NCBI GenBank assembly: GCA_016181005.1
Contig: JACPAE010000004.1
Coordinates: 5,078-69,077 of the forward strand
Reading direction: 5' to 3'
DNA: 64,000 nt
DNA from: Candidatus Aenigmatarchaeota archaeon
Lineage (GTDB): Archaea; Aenigmatarchaeota; Aenigmatarchaeia; CG10238-14; SCSR01
Shown: piece after piece, positions 1-64,000 of the stretch
Position numbering within the stretch: position 1 is the stretch's first letter
How the letters are laid out: every line of letters begins with the position of its first letter
The notes under the pieces: generated by a model
Told to the model about the DNA's origin: nothing
The model's input: only the letters and a program-made list of their open reading frames with translations
Databases searched by the model: none
Made by a program: the position numbers and the translations under genes

Positions 1-1475
1 TGGAAAAGGCAACAGACATGCTGGATGAGAAAAGGGTGGAGGAGCAGAAGATGCTTCAGCAATTCTCCAAGATGGGCGCCGATGCAGAGTTTTACAGGAA
101 GGAAGTGAAAAGACTAAACGACGAAATTGTTAAATCGTCCAAGATGCTGAAGGAAACGGAAGATTTGAAGAAAGAGGTTGGCAAGCGCCCGGAAAAGGAG
201 ACGGACAAGAAAAAGCGTTTGATTGGAGACTATGTGGGCAAGCTTGAATCCGTGAGGATAAGGATAAACGACCTTAAGGACGTCATCGAGCAGCTAAACT
301 CGATAAAGGCCAAGTGCCCGATTTGCGAATCCAAGCTGACAGAAGAAAAGAAAATAGTTCTGGTGAAGCAGAAGCAGAGGCAGATTGACGACTTGAAGGA
401 AGAGTTCCGCGAGGCTCTTAGGCAGAAGGAGATAAGCGAGAAGGACTTGCAGAGGCTTGAGCAGCAGATTGACAGGTTGGACGAGCTGTTGGTTGCGGTG
501 AAGGATCATGACAAGATGAAGCGCGAGCTTGATAGCCAGCAGTCGGTGCTGAAAGTTCTGCTGGAGAACACGCAGAAGCAGGAGAATGTTTTGAAGGAAA
601 CAACAAAATCTCTGCAGGAGTTGCAGAAAAAGGTATCGGAGGCTCAGACCGAGAAGCAGAGACTTGGACTCATGTCGCACTATCTCATGGAATACGAAAC
701 AAGCAAAGGCCGCATTAACGGTATGATGCGGCAAAGAGACACCCTAGTCTCGCATCTTCAAGAGGTCGAATCGGTTTTCTCCGACAAGGATTTGCAGAAC
801 ATGGAGAATAACTTCAGAATTCTCATAGGCAAGGAAAAAGAGCTGATGGCAAAGAAGGATGCTCTGGATAATTTGATTGATGAAAGGCAGGGAAGGCTGG
901 TAGAACTTGAACGTCTTTTGTCGAATGCTAAGAAGGAGAAGGACGAGATAAGGAAGTTGGATGATGTAATAATTCAGCTTAAAATTTTTGAGAAGGCCCT
1001 ATCCCTTACTCAGATTCAGCTGAGGCAGGAGTTCATAACAGCGGTCAATTATTCGATGAACGAGATTTGGAAAACACTCTATCCTTATAGGGACTTTCCT
1101 GATATACGTTTGAATGTCGATGAGGGAGATTATGTTCTGCAGTTGCAGACTCTTGGCAACGAGTGGGTAAATGCCGACGGAATTGTTTCAGGAGGCGAAA
1201 GGTCTTTGGCCGCGCTTGCATTAAGGATATCCTTCTCGCTTGTGCTTGCACCGCAATTAAGGTGGTTGTTTTTGGACGAGCCTACTGCGAACTTGGATTC
1301 GGAGGCTATCAGAGTTTTGTCTGACACTCTCAGGGAAAGGATTGGCGAGTTTGTCGACCAGACGTTCCTAATCACTCACACTCCTGACTTGGAGGGGGCT
1401 GTAACAGGTTTTGCATACAAGCTTGAAAGGAACAAGTCAACAGACGCTTATACAGAAATCAGTCAACTAAATTGA
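1..1475 (+). CDS. rad50: Rad50 double-strand-break repair ATPase, C-terminal half (5' end lies outside the window)
   Basis: The frame is open from nt 3. Long heptad-rich coiled coil. Zinc hook KAKCPICESKL. ABC signature SGGERSLAALALRISF, Walker B LFLDEPTANLD, H-loop ITHTPD. Confidence 0.85.
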   Translation, partial: EKATDMLDEKRVEEQKMLQQFSKMGADAEFYRKEVKRLNDEIVKSSKMLKETEDLKKEVGKRPEKETDKKKRLIGDYVGKLESVRIRINDLKDVIEQLNSIKAKCPICESKLTEEKKIVLVKQKQRQIDDLKEEFREALRQKEISEKDLQRLEQQIDRLDELLVAVKDHDKMKRELDSQQSVLKVLLENTQKQENVLKETTKSLQELQKKVSEAQTEKQRLGLMSHYLMEYETSKGRINGMMRQRDTLVSHLQEVESVFSDKDLQNMENNFRILIGKEKELMAKKDALDNLIDERQGRLVELERLLSNAKKEKDEIRKLDDVIIQLKIFEKALSLTQIQLRQEFITAVNYSMNEIWKTLYPYRDFPDIRLNVDEGDYVLQLQTLGNEWVNADGIVSGGERSLAALALRISFSLVLAPQLRWLFLDEPTANLDSEAIRVLSDTLRERIGEFVDQTFLITHTPDLEGAVTGFAYKLERNKSTDAYTEISQLN

Positions 1476-1509
1476 TGGATTTTATTACACACCAAAATAA
1501 GTTTAATAT

Positions 1510-1908
1510 ATGAAATCTCAGGTAGCATTAGAATACCTATTTGTTATTGGACTAGTCACCATGATAATTTTGCCAATTTTCTATTTCTCTACAACTAATT
1601 CTTTGGATTCTGTCAGAGTTTCTCAGGCACAAGACACCGTAGATGCTTTAGCAAAGGCGTCCGACTACGTTTATTCATTGGGGGTAGGTTCTTCAGAAAA
1701 AATATCAATAATCATTCCCGACGGCGTTCTTGAAAGTTCTGTCCAAAACAAAACAATTCTACTTCGACTGCAACTTTCTTCTGGAGTCTCCGACATGAAG
1801 GCTGTAACTAAAGCAAATGTCACGGGAAGCGTACCAAATGCTACTGGGACTTATAATGTGATTGTAAACATGACAGGCAGCTATGTAGAAATTCGAGGGA
1901 GCGGCTAA
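1510..1908 (+). CDS. Prepilin-like protein with class III (archaeal type IV pilin) signal peptide
   Basis: N-terminus MKSQVALEYLFVIGLVTMIILPIF: short charged leader, Q, then a hydrophobic helix. First gene of a tightly packed pilin operon. Confidence 0.6.
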   Translation: MKSQVALEYLFVIGLVTMIILPIFYFSTTNSLDSVRVSQAQDTVDALAKASDYVYSLGVGSSEKISIIIPDGVLESSVQNKTILLRLQLSSGVSDMKAVTKANVTGSVPNATGTYNVIVNMTGSYVEIRGSG

Positions 1909-2318
1909 TGAAAGGTCAAGTAGGTCTTGAAGCAATCTTTATTATCAGCTTCTTAACTATATTTCTTATTTTTTCACTCGTTTTTAATTTGTCAAAGGGC
2001 TCTGAGGTTGATTTTACAAAGACGTATTTGGGAGTTCAGAAAGTTTGTTATGAAATAAAAAGTAATTTTAATCACGTATCATCTAACGGTTTTGGCAGCG
2101 CCGTTAAATTTACTATACCAAATAAAATTGAGTCGAAAGAGTATAATTTAATCGTCGATTCTGATAACAAAATACTAACTTTCGATTGGGAAAACAGCTC
2201 TTATTCTTGCACATTTTTCTCAATTGTAACTAACGGTTCATATAGCAAATTCAATCTCACTAAGGGTGACAAAATCTTCAAAAATATTTTTGGGGTTGTT
2301 GTAATTGCAAATGCATAA
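1908..2318 (+). CDS. Prepilin-like protein, class III signal peptide
   Basis: MKGQVGLEAIFIISFLTIFLIF (KG/Q cleavage-type motif). Its start overlaps the upstream stop (TAATG). Confidence 0.6.
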   Translation: MKGQVGLEAIFIISFLTIFLIFSLVFNLSKGSEVDFTKTYLGVQKVCYEIKSNFNHVSSNGFGSAVKFTIPNKIESKEYNLIVDSDNKILTFDWENSSYSCTFFSIVTNGSYSKFNLTKGDKIFKNIFGVVVIANA

Positions 2319-2808
2319 AGGCCAGATTATATCAATGGAATTTTCGCTTGTATTCATCGTTTTGATCATCCTTTTCATTTTCGGCATTTCTTTGTGGAAT
2401 CTAAGCAGTTCGAGGCTCAGCGAGCATTTGATCAAAAACGAACTGTTTATTGGCACTGTCGATATATCAGATCAGCTTTTGCGGTCACAAGGGAATCCTA
2501 CAGATTGGGAGTCGAATGTAACAAAACTGGTATCATTGGGGATTGTCTCAACAGCAAACAAATTGGATGTCAAAAAAGTCACCGCTCTACAAAATGTCAG
2601 TTACAATAGAACGAAAGATTCTTTAGGCATCAAAACCCATGAAATCTACATTAAAATTACCGATTTGTCAGGAAATATCGTTCAGCTGAATGGGACAAAT
2701 TCTGAAGTGGGATTGAAACCTATTGCAGGTTCCAACACCATAAATTTTCAGCGAACTGCACTGCTTGATGGCGGCTTGGTTTATGTCAATGTGGTTGTAT
2801 GGAAATGA
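2305..2808 (+). CDS. Prepilin-like protein, class III signal peptide
   Basis: MQMHKGQIISMEFSLVFIVLIILFIF. Overlaps the neighbouring genes, consistent with operon coupling. Confidence 0.55.
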   Translation: MQMHKGQIISMEFSLVFIVLIILFIFGISLWNLSSSRLSEHLIKNELFIGTVDISDQLLRSQGNPTDWESNVTKLVSLGIVSTANKLDVKKVTALQNVSYNRTKDSLGIKTHEIYIKITDLSGNIVQLNGTNSEVGLKPIAGSNTINFQRTALLDGGLVYVNVVVWK

Positions 2809-3242
2809 GAAAAGGTTTTGCATTCAGTATCGACGCTTTGCTTGCGGTTGTAGTGGCAATAATTCTGATAGCGGGAATTTTTACTAATATATCGCGAGAC
2901 AAAAACAAAGTTGAGAACGCTTATTTGCAAAAAGTTGCTAATGATATTTTAGTCACTTTAAATAAAAATAAAACTCTTGATACTTTGAATAAAACCTTAA
3001 TCGAAAATATTTTGAACGAAGTTACTCCTGCCGCCATAGATTATACACTTAACATAACTGTTTACGAATGCCAAGACCAAGACTGCAGAAGTTTTGTAAC
3101 GGTTGATGGAAATAGCATCTACATATCCAGCTCTACGTTGGCTGGAAGCGATTCTGTTACTGCCAAAAGGGTGTTTCTAACTTTCCAAGACAGCCGCATA
3201 AAATATTTCAACACAGCTGAGCTGAAGGTATGGTCGACATGA
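2799..3242 (+). CDS. Prepilin-like protein, class III signal peptide
   Basis: MEMRKGFAFSIDALLAVVVAIILIAGIF. Overlaps both neighbours. Confidence 0.55.
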   Translation: MEMRKGFAFSIDALLAVVVAIILIAGIFTNISRDKNKVENAYLQKVANDILVTLNKNKTLDTLNKTLIENILNEVTPAAIDYTLNITVYECQDQDCRSFVTVDGNSIYISSSTLAGSDSVTAKRVFLTFQDSRIKYFNTAELKVWST

Positions 3243-4150
3243 AAGCCTTCTCGTCTACGTTATCGGTTCTGTTGTTCTTCATAGTAATTTTCTCTTTAAG
3301 TTCTGTACTTTCGTCAAAAGCTATAGATAGCCTTGATATAGTGATTAGAAACTCGATTTTAGATAAGGTATACCACGCATATATTTCAATCGAGTATGGC
3401 GTAGAAAGAATTCTGGAAGAGGAATCAAGCTATGGCGGAGTGAAAATAAACATTCAGGAAGGCAGTGCCTTTAATTACGTAATCCTAAACGAAACCATTC
3501 CCACCGAAGATAGCAGCGGCTTCAAAATAGATATGGACCGATTCAAAAATTTCACACAGTCCAAGCTGAACGAAACAACATTAGCTATTGACTTGAATTT
3601 TACCGAGTTAGAAAAGTGTTTGCCTTTAACCATTTCGCCATATAACATTTCCTATACCCATCCGGATAGGCCTGCAGGCGGCGCCAAATGTTTGCCAAAT
3701 CAACAAGAAGAGATACAAATAATCCCGAATGGCAGCTGGATTTATATCAACGGCTATACAATTGTGATGAAAGTCAATTCCAGCATAGGTGAAGCAGGCG
3801 GCTCAAGAAATTCCGCCAACTGCAGAAAAGACGCAACGTTAATCTGGAACATAACCATTATAGGCAATAACACCGTATACAATGAAGTGGATAAAATTAA
3901 GCCTACTGAAAACTGCGTTTTTAATATAAAAGACCTGTTAGATAACAAAATTCTAGATATACGAAATGACGCGACTAGTGTGCTAAGTGTTCTTGTCCAA
4001 CCCGGCTTTAAAGTGGACTCTTCCATAGCATTGAATCTAACAGACATTCCTGGCAAAATATGGATAGGCCTCCCACCCCAAGCAATAAAGGTAAAGGAAA
4101 CCTTATATCAAATTGAGAAAAACGATACAATCTATATATATGGAGAATAG
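3230..4150 (+). CDS. Large pilin-like or pilus-associated secreted protein
   Basis: MVDMKAFSSTLSVLLFFIVIFSL hydrophobic N-terminus. 306 aa with several N-x-S/T sequons. Lies in the same operon. Confidence 0.5.
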   Translation: MVDMKAFSSTLSVLLFFIVIFSLSSVLSSKAIDSLDIVIRNSILDKVYHAYISIEYGVERILEEESSYGGVKINIQEGSAFNYVILNETIPTEDSSGFKIDMDRFKNFTQSKLNETTLAIDLNFTELEKCLPLTISPYNISYTHPDRPAGGAKCLPNQQEEIQIIPNGSWIYINGYTIVMKVNSSIGEAGGSRNSANCRKDATLIWNITIIGNNTVYNEVDKIKPTENCVFNIKDLLDNKILDIRNDATSVLSVLVQPGFKVDSSIALNLTDIPGKIWIGLPPQAIKVKETLYQIEKNDTIYIYGE

Positions 4151-4153
4151 GAA

Positions 4154-5794
4154 ATGGCTACAATATTCGAATACATTATAGACTTCCTTTTAGGAAGGCT
4201 AGACAAACGCAGAAGGCGGAGGCGTGCAATCAAGAAAATCAAAAAAGTTCATGTTAGTGCCACAAGAAAAGCAAAAAGGTTGAAAATTAAAAAAAGGCGG
4301 CATAAAAGAAAAATTCGATTTAGAGGACATAGAAAAGTGGCTAAGAGGCCGACTGAAATTATTAAAAAGCTGGAGAAGGTGCCTAAACTTCAAAGGAAGG
4401 CAGGCGTCCGACCTAAGGGAGTAACTGTAGTAAAACCAAAGAGGAAAATACGTAGACCAAAACGAATAAATGTGAAAGAACTGGCGGCAGCATTTAATCT
4501 TTCAACAGCAACACTTCAGGAAATTTACAACAAAGTGAAAGAGATTGAGGCTAATGCTTCCAAAGGATCTGCTACAGATAATGTAGAAGATTTGAAAAAA
4601 TCAGTGCAAGATTTGGAAGAGAAGGCAGCAACTAGCGGCGCAACTGTAGTACCTGAGATTTTAGATTTGATTAATTATACGAAACAAAAAATCCAAGACT
4701 TGGAAGCTGGTGCAGCAATCCCTGCACCTACAGACTCGATAACAGAAGCAAAGAATCAGATAGAAGAGCTGGAACGCGAGAAAAAGCATTTACAGCAGTC
4801 ACAAAAAGTAATTGAAGAGAAGTATTATCGAAGAGAACTTGACGAGGTTTCGTTTAAAAAAATCATGGACGATTATGAGTCTAGATTAGTTGAGATTGGT
4901 GTCAAGTTAAAAACCTGGAAGCAGGAATTGGCAAAATTGGAAGAAGAAGCAAAGATGCCAGAAGAAAAAGGAAAACTGCCCAAAATTCTAAAGCCTGTAA
5001 TGTTAAAGGGTAAAAAGAAAGAACGATCTAAAGCCTTAGGAATTAAACTACCTAAATTCAAGCCTTCTGCAATCCCTGCACCTCTGCCTGAAAAGATAGA
5101 CCTCAAGAAAATCTGGGAAGCAAAAATTCCTAAAGAAGTCATTAAAGAAGTTATTTGTGCCGATTTGATGACGAAAGGTGTCTACACAGTGCGGCCCAAT
5201 GATACCTTGAATTATGTTATTCGAGTGTTCGCCGACAAAAAAATCAGTGGGACACCTGTCATGAATGGAAATAATTTGGTTGGTGTAATAGCAGAGTCTG
5301 ATATACTGAAGTTCATAGGAAGTAAAGAGTTGCTGTCGCGTGGTAGTTCAAGGCTGAAGACGTTAAGTGAGATGAAAGTCGAAGATGTAATGCATAAAAA
5401 CCCTGTTTTTGTTTACGAGTATACAAAATTGTCAGAGGCCACCGACTTGATTAATGAACATGATATAACTCGATTGCCTGTCTTAAATGAAAAACGGCAT
5501 TTGGTAGGAATTTTGACAAAAAGCGATATCATGCGTGGCGTTTCCAAAGAGCTTCTATTCAAAATACTTGAAAAACGTGAGCTTGAAAGAATACTTAAGG
5601 TTGAGACTGACATCGATGAAATTTTGAAGATTGTGGAAAGAAAAGGTTCTATCGGAGTCTCTGAGATTAAAAAAAGGTTAATATTACCCGAAGATAAAAT
5701 AGAAGAATGGGGGAAAGTTCTGGAAAAGCATAACCTACTTGAGATGTTTTATCCACCACTCGGAAAGCCAGAATTCAGGAAGAAGATAAAATGA
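4154..5794 (+). CDS. Poly-basic / coiled-coil / tandem CBS-domain protein with a winged-helix-like C-terminus
   Basis: Residues 17-109 are 46/93 K or R (RRRRRRAIKKIKK...). A central coiled coil follows (EELEREKKHLQQSQK...). Two CBS-like repeats are present (VYTVRPNDTL...GTPVMNGNNLVGVIAESDI and VFVYEYTKLSEATDLINEHDITRLPVLNEKRHLVGILTKSDI). The stop overlaps the ATPase start (ATGA at 5791-5794). Confidence 0.7.
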   Translation: MATIFEYIIDFLLGRLDKRRRRRRAIKKIKKVHVSATRKAKRLKIKKRRHKRKIRFRGHRKVAKRPTEIIKKLEKVPKLQRKAGVRPKGVTVVKPKRKIRRPKRINVKELAAAFNLSTATLQEIYNKVKEIEANASKGSATDNVEDLKKSVQDLEEKAATSGATVVPEILDLINYTKQKIQDLEAGAAIPAPTDSITEAKNQIEELEREKKHLQQSQKVIEEKYYRRELDEVSFKKIMDDYESRLVEIGVKLKTWKQELAKLEEEAKMPEEKGKLPKILKPVMLKGKKKERSKALGIKLPKFKPSAIPAPLPEKIDLKKIWEAKIPKEVIKEVICADLMTKGVYTVRPNDTLNYVIRVFADKKISGTPVMNGNNLVGVIAESDILKFIGSKELLSRGSSRLKTLSEMKVEDVMHKNPVFVYEYTKLSEATDLINEHDITRLPVLNEKRHLVGILTKSDIMRGVSKELLFKILEKRELERILKVETDIDEILKIVERKGSIGVSEIKKRLILPEDKIEEWGKVLEKHNLLEMFYPPLGKPEFRKKIK

Positions 5795-7323
5795 AAGACA
5801 GCACTATTTTAGCCCATTATTATGTGGATGCACACAAAGTCAAGGGAGAGGTGAGCATCGAAAGGACGTCTAAAGAATTTGTTCCCTTGTATGTTCTCAA
5901 GGTTCCAGAGGTTCAACCTGCTACGTTAGCATTGATGGATCAGATAAGAGAGAAAATTTTAAGCGAAGTCGCAATAAAAACAACAGAATTGCTGGAGCCT
6001 AAAGCTTTCGAAGACTTGAAAATAAAATTTTTCGACCGCTCCTACGACCTATTGAGAAGAGAATTATCAAATGAGCGCGAAGAAATCTGGGAATTTTTGG
6101 CCGGCACGTTAGTTCATGAAATGCTAGGCTTGGGAAAAATAGAACTTTTGTTGGCCGACGGTGATTTGGAAGACATAGTTGTAAACAATGCGGAAGAACC
6201 GTTGTGGGTTTACCATAAAAAGTACGGCTGGCTCAAAACAAACGTCTCCATTCAGTCAGAAGCTCAAATACAAAACTATTCCGCAATGATCGGGCGAAGA
6301 TCAGGGAGGCAGATTACAACTCTTAATCCCTTGATGGATGCACACATGACAACAGGAGACAGGGTTAATGCAACACTTTTTCCTATCAGCACATTTGGCA
6401 ACACAATTAGCATAAGAAAGTTCAGGAGGAAACCATGGGTTATCACAGATGTTCTGGAAAACAAGACCGTAACTTTGGATATTGCAGCTTTGTTGTGGTT
6501 GGCGATTCAATACGAAACTAATATCATTTTTTCTGGTGGAACAGCAACCGGCAAGACTTCTTTCCTAAATGTCTTAATGCCTTTCATTCCACCTAATCAA
6601 AGAATTATAAGTATAGAAGACACGCGAGAAATACAGTTGCCGAAATTTCTACATTGGGTCCCGTTGACAACAAGAGAGGTAAATCCAGAAGGCAAGGGTG
6701 GTGTTTCAATGCTAGATCTTCTTGTGAACAGCTTGAGGATGAGGCCGGACAGGATAATCGTAGGCGAGATAAGAAGAGGAGAGCAGGCAGAAGTTTTGTT
6801 CGAAGCAATGCATACAGGCCACAGTGTCTATGCAACACTGCACGCAGACACGGCAGAACAAACTTACAGAAGGTTGGTAAACCCACCAATTGATGTTCCC
6901 GAATCTTTAATGGAAGCACTTCATCTGATCGCAGTCTCTTTTAGAGACAGGAGGAAAGGATTAAGAAGAATCTTCCAGCTTGCAGAGATTGTACCAGCTT
7001 TCAAAGGCGAGGAATTCAAGCCATTTATCAACGTTCTTTACAGATGGAATCCTGTTAAAGACAATATGTTGAAAGTGAAGCAAAGCATTAGAATTCTGGA
7101 CGAGTTGAAATTGCATACAGGCATGACTGATCACGAATTCAAGCGTGATTTGCGTGAAAAGACAGATATCTTGAAATGGATGTTAAACAAAAACATCAGG
7201 ACTGTTGACGGTATAGGCAAAGTTGTCGTTGAATACTATTTTGACCCCGATAGAGTTCTTAAAGTTGTTAAGAAGAATGAAAATCCAAGTGTCCTAGTTC
7301 CGCCATCCTTGCTCAAGGTGTAG
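5791..7323 (+). CDS. Type II/IV secretion-family ATPase (FlaI/PilB/TadA-like pilus assembly ATPase)
   Basis: Walker A GGTATGKTS, Walker B RPDRIIVGEIR, His box GHSVYATLHA. Confidence 0.85.
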   Translation: MKDSTILAHYYVDAHKVKGEVSIERTSKEFVPLYVLKVPEVQPATLALMDQIREKILSEVAIKTTELLEPKAFEDLKIKFFDRSYDLLRRELSNEREEIWEFLAGTLVHEMLGLGKIELLLADGDLEDIVVNNAEEPLWVYHKKYGWLKTNVSIQSEAQIQNYSAMIGRRSGRQITTLNPLMDAHMTTGDRVNATLFPISTFGNTISIRKFRRKPWVITDVLENKTVTLDIAALLWLAIQYETNIIFSGGTATGKTSFLNVLMPFIPPNQRIISIEDTREIQLPKFLHWVPLTTREVNPEGKGGVSMLDLLVNSLRMRPDRIIVGEIRRGEQAEVLFEAMHTGHSVYATLHADTAEQTYRRLVNPPIDVPESLMEALHLIAVSFRDRRKGLRRIFQLAEIVPAFKGEEFKPFINVLYRWNPVKDNMLKVKQSIRILDELKLHTGMTDHEFKRDLREKTDILKWMLNKNIRTVDGIGKVVVEYYFDPDRVLKVVKKNENPSVLVPPSLLKV

Positions 7324-7326
7324 TTA

Positions 7327-8229
7327 ATGCCGTTTACTCGAGTGCCGATAGTACCCTTTCCTTTAAACAAAGCATTGACCTATGCGAGGAATTTTGGTAT
7401 GATTGGTCTAGGAAGCAGACTTTCAAACTTCTTCCCACAACTATCACTTTATCTTTACCAATCAGAATCTTATCTGGACAAGGATGAATACACAACTATA
7501 GCCCTCTTAACTGGAATTTTCTGGTTATTATTATTTTTTTCATTCGGCATATTACTTTCATTTGTTGCACAAGTCCCAAGTAATTTTCTTTTCATAGTCT
7601 CGTCATCATCAATAGCTCTAGGATTATTATCTTTCTTTTATGTAATCTTTTACCCTAAAGTGCTTGTCACCAGAAAAGTTAGGGAATTGGAAAAGAATTT
7701 ACTGTTTGCATTGCGGCATTTGCTGATTCAAACAAAGTCAGGCATACCTCTTTTTGATGCCATAGCATCAGTTGCCAAGTCGAATTACGGCTTGGTGTCG
7801 CATGAATTCAACGAAGTTGTTAGAAAAATAAGCACCGGCACTAGTGACGTTGATTCATTGGAAGAACTGTCTTTAAAGAGTCCTTCCTTATATTTCAGAA
7901 GAGCTCTCTGGCAGATATCAAATACCATTAGGGCGGGTGCAGACATTTCCACTACGCTAGAGAACATTGTTGTAAATCTAGCAAACGAACAGAGAATTCT
8001 TGTAAGAAAATACGGCTCCCAGCTTAATCCATTAGCTTTCATTTACATGATGTTCGGCGTTATCATACCGAGTTTGGGCATAGCCCTCCTGATAACCCTT
8101 TCTTCATTTACAGGGCTACCGATAAAGCAATTTTACTTTTGGATTATTCTTGCACTTTTGATTTTATTCAAATTCAACTTTTTGGGCATTGTGAAAAGCA
8201 GAAGACCGTCGGTGGAAGTTTATGTATAG
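7327..8229 (+). CDS. TadB/TadC/FlaJ-like (T2SS-F domain) polytopic membrane protein, first of two
   Basis: Multiple TM helices flank a cytoplasmic T2SSF-like domain (LRHLLIQTKSGIPLFDAIASVA...). Confidence 0.7.
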   Translation: MPFTRVPIVPFPLNKALTYARNFGMIGLGSRLSNFFPQLSLYLYQSESYLDKDEYTTIALLTGIFWLLLFFSFGILLSFVAQVPSNFLFIVSSSSIALGLLSFFYVIFYPKVLVTRKVRELEKNLLFALRHLLIQTKSGIPLFDAIASVAKSNYGLVSHEFNEVVRKISTGTSDVDSLEELSLKSPSLYFRRALWQISNTIRAGADISTTLENIVVNLANEQRILVRKYGSQLNPLAFIYMMFGVIIPSLGIALLITLSSFTGLPIKQFYFWIILALLILFKFNFLGIVKSRRPSVEVYV

Positions 8230-9205
8230 ATTCCTTTATGCAATAAGTCCAGTAAGGTACAGAAAATGGGTTGAAAAGCATATCGACTACTGCGATTTCA
8301 CCGTCTCTCCAATCCGATTAATAGGATTCCTTATACTGTTCGGTATAGTAGCAAGCTTTGCAGTTAGTTTTCTTTTGTTTTCGTTAAAGCTGTTAACATT
8401 CCAGGCCTTTCTTTTGGCATGGGCTATTGGTTTTGCTGGGTTTGAAGTTCTAGGACATTTAATGCTGATTTTTATTGCAGACAGCAGATCTAATTTCGTC
8501 GAACAAATCTTGCCCGATGCCCTTCAAATAATTTCGTCTAATATGCGTTCTGGTCTGACACCGGATAAAGCAATTCTAACATCTGCGCGTCCGGAGTTCG
8601 GGCCTTTGGAAAAGGAATTGAGAAAAGCGGCAGAAGAGGCTTTGTCAGGAAAATCTTTCGAGGAGGCGCTTAGTGGCATATCGACTAAGATTAAATCAAA
8701 AATTTTGGACAAAACAGTCAGCCTAATTATAGAAGGACTGATTAAAGGGGGCAGCATAACTTCTTTGCTGGATAGCGTTGCAGATGACATAAGGCAGGCG
8801 AGAATATTGCGTGACGAGATAAGATCTTATGTAATGATGTACGGAATTTTCATTTTCTTTGCAGTTGGCATAGGCGCGCCTCTGCTTTACTCTGTATCGA
8901 CCTACCTAGTTCAAACAATGGCAAAACTTGGGGGGGCTGTCGATTTGCAAACGTTGGTAACCAATAGTGCAATACCGCTTTTAAGGTTCAAGCCAGCCGA
9001 GATATCTACAGACTTTCTAAGAATGTATTCGTATATCTCCATCTTCATCACAGCTCTTTTCGGAAGCATGCTCATAGGCCTTATACAGGATGGTTCGGAG
9101 AAAAATGGGCTGAAGCTCTTCCCGGTACTTCTTGGTATAGGGTTAGCAGTTTTCATCCTCTCGCAGATAGCATTAAAAGCTATTTTCGGCACGATAATAG
9201 CATAG
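8222..9205 (+). CDS. TadB/TadC/FlaJ-like (T2SS-F domain) polytopic membrane protein, second of two
   Basis: T2SSF-like domain (LQIISSNMRSGLTPDKAILTSA...SFEEAL) between TM segments. Overlaps the upstream gene by 8 nt. Confidence 0.7.
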   Translation: MYRFLYAISPVRYRKWVEKHIDYCDFTVSPIRLIGFLILFGIVASFAVSFLLFSLKLLTFQAFLLAWAIGFAGFEVLGHLMLIFIADSRSNFVEQILPDALQIISSNMRSGLTPDKAILTSARPEFGPLEKELRKAAEEALSGKSFEEALSGISTKIKSKILDKTVSLIIEGLIKGGSITSLLDSVADDIRQARILRDEIRSYVMMYGIFIFFAVGIGAPLLYSVSTYLVQTMAKLGGAVDLQTLVTNSAIPLLRFKPAEISTDFLRMYSYISIFITALFGSMLIGLIQDGSEKNGLKLFPVLLGIGLAVFILSQIALKAIFGTIIA

Positions 9206-9206
9206 A

Positions 9207-9911
9207 CTAGAGCTTTGTCACTTCTATACCATTTTTAGTTATCTTGTAAGGATGGATGAAATGAGAGTGCTCGCTCCGTCTCATCTTCGTAACCGTCATA
9301 ATTCTTCTAAACTCGTCCCTCACATACATTGTATCCAGCTTTATAACCATGTCGCCTACAAAATCTATAAACTCACTCCTCTCGCCTTTCTCCGGTATTT
9401 CTGCTGTCAAAAGGGAAGTTACGCCACGGTCCTTGAAGCCGTCGAACAACGCCACCAGCTCACTTCTTATTTGGAACTTGTCTTCAAACATCATGTCTAT
9501 TATAGAAACAGAGTCTATCACAAGTCGTTTGGCCTTTGTACTGTCTATCATTTCAATCACCTTTTTCGACAGCTCTGGCATGGACATTGTCAGAACCTTC
9601 TTCTTCTCTAGAGGATGGAAAACCCTCTTTATTCTCAGTGGCCAGAAGGTTAGCATCTTTTTCTTTTCCAACTCTTCCAAATCCCATCCGAGTGTATCCT
9701 TTACGTCATATTTTATGTCTTCTGCCCTTTGCTCCAAAGTTATGTAGACTCCTGGCTCTTTGTATTTGGCGGCTCCTGTGTAGAGGAATTGACTGCAAAA
9801 TAGAGTTTTACCTGTACCGGGATGGCCTCCTATTATAGTAACGGATGACGGCACTAGGCCGCCTTCTACCATATCGTCAAAACCCTTGATTCCAGTTGGA
9901 ACCCTTTCCAT
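9207..9911 (-). CDS. Single-domain KaiC/RecA-superfamily ATPase (FlaH/RadB-like)
   Basis: RVPTGIKGFDDMVEGGLVPSSVTIIGGHPGTGKTLF (Walker A), Walker B RLVIDSVS. 234 aa. Confidence 0.75.
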   Translation of the reverse strand: MERVPTGIKGFDDMVEGGLVPSSVTIIGGHPGTGKTLFCSQFLYTGAAKYKEPGVYITLEQRAEDIKYDVKDTLGWDLEELEKKKMLTFWPLRIKRVFHPLEKKKVLTMSMPELSKKVIEMIDSTKAKRLVIDSVSIIDMMFEDKFQIRSELVALFDGFKDRGVTSLLTAEIPEKGERSEFIDFVGDMVIKLDTMYVRDEFRRIMTVTKMRRSEHSHFIHPYKITKNGIEVTKL

Positions 9912-9998
9912 TAATTAAAGTTGAATTTTCTTTTTATTAAGGTTTAATTCTGCATAAGGTTTAAAAGGGAGTAAACACAATTAATCTTAACGAATTAT

Positions 9999-10457
9999 AT
10001 GAGGAAAGGACAAACTGCTTTAGAATATCTAATGACATACGGTTGGGCTATTCTTATAGTAATTATCGTTATAGGAGCACTTTATGCTCTAGGTTTGACA
10101 AAGACGTGCAGGTGGACTGGAACTCAGGTAACCGGCTTTACAGGCGGAGGCTTTCAGGCAGCTACGCCCAAAGTTGATGCAAGCGATGCAAGTCTAGTTT
10201 TCGATTTAAATAGGATAGGAGCTTCAACCGTCACGTACAACAACTCAACAGCCACAATTAGTGGCTCATCGCAGTCAGGTACACTGACAGGAGGCTCTGC
10301 AACAATAGCAAACGGCGACACAAGAGTGCTGACATTCAGCGGGTTTACAGGGCTGGTTTCAGGTGACTGCTATGCAATCGACGTTTCAATATCATACACA
10401 GAAGATGGAAGAGTTTTTACCTCTGCCGGAAGAATTAGCGGAGCAATAGAAGCTTAA
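9999..10457 (+). CDS. Pilin with canonical class III signal peptide (candidate major pilin)
   Basis: MRKGQTALEYLMTYGWAILIVIIVIGALYAL. Small, Thr/Ser/Gly-rich mature domain. Monocistronic with its own AT-rich upstream region. Confidence 0.7.
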   Translation: MRKGQTALEYLMTYGWAILIVIIVIGALYALGLTKTCRWTGTQVTGFTGGGFQAATPKVDASDASLVFDLNRIGASTVTYNNSTATISGSSQSGTLTGGSATIANGDTRVLTFSGFTGLVSGDCYAIDVSISYTEDGRVFTSAGRISGAIEA

Positions 10458-10458
10458 A

Positions 10459-11961
10459 TTACATAAAAGTTTCCAAGTCCTTGTCGCTGATTTTCGCATT
10501 ATTAAAATTCTTAATGTCGTCTTCTAACCTGACAGATTTCTCCACAGACTTGCTCTGTCTTTCCCTCACGTTTATCAGGATAGGATAGTTGACAGCCTCC
10601 CCGACTATGTAAACCTCTCCCACTTTCAAGCCCGGTATGGAGTCGAGTATGCCGCCGGTGACACCTTCCGAGCTTTCCTTTATGTGGTCAATATCATAAG
10701 GGTTGGTTACGCGCATAATCATATGAGTGTTGCATTGGGACAGCGCTGTTGTTGAAAGTCCTGCCGGCCTTTGAGTAATCAGAGCCAAGCAGGCGTTGAA
10801 CTTCCTGCCTTCCCTTGCAATCTGCTCTATTATGCCTCTGGACAGCGCATGCTCATAATCTTCCCCCTCCGGCGCAAATTGGTGGGCCTCTTCGACAAAA
10901 AGGACAAACGGCGATATCTTTTTTCCCCTTCTCGCGTCGAACAATTCCCTAGCAAAGTACGACACGATTATCTGCTTCCTCTTCTTGTCTACTATGTCCG
11001 ACAGGTCAAGTATGCTGAGATTGCCTTGGAATGCAAGATCCTTTATGGTTGGATAGTCTCTGTTACTGAACAGTCCTGTCTGGTTCAGCTCGTGCATCCA
11101 GGAAAGCATCGCTGATTTTGTTGCGTCCTTGATGCTGCTGTCCTGCACCGCGGTGATCAAGTCTTCCATGTCGTATGCCGGCTTTGCTGCCTTCAGATTT
11201 TTCATCACAGGCGCTATTTCCCTTCTCTGTACAGGCGACATCTTCGGCATCAGCGCGGACATCTCGTAAGGAGATAGGCTATGCGTTGCGATTGAGATAT
11301 CCTTGCCGTCATAGATTTTAGTGGACTTCCTGTATCCCTCGTCCTTTTCAAAGCCGCCGTATTCCCCATGCGGATCTATAAGAATTATTGAAGGCCTTGA
11401 GTTTCTATCTTTGTTGAGCAACTCTTCAATCAAGACAGATACAGTATAGCTTTTACCGGCACCTGATATTGCAAGAATTGCCAAGTGCTTCTGGAACAAT
11501 CGTGTGAGATTCAACTTTGCGTCAACATTGTGAAATTCTATCCTGCCAATTGAAAGGCCATTGACCTCATCCAAACCGAGAAAATTATTGAGTATCTTTT
11601 CGTCCACTGCGTAAACTTTGCTGCTGGGGGAAATCGGGAATGTTACCCTTTTTTGCCTATTGCTTGAAAGAACACCTAATGGATGAGCCTGCGCAACAAG
11701 ATATTCCCACCTGTCAACTGGAAACTGCTCTATCAAAGGCCTGCCGGATTTTTCAAACTCGCTTACGGACTCTGGACGTGTATAATAGCGGTTTGTTTTT
11801 ATTATTTCTTCAACCCTAGCAACTAAAAGGCCGTCATGGGAATCTATCTGGACAAACTGCCCTTTCCTTACAGGGACGCCTTTGTTGTCGTTTATGACGA
11901 ACCAGAATTCTTGGCTGCTCGGGCCTGTCTCGGTTGAAACCACAGTTCCTATTTCCTGCAT
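10459..11961 (-). CDS. herA: HerA-type hexameric helicase/ATPase (DUF87 family)
   Basis: N-terminal HAS-barrel-like segment (GTVVSTETGPSSQEFWFVI...KGQFVQI), Walker A ILAISGAGKSYT, Walker B LFVEEAHQFAP. Confidence 0.8.
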   Translation of the reverse strand: MQEIGTVVSTETGPSSQEFWFVINDNKGVPVRKGQFVQIDSHDGLLVARVEEIIKTNRYYTRPESVSEFEKSGRPLIEQFPVDRWEYLVAQAHPLGVLSSNRQKRVTFPISPSSKVYAVDEKILNNFLGLDEVNGLSIGRIEFHNVDAKLNLTRLFQKHLAILAISGAGKSYTVSVLIEELLNKDRNSRPSIILIDPHGEYGGFEKDEGYRKSTKIYDGKDISIATHSLSPYEMSALMPKMSPVQRREIAPVMKNLKAAKPAYDMEDLITAVQDSSIKDATKSAMLSWMHELNQTGLFSNRDYPTIKDLAFQGNLSILDLSDIVDKKRKQIIVSYFARELFDARRGKKISPFVLFVEEAHQFAPEGEDYEHALSRGIIEQIAREGRKFNACLALITQRPAGLSTTALSQCNTHMIMRVTNPYDIDHIKESSEGVTGGILDSIPGLKVGEVYIVGEAVNYPILINVRERQSKSVEKSVRLEDDIKNFNNAKISDKDLETFM

Positions 11962-11993
11962 AGTTTTTAACTTGATTGTTAAAAGATAAAAGT

Positions 11994-12767
11994 ATGCAAG
12001 TAAAGTTTTTGACCGACTATCCTGCCGCGTTCATCTCGGAAGAGAAGATGCTTGTAATTTCCGACATCCACATAGGCGTGGAATCCGAGCTTGGAAAGCT
12101 GGGGGTGAGGATCCACAAGCAGATAGAAAAATTCACGTCAGTGCTCGACAAGCTGATAGAAGAGACCAAGGCTGATACTTTGGTAATTCTCGGTGACGTG
12201 AAGCATAAAGTCCCCGGAGCATCAATGCAGGAGCTGAGGGACATACCGAAATTCCTCAACCACCTTTCAACCAAGGCAAAGATAATAATCTGCAAAGGAA
12301 ACCACGATGACTTTCTGGAAAAATTAATTCCGGCAAATGTAAAGCTTTACGGCAGTAAAGGATTCAGGAAAGGCAAATACGGCTTCTTCCACGGTCATGC
12401 CTGGCCGTCAAAGGCTCTGCTAAAATGCGATTACATTTTCATGGGACACTTGCAACCTGCAGTCGAATTCAGAGACAAACTCGGATACAGGTCTCGTCAG
12501 CAGGTGTGGCTCAAAGGTAAAATGGACGAAAAAGTCATGAAAAAGAAATACAAAACCAATAAGACAGGAAAACTTGACGTAATAGTCGTACCATCATTCA
12601 ATCCAATGCTTGGAAGCCTTAATGTCATGGCCAAAAAAAATCTCTCAGGACCGTTGTTAGCAAACAATGCAGTAAATCTGGAAGAAATGAAAGCATACCT
12701 TTTAGATGGAACTAGTTTAGGCATGTTAAAGAACATAAGAAAAAAGTTTCGGATGTATAATATTTAA
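11994..12767 (+). CDS. SbcD/Mre11-related calcineurin-like metallophosphoesterase (short archaeal form)
   Basis: Phosphoesterase motifs ISDIHIG, ILGDVKH, KGNHDD, FFHGH, FMGHLQP. The ORF track starts at a TTG at 11976; the first ATG is at 11994. Confidence 0.7.
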   Translation: MQVKFLTDYPAAFISEEKMLVISDIHIGVESELGKLGVRIHKQIEKFTSVLDKLIEETKADTLVILGDVKHKVPGASMQELRDIPKFLNHLSTKAKIIICKGNHDDFLEKLIPANVKLYGSKGFRKGKYGFFHGHAWPSKALLKCDYIFMGHLQPAVEFRDKLGYRSRQQVWLKGKMDEKVMKKKYKTNKTGKLDVIVVPSFNPMLGSLNVMAKKNLSGPLLANNAVNLEEMKAYLLDGTSLGMLKNIRKKFRMYNI

Positions 12768-12791
12768 GTACCTCAATAGTAATTAGTTGTT

Positions 12792-13676
12792 ATGAAAAAG
12801 TTCCTTATAGGATTGCTAAGCTTTTTGTTATTGGTCTCACCGGCATTAGCACTAAATATTTCTGTCTCTGTAGACAAAAATAAAGTCTTTATGGGAGATG
12901 AGATAACTTTGACAGGAAAAATAACATTCGATAATGGTACCTCCTCGGCATTCGATTATCGTGCCGCAGTCGTCGCACCAAAAAGAATAGTGGTTTGCGA
13001 TTCTAACAAAACAAAAACTGCTTCAGACGGCACCTTTTCACTAAAATGCAAATTACCCACTGCTCAGGAAGCCGCTAGTCTTGGCATTCCAGCTTCAGAC
13101 AGCCGTGCAGTTATACCTTATGTAGCTGGTGTCGCTGTTAAAGATCCTGCGACAAATGCAACTGTCAAGAAGCATGCGCGGGCAATATTAGCAGTCAATC
13201 AAGACAAGTTTTCCACCGAACTAAATGGCGTATCCAAAAGTTTGGACGAATTCATGACGCATGCTCAAAATTTTGTGCCTGAATGCGATCAAGTAGCAGA
13301 GAAAGCCGCAAGATACAATGTAACTGACGTTGAGACACAATGCTTGGAAATACAACAAAAAGTCAAAGATTTGATAACCGATGCGGCATCTTTGTCCGAG
13401 CAAGCACAGCAGTTGGAGAGTAATATAAGCTCGTCTGGTATAGAAAGCTTTAGAGAGGCGTTGAAAACATTGCGCGACGATCTGAAAGATTTGAGAAATG
13501 AGATAAAGGATATTAAAGAAACAATTAAATCGATCAAATGGGAAGCAAGGAAAGAAGTTAGGAAATCACAGGAAGAACTTAGAAATGAGATTGAAGAAAA
13601 AAGAACTGAAATAAAACAACAGAGAATGGAAATAAGGGACTTGAGAAATAGAACAAGAGGTGTTCAAAGTGAATAA
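12792..13676 (+). CDS. Secreted protein with a C-terminal coiled coil, function unknown
   Basis: Signal peptide MKKFLIGLLSFLLLVSPALA. Charged heptad-rich C-terminal 100 aa. Confidence 0.5.
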   Translation: MKKFLIGLLSFLLLVSPALALNISVSVDKNKVFMGDEITLTGKITFDNGTSSAFDYRAAVVAPKRIVVCDSNKTKTASDGTFSLKCKLPTAQEAASLGIPASDSRAVIPYVAGVAVKDPATNATVKKHARAILAVNQDKFSTELNGVSKSLDEFMTHAQNFVPECDQVAEKAARYNVTDVETQCLEIQQKVKDLITDAASLSEQAQQLESNISSSGIESFREALKTLRDDLKDLRNEIKDIKETIKSIKWEARKEVRKSQEELRNEIEEKRTEIKQQRMEIRDLRNRTRGVQSE

Positions 13677-13866
13677 GATTTTAATGGTAGGAGTGCTTTC
13701 ACTGATAACAATGATATTTCTAGCAGGCTGTACAACTCAGCCAACAGCACCAACTGTCACTAGTGAAAATGTAGAATCATCTTCTGCTGCAACCGAGACA
13801 GCGTCAAGCGATTTCGTCAATCAATCTACACCTACCGCCGATCAAACAGTGCCTGACTTAGCTTAA
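13660..13866 (+). CDS. Small putative lipoprotein
   Basis: Hydrophobic leader ending in the lipobox-like FLAGC, followed by a Thr/Ser-rich tail. Starts at GTG. Confidence 0.35.
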   Translation: MFKVNKILMVGVLSLITMIFLAGCTTQPTAPTVTSENVESSSAATETASSDFVNQSTPTADQTVPDLA

Positions 13867-15606
13867 TTCATCCAACAATTCTTTCTCACTTTCAGTTAAT
13901 TTACTGTAAATTTCCTTGAGAATTCTGAGATCATTGTCAGTTAGAGATGACAGTAATTTATCGCCTTCATTGATATGCCTGCCAACTGTTACATTTTCCA
14001 TGCTTATCGCAACCCTATCACTTTTTTTCGCTTCGGAGACAGTCTTTCCCTCAGACTGTATTTCCTTAACTCTACCAATAACTTTACCATCAACACGTTT
14101 TAGTTGAATACCTGATTTCAGAAAACCTCTTAATACCTCAACTCCAAAAACTGCGGGATTGGAAACCCTAAAGGTAGCTCCCTTCAAAACCAGAACTTCG
14201 GCAGGCCTGCTGACAGAAGCAAGCTTATCCTCAAAATCTCTCTCCTTTTTATGCGATACCCATTCTTTGTAGTTCTCCACCAGTCTGTAAATGATATCGC
14301 TCTCAAAGACAATAACTCCCAAGTCCTTTGCCATTGATTTGATGTCCTCAGGCGTCTGCATGTCAAAAGACAAAATAACTCTCCCTGCTTCATCCTGCGA
14401 CGTTTGTGCCTCAACTATATCTTCCTTTGTGAGTTTTCCGACGTCGGCTTTTCTTATTGGAATTCCTTCCCCACCAAGCAATTTTATCATTGCTTCCAAA
14501 CCTCCAAGAGTGTTTGCTTTGATTACAACACCCGACACATCCCTGTCGAAACTTACGCTTTCAACTTCCTGCTGCACCTGCATCTTTGCATCTTCCACAT
14601 CATCTTCAGATTTAACTGCTATTATGGGCGACCCTGCGATTACGTTCTCCAGGTTCGGCGCAGATATCCTCACGCCAATTGCAGCCTCTACACTATCTAT
14701 CTGCTCGAATTGCCTCTCAACACTCAGTTCCTGCAACTCCCTTGGCTTCAGCAGCGCTTTTACCTTGGTAACCACCGGAATTTTGCCGCCTATAACAATA
14801 AAATCACCCTTTTGCACAGACCCGTCGTAAAGAATAACATCTATGGTAGCTCCAAGCCCCCTAACTTCCTTGACTTCCAGCACAGTTCCCTTGCCGACTT
14901 GCGACAGCTCCAATTTCTCCTTCAGAAACCTCTGAGTCAGTCCTGAGAGCATCAGTAATATTTCAGGCAGGCCTTCGCCAGTCTGGCCGGAGACAGGAAC
15001 TATGGCAACAGTTTTTGTATAATCGCTCACCCTGTCAAACCTGTCAGCTTCAAAGCCTCTCTCGGCCAACTGCGACACCAGACTGTAAATTTTATTGTCC
15101 AACTCATCCTTGACGTCATCCCTCTGCTTGCCGAAGGAGTCTAGAAAGCTGGCGTTCCTGTTCTGGAACCAGCCTCTTATCTTATCGATTTTTGTCGCTG
15201 CTATGATGAACGGCGTCTTGTATTCTTTCAGTATGTTCAGAGACTCATCTGTTTGCTCCTTGAACCCCTCGTTTATGTCGATGACAAGAATTGCAATGTC
15301 GGCTATCGCACCGCCGCGTTTTCTTAAAGTTATGAAACTTGAATGGCCTGGCGAATCAATTACTAGCAGCCCCTGTATAGTAAGAGCGATATTGAATTTT
15401 TCCAAAAGATCGCCGCAGATTTTCTTGACAATCTCAACAGGCACATTAGTAGCGCCTATGGATTGCGTTATCAGTCCGGCTTCCTGATTGGCAACTGTAG
15501 TGCCTCTTATAGCATCCAGAAGAGTAGTTTTTCCATGGTCTATATGCCCCAAAACTGCAACTATAGGTTGTCTCAACATTTGTAACACCTGCCATTTTAT
15601 AACCAT
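13858..15606 (-). CDS. infB: Translation initiation factor aIF5B (IF-2 homolog)
   Basis: G1 GHIDHGKTTLLD, DSPGH, ATKID. 582 aa with the typical aIF5B domain order. Confidence 0.9.
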   Translation of the reverse strand: MVIKWQVLQMLRQPIVAVLGHIDHGKTTLLDAIRGTTVANQEAGLITQSIGATNVPVEIVKKICGDLLEKFNIALTIQGLLVIDSPGHSSFITLRKRGGAIADIAILVIDINEGFKEQTDESLNILKEYKTPFIIAATKIDKIRGWFQNRNASFLDSFGKQRDDVKDELDNKIYSLVSQLAERGFEADRFDRVSDYTKTVAIVPVSGQTGEGLPEILLMLSGLTQRFLKEKLELSQVGKGTVLEVKEVRGLGATIDVILYDGSVQKGDFIVIGGKIPVVTKVKALLKPRELQELSVERQFEQIDSVEAAIGVRISAPNLENVIAGSPIIAVKSEDDVEDAKMQVQQEVESVSFDRDVSGVVIKANTLGGLEAMIKLLGGEGIPIRKADVGKLTKEDIVEAQTSQDEAGRVILSFDMQTPEDIKSMAKDLGVIVFESDIIYRLVENYKEWVSHKKERDFEDKLASVSRPAEVLVLKGATFRVSNPAVFGVEVLRGFLKSGIQLKRVDGKVIGRVKEIQSEGKTVSEAKKSDRVAISMENVTVGRHINEGDKLLSSLTDNDLRILKEIYSKLTESEKELLDELS

Positions 15607-15694
15607 TCGACTTTAATTTATTCGGAAAGACATTCTTTTAAACCCACAAGCTACCTACAAATACTTTCCAGCACAATCATTATTCAGTGATGTT

Positions 15695-16138
15695 ATGGCT
15701 TTGGCCATGCAGGAAATAACGCCATTAGGCTTGTGCATATCCACTCAGGATCTGATAGACGGCAGGAGGTTCCAGCAGAACTTCTGCGACAACCTGCTTC
15801 TGCGCGACCGGGACAGGGAATTGCATGCGAAGCTGATGCCGATAAAGCGCGACCTGAACTCGAAGGTACAGAACAGGTATCTGGACGGCCACAAGATTGC
15901 AATCGTGAGCAACATAGACAAAATAATAGCTGTTGTATCTTCAAGGTACGCAGAGATCGATTTGAATCTGGTGGACTCGATAGTGTTCAACGGCAAGCTT
16001 CTCATACACAAGGTGCTGAACTCAGAGTCGTTCGACAAGATTGCGGAACTGGAGCCTGTCTTCAAGTCAAAAATAACACTGCCTGTGTACGATTTGTTTG
16101 TGAGAAACTCTGAGAAGAGGAATTTGTTCAAAAAATAA
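15695..16138 (+). CDS. Hypothetical protein
   Basis: Four overlapping ORFs occur here. This frame has the most protein-like composition and fits the spacing to the neighbouring genes. Confidence 0.35.
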   Translation: MALAMQEITPLGLCISTQDLIDGRRFQQNFCDNLLLRDRDRELHAKLMPIKRDLNSKVQNRYLDGHKIAIVSNIDKIIAVVSSRYAEIDLNLVDSIVFNGKLLIHKVLNSESFDKIAELEPVFKSKITLPVYDLFVRNSEKRNLFKK

Positions 16139-16148
16139 CTGGGATTAA

Positions 16149-16310
16149 ATGCCTAGCGAGCTGGAAAGGGAGATTGAAAAGCTTAGGGACAGGAAAGTAC
16201 TGATTGTGAATAAAATGAACAGGGCTACTTCGGACGAGAGGGAAGAATATGAGGAAGAATTGAAGGCCATACAAAGGCAGATAGATGTCCTGGAAAGGAT
16301 GAAGAAATAA
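16149..16310 (+). CDS. Small (53 aa) coiled-coil protein, unknown function
   Basis: Hand-translated: MPSELEREIEKLRDRKVLIVNKMNRATSDEREEYEEELKAIQRQIDVLERMKK. It fills the gap exactly up to the next start. Below the 60-aa ORF-track cutoff. Confidence 0.35.
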   Translation: MPSELEREIEKLRDRKVLIVNKMNRATSDEREEYEEELKAIQRQIDVLERMKK

Positions 16311-16311
16311 T

Positions 16312-16728
16312 ATGGGACAAAAACCTGTCGTATCAGTAGATTTAATTGTCATTAAAGACGGTAAAATTCTTCTCGGAAAAGTATCTGAGAAATGGTCTGA
16401 AAACGGGAAATATCAATGGGGTCTTCCCGGAAGAGAAATTGATTTTGGAGATAGTTTTGAACAGACGGTGAAAAAGAACTTGAAAGAAGAGCTTGGCATG
16501 GAATTGGAAAATTTCCAAGTTGTATGCACAAACAACAATTTTGGATTTGGAAATCATTACGTTGCTATCGGGATTCTGGTTGAAGGAAAGGGAGAACCAA
16601 AATTGATGAAGCCTGAAGATTGGAAAGAATGGAAATGGTTTGATAAAAACAAAATTCCAGATAAATTATTTCCTTCCGGTGAACTTACAATAAAATGTTT
16701 TTTGGAAAACAAGTCCACAATCCAGTAA
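16312..16728 (+). CDS. NUDIX hydrolase
   Basis: Nudix box GLPGREIDFGDSFEQTVKKNLKEELG. Confidence 0.8.
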   Translation: MGQKPVVSVDLIVIKDGKILLGKVSEKWSENGKYQWGLPGREIDFGDSFEQTVKKNLKEELGMELENFQVVCTNNNFGFGNHYVAIGILVEGKGEPKLMKPEDWKEWKWFDKNKIPDKLFPSGELTIKCFLENKSTIQ

Positions 16729-16733
16729 TATTT

Positions 16734-16850
16734 CTAGTATTTCCTTCCCACAACCCACCTGAAGAAGATGAATATGAACACAATAACCACTAAAGCTGCA
16801 GCGCCTATAAACCACAGCAGCGGATTTGTAAGATTGAAAAAATCCACCAT
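16734..16850 (-). CDS. Possible 38-aa single-TM peptide downstream of the surface protein gene
   Basis: Hand-translated: MVDFFNLTNPLLWFIGAAALVVIVFIFIFFRWVVGRKY. Starts 3 nt after the upstream stop. Confidence 0.25.
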   Translation of the reverse strand: MVDFFNLTNPLLWFIGAAALVVIVFIFIFFRWVVGRKY

Positions 16851-16852
16851 AA

Positions 16853-19204
16853 TTAACCGCTCGGTTGCACTTTAGGCTCCCTCTTGAATAACTTGGAAAC
16901 CAGTTCTTTTATCCTTCCAAATATCCCTTTCTTTGGAAAGGCTTCCTTTGCTTTACCCGACCAAGTGTATTCTCCAGTCTCGGGCTTGTACCCCTGCTTT
17001 GGAGGCAGGAACAAATATACAACAAAGCCGCCTATGGCAATTACAGCAATCCCTACGCCTACAAAAATCCAAATGTTGGAAAAGCCTGTGGTGCCGCCGA
17101 CTTGAGGCAGGGCTTTCAAAAGTTCCCTGGTTTCAGTAATCAGCGAGTCTATTGTCTCAAAATTCTGGTAGGCTTCAAAATATTTGCCCGAGTTCGCCTG
17201 GTTCTCAGCCTCTTGCAGTTTTGACTTGAGCTCTTCCAATTTGGCTTCGGCGTCAAGCACGTTCATCCCGGCAACCTTGTCTTTGCTGATTTCCGACTCT
17301 AGCTTCGAAACTTCCAGGGCGAACAATGCAAGCTTGTCCTTCAATTCAATTTTTGTTTCGTTCGACGGCATTATCCTTAGAGTTAAAGTTTGGTAAATGG
17401 TCCAGTTCTGACTGCTCGCGCTCAAGTTACCTATGTATTCCTTCAAATTCAAGTTACTAATGTTGAACGTTAAGACAAAATCAGCAGTTTGACCTACAAG
17501 TATATCCTTAGTGACAGGAACAAACTCAAACAAACTCCCATCTATATCGGACAGCTTCACCGATACGTTCTGCCCGACATTGCCGATGTTCTTTATTTTT
17601 ATGGTGACAGCTTTTGTCGTATTTTGCACCACTTCTACTGACGCCGGCGCCTCGACAAACATAATGTTCGCTGTGGGTGTTGACCGTATGTAAAGGATGT
17701 TTTTTTGGGAAGATGCAGTGTAATTTTGGTTCACTGTATTGTTGCAGAAGTACTCATATATGGTTCCGGCGGCAAAAGTCTGTATGTCAGGATTGTTCAC
17801 TGCTGTGCCATTTCTATACAGCTTGGGCGTAAGGATATGTACGTCCGATTTGCAAGTTACATTGGTTTGAATTGGCGAATCCAAAGTCCACTGCGGTGTT
17901 GCGTTAAGGCTCAGAGTAGGTGCAGCTTCGTTTATTGTGAAAGATCCCCTGGTGGCATTGAACGTGTGGTTGGAATAAGTTGCAAAGAGCGTCCAAACAG
18001 AGGCGCCTGCAGGAAAGCTGTTGTTGTAATGGTAGACTGTAGCAGAGTTGTTTGTCAGGGAATAGTTTGTTGCAGTTCCTGACCAACCTCCCTGGAGGGT
18101 GATGCTTGCAAATGCCGGATTGTTGTCAAAAGTAAATACAATCGAACTGCTGCCGTTGGAAAACGTGACAGGCGCCGTTGTAGATGTGCTAAATCTCGGC
18201 ACAGTCGCAGCATAGTAAATAGAGGAGTTTGATGTATAATTAGTGTTGCCGCTTGCCGTTACAGAATAGTTGTGCAGGCCGATAGTCGTTATCACATCAT
18301 CCGATCTCACGTAGGGATTTGAAGCGCCGGATGTTATTGATGTGCCGTCCCTTGACACAGCTATTGTGCAGCCTGGCTGAGAACAGGTGGCGTTCACGGT
18401 TATATTGACTGCTGTGTTGTTGATAGAGGTTATGTTGCCATTAAGAGTGCCATTCAGGAAAATACGCATCTCACTTACGGCCTTGTTCAGGTTGTAGGTA
18501 AATTGTGGCGTGGAGTTGAAGGTGTTGTTGGTGTCATTCGCATAAATCCTCCATACATAATTTCCCGCAGCTATGTCGCTGGCATTAAGATAGTAGGTGC
18601 TGCTGGAGCTGTTCATAGACTCGTTGTGCGGGGTAGAACTGCCTGTAAAGTTGTGCTCTATCAAGACCTTGGAGACGGCCACGTTGTCTGTCCACGTGGC
18701 GTTTATCCAGTACAGCTGCCCTTGCACATAAGTTGAATTTGTGCTTGGGGAGGTGGTGTTGCTTGCATATTGCGGAGCCAGTATGTCGAAAAGATTGACG
18801 CTTATGTTGGTTGAATTGAAGACACCGTTTGCATCGACGACGGATACGTTAAAGCCGTAATTTACCGGATTCGCGGGTGTAGTTGAATAAAACCAAAAAT
18901 ATTGGGTTTCACCGTTCCCGACTATGCCCACGGAAGACGTATTGCCCCAGGAGGGACTCGAAGACAATGCAGAATATCCTGTTGTGGTTGTCCCGGAAGA
19001 GCTGAATACAAAACCGGACGGAAGTGTTATGTTCGCCTGCGTTATGTTCACGCTTCCGATATTCTGGATTGTAAAGTTCAAAAGCTCTGTCTGGCCTGCA
19101 TTCACGCTAGTGGGACTGGAAGACGCAGTGAATGCCACCGCGCTCGCAATATGCGAAATGGCAAAAAAGGACAGCATGAAGACCAAACTAATCCAAATTC
19201 TCAT
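16853..19204 (-). CDS. Large cell-surface (S-layer-like) glycoprotein with a C-terminal membrane anchor
   Basis: Signal peptide MRIWISLVFMLSFFAISHIASA. About 42 N-x-S/T sequons by manual count. Membrane-proximal coiled coil, C-terminal TM IWIFVGVGIAVIAIGGFVVYLFL and a basic tail. Confidence 0.7.
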   Translation of the reverse strand: MRIWISLVFMLSFFAISHIASAVAFTASSSPTSVNAGQTELLNFTIQNIGSVNITQANITLPSGFVFSSSGTTTTGYSALSSSPSWGNTSSVGIVGNGETQYFWFYSTTPANPVNYGFNVSVVDANGVFNSTNISVNLFDILAPQYASNTTSPSTNSTYVQGQLYWINATWTDNVAVSKVLIEHNFTGSSTPHNESMNSSSSTYYLNASDIAAGNYVWRIYANDTNNTFNSTPQFTYNLNKAVSEMRIFLNGTLNGNITSINNTAVNITVNATCSQPGCTIAVSRDGTSITSGASNPYVRSDDVITTIGLHNYSVTASGNTNYTSNSSIYYAATVPRFSTSTTAPVTFSNGSSSIVFTFDNNPAFASITLQGGWSGTATNYSLTNNSATVYHYNNSFPAGASVWTLFATYSNHTFNATRGSFTINEAAPTLSLNATPQWTLDSPIQTNVTCKSDVHILTPKLYRNGTAVNNPDIQTFAAGTIYEYFCNNTVNQNYTASSQKNILYIRSTPTANIMFVEAPASVEVVQNTTKAVTIKIKNIGNVGQNVSVKLSDIDGSLFEFVPVTKDILVGQTADFVLTFNISNLNLKEYIGNLSASSQNWTIYQTLTLRIMPSNETKIELKDKLALFALEVSKLESEISKDKVAGMNVLDAEAKLEELKSKLQEAENQANSGKYFEAYQNFETIDSLITETRELLKALPQVGGTTGFSNIWIFVGVGIAVIAIGGFVVYLFLPPKQGYKPETGEYTWSGKAKEAFPKKGIFGRIKELVSKLFKREPKVQPSG

Positions 19205-19326
19205 TGAATCCTTAAAGTTTATTTAAACTTTCTAAAAGATATTGCTTCTATAGCTTCAAATTCGATGAAGACAGATGGGCGGCATGACAAAAGATGATTG
19301 GTTTGCCGAGTCCTGAGAAGAAGAGA

Positions 19327-19797
19327 CTAGACTATCTTGTAGGTGTCGCTGGCGTCACCGGCATTGATCAACACGCTCTCGGCCTCGCCTTTCCAATCAA
19401 GCTCGAGGACAACGACACTGCCCGACTTTAGAGTTAAATCGCCATTCAGTATCACTACAGGCCTGCCGTCGACATAGGCGGTGAAATTGGACAAGTCAGA
19501 CTGCCCGCTGTTGAGCACAGCCACCAGGAGGTTTCCATTGGAAGATGTGGATGTTCCAAGCACGTCTATGCTATACTGAAAGTCCTTTATCGCGGCTATG
19601 ATTTGCCCGGTTTTCGGTATGAATCTGCCAAGTACAGGCACGTTGCCAACTTCCGGGAAGGAGCCCAGTATCAGATAGCTGGAGATGAATATCAAAAGGA
19701 CCAGCAAAGCACCCAGGGCTATGTTGCCAAGTACCTTGAACAGGACATAAAACACCACGCCCAATATCGCCAGGCCGAAAATAAACTCTATTCCCAT
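19327..19797 (-). CDS. Membrane protein, unknown function
   Basis: Two N-terminal TM helices followed by a beta-rich extracellular-looking domain. Confidence 0.45.
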   Translation of the reverse strand: MGIEFIFGLAILGVVFYVLFKVLGNIALGALLVLLIFISSYLILGSFPEVGNVPVLGRFIPKTGQIIAAIKDFQYSIDVLGTSTSSNGNLLVAVLNSGQSDLSNFTAYVDGRPVVILNGDLTLKSGSVVVLELDWKGEAESVLINAGDASDTYKIV

Positions 19798-28679: not shown

Positions 28680-29886
28680 GCCCAAAGAACCAGAGAACAA
28701 CAGGCAAAATGAGAACCCCCATCAGCAGGCTTCTTTTAACTTTTGTCAGCGGTGCGATTAATCCTATTGCTGTTGAGACGGCAAGGATTAGGATTCCATA
28801 AAGCCCGGCAAAGATGATAGTTAGGACAATGAGCGTTGCAATTACTGCGATTGAAAGTTTGTCGTAAGGAAGCCTCTCAATCAAGAACAGACATCTCTTG
28901 CTTAGGAACAGGGTTACAATCGCACCCATACCTGCCGACAAAAGCGCGACGCCAGTCAACAGGAGTAGCTCGTTAAAGCCGAAGCTTTCCACCAACTTCT
29001 CGACAGCGGCCGCCGCACCTGACCTTGTCTTGCCTATGGTGTACAGTGCCGCAAGTGCAAATAAAGCATTTGCAGTGTTTATTCCTCCTAATGAAACTAG
29101 ATACTCCTTATCATCTCTCTTCCTTGTAATTATTTGCACCAGCGTGCCGGCTTGAGCCGAGCCCATGCCTGGAAGTATTCCCACAATGAGCCCGGAGAAA
29201 AATCCTTTTATCGAACCAATTATGGCAACTGATTTCTCCACCACGCCAAAATTCTTGATTTGGGCAACAAGCCTAGTCTTGTCATTCAGGCTGATTAGCA
29301 GCGTGCTTATTCCAAATAATCCGCTGAACAGCGGAAAGAACACGTAATCTGGTTGCACAAGATAACTATTCAACACTACAATCCCTAATATCCCGGACAG
29401 AACAAAAACAACTAATCCCCAGAATTTCTGAACGCCTTTTTCTGTCGCAATCATGACTGTCACGACAGCAAGAAGAATGAAGTGGATGTAATTCTTTATT
29501 ATGCCATACGCATACGGCAGCACTTTCACAAGAACTGGCAGTGTCAAAACAAACAAAAGAACAACTCCAATCCCCCCAACAACACTGAGATAAACCGCCT
29601 CCAAGCCCTTTCCCTCCAACAACAACCTGTGGCCTGGCAGCACTCCCAATGCTGTATCATCTTCAGGCGCTCCAAGGAAGACCGAAGGTATGAAATTCAC
29701 AATCGTGTTGACAACAACCATGGAAATTATGAATGCGATAATTGCATGCAATGGATATGCAGAAAGGAAAGGCAGAGCGCCAAGCATCAGAACTATTATT
29801 GTGTTCGGGTGAATCCCCGGCAACAGCCCAGCGACAACTCCTGCAACGACTCCCAAGGCGATAAAAACAAGTATTTCAAAGAACAT
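28672..29886 (-). CDS. TctA/DUF112-family polytopic membrane protein
   Basis: About 10 TM helices, with repeated GLLPGIHP / GILPGMGSAQA motifs typical of DUF112. Confidence 0.55.
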   Translation of the reverse strand: MFFEILVFIALGVVAGVVAGLLPGIHPNTIIVLMLGALPFLSAYPLHAIIAFIISMVVVNTIVNFIPSVFLGAPEDDTALGVLPGHRLLLEGKGLEAVYLSVVGGIGVVLLFVLTLPVLVKVLPYAYGIIKNYIHFILLAVVTVMIATEKGVQKFWGLVVFVLSGILGIVVLNSYLVQPDYVFFPLFSGLFGISTLLISLNDKTRLVAQIKNFGVVEKSVAIIGSIKGFFSGLIVGILPGMGSAQAGTLVQIITRKRDDKEYLVSLGGINTANALFALAALYTIGKTRSGAAAAVEKLVESFGFNELLLLTGVALLSAGMGAIVTLFLSKRCLFLIERLPYDKLSIAVIATLIVLTIIFAGLYGILILAVSTAIGLIAPLTKVKRSLLMGVLILPVVLWFFGLI

Positions 29887-29887
29887 G

Positions 29888-30241
29888 TCACCGTATCTCT
29901 TTGGGTATTATTTCCAGCTTGCCTTCATAGTTGTCTATTTTTCCAAGAAGGCAGGTGTTATCGCCTTTCTTCAATCCATCGACATTGATTTTGCTAGTGT
30001 TGAACACGATTGCATCTATCTCGCCTGTGTGGTCTTCGAGGATCAGAAAAGTGTGGCCAGTCTTGGAAGTCGACAGGGAGCTTATCTTGCCGCAGACCTG
30101 GACGTTCTTTCCCACGTCATCGAAGGTTATCTTTCCTGTGGGCGTCACAACCGGCTGGACATTCTGCGAAGCGATGTAGATAATAAGCAGTCCCACTAGC
30201 GATGACGCCAAAGCCAGATAAAGCAAAACCTTGTTCTCCAT
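29888..30241 (-). CDS. Membrane-anchored OB-fold protein
   Basis: N-terminal TM, then an OB-like segment VQVCGKISSLSTSKTGHTFLILEDHTGEIDAIVF. Immediately upstream (1-nt gap, same strand) of the DUF112 gene. Confidence 0.5.
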   Translation of the reverse strand: MENKVLLYLALASSLVGLLIIYIASQNVQPVVTPTGKITFDDVGKNVQVCGKISSLSTSKTGHTFLILEDHTGEIDAIVFNTSKINVDGLKKGDNTCLLGKIDNYEGKLEIIPKEIR

Positions 30242-30282
30242 CTCATTTAAAATTGTATTTCTACAATAAAAATTAGTGCATT

Positions 30283-32598
30283 ATGGTAACCAAGAAAGAA
30301 CTTCTATCTGAATTCCAAAAGTCTGCCAGCAAGCACTGGAAGTTCCAGCTATTCGAGGACGAGGGGTTTACTAGGAAAGTATGTGCATCTTGCAGGAAGG
30401 GATTCTGGAGTTTGACCGACAGGGATAAATGTCCTGACCCGGGCTGTGGGGAGGAATACGGGTTTCTCGGCAAGCCTCTGACAAAAAAATCCTGGGACTA
30501 TATAGAAACATGGAAGCTGTTCGAGAAATTCTTCACCAAGCATGACCACGCTTCGATAAAGCGCTATCCTGTAGTCGCAAGATGGAGGGACGACTTGTTC
30601 TTCAACATCGCTTCAATAGTCGATTTCCAAAGGTTCGACAACGGCGTGATGAGCTTTGATTATCCTGCAAATCCTCTCATAGTTCCGCAGATGTGCCTGA
30701 GGTTCGCGGACATACAGAATGTCGGGATAACAGGCCGGCACCACACTTGCTTTATGATGCCGGGCCAGCATGCATTCAATCCTCCGAAGGAAGGATACTG
30801 GAAGGATGAGTGCATCCAGCTAAATTTCGATTTTCTGACAAAGGAAATGGGAATACCGAAAAGGGAATTGGTTTATGTGGAGGACTTGTGGACCATGCCG
30901 GATTTTTCTGCACTAGGGCCGTACATCGAGACATTCTCCCGCGGCCTGGAGCTTGTCAATTCGGGTTTCATGAATTTCGGCTATGTGAACAATTCTATCA
31001 AGGAACTGCCGATGAAAGCCGTGGACGTCGGATGGGGATTGGAGAGATTAGTCTGGTTTTCAAACGGAACGCCCACGGGATACGAAGCTGTTTTCGGTTC
31101 TGTGCTGGACAAGGTGAAGAAGGCATGCAGCATTGAATATGACAAGGAGCTTTTCTTGAGATACTCAAGAATCGCCGGCTCGTTGAACTTAGACGAGGTT
31201 CCGGATATAATGAAGGCGCGCGAAAATGTAGCCAAAAAGCTTAATGTTCCTGTTGATGTATTGGAAAAAAAGATTGCGCCTTTGGAGGCAATTTATGCCA
31301 TCTGCGACCATTCCAGGACTTTATCATTTGCAATTTCAGATGGTGCGCTTCCGTCGAATGTCGGTGGGGGCTATAATTTGCGCGTAATACTGCGGAGAGC
31401 GTTAGGCTTTATAGAAAAATTCAAGTGGGATTTGAAGCTTGAGGACATTGCAGTCTGGCATGGAGAATATCTGAAAAAACTTTTCCCGGAATTGAAAGAG
31501 AACAGCGATAACATTACCAAGATACTGCAGGTTGAGGAAAAGAGGTACAAACAGTCTATCGAGAGGTCGAAGAAGATAATCGAATCTTTCGCGACTAGAA
31601 AAATTAAAGAAGAAGACTTGGTCAAGCTGTACGATTCAGAAGGAATAACTCCCGAGCAGCTTGCAATTGAAGTACCTCCGGACTTTTACCAGAAGGTAAC
31701 TGAAAGGCACATGGGACATAAAGTAGAAGAGAAGAAATTCCCATTCGACGTCAGTAAATTATCAGCAACAAAAATTTTGTATTATGACAAGCCGGAGATT
31801 TTTGAATTCAAAGCAGGAGTCGTGAAAACTTTCGACAGTTTTGTCATACTTGATCAAACGGCATTTTATCCGACGTCAGGCGGCCAGATGCACGACACAG
31901 GGTATCTGAATGATGCGAGGGTCGTTGACGTGTTCAAGATAGGTAATGTCATTATACATAAAGTTGAAGGAAAGGTTGGTGCTAAAGTTTCAGCCAAGGT
32001 CGACAAGGAAAGAAGGGACAAGTTGAGAAGGCACCATGATGCCATACACATAATCAACGGAGTTGTCAAGAAAGTCATAGGTTCATGGTGCCACCAGTAC
32101 GGTGCAGAGAAGGATGTCGACAAGGCAAGAATCGATATAACCCATTACGAGGCTTTAACGGACAAACAGATGGAAGAAATAGAGGATGCAGCAAATAAAG
32201 TTGTTCAGAAGAACTTGAAAATAACAAAGATAGTGACAAGCCGTAGCAGTGCAGAAAAGAAGTATGGGTTTGACATTTATGCAGGCGGCTATGTGCCGTC
32301 AAAGGACGTGAGAATAGTTACAATAAGCGGGCACGACACAGAGGCATGCGGCGGCACCCATGATGATTCTACAGGTGATGCAGGCCCGATACTCATAATT
32401 AAAACAAAGCGTATTGCAGACGGTTTGGTAAGAATAGAAATTAAAGCCGGTGATGTTGCTTTAGGCTATCTCAGAGAAAAAGAGAAATTGTTAAAGGAAG
32501 TCGCAGAAAAATTAAAAGTCAAGGAAGACAATGTCCCGGATGCTGTGGAAAAACTTTTTGAAACTTGGAAGAGGAAAAAGAAGGCGATTAAGAAATGA
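30283..32598 (+). CDS. alaS: Alanyl-tRNA synthetase, short form lacking the C-terminal DHHA1/C-Ala domain
   Basis: Archaeal N-terminus with CASCRKGFWS. Editing-site motifs HHDAIHII and GHDTEACGGTH. 771 aa. Confidence 0.9.
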   Translation: MVTKKELLSEFQKSASKHWKFQLFEDEGFTRKVCASCRKGFWSLTDRDKCPDPGCGEEYGFLGKPLTKKSWDYIETWKLFEKFFTKHDHASIKRYPVVARWRDDLFFNIASIVDFQRFDNGVMSFDYPANPLIVPQMCLRFADIQNVGITGRHHTCFMMPGQHAFNPPKEGYWKDECIQLNFDFLTKEMGIPKRELVYVEDLWTMPDFSALGPYIETFSRGLELVNSGFMNFGYVNNSIKELPMKAVDVGWGLERLVWFSNGTPTGYEAVFGSVLDKVKKACSIEYDKELFLRYSRIAGSLNLDEVPDIMKARENVAKKLNVPVDVLEKKIAPLEAIYAICDHSRTLSFAISDGALPSNVGGGYNLRVILRRALGFIEKFKWDLKLEDIAVWHGEYLKKLFPELKENSDNITKILQVEEKRYKQSIERSKKIIESFATRKIKEEDLVKLYDSEGITPEQLAIEVPPDFYQKVTERHMGHKVEEKKFPFDVSKLSATKILYYDKPEIFEFKAGVVKTFDSFVILDQTAFYPTSGGQMHDTGYLNDARVVDVFKIGNVIIHKVEGKVGAKVSAKVDKERRDKLRRHHDAIHIINGVVKKVIGSWCHQYGAEKDVDKARIDITHYEALTDKQMEEIEDAANKVVQKNLKITKIVTSRSSAEKKYGFDIYAGGYVPSKDVRIVTISGHDTEACGGTHDDSTGDAGPILIIKTKRIADGLVRIEIKAGDVALGYLREKEKLLKEVAEKLKVKEDNVPDAVEKLFETWKRKKKAIKK

Positions 32599-32735
32599 GG
32601 AAGAAGGAATGGGAATCACTGAAGAGAAAGGAAAAGATTCTGAAAAAGGCAGCAGAAATACTTCGCGTTGAAGAGAAGGATTTGCCAAGAGTTATAGACA
32701 GGTTTATGAAAGAGGTTGAGGAGATGGAGGGTTAG
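32595..32735 (+). CDS. 46-aa ORF overlapping the alaS stop (possible remnant of the AlaRS C-terminal linker)
   Basis: Hand-translated: MRKKEWESLKRKEKILKKAAEILRVEEKDLPRVIDRFMKEVEEMEG. Its ATG overlaps the alaS TGA (AAATGAGG). Confidence 0.3.
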   Translation: MRKKEWESLKRKEKILKKAAEILRVEEKDLPRVIDRFMKEVEEMEG

Positions 32736-33198
32736 TTTTACCTTTCTGATATTCGTCAGCCATCTTAACTTCGATTTCCGCAAGTTCCTTAAGCAGTTCC
32801 GAGTACGCCGTCTTCAAATCAGCTTCCGACAGTTCCTGCTGGTAATATCTTTCCTTCAGCTTTGCTATAACTGATTTAATATCCTCCTCACGTCTCTTCA
32901 GACCAGCCATTTCTGTGTTCTTCTCGTAGAACACCCATACCACTCCAATTGAAAGAAAAACTGAGCCCAACGCTACAGTAGCTAGAACAAGTGGAGAAGT
33001 CACAAGCTCCACCCACACTCTGAACAAGTAAGACAATCCTATCAAGTTCAGTCCGAGCGCTAGAGTGAAAAGGCTGAAAGACACACCCCTACTCTTTGCC
33101 AACGTCTTACCGAAATAAAAAACAGTATAGGTCGCCACTGTAAGGCCGACAAATGCAATGGTGTTGACCAGATTAGAATAGCTCAGTTCAATTGCCAT
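32704..33198 (-). CDS. Membrane protein (3-4 TM) with a C-terminal coiled coil
   Basis: Hydrophobic N-terminal 100 aa, then a charged helical tail. Confidence 0.45.
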   Translation of the reverse strand: MAIELSYSNLVNTIAFVGLTVATYTVFYFGKTLAKSRGVSFSLFTLALGLNLIGLSYLFRVWVELVTSPLVLATVALGSVFLSIGVVWVFYEKNTEMAGLKRREEDIKSVIAKLKERYYQQELSEADLKTAYSELLKELAEIEVKMADEYQKGKTNPPSPQPLS

Positions 33199-33217
33199 AA
33201 ATATACTATGGTTTTAA

Positions 33218-33658
33218 TTATTTTAGAAGCGCGCACTCAGCAGGCGGCGAGACCATAAGCAGGCACAAGGCAGATGTTATCTGCTGGTCTGTCGGTTCCA
33301 TTAATTCTTTGCTGCCGTAAAAGCTTGTCATAGTCAGCCTGGACTGGTTCAAGCTCTCGTCCAGAATCTCCTCCAGGAAAACCTGCTGTTCGTATTGCTT
33401 TGCTATAGACTCCAACGTGAACTTTTGATTAAAGCAGTTTTCGCAGATAGAGCTATACTCAAATGTTATAACCGTCGCACCATTCTGGAGGAAGGCTTCT
33501 CTTACGCTACGATCCAGCCTGTAGTCTATTATGTTGGATTTGGGCAGCTCCACCCTTGGATAAACTGCCTGAAGGACGGCAAAAGCAAACGTGGACAATA
33601 TCATGACCGCTATAAGGAACAGGCCGATAAGCGACGATTTGTTAATCCTTTTCAACAT
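33218..33658 (-). CDS. Membrane-anchored protein with a CxxC motif (thioredoxin-like?)
   Basis: N-terminal TM. FEYSSICENCFNQ motif. Confidence 0.4.
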   Translation of the reverse strand: MLKRINKSSLIGLFLIAVMILSTFAFAVLQAVYPRVELPKSNIIDYRLDRSVREAFLQNGATVITFEYSSICENCFNQKFTLESIAKQYEQQVFLEEILDESLNQSRLTMTSFYGSKELMEPTDQQITSALCLLMVSPPAECALLK

Positions 33659-33702
33659 AGTGACTATTAATTTTTAATTCTACTATTTATTTAAGGTGTG
33701 GC

Positions 33703-34497
33703 ATGGTACTGGAAACGCTGGTTTCAATAAGGGAGGCTGTAAAGCATCCTATATGGATGTTCTTCATAGGCGCTTTCGTCTCTTTGATAAGCTTGTTCAT
33801 GGCATTCGTTGTTTTTCCCGAGTCGACAGGACTGTTCACAACAATTTTCATCACGTTTGCGATGACACCCTTCATGGTAAACCTCCTGGCATACGAGGCC
33901 TTCGTGACTGAATACGAAGTAAAAAAACGCATGAAGCAGAGCTTCTTCGACAGGTACAAGGAGACGCTTGCAGTATACGTTGCATTCTTCACGGGAATGA
34001 TACTCGCACTCTCGATAGTATTTATTTTCCTTCCAGAGGCCACAGTCAATAACCTTTTTCAAGACCAAATAACGGAAATCCGCTTGATTCGCGGAAGCTT
34101 CCTTTTCCAAAGTACCTTCTTGAAAATCCTGATGAATAACGTAGGGGTTTTGACTTTGTCTGTGATGTTCGCGTTCATTTTCGGCTCCGGCGCAATATTT
34201 ATTCTCTCATGGAATGCGTCAGTCTTGTCCACAGCCATAGGTCTGACAGCAAAATCTCTCGGTGGATTGCACGGGGTGCCAGTGGCTCTGGCGACTTACA
34301 TGCCGCATGGCGTGTTTGAGATTGCAGCCTATTTCTTGGGAGGAATCGCAGGCGGGATTCTCTCTGCAGCATTAATGAAAAGAAAAACAGAATTGTTCAA
34401 CGTCATAATCAAAGACAGCCTCAGGGTAGTCGCCATCGCTGTCGTTTTGCTTTTCATGGGAGCCTTTATAGAGTCTTTCCTAATAGTTTCCGCTTGA
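33703..34497 (+). CDS. SpoIIM/DUF95-family membrane protein
   Basis: YMPHGVFEIAAYFLGGIAGG motif and 5-6 TM helices. Confidence 0.55.
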   Translation: MVLETLVSIREAVKHPIWMFFIGAFVSLISLFMAFVVFPESTGLFTTIFITFAMTPFMVNLLAYEAFVTEYEVKKRMKQSFFDRYKETLAVYVAFFTGMILALSIVFIFLPEATVNNLFQDQITEIRLIRGSFLFQSTFLKILMNNVGVLTLSVMFAFIFGSGAIFILSWNASVLSTAIGLTAKSLGGLHGVPVALATYMPHGVFEIAAYFLGGIAGGILSAALMKRKTELFNVIIKDSLRVVAIAVVLLFMGAFIESFLIVSA

Positions 34498-37188
34498 TTA
34501 CTCCAGATATATAGCAGGCTTGCCGTATTTCGCCTTTGGTGACTTGTTCTGCGGATCGTACTTGTTCTTGTCGGAAGCCTTGTGGACGACCAGCTTTTCA
34601 AATCCGAACAAATGCTTAAGGTATGTTGCAGATTCTTCAAAGTATTCAACTTCCTTGTCTGTCACGAAGTAGAGGTACGCGTTCTTTTTCTTGCCCGCCA
34701 GCTTTAAGATATTGTTAATGTCCTCATGCGTTTTCTTGAAAATATTTTCGAGCTCCACTACTTTGGCGTCAATCCTACTTTTGTCAAACTCCGGCCACTT
34801 GCTCACAGCTATGAAATCCTTGTTGCCCAGCCTGCTCCAAAGCTCCTCGCTTATGTGCGACGTAAACGGTGCAATCAACTTAAGCGCGGTAGACAGGCAT
34901 GCTCCCAACACAGTGCGGTTGCAATGCTCTATTCCTCCGCACCTGTCAATGTAGTGCCGCATCTCGTTCAACAACTGGAACATGCTGTACTGTGCACCAG
35001 ACCTGAACTTCATAACCTCGTAGTTCTCCGTCGCACCTTTGACGCTTTCCTGCATAACCGACGTCATGTAAATGTCCAAAGCGTTTGTTGTTTGCCTTTC
35101 CGCTTTTTTGAAATCATCCACAACAGCCTCCAGAAATTTCAGCCTTGAAGAAAATGTCTTTAGAGAGTCTTCTCTCCAATCAGCGTCATCCATATTCTCA
35201 TTGGATGTAGCTATGTTTATTCTTACCAAATCTGCTCCATGCTGTGCAACCAATTCCTTCAACGGTATAATGTTGCCCTTGGACTTGGCCATCTTTTCTC
35301 CGCTTACCGTTACAAAGCCGTTGATACCATACGACTTTGGCCAATACTTTGGGTTATCCCATATGGCTACATGGTGGAACAAGGCATATGTCAAGTGGTT
35401 CTGCACAAGCTCCTTTGCAGAGTTTCTCATGTCGACAGGATAGAAATATTCAAATTCTTCCTTCATAGCCTCAATTGTTTTTTCATCAATACCAGAGTTC
35501 TTGGCGACTTGTTTCAACTCACCTTTGCCGAGGAAGACATAGTCGAAAACCTCATCGGTCAAGTTTTCCGCAGAAATCTTGTCCGCGTTTATAATTCCTG
35601 CTATTGTGTAGTAAGCCATGTAAATAACAGAATCGCTTAGAGTCTCCACGATCCATTCTTTGTCCCATGGGAGCCTCGTGCCTAGGCCGCTTTTCCTTGC
35701 ACACGCCTTGTCGTCCAGCCAGTCCACAGTATTGAGGAACTGCATACGCGACCCTTCGGGATAGAATTTCATCTGCGCGATGCATCGCTTTACTTTTTCC
35801 TTCCAGTCCTTGTCCGAGAATTTCAAAAACCACTGGTTCTCCAGAATCTTTACGTGGCACCTGTTTGTACACCTGCAGACTACAATATTGCTAGGATCCC
35901 ACATTTTGTCGGCGGAATTCCGCTTTACAAAATCATCAGTGAGAGCATCTTTTATTTCAGAAACTTTCTTCCCAGAAAACTTGCCAGCAATTTCGCGAGT
36001 GACGCCCGTATGATACTCCTTTTTGTAAAGCTGAGAAGTCGCCTCATCAAGTTTATCAGTTTCTGATGCCGACTTGATGCCCATCTTTTCTGATATGTCC
36101 ACTGCGGGATGTTCGCCAAAACCATCAACTTTTATCACCGAGATCGGCTCTATTTTCTTAACGTCTGCAATGCCTATCCCGTATTTCTTCAGCATTAGAG
36201 TGTTCTTCTTCAACTCTTCCAGCGCAACATAGTCATATGGTGCATGTGCCGGCACCGACATCACAACGCCCGTTGCAGTCGCGGCGTCTACAAAATCACC
36301 AGGAAGAATAATAATTTCCGCGTCTGTCAAAGGATTGCGGGCATACTTGCCTATAAGCTCTTTTACCGAAACGCTGCCCGTAATTGTAATATCCCTTAAC
36401 TGGTCCTTAAATTTCTCAACCGCTTCTTTACTTATAATCCAAGTCTCTTTGCCGACTTGCGCCTTCACGTATTCAGCATTGGGGTTTATCCAAAGGTTGG
36501 TAACGCCGTAAATCGTTTCAGGCCTCAATGTGGCGCATGGCACTATCCTGTCGCCAATCTGGAACTTTAACAAAATAAACTCAGTCGGACTTTCACCTTC
36601 CCCCTCCAGCCTGTCATGGTCTCCTGTTGGAGACTGGTCATGCGGACACCATATCACAGGATGCGTTCCCTGAATCACATAGCCTTTCTTCCTTAGAGTG
36701 TTATACTGCCATTCTATAAACCTGTTGAAGGCAGGGTCAATCGCAGTCACAAACTTCCTTCTCCAATCGACCGAGAATCCCATGAGCTTGGACGATTCGA
36801 TTATTTTTTCCATCCAGAACCTTGCCGCAAACTCCGGCCCCTCCTTCTTGAAATTCTCCAAATCCGTGTCTGTCGCACCGTACATCTTGAGAGTTTCTAT
36901 CTGGCTTTGGTCGTTCTTTTTCAGTCTTTCAATCGCTCCTAAAATTGGTTCTCCTGTCGCGTGGAATCCTTCAGCAAGCAGTGTATTAAACCCTTGCATC
37001 CGCTTGAACCTTGCATAAGCATCTATTCTCGTATAGGTAAAGGAATGTCCGATATGAATGTTGCCATTGACATAGGGAATGATTATAGATGTGAAGAATT
37101 TCTTTTTCTTTGGATCTATGTTAGCTTGAAATATTTCAGAGTCCGCCCAAGCGGCTTGCCACTTCTTATCGATTTTCGCAAAATCCAT
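34498..37188 (-). CDS. leuS: Leucyl-tRNA synthetase
   Basis: HIGH-type PYVNGNIHIGHSFTY, KMAKSKGN. 896 aa archaeal-type LeuRS. Confidence 0.95.
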   Translation of the reverse strand: MDFAKIDKKWQAAWADSEIFQANIDPKKKKFFTSIIIPYVNGNIHIGHSFTYTRIDAYARFKRMQGFNTLLAEGFHATGEPILGAIERLKKNDQSQIETLKMYGATDTDLENFKKEGPEFAARFWMEKIIESSKLMGFSVDWRRKFVTAIDPAFNRFIEWQYNTLRKKGYVIQGTHPVIWCPHDQSPTGDHDRLEGEGESPTEFILLKFQIGDRIVPCATLRPETIYGVTNLWINPNAEYVKAQVGKETWIISKEAVEKFKDQLRDITITGSVSVKELIGKYARNPLTDAEIIILPGDFVDAATATGVVMSVPAHAPYDYVALEELKKNTLMLKKYGIGIADVKKIEPISVIKVDGFGEHPAVDISEKMGIKSASETDKLDEATSQLYKKEYHTGVTREIAGKFSGKKVSEIKDALTDDFVKRNSADKMWDPSNIVVCRCTNRCHVKILENQWFLKFSDKDWKEKVKRCIAQMKFYPEGSRMQFLNTVDWLDDKACARKSGLGTRLPWDKEWIVETLSDSVIYMAYYTIAGIINADKISAENLTDEVFDYVFLGKGELKQVAKNSGIDEKTIEAMKEEFEYFYPVDMRNSAKELVQNHLTYALFHHVAIWDNPKYWPKSYGINGFVTVSGEKMAKSKGNIIPLKELVAQHGADLVRINIATSNENMDDADWREDSLKTFSSRLKFLEAVVDDFKKAERQTTNALDIYMTSVMQESVKGATENYEVMKFRSGAQYSMFQLLNEMRHYIDRCGGIEHCNRTVLGACLSTALKLIAPFTSHISEELWSRLGNKDFIAVSKWPEFDKSRIDAKVVELENIFKKTHEDINNILKLAGKKKNAYLYFVTDKEVEYFEESATYLKHLFGFEKLVVHKASDKNKYDPQNKSPKAKYGKPAIYLE

Positions 37189-37286
37189 AATAACACTACG
37201 CTCTATAATGTTTTATCTTCTCCGGTTATTTGAAAAGACGGCCCCCAAACTATAATTAATTCCCTGCTGTTCGCAATTTATAAATC

Positions 37287-38582
37287 TTACCTGAAGAATT
37301 CTTGATGGATTGCCGCTACGGCTTCTTGGCTATGTTTCGAATCCACCATTATCCCAATAAATTTCGAATTAGGGCTGCTTACATCTGGATCGTATGTCCT
37401 GGATATGTTTATGTTTTTCAGGGAGCGATAGGCACGATTGGCTATGCCTTCCTTCCCACTCATTCCGGATCCAACAACGCCTATGTAGGCTACTTCGTCT
37501 TCATACGCAACTTCCAAGTCGCCCCTCGTTTCAGCATTTCGGACAAAAGCCTTGCCTAATTCCAAGCCCCTTTCAGGCAACCCTATTCCCATTTCTCCAG
37601 GCATGCCTCCTAAAAGAAACCAGTCCACTGAAGAATTTCTGTAGAGTTCATTGACCAATCCCCTCCAATCGCCTTTTATACCATATCTTGCGACAGGCCT
37701 GGCTGCGATAAACCTTACCGTCTGCTCTCTTGCGGCGGGATTAATTCTTGTTTTTCTAGAGTTCATCATCTTATCTGTTATAAAAACTTGAGCTTGGGGA
37801 TGTTCCCCGAAGAATCTTCCAAGCGGTTCTATTGATCTGTAGGTTCTCAGTCTGGCACCGAAAAATCCGGCCGCCCAAGCCTCGTCCAGGTCAATCTCAT
37901 TTACTAGTCGGGAATTACCAATTGGCGCTGTAGTAAGGGCGTCTTCAGCAACGACCCATACGGAGTTAGCACCAAACATATAAGCATATACAAATGCTGC
38001 AGTGTCGCCTCCACCTCTACCAAGTGTTCTAACAGCACCGCTTTTAGATGCGCCCACATATCCAGGTAGAACTAAAGCACCATTCTTTGATTTGAAATAA
38101 TTATCTGCATCCACATGGTTCATATCGACACTTAGGGATCCTCGATCTTCGGTGACTCTTAAAGGAAAGTCTTTGTCAGTCACGTCAACAAGCGTAGAGT
38201 CTATACCGCTCTGATTCAGATAAACAGATATTAAATATGCCGCTAAGCGATCTCCAGCCGAGAGCTGGAGCTCATTAATGATATTGCTTTTGGTTTGTAG
38301 ATACGCGTCAAGATATAGATCAAAATCTCTGCAGAAAGCATCAAACCTCTTGGTCAATTCCGGACTGCTGACCTGTTCCACAATACCATCGTAGCAGGCG
38401 AAAACTTGCCTAGCATTATTGTCGCCAAAATAAAGCGCGTTTGCTATTCTGTCTGTAGTATCTTCTAGGGCAGTAGGGACAAGTACGGTAGGTTCATTGA
38501 AATCTTTTACCCGTTTCGCGATTCTATCGAGGTCGTCCAATCCTCTGATAGAGGTCGAGCCATATTTCACTACGTTTACCAT
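37287..38582 (-). CDS. Divergent aspartate kinase-like protein (amino-acid-kinase fold plus ACT-like C-terminus)
   Basis: VVKYGSTSI N-terminus, GRGGGDTAAFVYA, C-terminal ACT-like repeats. Confidence 0.55.
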   Translation of the reverse strand: MVNVVKYGSTSIRGLDDLDRIAKRVKDFNEPTVLVPTALEDTTDRIANALYFGDNNARQVFACYDGIVEQVSSPELTKRFDAFCRDFDLYLDAYLQTKSNIINELQLSAGDRLAAYLISVYLNQSGIDSTLVDVTDKDFPLRVTEDRGSLSVDMNHVDADNYFKSKNGALVLPGYVGASKSGAVRTLGRGGGDTAAFVYAYMFGANSVWVVAEDALTTAPIGNSRLVNEIDLDEAWAAGFFGARLRTYRSIEPLGRFFGEHPQAQVFITDKMMNSRKTRINPAAREQTVRFIAARPVARYGIKGDWRGLVNELYRNSSVDWFLLGGMPGEMGIGLPERGLELGKAFVRNAETRGDLEVAYEDEVAYIGVVGSGMSGKEGIANRAYRSLKNINISRTYDPDVSSPNSKFIGIMVDSKHSQEAVAAIHQEFFR

Positions 38583-38613
38583 TTACCATACTTTACCAAA
38601 AATCTATAAAAGG

Positions 38614-39147
38614 TTATTGTTTATTCTGATGTGGTGGATTTGTGTTAGTTTGCGACGGTAACTGCGTCTTCATTTCCTTAACCTTCTCCACCTCCGTTAT
38701 CTTCTGCTGTATGAAAGCAATGGCACGCTTGATGTCGTCAAGGTCTTTTTGTATGTCCTCAACTTCCTCCACGGCTTCCTGCTCCTCCTGCGCCTCTTCA
38801 AGCTCCTTGTAAGTATCTATCAACGCCTGCCTGTTCTGCGTTATCATGATGAAAGTTGCAAGGAAGATGGCCTCAAGCGAGACAACCATGGTCAAAAGCC
38901 CGAATGGGAACGGGTCAAAGATCGGCACGTACGGCAGAAGTCCCCCGCGATTCGCAATTATCCAGAGCCCGAACCAGATAATGTGCACATAAACGAAGAA
39001 CATGCTGCCAGCGAAAGTAGTTATTGCCTGAGCCAACTGCCCTTCAAAAGAATGAAGCTTCTTCAATAACTGCTCGGGAGTTATCTCCTTTGGAAAAGAA
39101 AATGGGAAAAGTATATCTATAATTGCCCTTTTCGCCCTTTTCACCAT
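38614..39147 (-). CDS. DUF1003-family membrane protein
   Basis: FAGSMFFVYVHIIWFGLWIIAN...FDPFPFGLLTMVVSLEAIFLATFIMITQNRQ signature. Confidence 0.6.
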   Translation of the reverse strand: MVKRAKRAIIDILFPFSFPKEITPEQLLKKLHSFEGQLAQAITTFAGSMFFVYVHIIWFGLWIIANRGGLLPYVPIFDPFPFGLLTMVVSLEAIFLATFIMITQNRQALIDTYKELEEAQEEQEAVEEVEDIQKDLDDIKRAIAFIQQKITEVEKVKEMKTQLPSQTNTNPPHQNKQ

Positions 39148-39183
39148 ATAATCAATTTAAATCTATAAATAATATTTGTCTTA

Positions 39184-48259: not shown

Positions 48260-48705
48260 CCGGTGCAGCTGACAGTTGCTGGAATTGCTCTTCCAGTCGG
48301 AGGCACTATCCTGTAGACACAGCTTCTGGGAGTGCCGGCAGACGTGCAGGAGCCGTCGATAATAGTCGCAGTCCTGCCAGGATCAACGGTCGCCGAATCG
48401 CCGCTTAGCGTAGCTGTACCGCCACCAGACGTTCTCGTGACGCTCACACTTCCGCATGTTACGGTATTTCCTGGACTCGGAGCGCAGGCTCCGTTAACGA
48501 AAGTTAGAGGATTCGTCCCGATGTTCTTGAAAACAAATCTGGCTTGCGTGCCGCCAGAGCAGAAGGCGTCGACAATGTCAAGCCCCTGCAGCTGCTGCTG
48601 GAACGTGCCGGCGATATAAAGATAAGCCGTACCCGCCAATGCTATTGTGATCATAAGCATTAGCAGTGTCGCTACAACTGTCGATACACCTTTCATAAAT
48701 TTCAA
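48256..48705 (-). CDS. Archaeal pilin-N (DUF1628-like) secreted protein, paralog A
   Basis: MKGVSTVVATLLMLMITIALAGTAYLYI (the likely start is the second Met, at 48696). Cys-containing C-terminal CVYRIVPPTGRAIPATVSC. Confidence 0.65.
   Translation of the reverse strand: MKFMKGVSTVVATLLMLMITIALAGTAYLYIAGTFQQQLQGLDIVDAFCSGGTQARFVFKNIGTNPLTFVNGACAPSPGNTVTCGSVSVTRTSGGGTATLSGDSATVDPGRTATIIDGSCTSAGTPRSCVYRIVPPTGRAIPATVSCTG
48283..48315. repeat. 33-nt block identical to 48773-48805 (3' ends of the two pilin paralogs)
   Basis: aattgctcttccagtcggaggcactatcctgta was read at both positions. Confidence 0.9.
48646..48675. repeat. 30-nt block identical to 49096-49125 (5' signal-peptide regions of the two pilin paralogs)
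   Basis: tgtgatcataagcattagcagtgtcgctac was read at both positions. A third shared 23-mer gcagaaggcgtcgacaatgtcaa lies at 48559-48581 and 49010-49032. Confidence 0.9.
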
Positions 48706-48748
48706 CTCATTACATTATTTTAATATTTTAATTCACCCGCTTAAAAGC

Positions 48749-49147
48749 TTATGTGCAATAAACTATCGCAGTAATTGCTCTTCCAGTCGGAGGCACTATC
48801 CTGTAAATGCAACTTCTTGAGCCCACGCCCTCGCACTGGTCGTAGACTATAGCATTGGTTCCAGGCTGGAGCGTCTGGGAGCTCCATTTCAAATCAGTGG
48901 CCGCCGAAGGCGACGTCTGCGATATAACAACTGAGCTGGCGGTTACAGGCTCGCCCCCGATGTTCTTCAGAGTTATAGTTGAATTGTCCGCCCCCGAACC
49001 TTCCCTGAGGCAGAAGGCGTCGACAATGTCAATCCCCTGAGCCTGCTGGGTGTATGTGCTGGTTATGAACAAGTAGACAGTGCCGGCCAATGCCAGTGTG
49101 ATCATAAGCATTAGCAGTGTCGCTACTATTTCAGAAACACCTTTCAT
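48749..49147 (-). CDS. Archaeal pilin-N (DUF1628-like) secreted protein, paralog B
   Basis: MKGVSEIVATLLMLMITLALAGTVYLFI. C-terminal CIYRIVPPTGRAITAIVYC. Confidence 0.65.
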   Translation of the reverse strand: MKGVSEIVATLLMLMITLALAGTVYLFITSTYTQQAQGIDIVDAFCLREGSGADNSTITLKNIGGEPVTASSVVISQTSPSAATDLKWSSQTLQPGTNAIVYDQCEGVGSRSCIYRIVPPTGRAITAIVYCT

Positions 49148-49187
49148 AGTCCCAAATCATTATTAGAGTTCCGGGTTAAAATAGAGT

Positions 49188-49553
49188 ATGAAGGTAGTGC
49201 TGGACACCAACTTCCTAATAGACGCAATGCGATTCAAGATAGACCTTGATGAGATCAGGCACATTGCGCCTGAACCATGCCTGCTATTTACGCTAACTTC
49301 TGTTGTCAAAGAGCTTGAAAGGATTTCCAGAAGGAAAACGCGTCCATCGCTTTACGCAAGAGCCGCGCTTAAAGTCCAGGAAGCGCATGGCATCAGGGTT
49401 ATAAACTCAAGCATACAAACAGACAAGGCGCTGCTGAACCTGTCAAAGAGCTACGCCATAGCCACAAACGACAGGCAACTTCGAAAAGCTATAAAAGCTT
49501 TGGGCGGGAAAACTATTTATTTAAAGTCTAAGAAACATTTAGCTATAGGTTAG
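49188..49553 (+). CDS. PIN-domain protein (Fcf1/Utp24-like)
   Basis: VVLDTNFLID...IATNDRQLRKAIKALG. Sits in the conserved position between aIF2-gamma and rpoE. Confidence 0.7.
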   Translation: MKVVLDTNFLIDAMRFKIDLDEIRHIAPEPCLLFTLTSVVKELERISRRKTRPSLYARAALKVQEAHGIRVINSSIQTDKALLNLSKSYAIATNDRQLRKAIKALGGKTIYLKSKKHLAIG

Positions 49554-49558
49554 ATTAA

Positions 49559-51523
49559 ATGGTCGTGTTGTTAGTTTTTATCGCAGGCATACTGACATTG
49601 CTCTATTCTGCATATCTCAGCTTCAACATAATTTCAAAGCCAGCAGGAAGCAAACAGATGGTAGACATATCAGAGGCTATAAAGAACGGGGCTAACGCCT
49701 ATCTGTTCAGGCAATACAGGACACTAGTTCCAATTGTCGCTATTTTGTCGATACTTTTATTTTTCATTTTCGACTGGATAACAGTTGTTTCATTTCTTTT
49801 GGGCGCAATCTTATCTGGACTTGCAGGTTACATAGGAATGAACATTTCTGTAAGGGCAAACGTGCGAACAGCAGAGGCCGCTAAAACAGGATTAAAAAGC
49901 GCTTTGAATATTGCTTTTAGAGGCGGAGCTGTAACAGGGTTGGTAGTAGCTGGATTGGCTCTGCTAGGCGTAACCGCACTTTTCTATTTCACGCAGAGTG
50001 CTGCTTTGACTGTCGGCTTCGGCTTCGGCGCAAGTCTGATAAGCTTGTTCATGAGAGTCGGTGGTGGGATATACACTAAAGCAGCTGATGTTGGCGCAGA
50101 TTTGGTCGGTAAAGTAGAGAAAGGAATTCCAGAAGATGACCCAAGAAATCCTGGTGTTATAGCAGATAATGTCGGTGATAATGTTGGTGATTGTGCAGGA
50201 ATGGCTGCTGACTTGTTCGAATCTTATGCAATTACTTTGATTGCAGCGATGCTGTTGGGATTAGCTATAGGAACGAACGCCGTTTTATTTCCTCTTGCTA
50301 TAGGTGCCGCGGGAATTGTCGCGTCTGTTATTGGAACGTTTTTTGTCCGTCTCGGGAAAAGTCAAAACATTTGGGGTGCACTATACAAAGGTTTGATAGC
50401 AACAACAATTATTTCAGCAATTTTATTCTATCTGATATCAAACTTTCTATTCCAGAGTTTGAACATATTTTATGCCGCACTAATAGGTCTAGGTGTTACA
50501 TTAATCATCAGCTACATAACAGAATTCTACACGGCAAGGGATAGGAAGTCTGTCAAGGAAGTTGCCGAGGCCGCTAAAACGGGGGCAGGTACAAACGTGA
50601 TTGCAGGTTTGGCTTTGGGAATGAGAAGTACATATCCAACAGCACTTTTGATAGCTGCAGCAATTTTTGCATCCTATTACTTCGCAGGTGTGTACGGCAT
50701 TGCAATAGCAGCTGTGGGCATGTTGTCAGTAACTGGGATGATAGTAGCAGTAGACTCTTACGGTCCAATAACAGACAATGCAGGTGGCATAGCAGAAATG
50801 TCGAAATTACCACCGAAAGTTAGAAAAGTTACTGATGCACTTGATGCTGTTGGAAATACGACAAAAGCTGTGACTAAGGGATTTGCTATAGGTTCTGCAG
50901 CGTTGGCGGCGTTGTCGTTATTCGTCGTATATGCAGAGGCTGCTCAATTGCAGGCAATAGATGTACTTAAGGTAAATGTTGTCGCAGGACTGTTAATCGG
51001 TGGCATGATACCATTTTTATTCTCTTCACTCTTGATGCGTGCAGTCGGAAAAGCGGCATTCTCTATCGTGGAGGAAGTAAGGCGACAGTTCAGAACAATC
51101 AAAGGACTGATGCAAGGAAAAGCTAAACCCGATTATGCAAAGTGCGTCGACATAACAACTGGTGCAGCACTAAGGGAATTTATCGTCCCTGGAATCATTG
51201 CAGTTATTGCACCAATTGCAGTTGGATTTATTTTAGGAGCTGAAGCTTTAGGAGGGATGTTAGCAGGAAGCATCGTTACAGGGCTGTTGCTAGCGATAAC
51301 TATGGCGAATATGGGAGCCGCATGGGACAATGCTAAGAAATTCATAGAGATAGGAAACTTTGGTGGAAAGGGGAGTTTTGCTCATGCCGCAAGTGTTGTT
51401 GGAGATACGGTAGGCGATCCTGCAAAAGACACCGCAGGACCAAGCTTAAATCCTTTAATTAAAGTTATGAATATGGTAGCCCTTTTATCTGCAGGACTTA
51501 TAATTACATATTCTTTGTTGTGA
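49559..51523 (+). CDS. hppA: Membrane-bound H+(/Na+)-translocating pyrophosphatase
   Basis: [38 protein letters not shown]. About 15 TM helices. Confidence 0.95.
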
Positions 51524-51527
51524 TGAT

Positions 51528-52073
51528 ATGTACCGAATACTAACTATAGAAGACACCATTAGGGTTCCGCCTGAAAAATTCAGCCTAAAGTCGAAAGAGG
51601 CGGTAAAGCATGCTCTGGCAGACAAGTACGAGGGCCTGCTTGACCCGAAGGTGGGCGTAATTCTAAACATTGTCGAAGTTGAAGAAATCGGCGAAGGCAA
51701 AATTTTGCCAGAAGATCCCAGCATTCATTATCCAGTGAGATTCAAGGGACTGGTCTACAAACCAGAATTGCACGAGTTGGTTTATGGCGAGGTTGTCGAC
51801 AATACAGAGTTCGGCTCGTTCGTGCGTGTTGGCCCCCTGGACGGCCTTGTCCACATCTCCCAGCTTATGGACGATTATGTGAGCTTCGACAGCAAGAACT
51901 CACTATTCCTAGGCAAGGAGACGAAGAAAACTTTGAAAGAGGGCGACCTTGTGAGGGGCAGGGTTATCTCCATCTCGTGGGACGAGGGCAACAAGATAGG
52001 CCTTACAATGCGGCAGCCTATGCTGGGGAGCTTGGCCTGGCTGGCAGATGAGAAGAAAAAGAAGAGGAAGTAG
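51528..52073 (+). CDS. rpoE: RNA polymerase subunit Rpo7 (E')
   Basis: [18 protein letters not shown]..., C-terminal S1 domain [26 protein letters not shown]. Confidence 0.9.
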
Positions 52074-52262
52074 ATGGCCAAAAGATTGCAAGTCTGCAGA
52101 AACTGCAAAAGGTTCACGACCGAAAAGTCTTGTCACACTTGCAAGTCCACCAACCTGTCTACAAGCTGGAAGGGCCTTGTGATTATCACGGACGAAAGCA
52201 GCGAGATTGCAAAGACGCTGAACATAACGGAAAAGGGCAAGTACGCTCTTTACGTAGGGTGA
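52074..52262 (+). CDS. spt4: Transcription elongation factor Spt4 (RpoE'')
   Basis: Zn ribbon CRNC...CHTC, then WKGLVIITD. 62 aa. Confidence 0.8.
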   Translation: MAKRLQVCRNCKRFTTEKSCHTCKSTNLSTSWKGLVIITDESSEIAKTLNITEKGKYALYVG

Positions 52263-52266
52263 TTTT

Positions 52267-52557
52267 ATGGAAATGAATGTTGTAGAAGAGAAGCAAAACC
52301 CGTTCTTCAAGAGGAAGGACGTCAAGCTTGGCTTGAAGCATCTGGGCATGGCCACGCCTTCAAAGGAATCCTTGACAAAAGAGCTGGCTTTGAGATACGG
52401 CGTTGATGAATTGCAGGTGCAGATTAATTATATCTTCCCGCAAAAAGGCTTGGGAGAATCTTTGATAAGCGCCAAGATTTTGGACGAAAAGCCGGCAGCG
52501 CCGGTGCAGGAAGCTAAAGGTGAAAATGTTGAAGCACAAGAAAACAAGCCAGCATAA
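52267..52557 (+). CDS. rps24e: Ribosomal protein S24e
   Basis: NPFFKRKDVKLGLKHLGMATPSKESLTKELA. Confidence 0.85.
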   Translation: MEMNVVEEKQNPFFKRKDVKLGLKHLGMATPSKESLTKELALRYGVDELQVQINYIFPQKGLGESLISAKILDEKPAAPVQEAKGENVEAQENKPA

Positions 52558-52690
52558 ACACTATTCGGTTAAAGACGGCAAGCTTGAAAGATCGAGAAGG
52601 CTTTGTCCCAGGTGCGGCGACAGCTTCTTGGCGCAGCACAAGAATCGAGTGGTGTGCGGCAAATGCCTGTATTCCGAATTCAAAGCCTAG
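52526..52690 (+). CDS. rps27ae: Ribosomal protein S27ae (eS31), 54 aa
   Basis: Hand-translated: MLKHKKTSQHKHYSVKDGKLERSRRLCPRCGDSFLAQHKNRVVCGKCLYSEFKA (CPRCG...CGKC zinc ribbon). Overlaps the rps24e 3' end in another frame. Below the ORF-track cutoff. Confidence 0.8.
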   Translation: MLKHKKTSQHKHYSVKDGKLERSRRLCPRCGDSFLAQHKNRVVCGKCLYSEFKA

Positions 52691-53364
52691 CCCAAGTTCA
52701 GAGCGTCGATTATTCTTTGAAGCTCAGGGGCGGTAGTCTTGTCGCCAACCAGGGCACCGTTGGAGTTTGCAATCATACACGAGCCGACAAACGGCGAACC
52801 AAAGTTGGCAGTTCCTATGTCGGCATTGACCTTGAGCACGTCTTCAACCAATTTAATGTCCTTTTCATTGGAATCCCTGTGCAACAAACAGCCTTTGTTA
52901 GTAGCCACACCACAGGAGCCGACAATGTCAGTGCCCGCAAGCCTTGTCTTGACTACCTCTGCACCTAGGCAATCTTCAATATTCTTAACATCCTTTGATC
53001 TCAATAGTCTGCTTGCCAACGCACCCCTATCGTTGCAGAGAACCAAATTCCCGAGTGCAGAAAATTTCGAGTCTATAACCGAAAAATTGATGCCCAAGCC
53101 CTTTGCAAAATGCTCGAATATCTTAATCTCGTTGTCGGTAGCAAGCTTCGGCAAAATAATCCCGTTTGAATTGAGTGCAGAAAACAAGCCGATGAATTCT
53201 GTATTGGCCACAAAACATTTCTTAACCTCTACACTCAAGTAACTCTCAATCCTTTTAACATCTTTTTCGTGGACAGAATTCCCGGCCAGGCAAAACCTGT
53301 CGGATGCCTTAAGATACATCCCAACGTTTGGGTCACCGTAAAAGTTCAGGTTGGAGATTTGCAT
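52687..53364 (-). CDS. eif6: Translation initiation factor aIF6
   Basis: Five-fold pseudo-repeat with the recurring IG/VG...N..G.LV pattern. N-terminus MQISNLNFYGDPNVGMYL. Confidence 0.9.
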   Translation of the reverse strand: MQISNLNFYGDPNVGMYLKASDRFCLAGNSVHEKDVKRIESYLSVEVKKCFVANTEFIGLFSALNSNGIILPKLATDNEIKIFEHFAKGLGINFSVIDSKFSALGNLVLCNDRGALASRLLRSKDVKNIEDCLGAEVVKTRLAGTDIVGSCGVATNKGCLLHRDSNEKDIKLVEDVLKVNADIGTANFGSPFVGSCMIANSNGALVGDKTTAPELQRIIDALNLG

Positions 53365-53366
53365 GT

Positions 53367-53594
53367 CTATTCAACAGGCTCCAGCTTTACAATCTTCCCA
53401 TCCTTCACAATTTTCACTCTGAACGCAGCCCGCCCGCCTTTCCACAGCTTTTCGTTCAATTTCTGGCTAACTGCCACGTTGTCAAGCTTCATCTTCCTTT
53501 TCAAAAGCCTTACAAGGCCGTCTTTTCTTCTCCATCTTGGAACTTTCACAAGCTGCTTTCTCAGGTTAACGCTCACGATTCTTTCTTCAGCCAT
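53367..53594 (-). CDS. rpl31e: Ribosomal protein L31e
   Basis: ERIVSVNLRKQLVKVPRWRRKDGLVRLLKRKM... Confidence 0.85.
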   Translation of the reverse strand: MAEERIVSVNLRKQLVKVPRWRRKDGLVRLLKRKMKLDNVAVSQKLNEKLWKGGRAAFRVKIVKDGKIVKLEPVE

Positions 53595-53699
53595 GCTTAT
53601 TCATTCAACTTTGGCATTTTAATTTCTTTGGCTGGTGGCAAAGGTTAAAGAAGTGACAGAAGATATTTAAGACACAGCCGCGTATTATATAAAGATAGG

Positions 53700-54119
53700 A
53701 TGAAAGCCATTTCGCAAATGATTGCCGTAATTCTTTTAATAGCCTTCACGATAGGAGTCGGCGGCCTGGTAAACATTTTCGCTACAAGCCTCACGACAAC
53801 ATCGACAGGCATAGCCTCAAACCAGAGCGAGGCGCTGTCCAAGTGCGCCGGCGCATGGATTAATGTTTACAGCGTCCAAAGCGACAAAGTTCTTTTCTCC
53901 AATCCTTCGCAGGAGACGATAAGAGGTATAAATGTGATTGTCAGCGGGGGAAATATAACTCCTAGTTCCGCAAGTCTTGCTCCAGGCGCCACAAGCTCAT
54001 TCTCAGGAGCCGGTTGGGCTCTTGCTGGCAACACCTCAGTAACGGTAAGAGGCCTTTGCCAAACACTTGTAACAGTCGAAGGAAAATGCACGACATCTCA
54101 AGAATGTTGGGATGCTTAA
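53700..54119 (+). CDS. Archaeal pilin-N (DUF1628-like) secreted protein
   Basis: MKAISQMIAVILLIAFTIGVGGLVNIF. Cys-containing C-terminal domain. Confidence 0.55.
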   Translation: MKAISQMIAVILLIAFTIGVGGLVNIFATSLTTTSTGIASNQSEALSKCAGAWINVYSVQSDKVLFSNPSQETIRGINVIVSGGNITPSSASLAPGATSSFSGAGWALAGNTSVTVRGLCQTLVTVEGKCTTSQECWDA

Positions 54120-54283
54120 ATCTTAACTCTGGTCCTTCTCCATCTCTTGACCTTGGTTATCTGTATCCTTCTGGTCCTCGCCCTTTTCATGCCGAACTTC
54201 CTGATGTCAGCCCATCTCGGGGCATTCCTAATCCTCTTGATTCTGGCAAGCTTGATCTTCCTGCCGACAGTTTTAATCCCCAT
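54116..54283 (-). CDS. rpl39e: Ribosomal protein L39e, 55 aa
   Basis: Hand-translated: MGIKTVGRKIKLARIKRIRNAPRWADIRKFGMKRARTRRIQITKVKRWRRTRVKI. The start abuts the rrp42 stop. Below the ORF-track cutoff. Confidence 0.75.
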   Translation of the reverse strand: MGIKTVGRKIKLARIKRIRNAPRWADIRKFGMKRARTRRIQITKVKRWRRTRVKI

Positions 54284-55042
54284 TTACATCAGCTTCCTCA
54301 AGTCTCCAGCTTTCTTTATAGCCAAATCAACAATAGCTTCCAGGTCATTGAATGCGATGCCGCTGGCGCCTTGCTTCTGTATCGCGCATATCTTGCCGTC
54401 TTCCATTACTGCTATGGAAACCTTCGACTCGACAACGGACTCCTCCTCTATCGCAGGGTCAACAAAAAGATTGTCGCCAACCTTGCAAACAGTAACAGTC
54501 ACCGGCTTGTGGGCAACAGGCAACTTGTCTCCATGCTCGCCGGCCACAACCTTTCCCTCCTCAAGCTTCGGTAGTTTTGCAGTTATGAGAGCGTTGATTG
54601 CAGCCAATGCCGCGGCGTCAATGAGGTTGCCCTGATGGTCGATTATGTGGATATCCACAAAAACCGTCCAGACTTTTTCGCCAGGCACTATAACAAGCTT
54701 TTCCGTCTCCAAACTCTTCGACTCCCTGATGCCCCTGTCTACAATCCTTGCAAGCTCTACAGCATTCTCTCCTGGCGGCCCTGACTCGAATTCCGGAGAC
54801 GCCATAGGCGTGAATTCAGTGTTTACAATCAGCACGCCGTTATTGGGGCTGTCTGAAAATGGCGTTCCTACACCTATCTTGACGCCGGCAATTACCTGCG
54901 TCTTGCCTATGCGCACGTAAGCAGAGCCTTCAGCCTTGCTTATGACACCAGTCTTTATCTCAATATCCCTGAACTGGTCGAACTTCCTCTTGTCAACCCT
55001 CTTTCCATGCTCTATAAGCTCCAAAGCATAACGCTCCATCAT
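54284..55042 (-). CDS. rrp42: Exosome subunit Rrp42 (RNase PH-like, inactive)
   Basis: RNase PH fold. Sits in the third position of the rrp4-rrp41-rrp42 operon. Confidence 0.85.
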   Translation of the reverse strand: MMERYALELIEHGKRVDKRKFDQFRDIEIKTGVISKAEGSAYVRIGKTQVIAGVKIGVGTPFSDSPNNGVLIVNTEFTPMASPEFESGPPGENAVELARIVDRGIRESKSLETEKLVIVPGEKVWTVFVDIHIIDHQGNLIDAAALAAINALITAKLPKLEEGKVVAGEHGDKLPVAHKPVTVTVCKVGDNLFVDPAIEEESVVESKVSIAVMEDGKICAIQKQGASGIAFNDLEAIVDLAIKKAGDLRKLM

Positions 55043-55761
55043 TCAGCACCCCTGTACTTCTCCATCAGAGTCTGTTTCTGAATCTGGTATATCTTCTTGC
55101 ACGACTCTCTGGCCAGATTCAAAAGCATTACCAGCTCTTCCTTTGTCAGGATGCCGTCCATCTGCAGCAGAGTGACAATGTCTTTCTGCGGCATCATCGC
55201 AACCCCGACATCTGATTCCGAGTTGTTGTCTTCCACGCCGTTAAGGTCGACTATCAGAGTGTCGCTAATCTTCCCAACAGAGCATGCGGCAACCAAATCC
55301 TTCATCGGTATGCCTGCAGACGCAAGTGCCATCGAAAGCGCGTTTATTCCAGTGACCCTTGTGCTGCCGTCCGCCTCGACTATTTCTATAAAACTATCAA
55401 CAGTTGACTTGGGATAATCTTCCAGGAAGAGCACAGGCTCGAATGCCCGCCTTATGACTTTTGATATCTCAACGCTCCTTCTGTCAGGTCCCGGAGACTT
55501 TCTGTCGTCGACGCTGAATGGCGCCATGTTGTACCTGCATCTCAGGATGCCGGTGTCCGACTCCTGCAGGAATTTCGGAAATAAAGACCTGGGACCGTGC
55601 ACGCTCGCGTATGCAGTGGTCTTGCCGAAGCTGACCTTCGCCGAGCCATTGGCACTGGAAATTTCGTCAACGCTCATCTTAATCTCCCTCATATGGTAAG
55701 GCTCCCTTCCGTCCAGCCTTCTGCCATTCACGATAAGCTCTTTGTCAGTCGCCTTGCCCAT
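55039..55761 (-). CDS. rrp41: Exosome subunit Rrp41 (RNase PH-like, catalytic)
   Basis: RLDGREPYHMREIKMSV...ANGSAKVSFGKTTAYASVHGPR. Confidence 0.9.
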   Translation of the reverse strand: MGKATDKELIVNGRRLDGREPYHMREIKMSVDEISSANGSAKVSFGKTTAYASVHGPRSLFPKFLQESDTGILRCRYNMAPFSVDDRKSPGPDRRSVEISKVIRRAFEPVLFLEDYPKSTVDSFIEIVEADGSTRVTGINALSMALASAGIPMKDLVAACSVGKISDTLIVDLNGVEDNNSESDVGVAMMPQKDIVTLLQMDGILTKEELVMLLNLARESCKKIYQIQKQTLMEKYRGAE

Positions 55762-56422
55762 TTACCTCACCCAGCATTTTCTCGATCTTCTCCGTAAGCC
55801 CCATTGTGTGGGATTCCTTCTCTATAGTAATAATAGCCTCTATAGCCTTGTCTTTGGTATCGCCCCTTATCCATATCACGCCATTCTGGCCGACGATTAT
55901 GTCGCATTTAGTACTGGCTTTTATCATGCTTATCATGCTGCCTTCCTTGCCGATTATCCTCGGCACCCTTGTGGGAGTCACCTTTATGATAATGCCGTTC
56001 CTCAGTTTCCTTGATTCGAAATCCCTCATGGACGCCTGGACAGTCTTCTGCTTCGTTACCCGCGAAAGCCTGCAATAAATTATATCGCCGACATCAAAGA
56101 ATCTGGTCAGATCAGACCTCTGCATGTCTACAAACTCTTCCACGCCTTCCGAAACAGGCAGGAATGCCGTATATGCGGAGTTTATGTCGACAAACCAGCC
56201 CGATATCTCCACTGATTCTATTACCGCGACAACCCTGTCGCCCATCTTCGGCAGGTAGGTCCCGTACATCGGAATCACGGCCAGCTCATTCTCACTAATC
56301 CTCGGTATTCCCAAAAGCTTGGAGAAGACCTTGCCATCCTCCTCGTAAACGCCGTTGCCCAGCTTCCTTCCCTTCCTTTCGTCCAGCATGTCGCCCGGCA
56401 GGACAACTTCCCTAGCCTTCAT
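55745..56422 (-). CDS. rrp4: Exosome RNA-binding subunit Rrp4 (S1 + KH)
   Basis: VLPGDML..., S1 segment GDRVVAVIESVEISGWFVDI, KH segment RIIGKEGSMISMI. Confidence 0.85.
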   Translation of the reverse strand: MKAREVVLPGDMLDERKGRKLGNGVYEEDGKVFSKLLGIPRISENELAVIPMYGTYLPKMGDRVVAVIESVEISGWFVDINSAYTAFLPVSEGVEEFVDMQRSDLTRFFDVGDIIYCRLSRVTKQKTVQASMRDFESRKLRNGIIIKVTPTRVPRIIGKEGSMISMIKASTKCDIIVGQNGVIWIRGDTKDKAIEAIITIEKESHTMGLTEKIEKMLGEVNGQGD

Positions 56423-57147
56423 GCGTCTTCCCTCTTGAGCACTTTCGATTCAAAATTTCCATGAGTTAGATTTGAAATCTTTTGTATAAATTCGTCCATG
56501 ACGCCGGCCATAAGCTCCACGCTGGCCTGCAAAGAGCCGTCGTTGAGCCACTGTTCGCCTACAACCTTCCCAGTTTTTATTATCGGGAACGCCCTCCCTG
56601 CAAACTGCGGCGGAACCTTCACCTGCAGAGTCACGTTCTGGAACTTTAATGGAATATATTTTTTGATTGCCTCGACAATTTTCGCAAGTTGCAATTCTGC
56701 CGGTGAAAAGGGATCGACATTCACGCCTGCCTGGTGCATGGCATTTAGGATTCTCTGCTCAGGGTGCGGCGTATTGGTCTGCGGATTTACTCCCCTTTTC
56801 GATATCAAGCCTGCAACCTGGCTCCTTTTCTGCTCAACCATCTCCCTTCTCTGCTCTGTCGTAAGCTGTATCTCGCCCTGCTTAAGGATGACTTCCGCTA
56901 TCTTGTAGGCATCCTTTGTGCCGAAAACCTTCTGCAGCTCTGACTCTGCAACCGATTCAGTGCTTCTCACGTCCCTGTAAATCACAGGATAAGCCAAAAT
57001 CTCTTCCATAGGAACAGCCTTTCCACTCTTCAAATCCATTGCTTTATTCGGATCTACAAGTATTTCAAACTTTTGCCCTTGCGCTGTCAATCTGGATATG
57101 ACAGCCTTTTCTATGCTTACTGACAACAGAATCACGTATAATTGCAA
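56419..57147 (-). CDS. sdo1: SBDS (Shwachman-Bodian-Diamond) family ribosome maturation protein
   Basis: SIEKAVISRLTAQGQKFEILVDPNKA... The ORF-track start is a TTG abutting the psmA stop. The true start is probably the GTG at 57135 or the TTG at 57126. Confidence 0.85.
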   Translation of the reverse strand: MQLYVILLSVSIEKAVISRLTAQGQKFEILVDPNKAMDLKSGKAVPMEEILAYPVIYRDVRSTESVAESELQKVFGTKDAYKIAEVILKQGEIQLTTEQRREMVEQKRSQVAGLISKRGVNPQTNTPHPEQRILNAMHQAGVNVDPFSPAELQLAKIVEAIKKYIPLKFQNVTLQVKVPPQFAGRAFPIIKTGKVVGEQWLNDGSLQASVELMAGVMDEFIQKISNLTHGNFESKVLKREDA

Positions 57148-57899
57148 TCATTTCGAAGGCTTTCCGCCATCGCCAAGCTTCATGAATCTGCCGTCCTTCT
57201 TTATAACAGCAATGTCGGTCACAATGTCCCTTTTCTCCTTGTCCGATTTCTCAGTCTTGTCGATTATTTCCAAAGCCAAATCAGTGGCCTCCTTTTCGCT
57301 CATGCCGTCCTTCCATTTTTGGTTCAGCAACTTGTTGGCCAATGCCGCGCCTCTTCCTATGGCCTGCGCCCTCCACTCGAACAGCGTGCCCGAAGGATCG
57401 GTCTCAATCAAGTGAACCCCTGACCTGTCCACGCCTCCAAGCAGCATCGACACACCAAAAGGCCTTAAACCGCCATATTGCGTAATCAACTGCATCCTGT
57501 TTCCTATCACCTTGCCGATGTTCCAGACGTCGACAGGCTCGCTATAAGTAAGCTTGTGCATCTGCGCCCTCACCCTTATCATCTGGACCAGAACCCTGGC
57601 GTCAGCTATAAAGCCCGAGGCAACCGCGCCCATATGGTCGTCTACTTGGAATATCTTTTCTGTCGCGTCCGATACGACCAGCTTTCCCGTAGGCTTGACA
57701 GTGGCAAAAACAATGCCATCCTTGAATGTTATTCCTAGTGCTGTGCTGCCTCTCTTGACGGCCTCTTTTGCGTACTCTAACCAGGCGAAAAAGGAAACCC
57801 TTAATTCGCTACCTGGAACAAGCGGCCATCAGGCGAGAATCTACACCAAATAGCTATTACACTATCTGATTACATAGCCATCGTCCGATCATAACCCAT
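57148..57899 (-). CDS. psmA: Proteasome alpha subunit, interrupted by two BHB mini-introns (exons 57899-57872, 57838-57811, 57778-57148; 228 aa after splicing)
   Basis: The spliced product is [47 protein letters not shown]...GAVASGFIADARVL...YGGLRPFGVSMLLGG. Exon lengths 28+28+631 = 687 nt = 229 codons. The colinear reading has a TAA at 57872-57870 and a frame change. Confidence 0.85.
57779..57810 (-). other. psmA intron 2 (32 nt) within a bulge-helix-bulge motif
   Basis: Central helix CCAG (57816-57813) / CUGG (57784-57781). 3-nt bulges GUA (57812-57810) and UUA (57780-57778). Inner helix GCGAA (57809-57805) / UUCGC (57789-57785), plus a distal AAGG/CCUU stem. Confidence 0.8.
57839..57871 (-). 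other. psmA intron 1 (33 nt) within a bulge-helix-bulge motif
   Basis: Central helix CUAU (57877-57874) / GUAG (57844-57841). 3-nt bulges GUA (57873-57871) and AUU (57840-57838). Inner 9-bp hairpin AUCAGAUAG / CUAUUUGGU. The intron removes most (57871-57870) of the in-frame TAA at 57872-57870. Confidence 0.8.
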
Positions 57900-58011
57900 T
57901 TGAATAACAGCCAGCAATTAACTGAACCATTAATATTCCGGCATGATCTCAGGCATCGCATATCACCAATGCACTAAACTTTCTCATTTTTGTTATCACC
58001 TTAATTTATTA

Positions 58012-59004
58012 TTAGAATTTAGTATTAGGGTTTATATTGTTTTTCAATTTCCAATTAACTGTTTCGATAGGTCCTCTTTTGCTTATCACACTCTTTTCTA
58101 CTAGACCTTCTTCGACCAGTTTATGTACATTCTTCCAGATTACATCACGATTTCGATTAACTATTCTACATAAATCTTTAGTTCTTAATACACTACCCAT
58201 TTTTAATGCGTCTAATATTCTCATTTTTGACTCACCCTTTCCATAAGTTTTATAGCTGTTAATGGTTTGCACCAATTTCCCTTTCTTTTTATTGTCAGTA
58301 AAGCCTACGGTTTCTATAAATTTCATAAGATTGTACCGTCCGTATATATTAAACCCTATTGATGTTGAATCATATGGTTGTTTTCTTTCATAAAGCCCAT
58401 TTGGAGATATACCTAAGGAAAGTAGAATTCCTCTTATATCTTCCATAAATTTTTTGTGAGCGTTTAATAGAAAGTTCTTTTTGTTCATACTAAATCCTAT
58501 TACATAATTTCCTTTGCTATTGATGACAGTTCCTTCATCATCGAAAAGTGCCCTGATAAAAGCTGATTTAATGTTAAGAGAACCATTTTTAATCCATTCT
58601 GGTATTGTTAGAGCTTGTTTTACTTTTTCACCTTTCGGAAAACCGCATAAAACTAGGAATCTAGCTACTGTTTTAGGCGGATATATTTCGTAGAACTCTC
58701 GTTCTTTATTAAAATTCCAATTTGGATAAATTCCAAACAAGCCTTTAACTAGCATTCTAAATTCGTCAGCCAAATCCTTACTTTTGTTGGTATAATATAC
58801 ATTTTCTTCCCCTTGTTTAATACAGCCATCACCTAGAACATGTCCTAAAAGTGATGCTATTTTCTCATTAGCCTTAAATGGCATTTCGACATTTATGATA
58901 TACTGACCTCTATGTAACTTTAGGAAGACGATAGTGTCTTCTACTTTAATTACTTTGAAATGTTGTTTCAGTTTCTCCAATGTAATTAATTCTGACATCG
59001 ACAC
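58012..59004 (-). CDS. Free-standing double-motif LAGLIDADG homing-endonuclease-like protein with a C-terminal winged-helix domain
   Basis: LAGLIDADG motifs LLGHVLGDGCI and FIRALFDDEGTV about 100 aa apart. The C-terminal ILDALKMGSVLRTKDLCRIVNRNRDVIWKNVHKLVEEGLVEK resembles a MarR/ArsR wHTH. Visibly AT-richer than the flanking psmA. Confidence 0.75.
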   Translation of the reverse strand: MSMSELITLEKLKQHFKVIKVEDTIVFLKLHRGQYIINVEMPFKANEKIASLLGHVLGDGCIKQGEENVYYTNKSKDLADEFRMLVKGLFGIYPNWNFNKEREFYEIYPPKTVARFLVLCGFPKGEKVKQALTIPEWIKNGSLNIKSAFIRALFDDEGTVINSKGNYVIGFSMNKKNFLLNAHKKFMEDIRGILLSLGISPNGLYERKQPYDSTSIGFNIYGRYNLMKFIETVGFTDNKKKGKLVQTINSYKTYGKGESKMRILDALKMGSVLRTKDLCRIVNRNRDVIWKNVHKLVEEGLVEKSVISKRGPIETVNWKLKNNINPNTKF

Positions 59005-59048
59005 GACTATCCAATGTCTATATATTATAGTAGAACTAGTATATAAAG

Positions 59049-59594
59049 TTATCGGAGGTTCATTTCCTTTTTCCCTTTCAAATAATTTCGTGCAATATAC
59101 AAAGCCGCAATAACTCTGGCTTCTGTCAATTCCTTATTTTCAATAAATTTCTCGAAATCTTCAAAAGGGACTTTTATCAATTCTATTTCTTCGTCCTCAT
59201 CACCTTGTAGTCTACTTTCAACCAGCTTTTGTGCAAGGTAAATATGTGTTTTGTGACGTGTCGACCCTGGAGAAACAATCAAAGTTCCCAATGGGGTCAT
59301 TTTATTTGCCTTGTAACCAATTTCCTCTTGCAATTCTCTATTCGCAGCATCTAAAGGATGTCCGGAATCTACTCTGCCTTTTGGCAGACTAATCTGATAG
59401 TCATCTGTAGCTACAAAATATTCTTTTATTAAAATCAGGTTACCATCATCTGTAATCGGAACAATCATAGCAGAGTCTTTTTTCTCGACTATACTGAATG
59501 TAGCTTCTTTACCTGTTTTAATCTTAAGATCGATTTCTTTTATTCTAAAAATAGGTGTTTTGAAAACTTCTCTTTCTCGAAGTACTTTTCCCAT
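59049..59594 (-). CDS. NUDIX hydrolase (ADP-ribose pyrophosphatase-like)
   Basis: Nudix box GRVDSGHPLDAANRELQEEIGY. Confidence 0.75.
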   Translation of the reverse strand: MGKVLREREVFKTPIFRIKEIDLKIKTGKEATFSIVEKKDSAMIVPITDDGNLILIKEYFVATDDYQISLPKGRVDSGHPLDAANRELQEEIGYKANKMTPLGTLIVSPGSTRHKTHIYLAQKLVESRLQGDEDEEIELIKVPFEDFEKFIENKELTEARVIAALYIARNYLKGKKEMNLR

Positions 59595-59609
59595 AAATAT
59601 AGTACTTCA

Positions 59610-59966
59610 TTATAAGTTTAACCCCTTAATGGTTCCCGACACCTTTTCAACTTTCACTATCAGTCTGCTCTCACCCAATCTAGACATAAGGCCTAGACCA
59701 GCGACTACTTTCGAAACAGAATCGTTATTGCAGCGTATTATGCCTGTCTGACTTTTACTGTCGTACAGGTTCTTTACAAGCCACAAGGAAAGCTCCGCTG
59801 TTCCAAGCTCACCGTAAAAGTCGAGCAAGGTCTGCCATAAGGCAGCTTCCAGATCTGAATAAGCTACAGGTTCTTCAGAGATTATTCTGAATTTTATGTA
59901 GCGATGCTTTTCCCTTAGCGTTGGCGGCAATATTTTCAACTTGTTTTCTTGTTTCATTTTAACCAT
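59610..59966 (-). CDS. rnp2: RNase P protein component 2 (Pop5/Rnp2)
   Basis: LPPTLREKHRYIKFRIISE...TGIIRCNND...VSGTIKGL. Superoperon context. Confidence 0.75.
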   Translation of the reverse strand: MVKMKQENKLKILPPTLREKHRYIKFRIISEEPVAYSDLEAALWQTLLDFYGELGTAELSLWLVKNLYDSKSQTGIIRCNNDSVSKVVAGLGLMSRLGESRLIVKVEKVSGTIKGLNL

Positions 59967-60733
59967 TTCTTAAACCATTCTAATGTCTCCTTTATTACCT
60001 TTTTCCTGTGCATTTGTGGTACAAAAAGATGGTCGGCATTTTCTATTTTAACGAGTTTTTTAGGTTTGCGTGACGCATTGTACAACCATCTAGAATGTGA
60101 GAATGGGACAGCTAAATCATTATTGCCATGAATAAATAGGATATTTTTCAATTTTCCAACTTCCTTTAAGATGTTATATTTGAAAGTGTCCAAGAATATT
60201 CTGGCAGGTTCTTTATAACCAAACATTAGTTTCGTGGTGTACCCCCTCTCCAAAGATTCTTTTAACCATTCTTCATCCCACCACAATTTCTTATAATCTG
60301 ATACAGTAGCCCATGCAACTACAGCTTTAATGTTGCTGTAGCGTCTGGCAGATAAAATAGCTATAGTACCGCCTTTACTATGCCCTACAATTCCTATTTT
60401 TGATAGGTCAATATTTTTCACGGTTTTCAGAAATTTTAGTGAACTATCAACATCTTCTGACATTGTTTTAATTCTTTGATTTTCAAATTTTCCTTCAGAA
60501 TCTCCACTACCTCTATAATCGAATCTAAATACAGCATAACCATTTCTACAGAATTCTCGTGCCGCATCTACGAAAATGTAAAATGCACCTTCTTTAGAGC
60601 CAAAATAACCATGACACATAATGATTACAGGAGCATTTTTTCGATTAGGTAAATGCAACATCCCAACTATTTGCTTACCATGACTTTTGAAAGTTACAGG
60701 TATTTCTTTCATTTTAACCATTTTTTGAACCAT
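59954..60733 (-). CDS. Alpha/beta-fold hydrolase
   Basis: Nucleophile elbow GHSKGG, HG oxyanion CHGYFG, C-terminal ADH. A tandem paralog of the next gene; both end in KKWLK. Confidence 0.7.
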   Translation of the reverse strand: MVQKMVKMKEIPVTFKSHGKQIVGMLHLPNRKNAPVIIMCHGYFGSKEGAFYIFVDAAREFCRNGYAVFRFDYRGSGDSEGKFENQRIKTMSEDVDSSLKFLKTVKNIDLSKIGIVGHSKGGTIAILSARRYSNIKAVVAWATVSDYKKLWWDEEWLKESLERGYTTKLMFGYKEPARIFLDTFKYNILKEVGKLKNILFIHGNNDLAVPFSHSRWLYNASRKPKKLVKIENADHLFVPQMHRKKVIKETLEWFKKWLK

Positions 60734-61473
60734 TTGATAGTATAGTCTATCAGTGGTTTTTCATATTCATATTTTGAAAAAGTATGATCAGCATTCTTTA
60801 TTATTTTTAGATTATTACTCGGATATAGAAGTTTGCGCATATCTACACCCGTCTTCAAGTTATTTTCCATATCTTTGCTACCGTATATAACAGTCTTGGG
60901 AATCTTTAACGACAAAAGATGTTCAGTTACGTCTGGAAATTTATTTTTAACTTCTTCCCAGAAAGTTTTACCCACAATAAATTCTATCGCCTTCCCATCC
61001 CAAGAAATTGGTGCATATCCTTGCTTTTCTATAGTCTTAATTTTCCTTCCCAATAACATTGTAATGAGTTTTTTAATTGAGATGGAGGGAGCCCATAAAA
61101 CTATTGTAGAAATATATTTCTTATTGACAAGAATTACAACCAATCCTCCTAAACTATGCCCAATTAACCCGATTTTGTTATAACCTTTTTTCTTCATGAA
61201 CTCTATGGCCTTTTCCAAATCGGATACCTCGCCAGAAATTGTCATGTCTCTGAATAAACCATCACTACTTCCGCTTCCTCGAAAATCAAATCTTAGCGTA
61301 GCAAAACCTTCTTTAGCTAAAGACCTTGCACAGTTAACAATTTGCACTTCTCTTTTGTACCCTGTGAACCCATGTGCAATGATCACTGCTTTATCGGTTT
61401 CCTCTTTGGGTATATGTAGAACACCACTTACATTCTCTCCCTTATTTTCGAATGATACATCAATTTCTTTCAT
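60709..61473 (-). CDS. Alpha/beta-fold hydrolase
   Basis: AHGFTG, GHSLGG, NADH. Confidence 0.7.
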   Translation of the reverse strand: MKEIDVSFENKGENVSGVLHIPKEETDKAVIIAHGFTGYKREVQIVNCARSLAKEGFATLRFDFRGSGSSDGLFRDMTISGEVSDLEKAIEFMKKKGYNKIGLIGHSLGGLVVILVNKKYISTIVLWAPSISIKKLITMLLGRKIKTIEKQGYAPISWDGKAIEFIVGKTFWEEVKNKFPDVTEHLLSLKIPKTVIYGSKDMENNLKTGVDMRKLLYPSNNLKIIKNADHTFSKYEYEKPLIDYTIKWFKKWLK

Positions 61474-61784
61474 TCAGTCACTTCCGAAATCCAATTTAAA
61501 TAATCTTTGTTGCCTTTATGGACTTTAAATGAAATCACTTCCGGGATTTTGTAAGGGTGAAGTCGCTTAATTTCCTTCTCCACCTTTTGGTAAAGCTCGC
61601 TTCTTGTTTTTATTATCATCAAAACTTCCGAATGGCTTTGAATCTTCCCTTTCCACCAATACTCGCTTTTAATTACAGGAAGAATGTTAACACACGCAAC
61701 AAGCTTTTCATTTAATAAATGCCGTGAAATTTTCCCAGCAGATTTCAAGTTAGGACATGTAACAAACAAAATACTATACGTCAT
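61470..61784 (-). CDS. cutA: CutA1 divalent-cation tolerance protein
   Basis: LFVTCPNLKSAGKISRHLLNEKLVACVNILPVIKSEYWWKGKI...EVLMIIKT...HPYKIPEV. Confidence 0.85.
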   Translation of the reverse strand: MTYSILFVTCPNLKSAGKISRHLLNEKLVACVNILPVIKSEYWWKGKIQSHSEVLMIIKTRSELYQKVEKEIKRLHPYKIPEVISFKVHKGNKDYLNWISEVTE

Positions 61785-62218
61785 CTTATCAACTTCCCCT
61801 GCAATATTTTTCTTTGTTCAGGAATCATGTTCCTAGGCAGCTTCTTGAAGAATTTCAATTCCTTCCCGGCAGTTCTCGCATTCCCCCACAGTCTTCCGCG
61901 AATGGGTTCGGCCAGAAACACAAGGTTTATTATGTGAGTATACCCTGGTTCCTTATACCTTATGTACTCGAAAACACCGAGAAACTTTTTTATTTTCACC
62001 TCCAATCCAGTCTCTTCCCTAGCTTTTCTTTTTGCGGCATGAAATATCTTCTCCTTGTAAAGAACAGTACCCCCGGGAAAGTGCCATTTTCCCTTGTCCG
62101 GCTTTATAGACCTCTTTATCAGGAGAATGCCTCTCCTATCCTTTATTACAGTATCGACTGTAACTCTTGGAGTTTTCTTAAACACCGTGAGAAATTCCTT
62201 TTTAGACATCATTTTCAT
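61781..62218 (-). CDS. NUDIX hydrolase
   Basis: Nudix box GKWHFPGGTVLYKEKIFHAAKRKAREETGLEV. Confidence 0.75.
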   Translation of the reverse strand: MKMMSKKEFLTVFKKTPRVTVDTVIKDRRGILLIKRSIKPDKGKWHFPGGTVLYKEKIFHAAKRKAREETGLEVKIKKFLGVFEYIRYKEPGYTHIINLVFLAEPIRGRLWGNARTAGKELKFFKKLPRNMIPEQRKILQGKLIR

Positions 62219-62946
62219 TAAACCATCTTAACTCCAGGCAATATCCACTTGTCGATTTTCCTTTCTTTGATTTGGTTAACGATGTCGGATGGAACTTTTG
62301 AAATAGAATCTTTCGCTTTCGGCATCTCTAAGCCCATCTCCACAGCCATCGATACCATGCTTTGCGGGCTCCTAAGCTCCCAATGGCTGACTGCGCCAGA
62401 TGAGAGAATTAGTGGGGCATGGAATTTCTTGGCAAGCTTAACATTTTGAGACATATGTCTCATTATCATGCTTCTTGTTTTTTTGCTGGATAAGAGCAGT
62501 TCCCTGAAGTTAATTTCTATAGCCACGTTATTCTTTGCAGCAGATTTAACTAAAATGTGATTTAATCCGGAGTCAAATCTGTTGTTCTCAGGATGTGTCA
62601 GGATGTCCACTTGAGGCGTCTCGCATGCAAGCCTGTTCAGTTCCAAATCCCCGCCTTGGACAAGCAGGATATCAAATAGTCTCCTCCTTTCCACAAGCTT
62701 GTACAGTTCTTTCGTATTTCTTGCTTCAAACCCGAGGTAAATGTCAATTCCAACTTTTTCCTCAATACTCTTTATTTCATTCTTCAGTTTCTCCAATTGC
62801 TCGTCATTTTGAAAATACTCGGCAAAACAAATCCCACTGTAGCCAAGCTCTTTAGAAGTTTGCGCCAGCTGCTCCAAGCTACTTTTTCCGCCAGAAAATG
62901 CACTGTGAAGATGCAAATCAAAATATTTCATAATTAAATTTAGCAA
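62218..62946 (-). CDS. rnp3: RNase P protein component 3 (Rpp30/Rnp3; PHP/TIM-barrel-like)
   Basis: FDLHLHS..., ETPQVDILTHPE, NNVAIEINFRELL, APLILSSGAVSHWELRSPQ. Adjacent to rpl15e, as in the conserved superoperon. Confidence 0.7.
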   Translation of the reverse strand: MLNLIMKYFDLHLHSAFSGGKSSLEQLAQTSKELGYSGICFAEYFQNDEQLEKLKNEIKSIEEKVGIDIYLGFEARNTKELYKLVERRRLFDILLVQGGDLELNRLACETPQVDILTHPENNRFDSGLNHILVKSAAKNNVAIEINFRELLLSSKKTRSMIMRHMSQNVKLAKKFHAPLILSSGAVSHWELRSPQSMVSMAVEMGLEMPKAKDSISKVPSDIVNQIKERKIDKWILPGVKMV

Positions 62947-62953
62947 GCTATAA

Positions 62954-63481
62954 TTAAGCTCTTAATCCTCTTGACCTTTTTCCCTGCGACGTCAGCCCAT
63001 GATAAACTCTTCTCCTGTTTGCAGGATTCCTTATCCATGCAGTCTTCGGGTCGTTAACTATGCTTGGATGATTAGGATTTATCAGTATGATTTCATACCA
63101 GTCATGCTTGCCGTCCCCGACAACCCAATAAGAATTCAAGACCTCCAAGTTGGAGAATCTTCTCTGAGCTTTCTCCTCGGCTATCCACTGCAAGGATTTC
63201 TTCGGCGTGAAATGGACTAGACCTGCCTTCTTCGGCTTCCTTCCCTTGTCCGGCTTCCTTCTCCTCCTTCCCCCCTTCTTCACTCTCACACGGGCAATAA
63301 CATATCCTAATTTTGCCTTGTAGCCTAATTCCCTGGCTCTGTCAAGCCTTGTAGGTCTTTCGACACGTGTAACTACATGTTCGGTCCTGAATTCAATAAG
63401 CCTCTGCTTGTAGGCATCTCCCAGACTCTCCTTAGGCTTCTTCCACGCCTCCCTCAGAAATTGGTACATCCCCCTTGCCAT
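62954..63481 (-). CDS. rpl15e: Ribosomal protein L15e
   Basis: [19 protein letters not shown]...[11 protein letters not shown]. The ORF-track GTG at 63490 lies 3 codons upstream of this ATG. Confidence 0.9.
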
Positions 63482-63862
63482 ACAATTCACTTTATGAGCA
63501 AGGTTTATATCTCTTTACTTAAACGGCGTCATTTCACCATGTTTTGTATCAAATATCTAACCTCGCCAGAGACCAGCTTGTTCATTTTCCCCTCCCTTTC
63601 TTTATAGAAGGCATTTGACAGCAGGGCCTGCTCGTATTTATTCAAGTATACGCGTTGAGATAAGGCCTGTTATCAGAAACATGAGAACAAGGGCAGAATA
63701 TTAATTAGCGTAGCCGAGTGGGAACCTTTGTATCAAGTGGAAAAGATGTTTCAACAATTTGGTTATACGCACAAAATTCTTGGTAGATTAGCTAGTCGAA
63801 GAGGCGAAAGACGGTTTATAGAGCTTACGAGCTAGTAGAATAATCCACCCTGTTCGCTAAAC

Positions 63863-63870
63863 TTATAAAT
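63863..63870 (+). promoter_or_regulatory. Candidate TATA box (TTATAAAT)
   Basis: Centred about 28 nt upstream of the ATG at 63894. Confidence 0.3.
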
Positions 63871-63893
63871 ACGCATCTAGCAATATACACTTT

Positions 63894-64000
63894 ATGAGAC
63901 ATGACAAAGACTTCGAAATAAAGACAATCAGACTTAACAATCATAATGTTAAGGTAAGGATACCGAAAAAAACTATTACCTTAGAGGAAGCCCTAAAAAG
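63894..64000 (+). CDS. 5' end of an unidentified ORF running off the window
   Basis: MRHDKDFEIKTIRLNNHNVKVRIPKKTITLEEALK..., open to the window edge. Confidence 0.25.
   Translation, partial: MRHDKDFEIKTIRLNNHNVKVRIPKKTITLEEALK

Follow-up and report, generated by a model that had tools for sequence, protein, structure and literature searches.

A free-standing LAGLIDADG endonuclease gene beside archaeal psmA that may spread together with a tRNA-type mini-intron

The comparison of psmA loci among Aenigmatarchaeota suggests that a LAGLIDADG endonuclease, encoded by a free-standing gene next to the proteasome gene psmA, spreads together with a tiny tRNA-type intron in psmA, and that this intron probably shields the carrier's own copy from cutting. 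The gene lies in a 64,000-nucleotide stretch of DNA from a tiny Candidatus Aenigmatarchaeota archaeon of groundwater (hereafter the window), where it is flanked by pop5/NUDIX and psmA and has its own start and its own stop. Taking the analyses below together, we favor the interpretation that it encodes an active free-standing homing endonuclease that would cut intron-free psmA at the site of one mini-intron, intron d, with the intron protecting its own genome; we regard this as probable.

Results

The endonuclease gene and its product

A preliminary description of this DNA had recorded an open reading frame of 330 amino acids. The frame exists and is intact, with 330 amino acids if GTG 59004 is the start; the database copy and the homolog alignment instead favor ATG 58998, the probable start, which gives 328. 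The features of the gene are as follows.

58012..59004, minus strand: free-standing LAGLIDADG homing endonuclease gene, clade d (open reading frame and Pfam LAGLIDADG_3)
58828..58830, minus strand: codon for D59, acidic end of LAGLIDADG motif 1 (..LGHVLGDG..), from the homolog alignment
58534..58536, minus strand: codon for E157, acidic end of LAGLIDADG motif 2 (..RALFDDEG..), from the homolog alignment
58030..58242, minus strand: C-terminal winged-helix domain, residues about 255-325 (AF2 model, DSSP, MarR-family matches)

The Pfam family LAGLIDADG_3 matches the protein in two stretches of one chain (E 2.4e-16), and both motifs could be aligned in 23 homologs. D59 is invariant in these 23 homologs and in 14 of the 14 compared genes of clades c and d, and residue 157 is either E or D throughout the compared homologs (23 aligned), so that the acidic residues at the motif ends, whose conservation had been proposed as a check, are kept. 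In the AF2 model (pLDDT 89.8), residues ~43-255 match I-DmoI, I-Tsp061I, PI-PfuI and the Tli VMA intein endonuclease in the PDB with Z scores of 14-21 (about 15 for I-DmoI, 16.5 for I-Tsp061I and 18.6 for PI-PfuI). The two motifs read earlier from the letters are therefore borne out by both the Pfam match and the fold, and the protein is predicted to be a single-chain, two-motif LAGLIDADG endonuclease with a pseudo-dimeric alpha-beta-beta-alpha-beta-beta-alpha fold.

The C-terminal domain, earlier described as resembling a winged helix-turn-helix, shows the topology helix-strand-helix-helix-strand-strand in the AF2 model (DSSP), and residues 255-330 match MarR-type winged-helix regulators (Z about 11.4, rmsd 1.9-3.0 over ~70 residues). 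The sequence matches to HTH_27, MarR_2, HTH_24 and TrmB (E 0.015-0.09) lie below the family cut-offs of Pfam and NCBIfam; homologs carry precomputed PF13412 or PF01022, and HTH_5 reaches its own cut-off in the sister genome, G006. The assignment is based on the full-length AF2 model, the C-terminal 83 residues folded alone giving a poor one (pLDDT 55). The winged helix is absent from clades a and b of the endonuclease family (see below), and is thus dispensable for this lifestyle.

Among the endonuclease genes dN/dS ranges from 0.08 to 0.25, with 0.14 against the closest homolog, in genome G051, which indicates that the endonuclease is under purifying selection, with its catalytic acidic residues kept. 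We found no excess of unique substitutions in the window's copy: it departs uniquely at 10 sites that are invariant in the other clade d genes, for which the corresponding counts are 0-12, and at only 1 of the positions invariant across clades c and d.

Neither an intein nor an intron accounts for the gene. An intein-encoded endonuclease is ruled out by the gene's own start and stop between NUDIX and psmA and by the lack of a match to an intein splicing (Hint) domain, LAGLIDADG_3 being the only Pfam family in the protein. An intron-encoded endonuclease was likewise rejected, as no tRNA or Rfam family, and hence no RNA gene, was found at 54-64 kb, and the frame lies upstream of the psmA start codon. 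Both findings agree with what had been concluded from the letters alone. The suggestion that the gene is what remains of a larger intron has to be given up, because the frame is outside all psmA exons in every locus examined (about 30), wholly upstream of the psmA start codon and with its own TATA-like upstream sequence.

Surroundings of the gene

The endonuclease stretch is AT-richer than its surroundings, as had been noticed, with a GC content of 0.30-0.33 against 0.49-0.53 in psmA and downstream; the AT-rich stretch runs on to ~62.2 kb, across other accessory genes. Two conserved segments border the gene.

59010..59069, minus strand: conserved block of ~59 nt directly 5' of the endonuclease start, with TATA-like runs inside
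57949..58011, minus strand: spacer from the endonuclease stop to psmA (sequence inspection, as for the next three)
57995-58002, minus strand: Shine-Dalgarno-like site 1 in the spacer
57949-57987, minus strand: 12-codon upstream open reading frame in the spacer
57962-57967, minus strand: Shine-Dalgarno-like site 2, preceding the psmA ATG

The 59-nt block has a single copy in the window's genome and shows 89-97% identity to its counterparts in G006, G007 and G009, three genomes with endonucleases of other clades; it is likely the promoter and the left edge of the cassette. Contigs from the source metagenomes (four groundwater runs) break at this block and have extra depth there. A clean empty-site allele was not found in these contigs, in which the joints at 85% likeness probably come from relatives.

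The layout of the spacer recurs in most endonuclease-bearing loci and in all four clades, and its sequence is 70-85% identical between the window's genome and G006, whose endonuclease bodies are only 45-66% identical. The 3' end of the endonuclease gene overlaps the likely psmA promoter, and the conserved upstream frame comes next. Among the frames in the gap between pop5 and the endonuclease gene at other loci, we found no recurrent family except in the pair G006/G007, and no look-alike of the window's NUDIX gene; a conserved cargo gene is thus absent.

Mini-introns at the 5' end of psmA

The psmA gene starts at ATG 57956 or 57944, so that 55-67 nt separate it from the endonuclease stop, and not the 113 nt given before. 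An intron-aware alignment, built from a profile of 89 intron-free psmA alleles, places three mini-introns in it, a, c and d, where two BHB introns had been proposed. In G006 and G009 the introns were placed by eye, the automatic alignment not having resolved them.

57933..57956, minus strand: psmA exon 0 (MPEIMPEY), from alignment to intron-free psmA alleles
57900..57932, minus strand: mini-intron a, 33 nt (intron-allowing profile alignment, as for c and d)
57840..57872, minus strand: mini-intron c, 33 nt
57780..57811, minus strand: mini-intron d, 32 nt, separating the codons ..LFQV and EYA..
57148..57779, minus strand: last psmA exon, proteasome alpha subunit (Pfam Proteasome, E 1e-34)

Intron d has a BHB-like fold, with a 4-bp CCAG/CTGG helix between two 3-nt bulges, GTA and ATA (TTA in the window's genome). 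Its inner hairpin shows compensatory changes in 6 of 8 pairs, and 95.7% of cells are paired, compared with at most 51% when the partner is slid. As the outer helix has only 2 bp, we class it as a relaxed BHB motif. Introns aside, the exons flanking site d have the conserved sequence seen in intron-free alleles, so that no other immunity change is visible at this site. The window's genome encodes EndA and RtcB; BHB introns are cut by EndA, without need for a maturase.

Occurrence, clades and intron sites

Our census covered 113 species-level Aenigmatarchaeota genomes of the same order. A homolog of the endonuclease lies at psmA in 14 of them, in 12 of these between pop5 and psmA, and nearly all homologs of at least ~35% identity at loci with readable flanks have the latter position. 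All 14 carriers have BHB-type inserts of 18-37 nt within the first ~22 codons of psmA, whereas among the 99 non-carriers 15 have psmA inserts and 84 have none. In independent contrasts, the gene and the psmA introns changed in the same direction in ~7 of 10 and never in opposite directions (p about 0.016). Since introns persist in 15 genomes without the gene, they do not need the endonuclease. A further 16 metagenome loci were added to the analysis, about 130 loci in all; because these had been picked for carrying the gene, only the 113 genome loci form an unbiased census. Within the genus, 6 of the 10 mates of the window's genome are without the gene, and psmA is kept in all six. Decayed copies occur in relatives (a frameshift in L080, a 63-amino-acid fragment in G083, a truncated copy in L085), and G008 bears a footprint without an endonuclease gene. 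The thought that this could be a conserved core gene is thus right about its position, where orthologs are found in many lineages, but not about its status, the gene being an optional, site-specific insert that is exchanged horizontally.

The endonuclease tree falls into four groups, three strongly and one (clade c) moderately supported, and each is paired without exception with one intron site in psmA: 8 of 8 loci for d, 7 of 7 for c, 5 of 5 for b and 7 of 7 for a. The four sites lie within 60 nt and are almost exclusive to lineages that have, or have had, the endonuclease. Intron d is present in all eight intact clade d loci and in the frameshifted L080, and elsewhere only in L085. In each of 9 independent host contrasts, a change in clade d came with a change in intron d (p 0.004); the same test for clades a, b and c alone was not significant. 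In the DNA the order is endonuclease-a-b-c-d, and clade d always keeps intron d, the farthest, while the nearer b and c vary. These comparisons indicate that the association of clade d with intron d is more than linkage. As the clades are monophyletic, each link between a clade and its site could stem from a single founding event followed by co-conversion.

Horizontal exchange

The endonuclease gene tree is discordant with the host tree, which was built with FastTree from four proteins, and it rejects vertical descent: an AU test rejects a single clade for the four endonuclease genes of the genus (p 9e-69). The closest homolog of the window's protein (68%) is in another taxonomic family, while the homolog in the sister genome G006 is only 41% identical. 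Near-identical hosts carry endonucleases of different clades (L077 and L083; L075 and L101), and G089 carries the gene whereas its near-identical relative G088 is empty. The endonuclease GC content of 27-35% (41% in G014) is below that of the host (33-50%) in every locus and independent of it. Patchiness within genera, the discordant tree, the conserved active site, purifying selection and AT-richness together give good support to one of the three readings first offered, that of a mobile homing endonuclease.

The exchanged tract extends from the pop5 stop to just beyond the intron d site. In near-identical host pairs, DNA identity is back to 95-100% just past that site, and the last psmA exon (57148..57779) is outside the tract.

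Discussion

By analogy with the collaborative homing of phages, we propose that the enzyme would recognize ~20 bp of highly conserved psmA coding sequence around LFQV|EYA in intron-free alleles and make a double-strand break there. Repair from a cassette-bearing copy would then transfer to the recipient the endonuclease gene, the psmA promoter region and the 5' end of psmA, mini-introns included. In carrier DNA, the 32-nt BHB intron d would split the recognition site, so that the carrier genome would stay uncut, and psmA would still function because host EndA and the RtcB ligase would excise the intron from the mRNA. The winged helix may add DNA contacts or regulate the cassette. In this scheme, cleavage, its exact target, intron-based immunity, in vivo splicing and the part played by the winged helix are inferred.

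Several other explanations have to be weighed against this proposal. The target of a mobile endonuclease might be elsewhere, for example in the pop5-psmA spacer, the psmA 5' untranslated region or another part of the first exons. The carrier would then be immune through base changes or the insertion itself, as is usual in intronless homing, and the mini-introns would be carried along as passengers by co-conversion, being no more than ~250 nt away. Phage free-standing endonucleases usually act in this way (background in PMC6083498; PMC2790892), the survival of introns in 15 genomes without the gene would fit, and, since exchange involves the whole block between the pop5 stop and the 5' end of psmA, some of the association between clade and intron is expected from linkage alone. 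It would be harder to explain, however, why four sites within 60 nt occur almost only in lineages with a present or past gene, why each clade invariably keeps one site and clade d the farthest, while nearer ones vary, and why the exon around site d, identical to intron-free alleles, bears no alternative immunity change; we consider a target elsewhere rather unlikely. We think it very unlikely that the gene is a recent relic, having arrived by homing and lost its nuclease action, and now decaying as in the late homing cycle. The decayed relatives (L080, G083, L085 and the footprint in G008) show such a course, and the terminal branch of the window's genome is ~2 times that of G051; but the frame is intact with its two catalytic residues, comparison with G051 gives a dN/dS of 0.14, and the 10 unique departures are within the range of the other genes, with only 1 departure at positions invariant across clades c and d.

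Least credible to us is a domesticated DNA-binding regulator of psmA or its superoperon, or a splicing helper, which had been the third reading offered. The layout recalls that of WhiA, in which a helix-turn-helix DNA-binding domain comes after a LAGLIDADG scaffold (structural match, Z 16.4), the 3' end of the gene overlaps the likely psmA promoter with the conserved upstream frame following, and a host function would also yield purifying selection. WhiA is a bacterial LAGLIDADG-derived transcription factor, nuclease-dead and vertically inherited. The window's protein, unlike WhiA, strictly keeps its catalytic acidic residues, its helix-turn-helix is a MarR-type winged helix, which clades a and b do without, and its gene is horizontally exchanged and optional, being absent from 99 of the 113 related genomes, including 6 of the 10 genus-mates, all with psmA. 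A class of WhiA-like domesticated regulators therefore does not hold it. The idea of a maturase falls because EndA performs BHB splicing.

If intron-protected homing is indeed at work, it may be tempting to extend it to the whole family. The near-invariant first 22 codons of psmA would be the scene of a prolonged contest, in which four endonuclease lineages would each recognize a different stretch of this sequence and travel with a BHB mini-intron of their own that splits it, and introns left after loss or replacement of a nuclease would pile up, to at most three per gene. Nuclease-driven homing, and not reverse splicing or chance, would then be a general route for tRNA-type introns into archaeal protein-coding genes and for their spread there. 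Our belief in this wider proposal is evenly balanced. To our knowledge, BHB introns in archaeal protein-coding genes have rarely been reported, and their origin and spread are unsettled; the psmA locus would tie them to a DNA-level mechanism and so to a possible route into such genes. With four clades, four sites and many alleles in close relatives that are empty, occupied or decayed, it is also an unusually clean natural experiment, and it yields a group of related single-chain LAGLIDADG enzymes that have additional DNA-binding domains and presumed targets within one of the most conserved coding sequences in archaea.

The nearest precedent is F-CphI of cyanophage S-PM2, an Endo VII-type enzyme encoded free-standing beside an intron-containing psbA, for which cleavage has been proven (Zeng, Bonocora and Shub 2009, as cited in PMC6083498). 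In both systems a stand-alone endonuclease gene adjoins a conserved gene with an ORF-less intron at the presumed target; the carrier would be protected by the intron, which in turn would owe its mobility to the enzyme. As in collaborative homing, the gene described here is optional and horizontally spread, and an ORF-less intron in the neighboring gene is inherited with it. The differences are that F-CphI belongs to a phage with a self-splicing group I intron, whereas here a LAGLIDADG gene on an archaeal chromosome is accompanied by 30-nt, protein-spliced BHB introns; that here each of four nuclease clades has its own intron site, all four within a single 60-nt stretch; and that cleavage, proven for F-CphI, is here a proposal. 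If our reading is true, collaborative homing, described in phages with ribozyme introns, would be extended to cellular archaea and their protein-spliced introns. The seg and mob genes of phage T4, including mobE with I-TevIII (PMC2790892), are likewise optional nuclease genes between conserved genes, and mobilize themselves and flanking DNA by break repair, in intronless homing and trans homing, with exchanged tracts that end near the target. The T4 enzymes are of the GIY-YIG or HNH type, however, and immunity to them comes mostly from base changes and not from an intron.

A short BHB intron splits a protein-coding gene, cbf5, in Crenarchaeota, with gain and loss among relatives (PMC2738675), as in psmA. 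In psmA, the presence and position of the introns track a neighboring endonuclease gene. We know of no endonuclease gene linked to the cbf5 intron, and in our literature search, which was not exhaustive, no archaeal protein gene with BHB introns was reported to have a free-standing LAGLIDADG gene as its partner. In common with the window's protein, I-DmoI and I-Tsp061I are single-chain enzymes with a two-domain fold (Z about 15-16.5), have both catalytic acidic residues and come from archaea. They lack a winged helix and are encoded inside the rRNA BHB intron that they mobilize, whereas the window's gene stands outside introns, ahead of a protein-coding gene, and its product has additional domains at both the N and the C terminus. 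The best structural matches are archaeal intein endonucleases (Tli and Pho VMA, PI-PfuI, PI-PkoII; Z 16-21), although no Hint domain was matched in the window's protein, whose gene starts and stops independently and is not read in frame with any host protein. With PI-PkoII and the VMA inteins the alignment covers the model from residue 2 to about 326-330, and the best NCBIfam match is a model of intein-bearing RtcB.

Results

The window's endonuclease gene and the features close to it are the following:

58012-59004 (-), LAGLIDADG endonuclease gene, 330 aa if read from a GTG start
57900-57932 (-), psmA mini-intron a
57840-57872 (-), psmA mini-intron c
57780-57811 (-), psmA mini-intron d
59049-59594, NUDIX gene between pop5 and the endonuclease gene

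The preliminary description of a two-motif LAGLIDADG ORF holds: LAGLIDADG_3 is the sole Pfam family in the protein and is matched twice (E 2.4e-16). The database copy and the homolog alignment favor an ATG start at 58998, giving 328 aa. In an AlphaFold2 model built from 23 homologs (pLDDT 89.8), residues ~43-255 superpose on archaeal single-chain LAGLIDADG enzymes (Z scores of 20.6 for the Tli VMA intein endonuclease, 18.6 for PI-PfuI, 16.5 for I-Tsp061I and ~15 for I-DmoI), and the C-terminal winged helix proposed earlier is recovered at residues 255-330, which superpose on MarR-type regulators (Z ~11.4). The acidic residues ending the motifs, singled out earlier for checking, are kept in all homologs compared (D59 throughout; E157 or D). 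Because the gene has a start and a stop of its own, and no tRNA or Rfam family was found within 5 kb, it is neither an intein nor intron-encoded, in agreement with the first reading, as is its AT richness (gene GC 0.32 vs ~0.50 in psmA and downstream genes). Two details required correction: psmA starts at 57956 or 57944, that is, 55-67 nt past the endonuclease stop instead of 113 nt, and it contains three mini-introns (a, c and d) instead of two.

Across the loci compared, introns occupy four sites within psmA codons 1-22: site a follows ..PEY, site b follows ..DRT, site c precedes FSPDG and site d separates LFQV from EYA. In ten loci intron d folds into a 4-bp helix, in which CCAG of the exon pairs with CTGG of the intron, with a 3-nt bulge on either side and an inner hairpin; pairing holds in 95.7% of cells, vs at most 51% with the partner slid, and the hairpin has compensatory changes at 6/8 pairs. 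With an outer helix of just 2 bp, it is a relaxed bulge-helix-bulge (BHB) element and, judged from its fold, a splicing-type intron. The window's introns a and c fold alike, and since both open with in-frame stop codons, full-length PsmA requires splicing. The genome, a 740-kb Aenigmatarchaeota (DPANN) assembly of groundwater origin, has a single psmA and encodes both EndA and RtcB. Site a also shows a shorter insert class of 18-20 nt, vs the usual 30-35 nt (G056, G083, G098, G100, L080, L101), and an insert of 106 nt in G030.

Where flanks are readable, nearly all homologs of at least ~35% identity, and several at 30-35%, lie between pop5 and psmA in the gene string L15e-Rpp30-Pop5-PsmA-SBDS-Rrp4-Rrp41-Rrp42; more distant homologs are located elsewhere. 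We scanned the psmA loci of 113 species-level genomes of the same order with the family profile and with a psmA 5'-end alignment that allows for introns. The endonuclease is present at psmA in 14 genomes, each with at least one psmA 5' insert (14/14), while 15 have introns without endonuclease and 84 have neither, with endonuclease absence not assessable at the few loci on contig edges. Inserts measure 18-37 nt, apart from the one of 106 nt. Among the 14 carriers, the gene lies directly upstream of psmA in 12 and upstream of pop5 in one (G073), and is a 63-aa fragment in another (G083). The gene is thus optional, as is also the case within the window's genus, where it is found in four genomes (G000, the window's own, G006, G007 and G009) and absent from six. 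One intron-only genome, G008 (locus L043), has kept introns b and c, and its pop5-psmA spacer resembles the sequence past the endonuclease stop in L079; by this resemblance it looks like the right-flank footprint of a deleted cassette.

An IQ-TREE phylogeny of the endonucleases (32 rows) comprises four clades, each matched to one intron site with no exception.

Endonuclease clades, branch support and associated psmA intron
Clade a: 100/99 for six genes, G026 joining at 88/92; intron a in 7/7 loci
Clade b: 100/99; intron b in 5/5 loci
Clade c: 94/89; intron c in 7/7 loci
Clade d (window included): 100/99; intron d in 8/8 loci

Outside the eight clade-d loci, intron d occurs only in L080, which has a frameshifted clade-d gene, and in L085. 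On the host tree, built from PsmA, SBDS, Rrp4 and Rrp41, clade d and intron d change nine times each, jointly in 9/9 independent contrasts (p 0.004). In the unbiased genome set, the presence of the endonuclease and that of any intron change in the same direction in ~7/10 contrasts and in opposite directions in none (p ~0.016). Clade a and b endonucleases (L087:1626-2597, L028:6747-7709, L092:3264-4271, L101:3312-4283) have the LAGLIDADG core ~65 residues nearer the C-terminus, and carry, instead of a C-terminal winged helix, a longer N-terminal extension in which an HTH is faintly indicated; the clades thus seem to have swapped their accessory DNA-binding part.

At 68%, the homolog closest to the window's gene is that of G051, a genome of another taxonomic family whose housekeeping neighbors share only 47-58% identity with those of the window. 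The neighbors in the sister genome G006 are 82-86% identical, yet its endonuclease homolog is just 41%. A tree constrained to place the four genes of the window's genus in a single clade is worse by 413 log-likelihood units (AU p 9e-69). On the host tree, near-identical hosts carry different clades (L077 vs L083, L075 vs L101) or differ in presence (G089/G088, G102/G105, G094/G099). In L077/L083 and L075/L101, DNA identity drops to ~50% directly past the pop5 stop and returns to 95-100% just beyond the intron-d site; in G089 compared with G088, the insert likewise starts past pop5 and the divergence stops within the psmA 5' end. Endonuclease genes have a GC of 27-35%, one 41% (G014), in every locus below that of the host flanking genes (33-50%).

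Discussion

We consider it very probable that this is a mobile homing endonuclease gene, or was one until recently. Decayed copies, of the kind predicted by a homing cycle of invasion, decay and loss, occur in L080 (frameshift), L085 (truncation) and G083 (the fragment). That the window's gene is an inactive relic we regard as improbable. Purifying selection acts on the endonuclease genes (dN/dS 0.08-0.25), with no excess of unique substitutions seen in the window's copy. The LAGLIDADG part of the model also superposes on WhiA (Z 16.4); that the protein is a WhiA-like regulator or a splicing helper we hold to be the least probable reading.

We suggest that the free-standing homing endonuclease would act together with an ORF-less psmA intron, intron d shielding the carrier psmA from cutting. 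Introns aside, the exons around site d carry the conserved sequence that intron-free alleles have there, so the intron is the sole visible difference that could protect the carrier. The enzyme might instead cut elsewhere, the introns being passengers of the exchanged block. The DNA order is endonuclease-a-b-c-d, and in clade-d cassettes introns b and c vary while the farthest intron is always kept, which plain linkage does not predict; we deem the passenger reading rather unlikely, and the full mechanism of homing endonuclease and protective intron probable. The name 'collaborative homing' comes from cyanophage S-PM2, with its endonuclease F-CphI and its group I intron in psbA (PMC6083498); there too a free-standing endonuclease is paired with an ORF-less intron, albeit of group I. 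The literature searched describes collaborative and trans homing in phages, LAGLIDADG enzymes of archaeal rRNA introns and inteins, and a BHB intron in cbf5, and has no report of BHB introns in an archaeal protein-coding gene being paired with a free-standing LAGLIDADG gene. What the psmA locus adds is the correspondence of four clades to four sites, together with a census of empty, occupied, swapped and decayed alleles.

Cassette flanks and other LAGLIDADG genes

A block of ~59 nt with TATA-like runs (59010-59069), single-copy in this genome, abuts the endonuclease start upstream. G006, G007 and G009 match it at 89-97% identity despite their other-clade endonucleases (30-45% protein identity). 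In the groundwater metagenomes of origin, contigs break and depth is raised at this block, which could be a shared promoter, operator or recombination edge. G006 and G009 also share with the window the last endonuclease codons and the spacer to psmA. Only the last ~8 codons of the NUDIX gene fall inside the conserved block common to G006 and G009; no counterpart was found at this position in any other locus examined, and most clade-d loci have 4-133 nt from pop5 to the endonuclease. In other genera, several cassettes of clades c and d have palindromes of the CCACTTTCGAAAGTGG type, perfect or nearly so, just ahead of the TATA-like box (L076, L083 and L161 (G102), ~40-70 nt before the endonuclease start); these could be winged-helix operators or pop5 transcript-end hairpins.

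Between the endonuclease stop and psmA (57949-58002) are a Shine-Dalgarno-like AAGGTGAT and a 12-codon upstream ORF (MRKFSALVICDA), which contains a second such motif, GGTGAT, and whose stop overlaps the psmA ATG region. In all four clades, most loci with an endonuclease gene share this layout, although the peptide varies; empty loci lack it and have one Shine-Dalgarno site. The layout may allow psmA to be translated by coupling or re-initiation.

The Rpp30-Pop5 interval (59954-62218) holds AT-rich accessory genes (two alpha/beta hydrolases, CutA, NUDIX) whose presence varies among genus-mates. G006 and metagenome locus L073 each have an additional LAGLIDADG gene toward Rpp30 (L026:4556-5722; L073:1495-2508), the two forming a separate clade (100/99), with no intron visible in the adjoining genes. 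The rtcB match in the window's genome (G000:C2:74457-75833, -) has five in-frame stops (one TGA, three TAG, one TAA), which suggests further mini-introns in a protein-coding gene; LAGLIDADG_3 had no match on that contig. Two intein-sized LAGLIDADG ORFs (C1:33587, C5:177474) and four more small ones are present in this genome:

C5:174169-174957 (+), small LAGLIDADG ORF
C5:236124-236807 (-), small LAGLIDADG ORF
C1:166298-166879 (-), small LAGLIDADG ORF
C1:173959-174684 (-), small LAGLIDADG ORF

One of the four comes after rpoD, in the S13-S4-S11-RpoD cluster. Around the two on C1, ORFs are sparse and the sequence resembles rRNA genes, so these two may be classical rRNA-intron enzymes.
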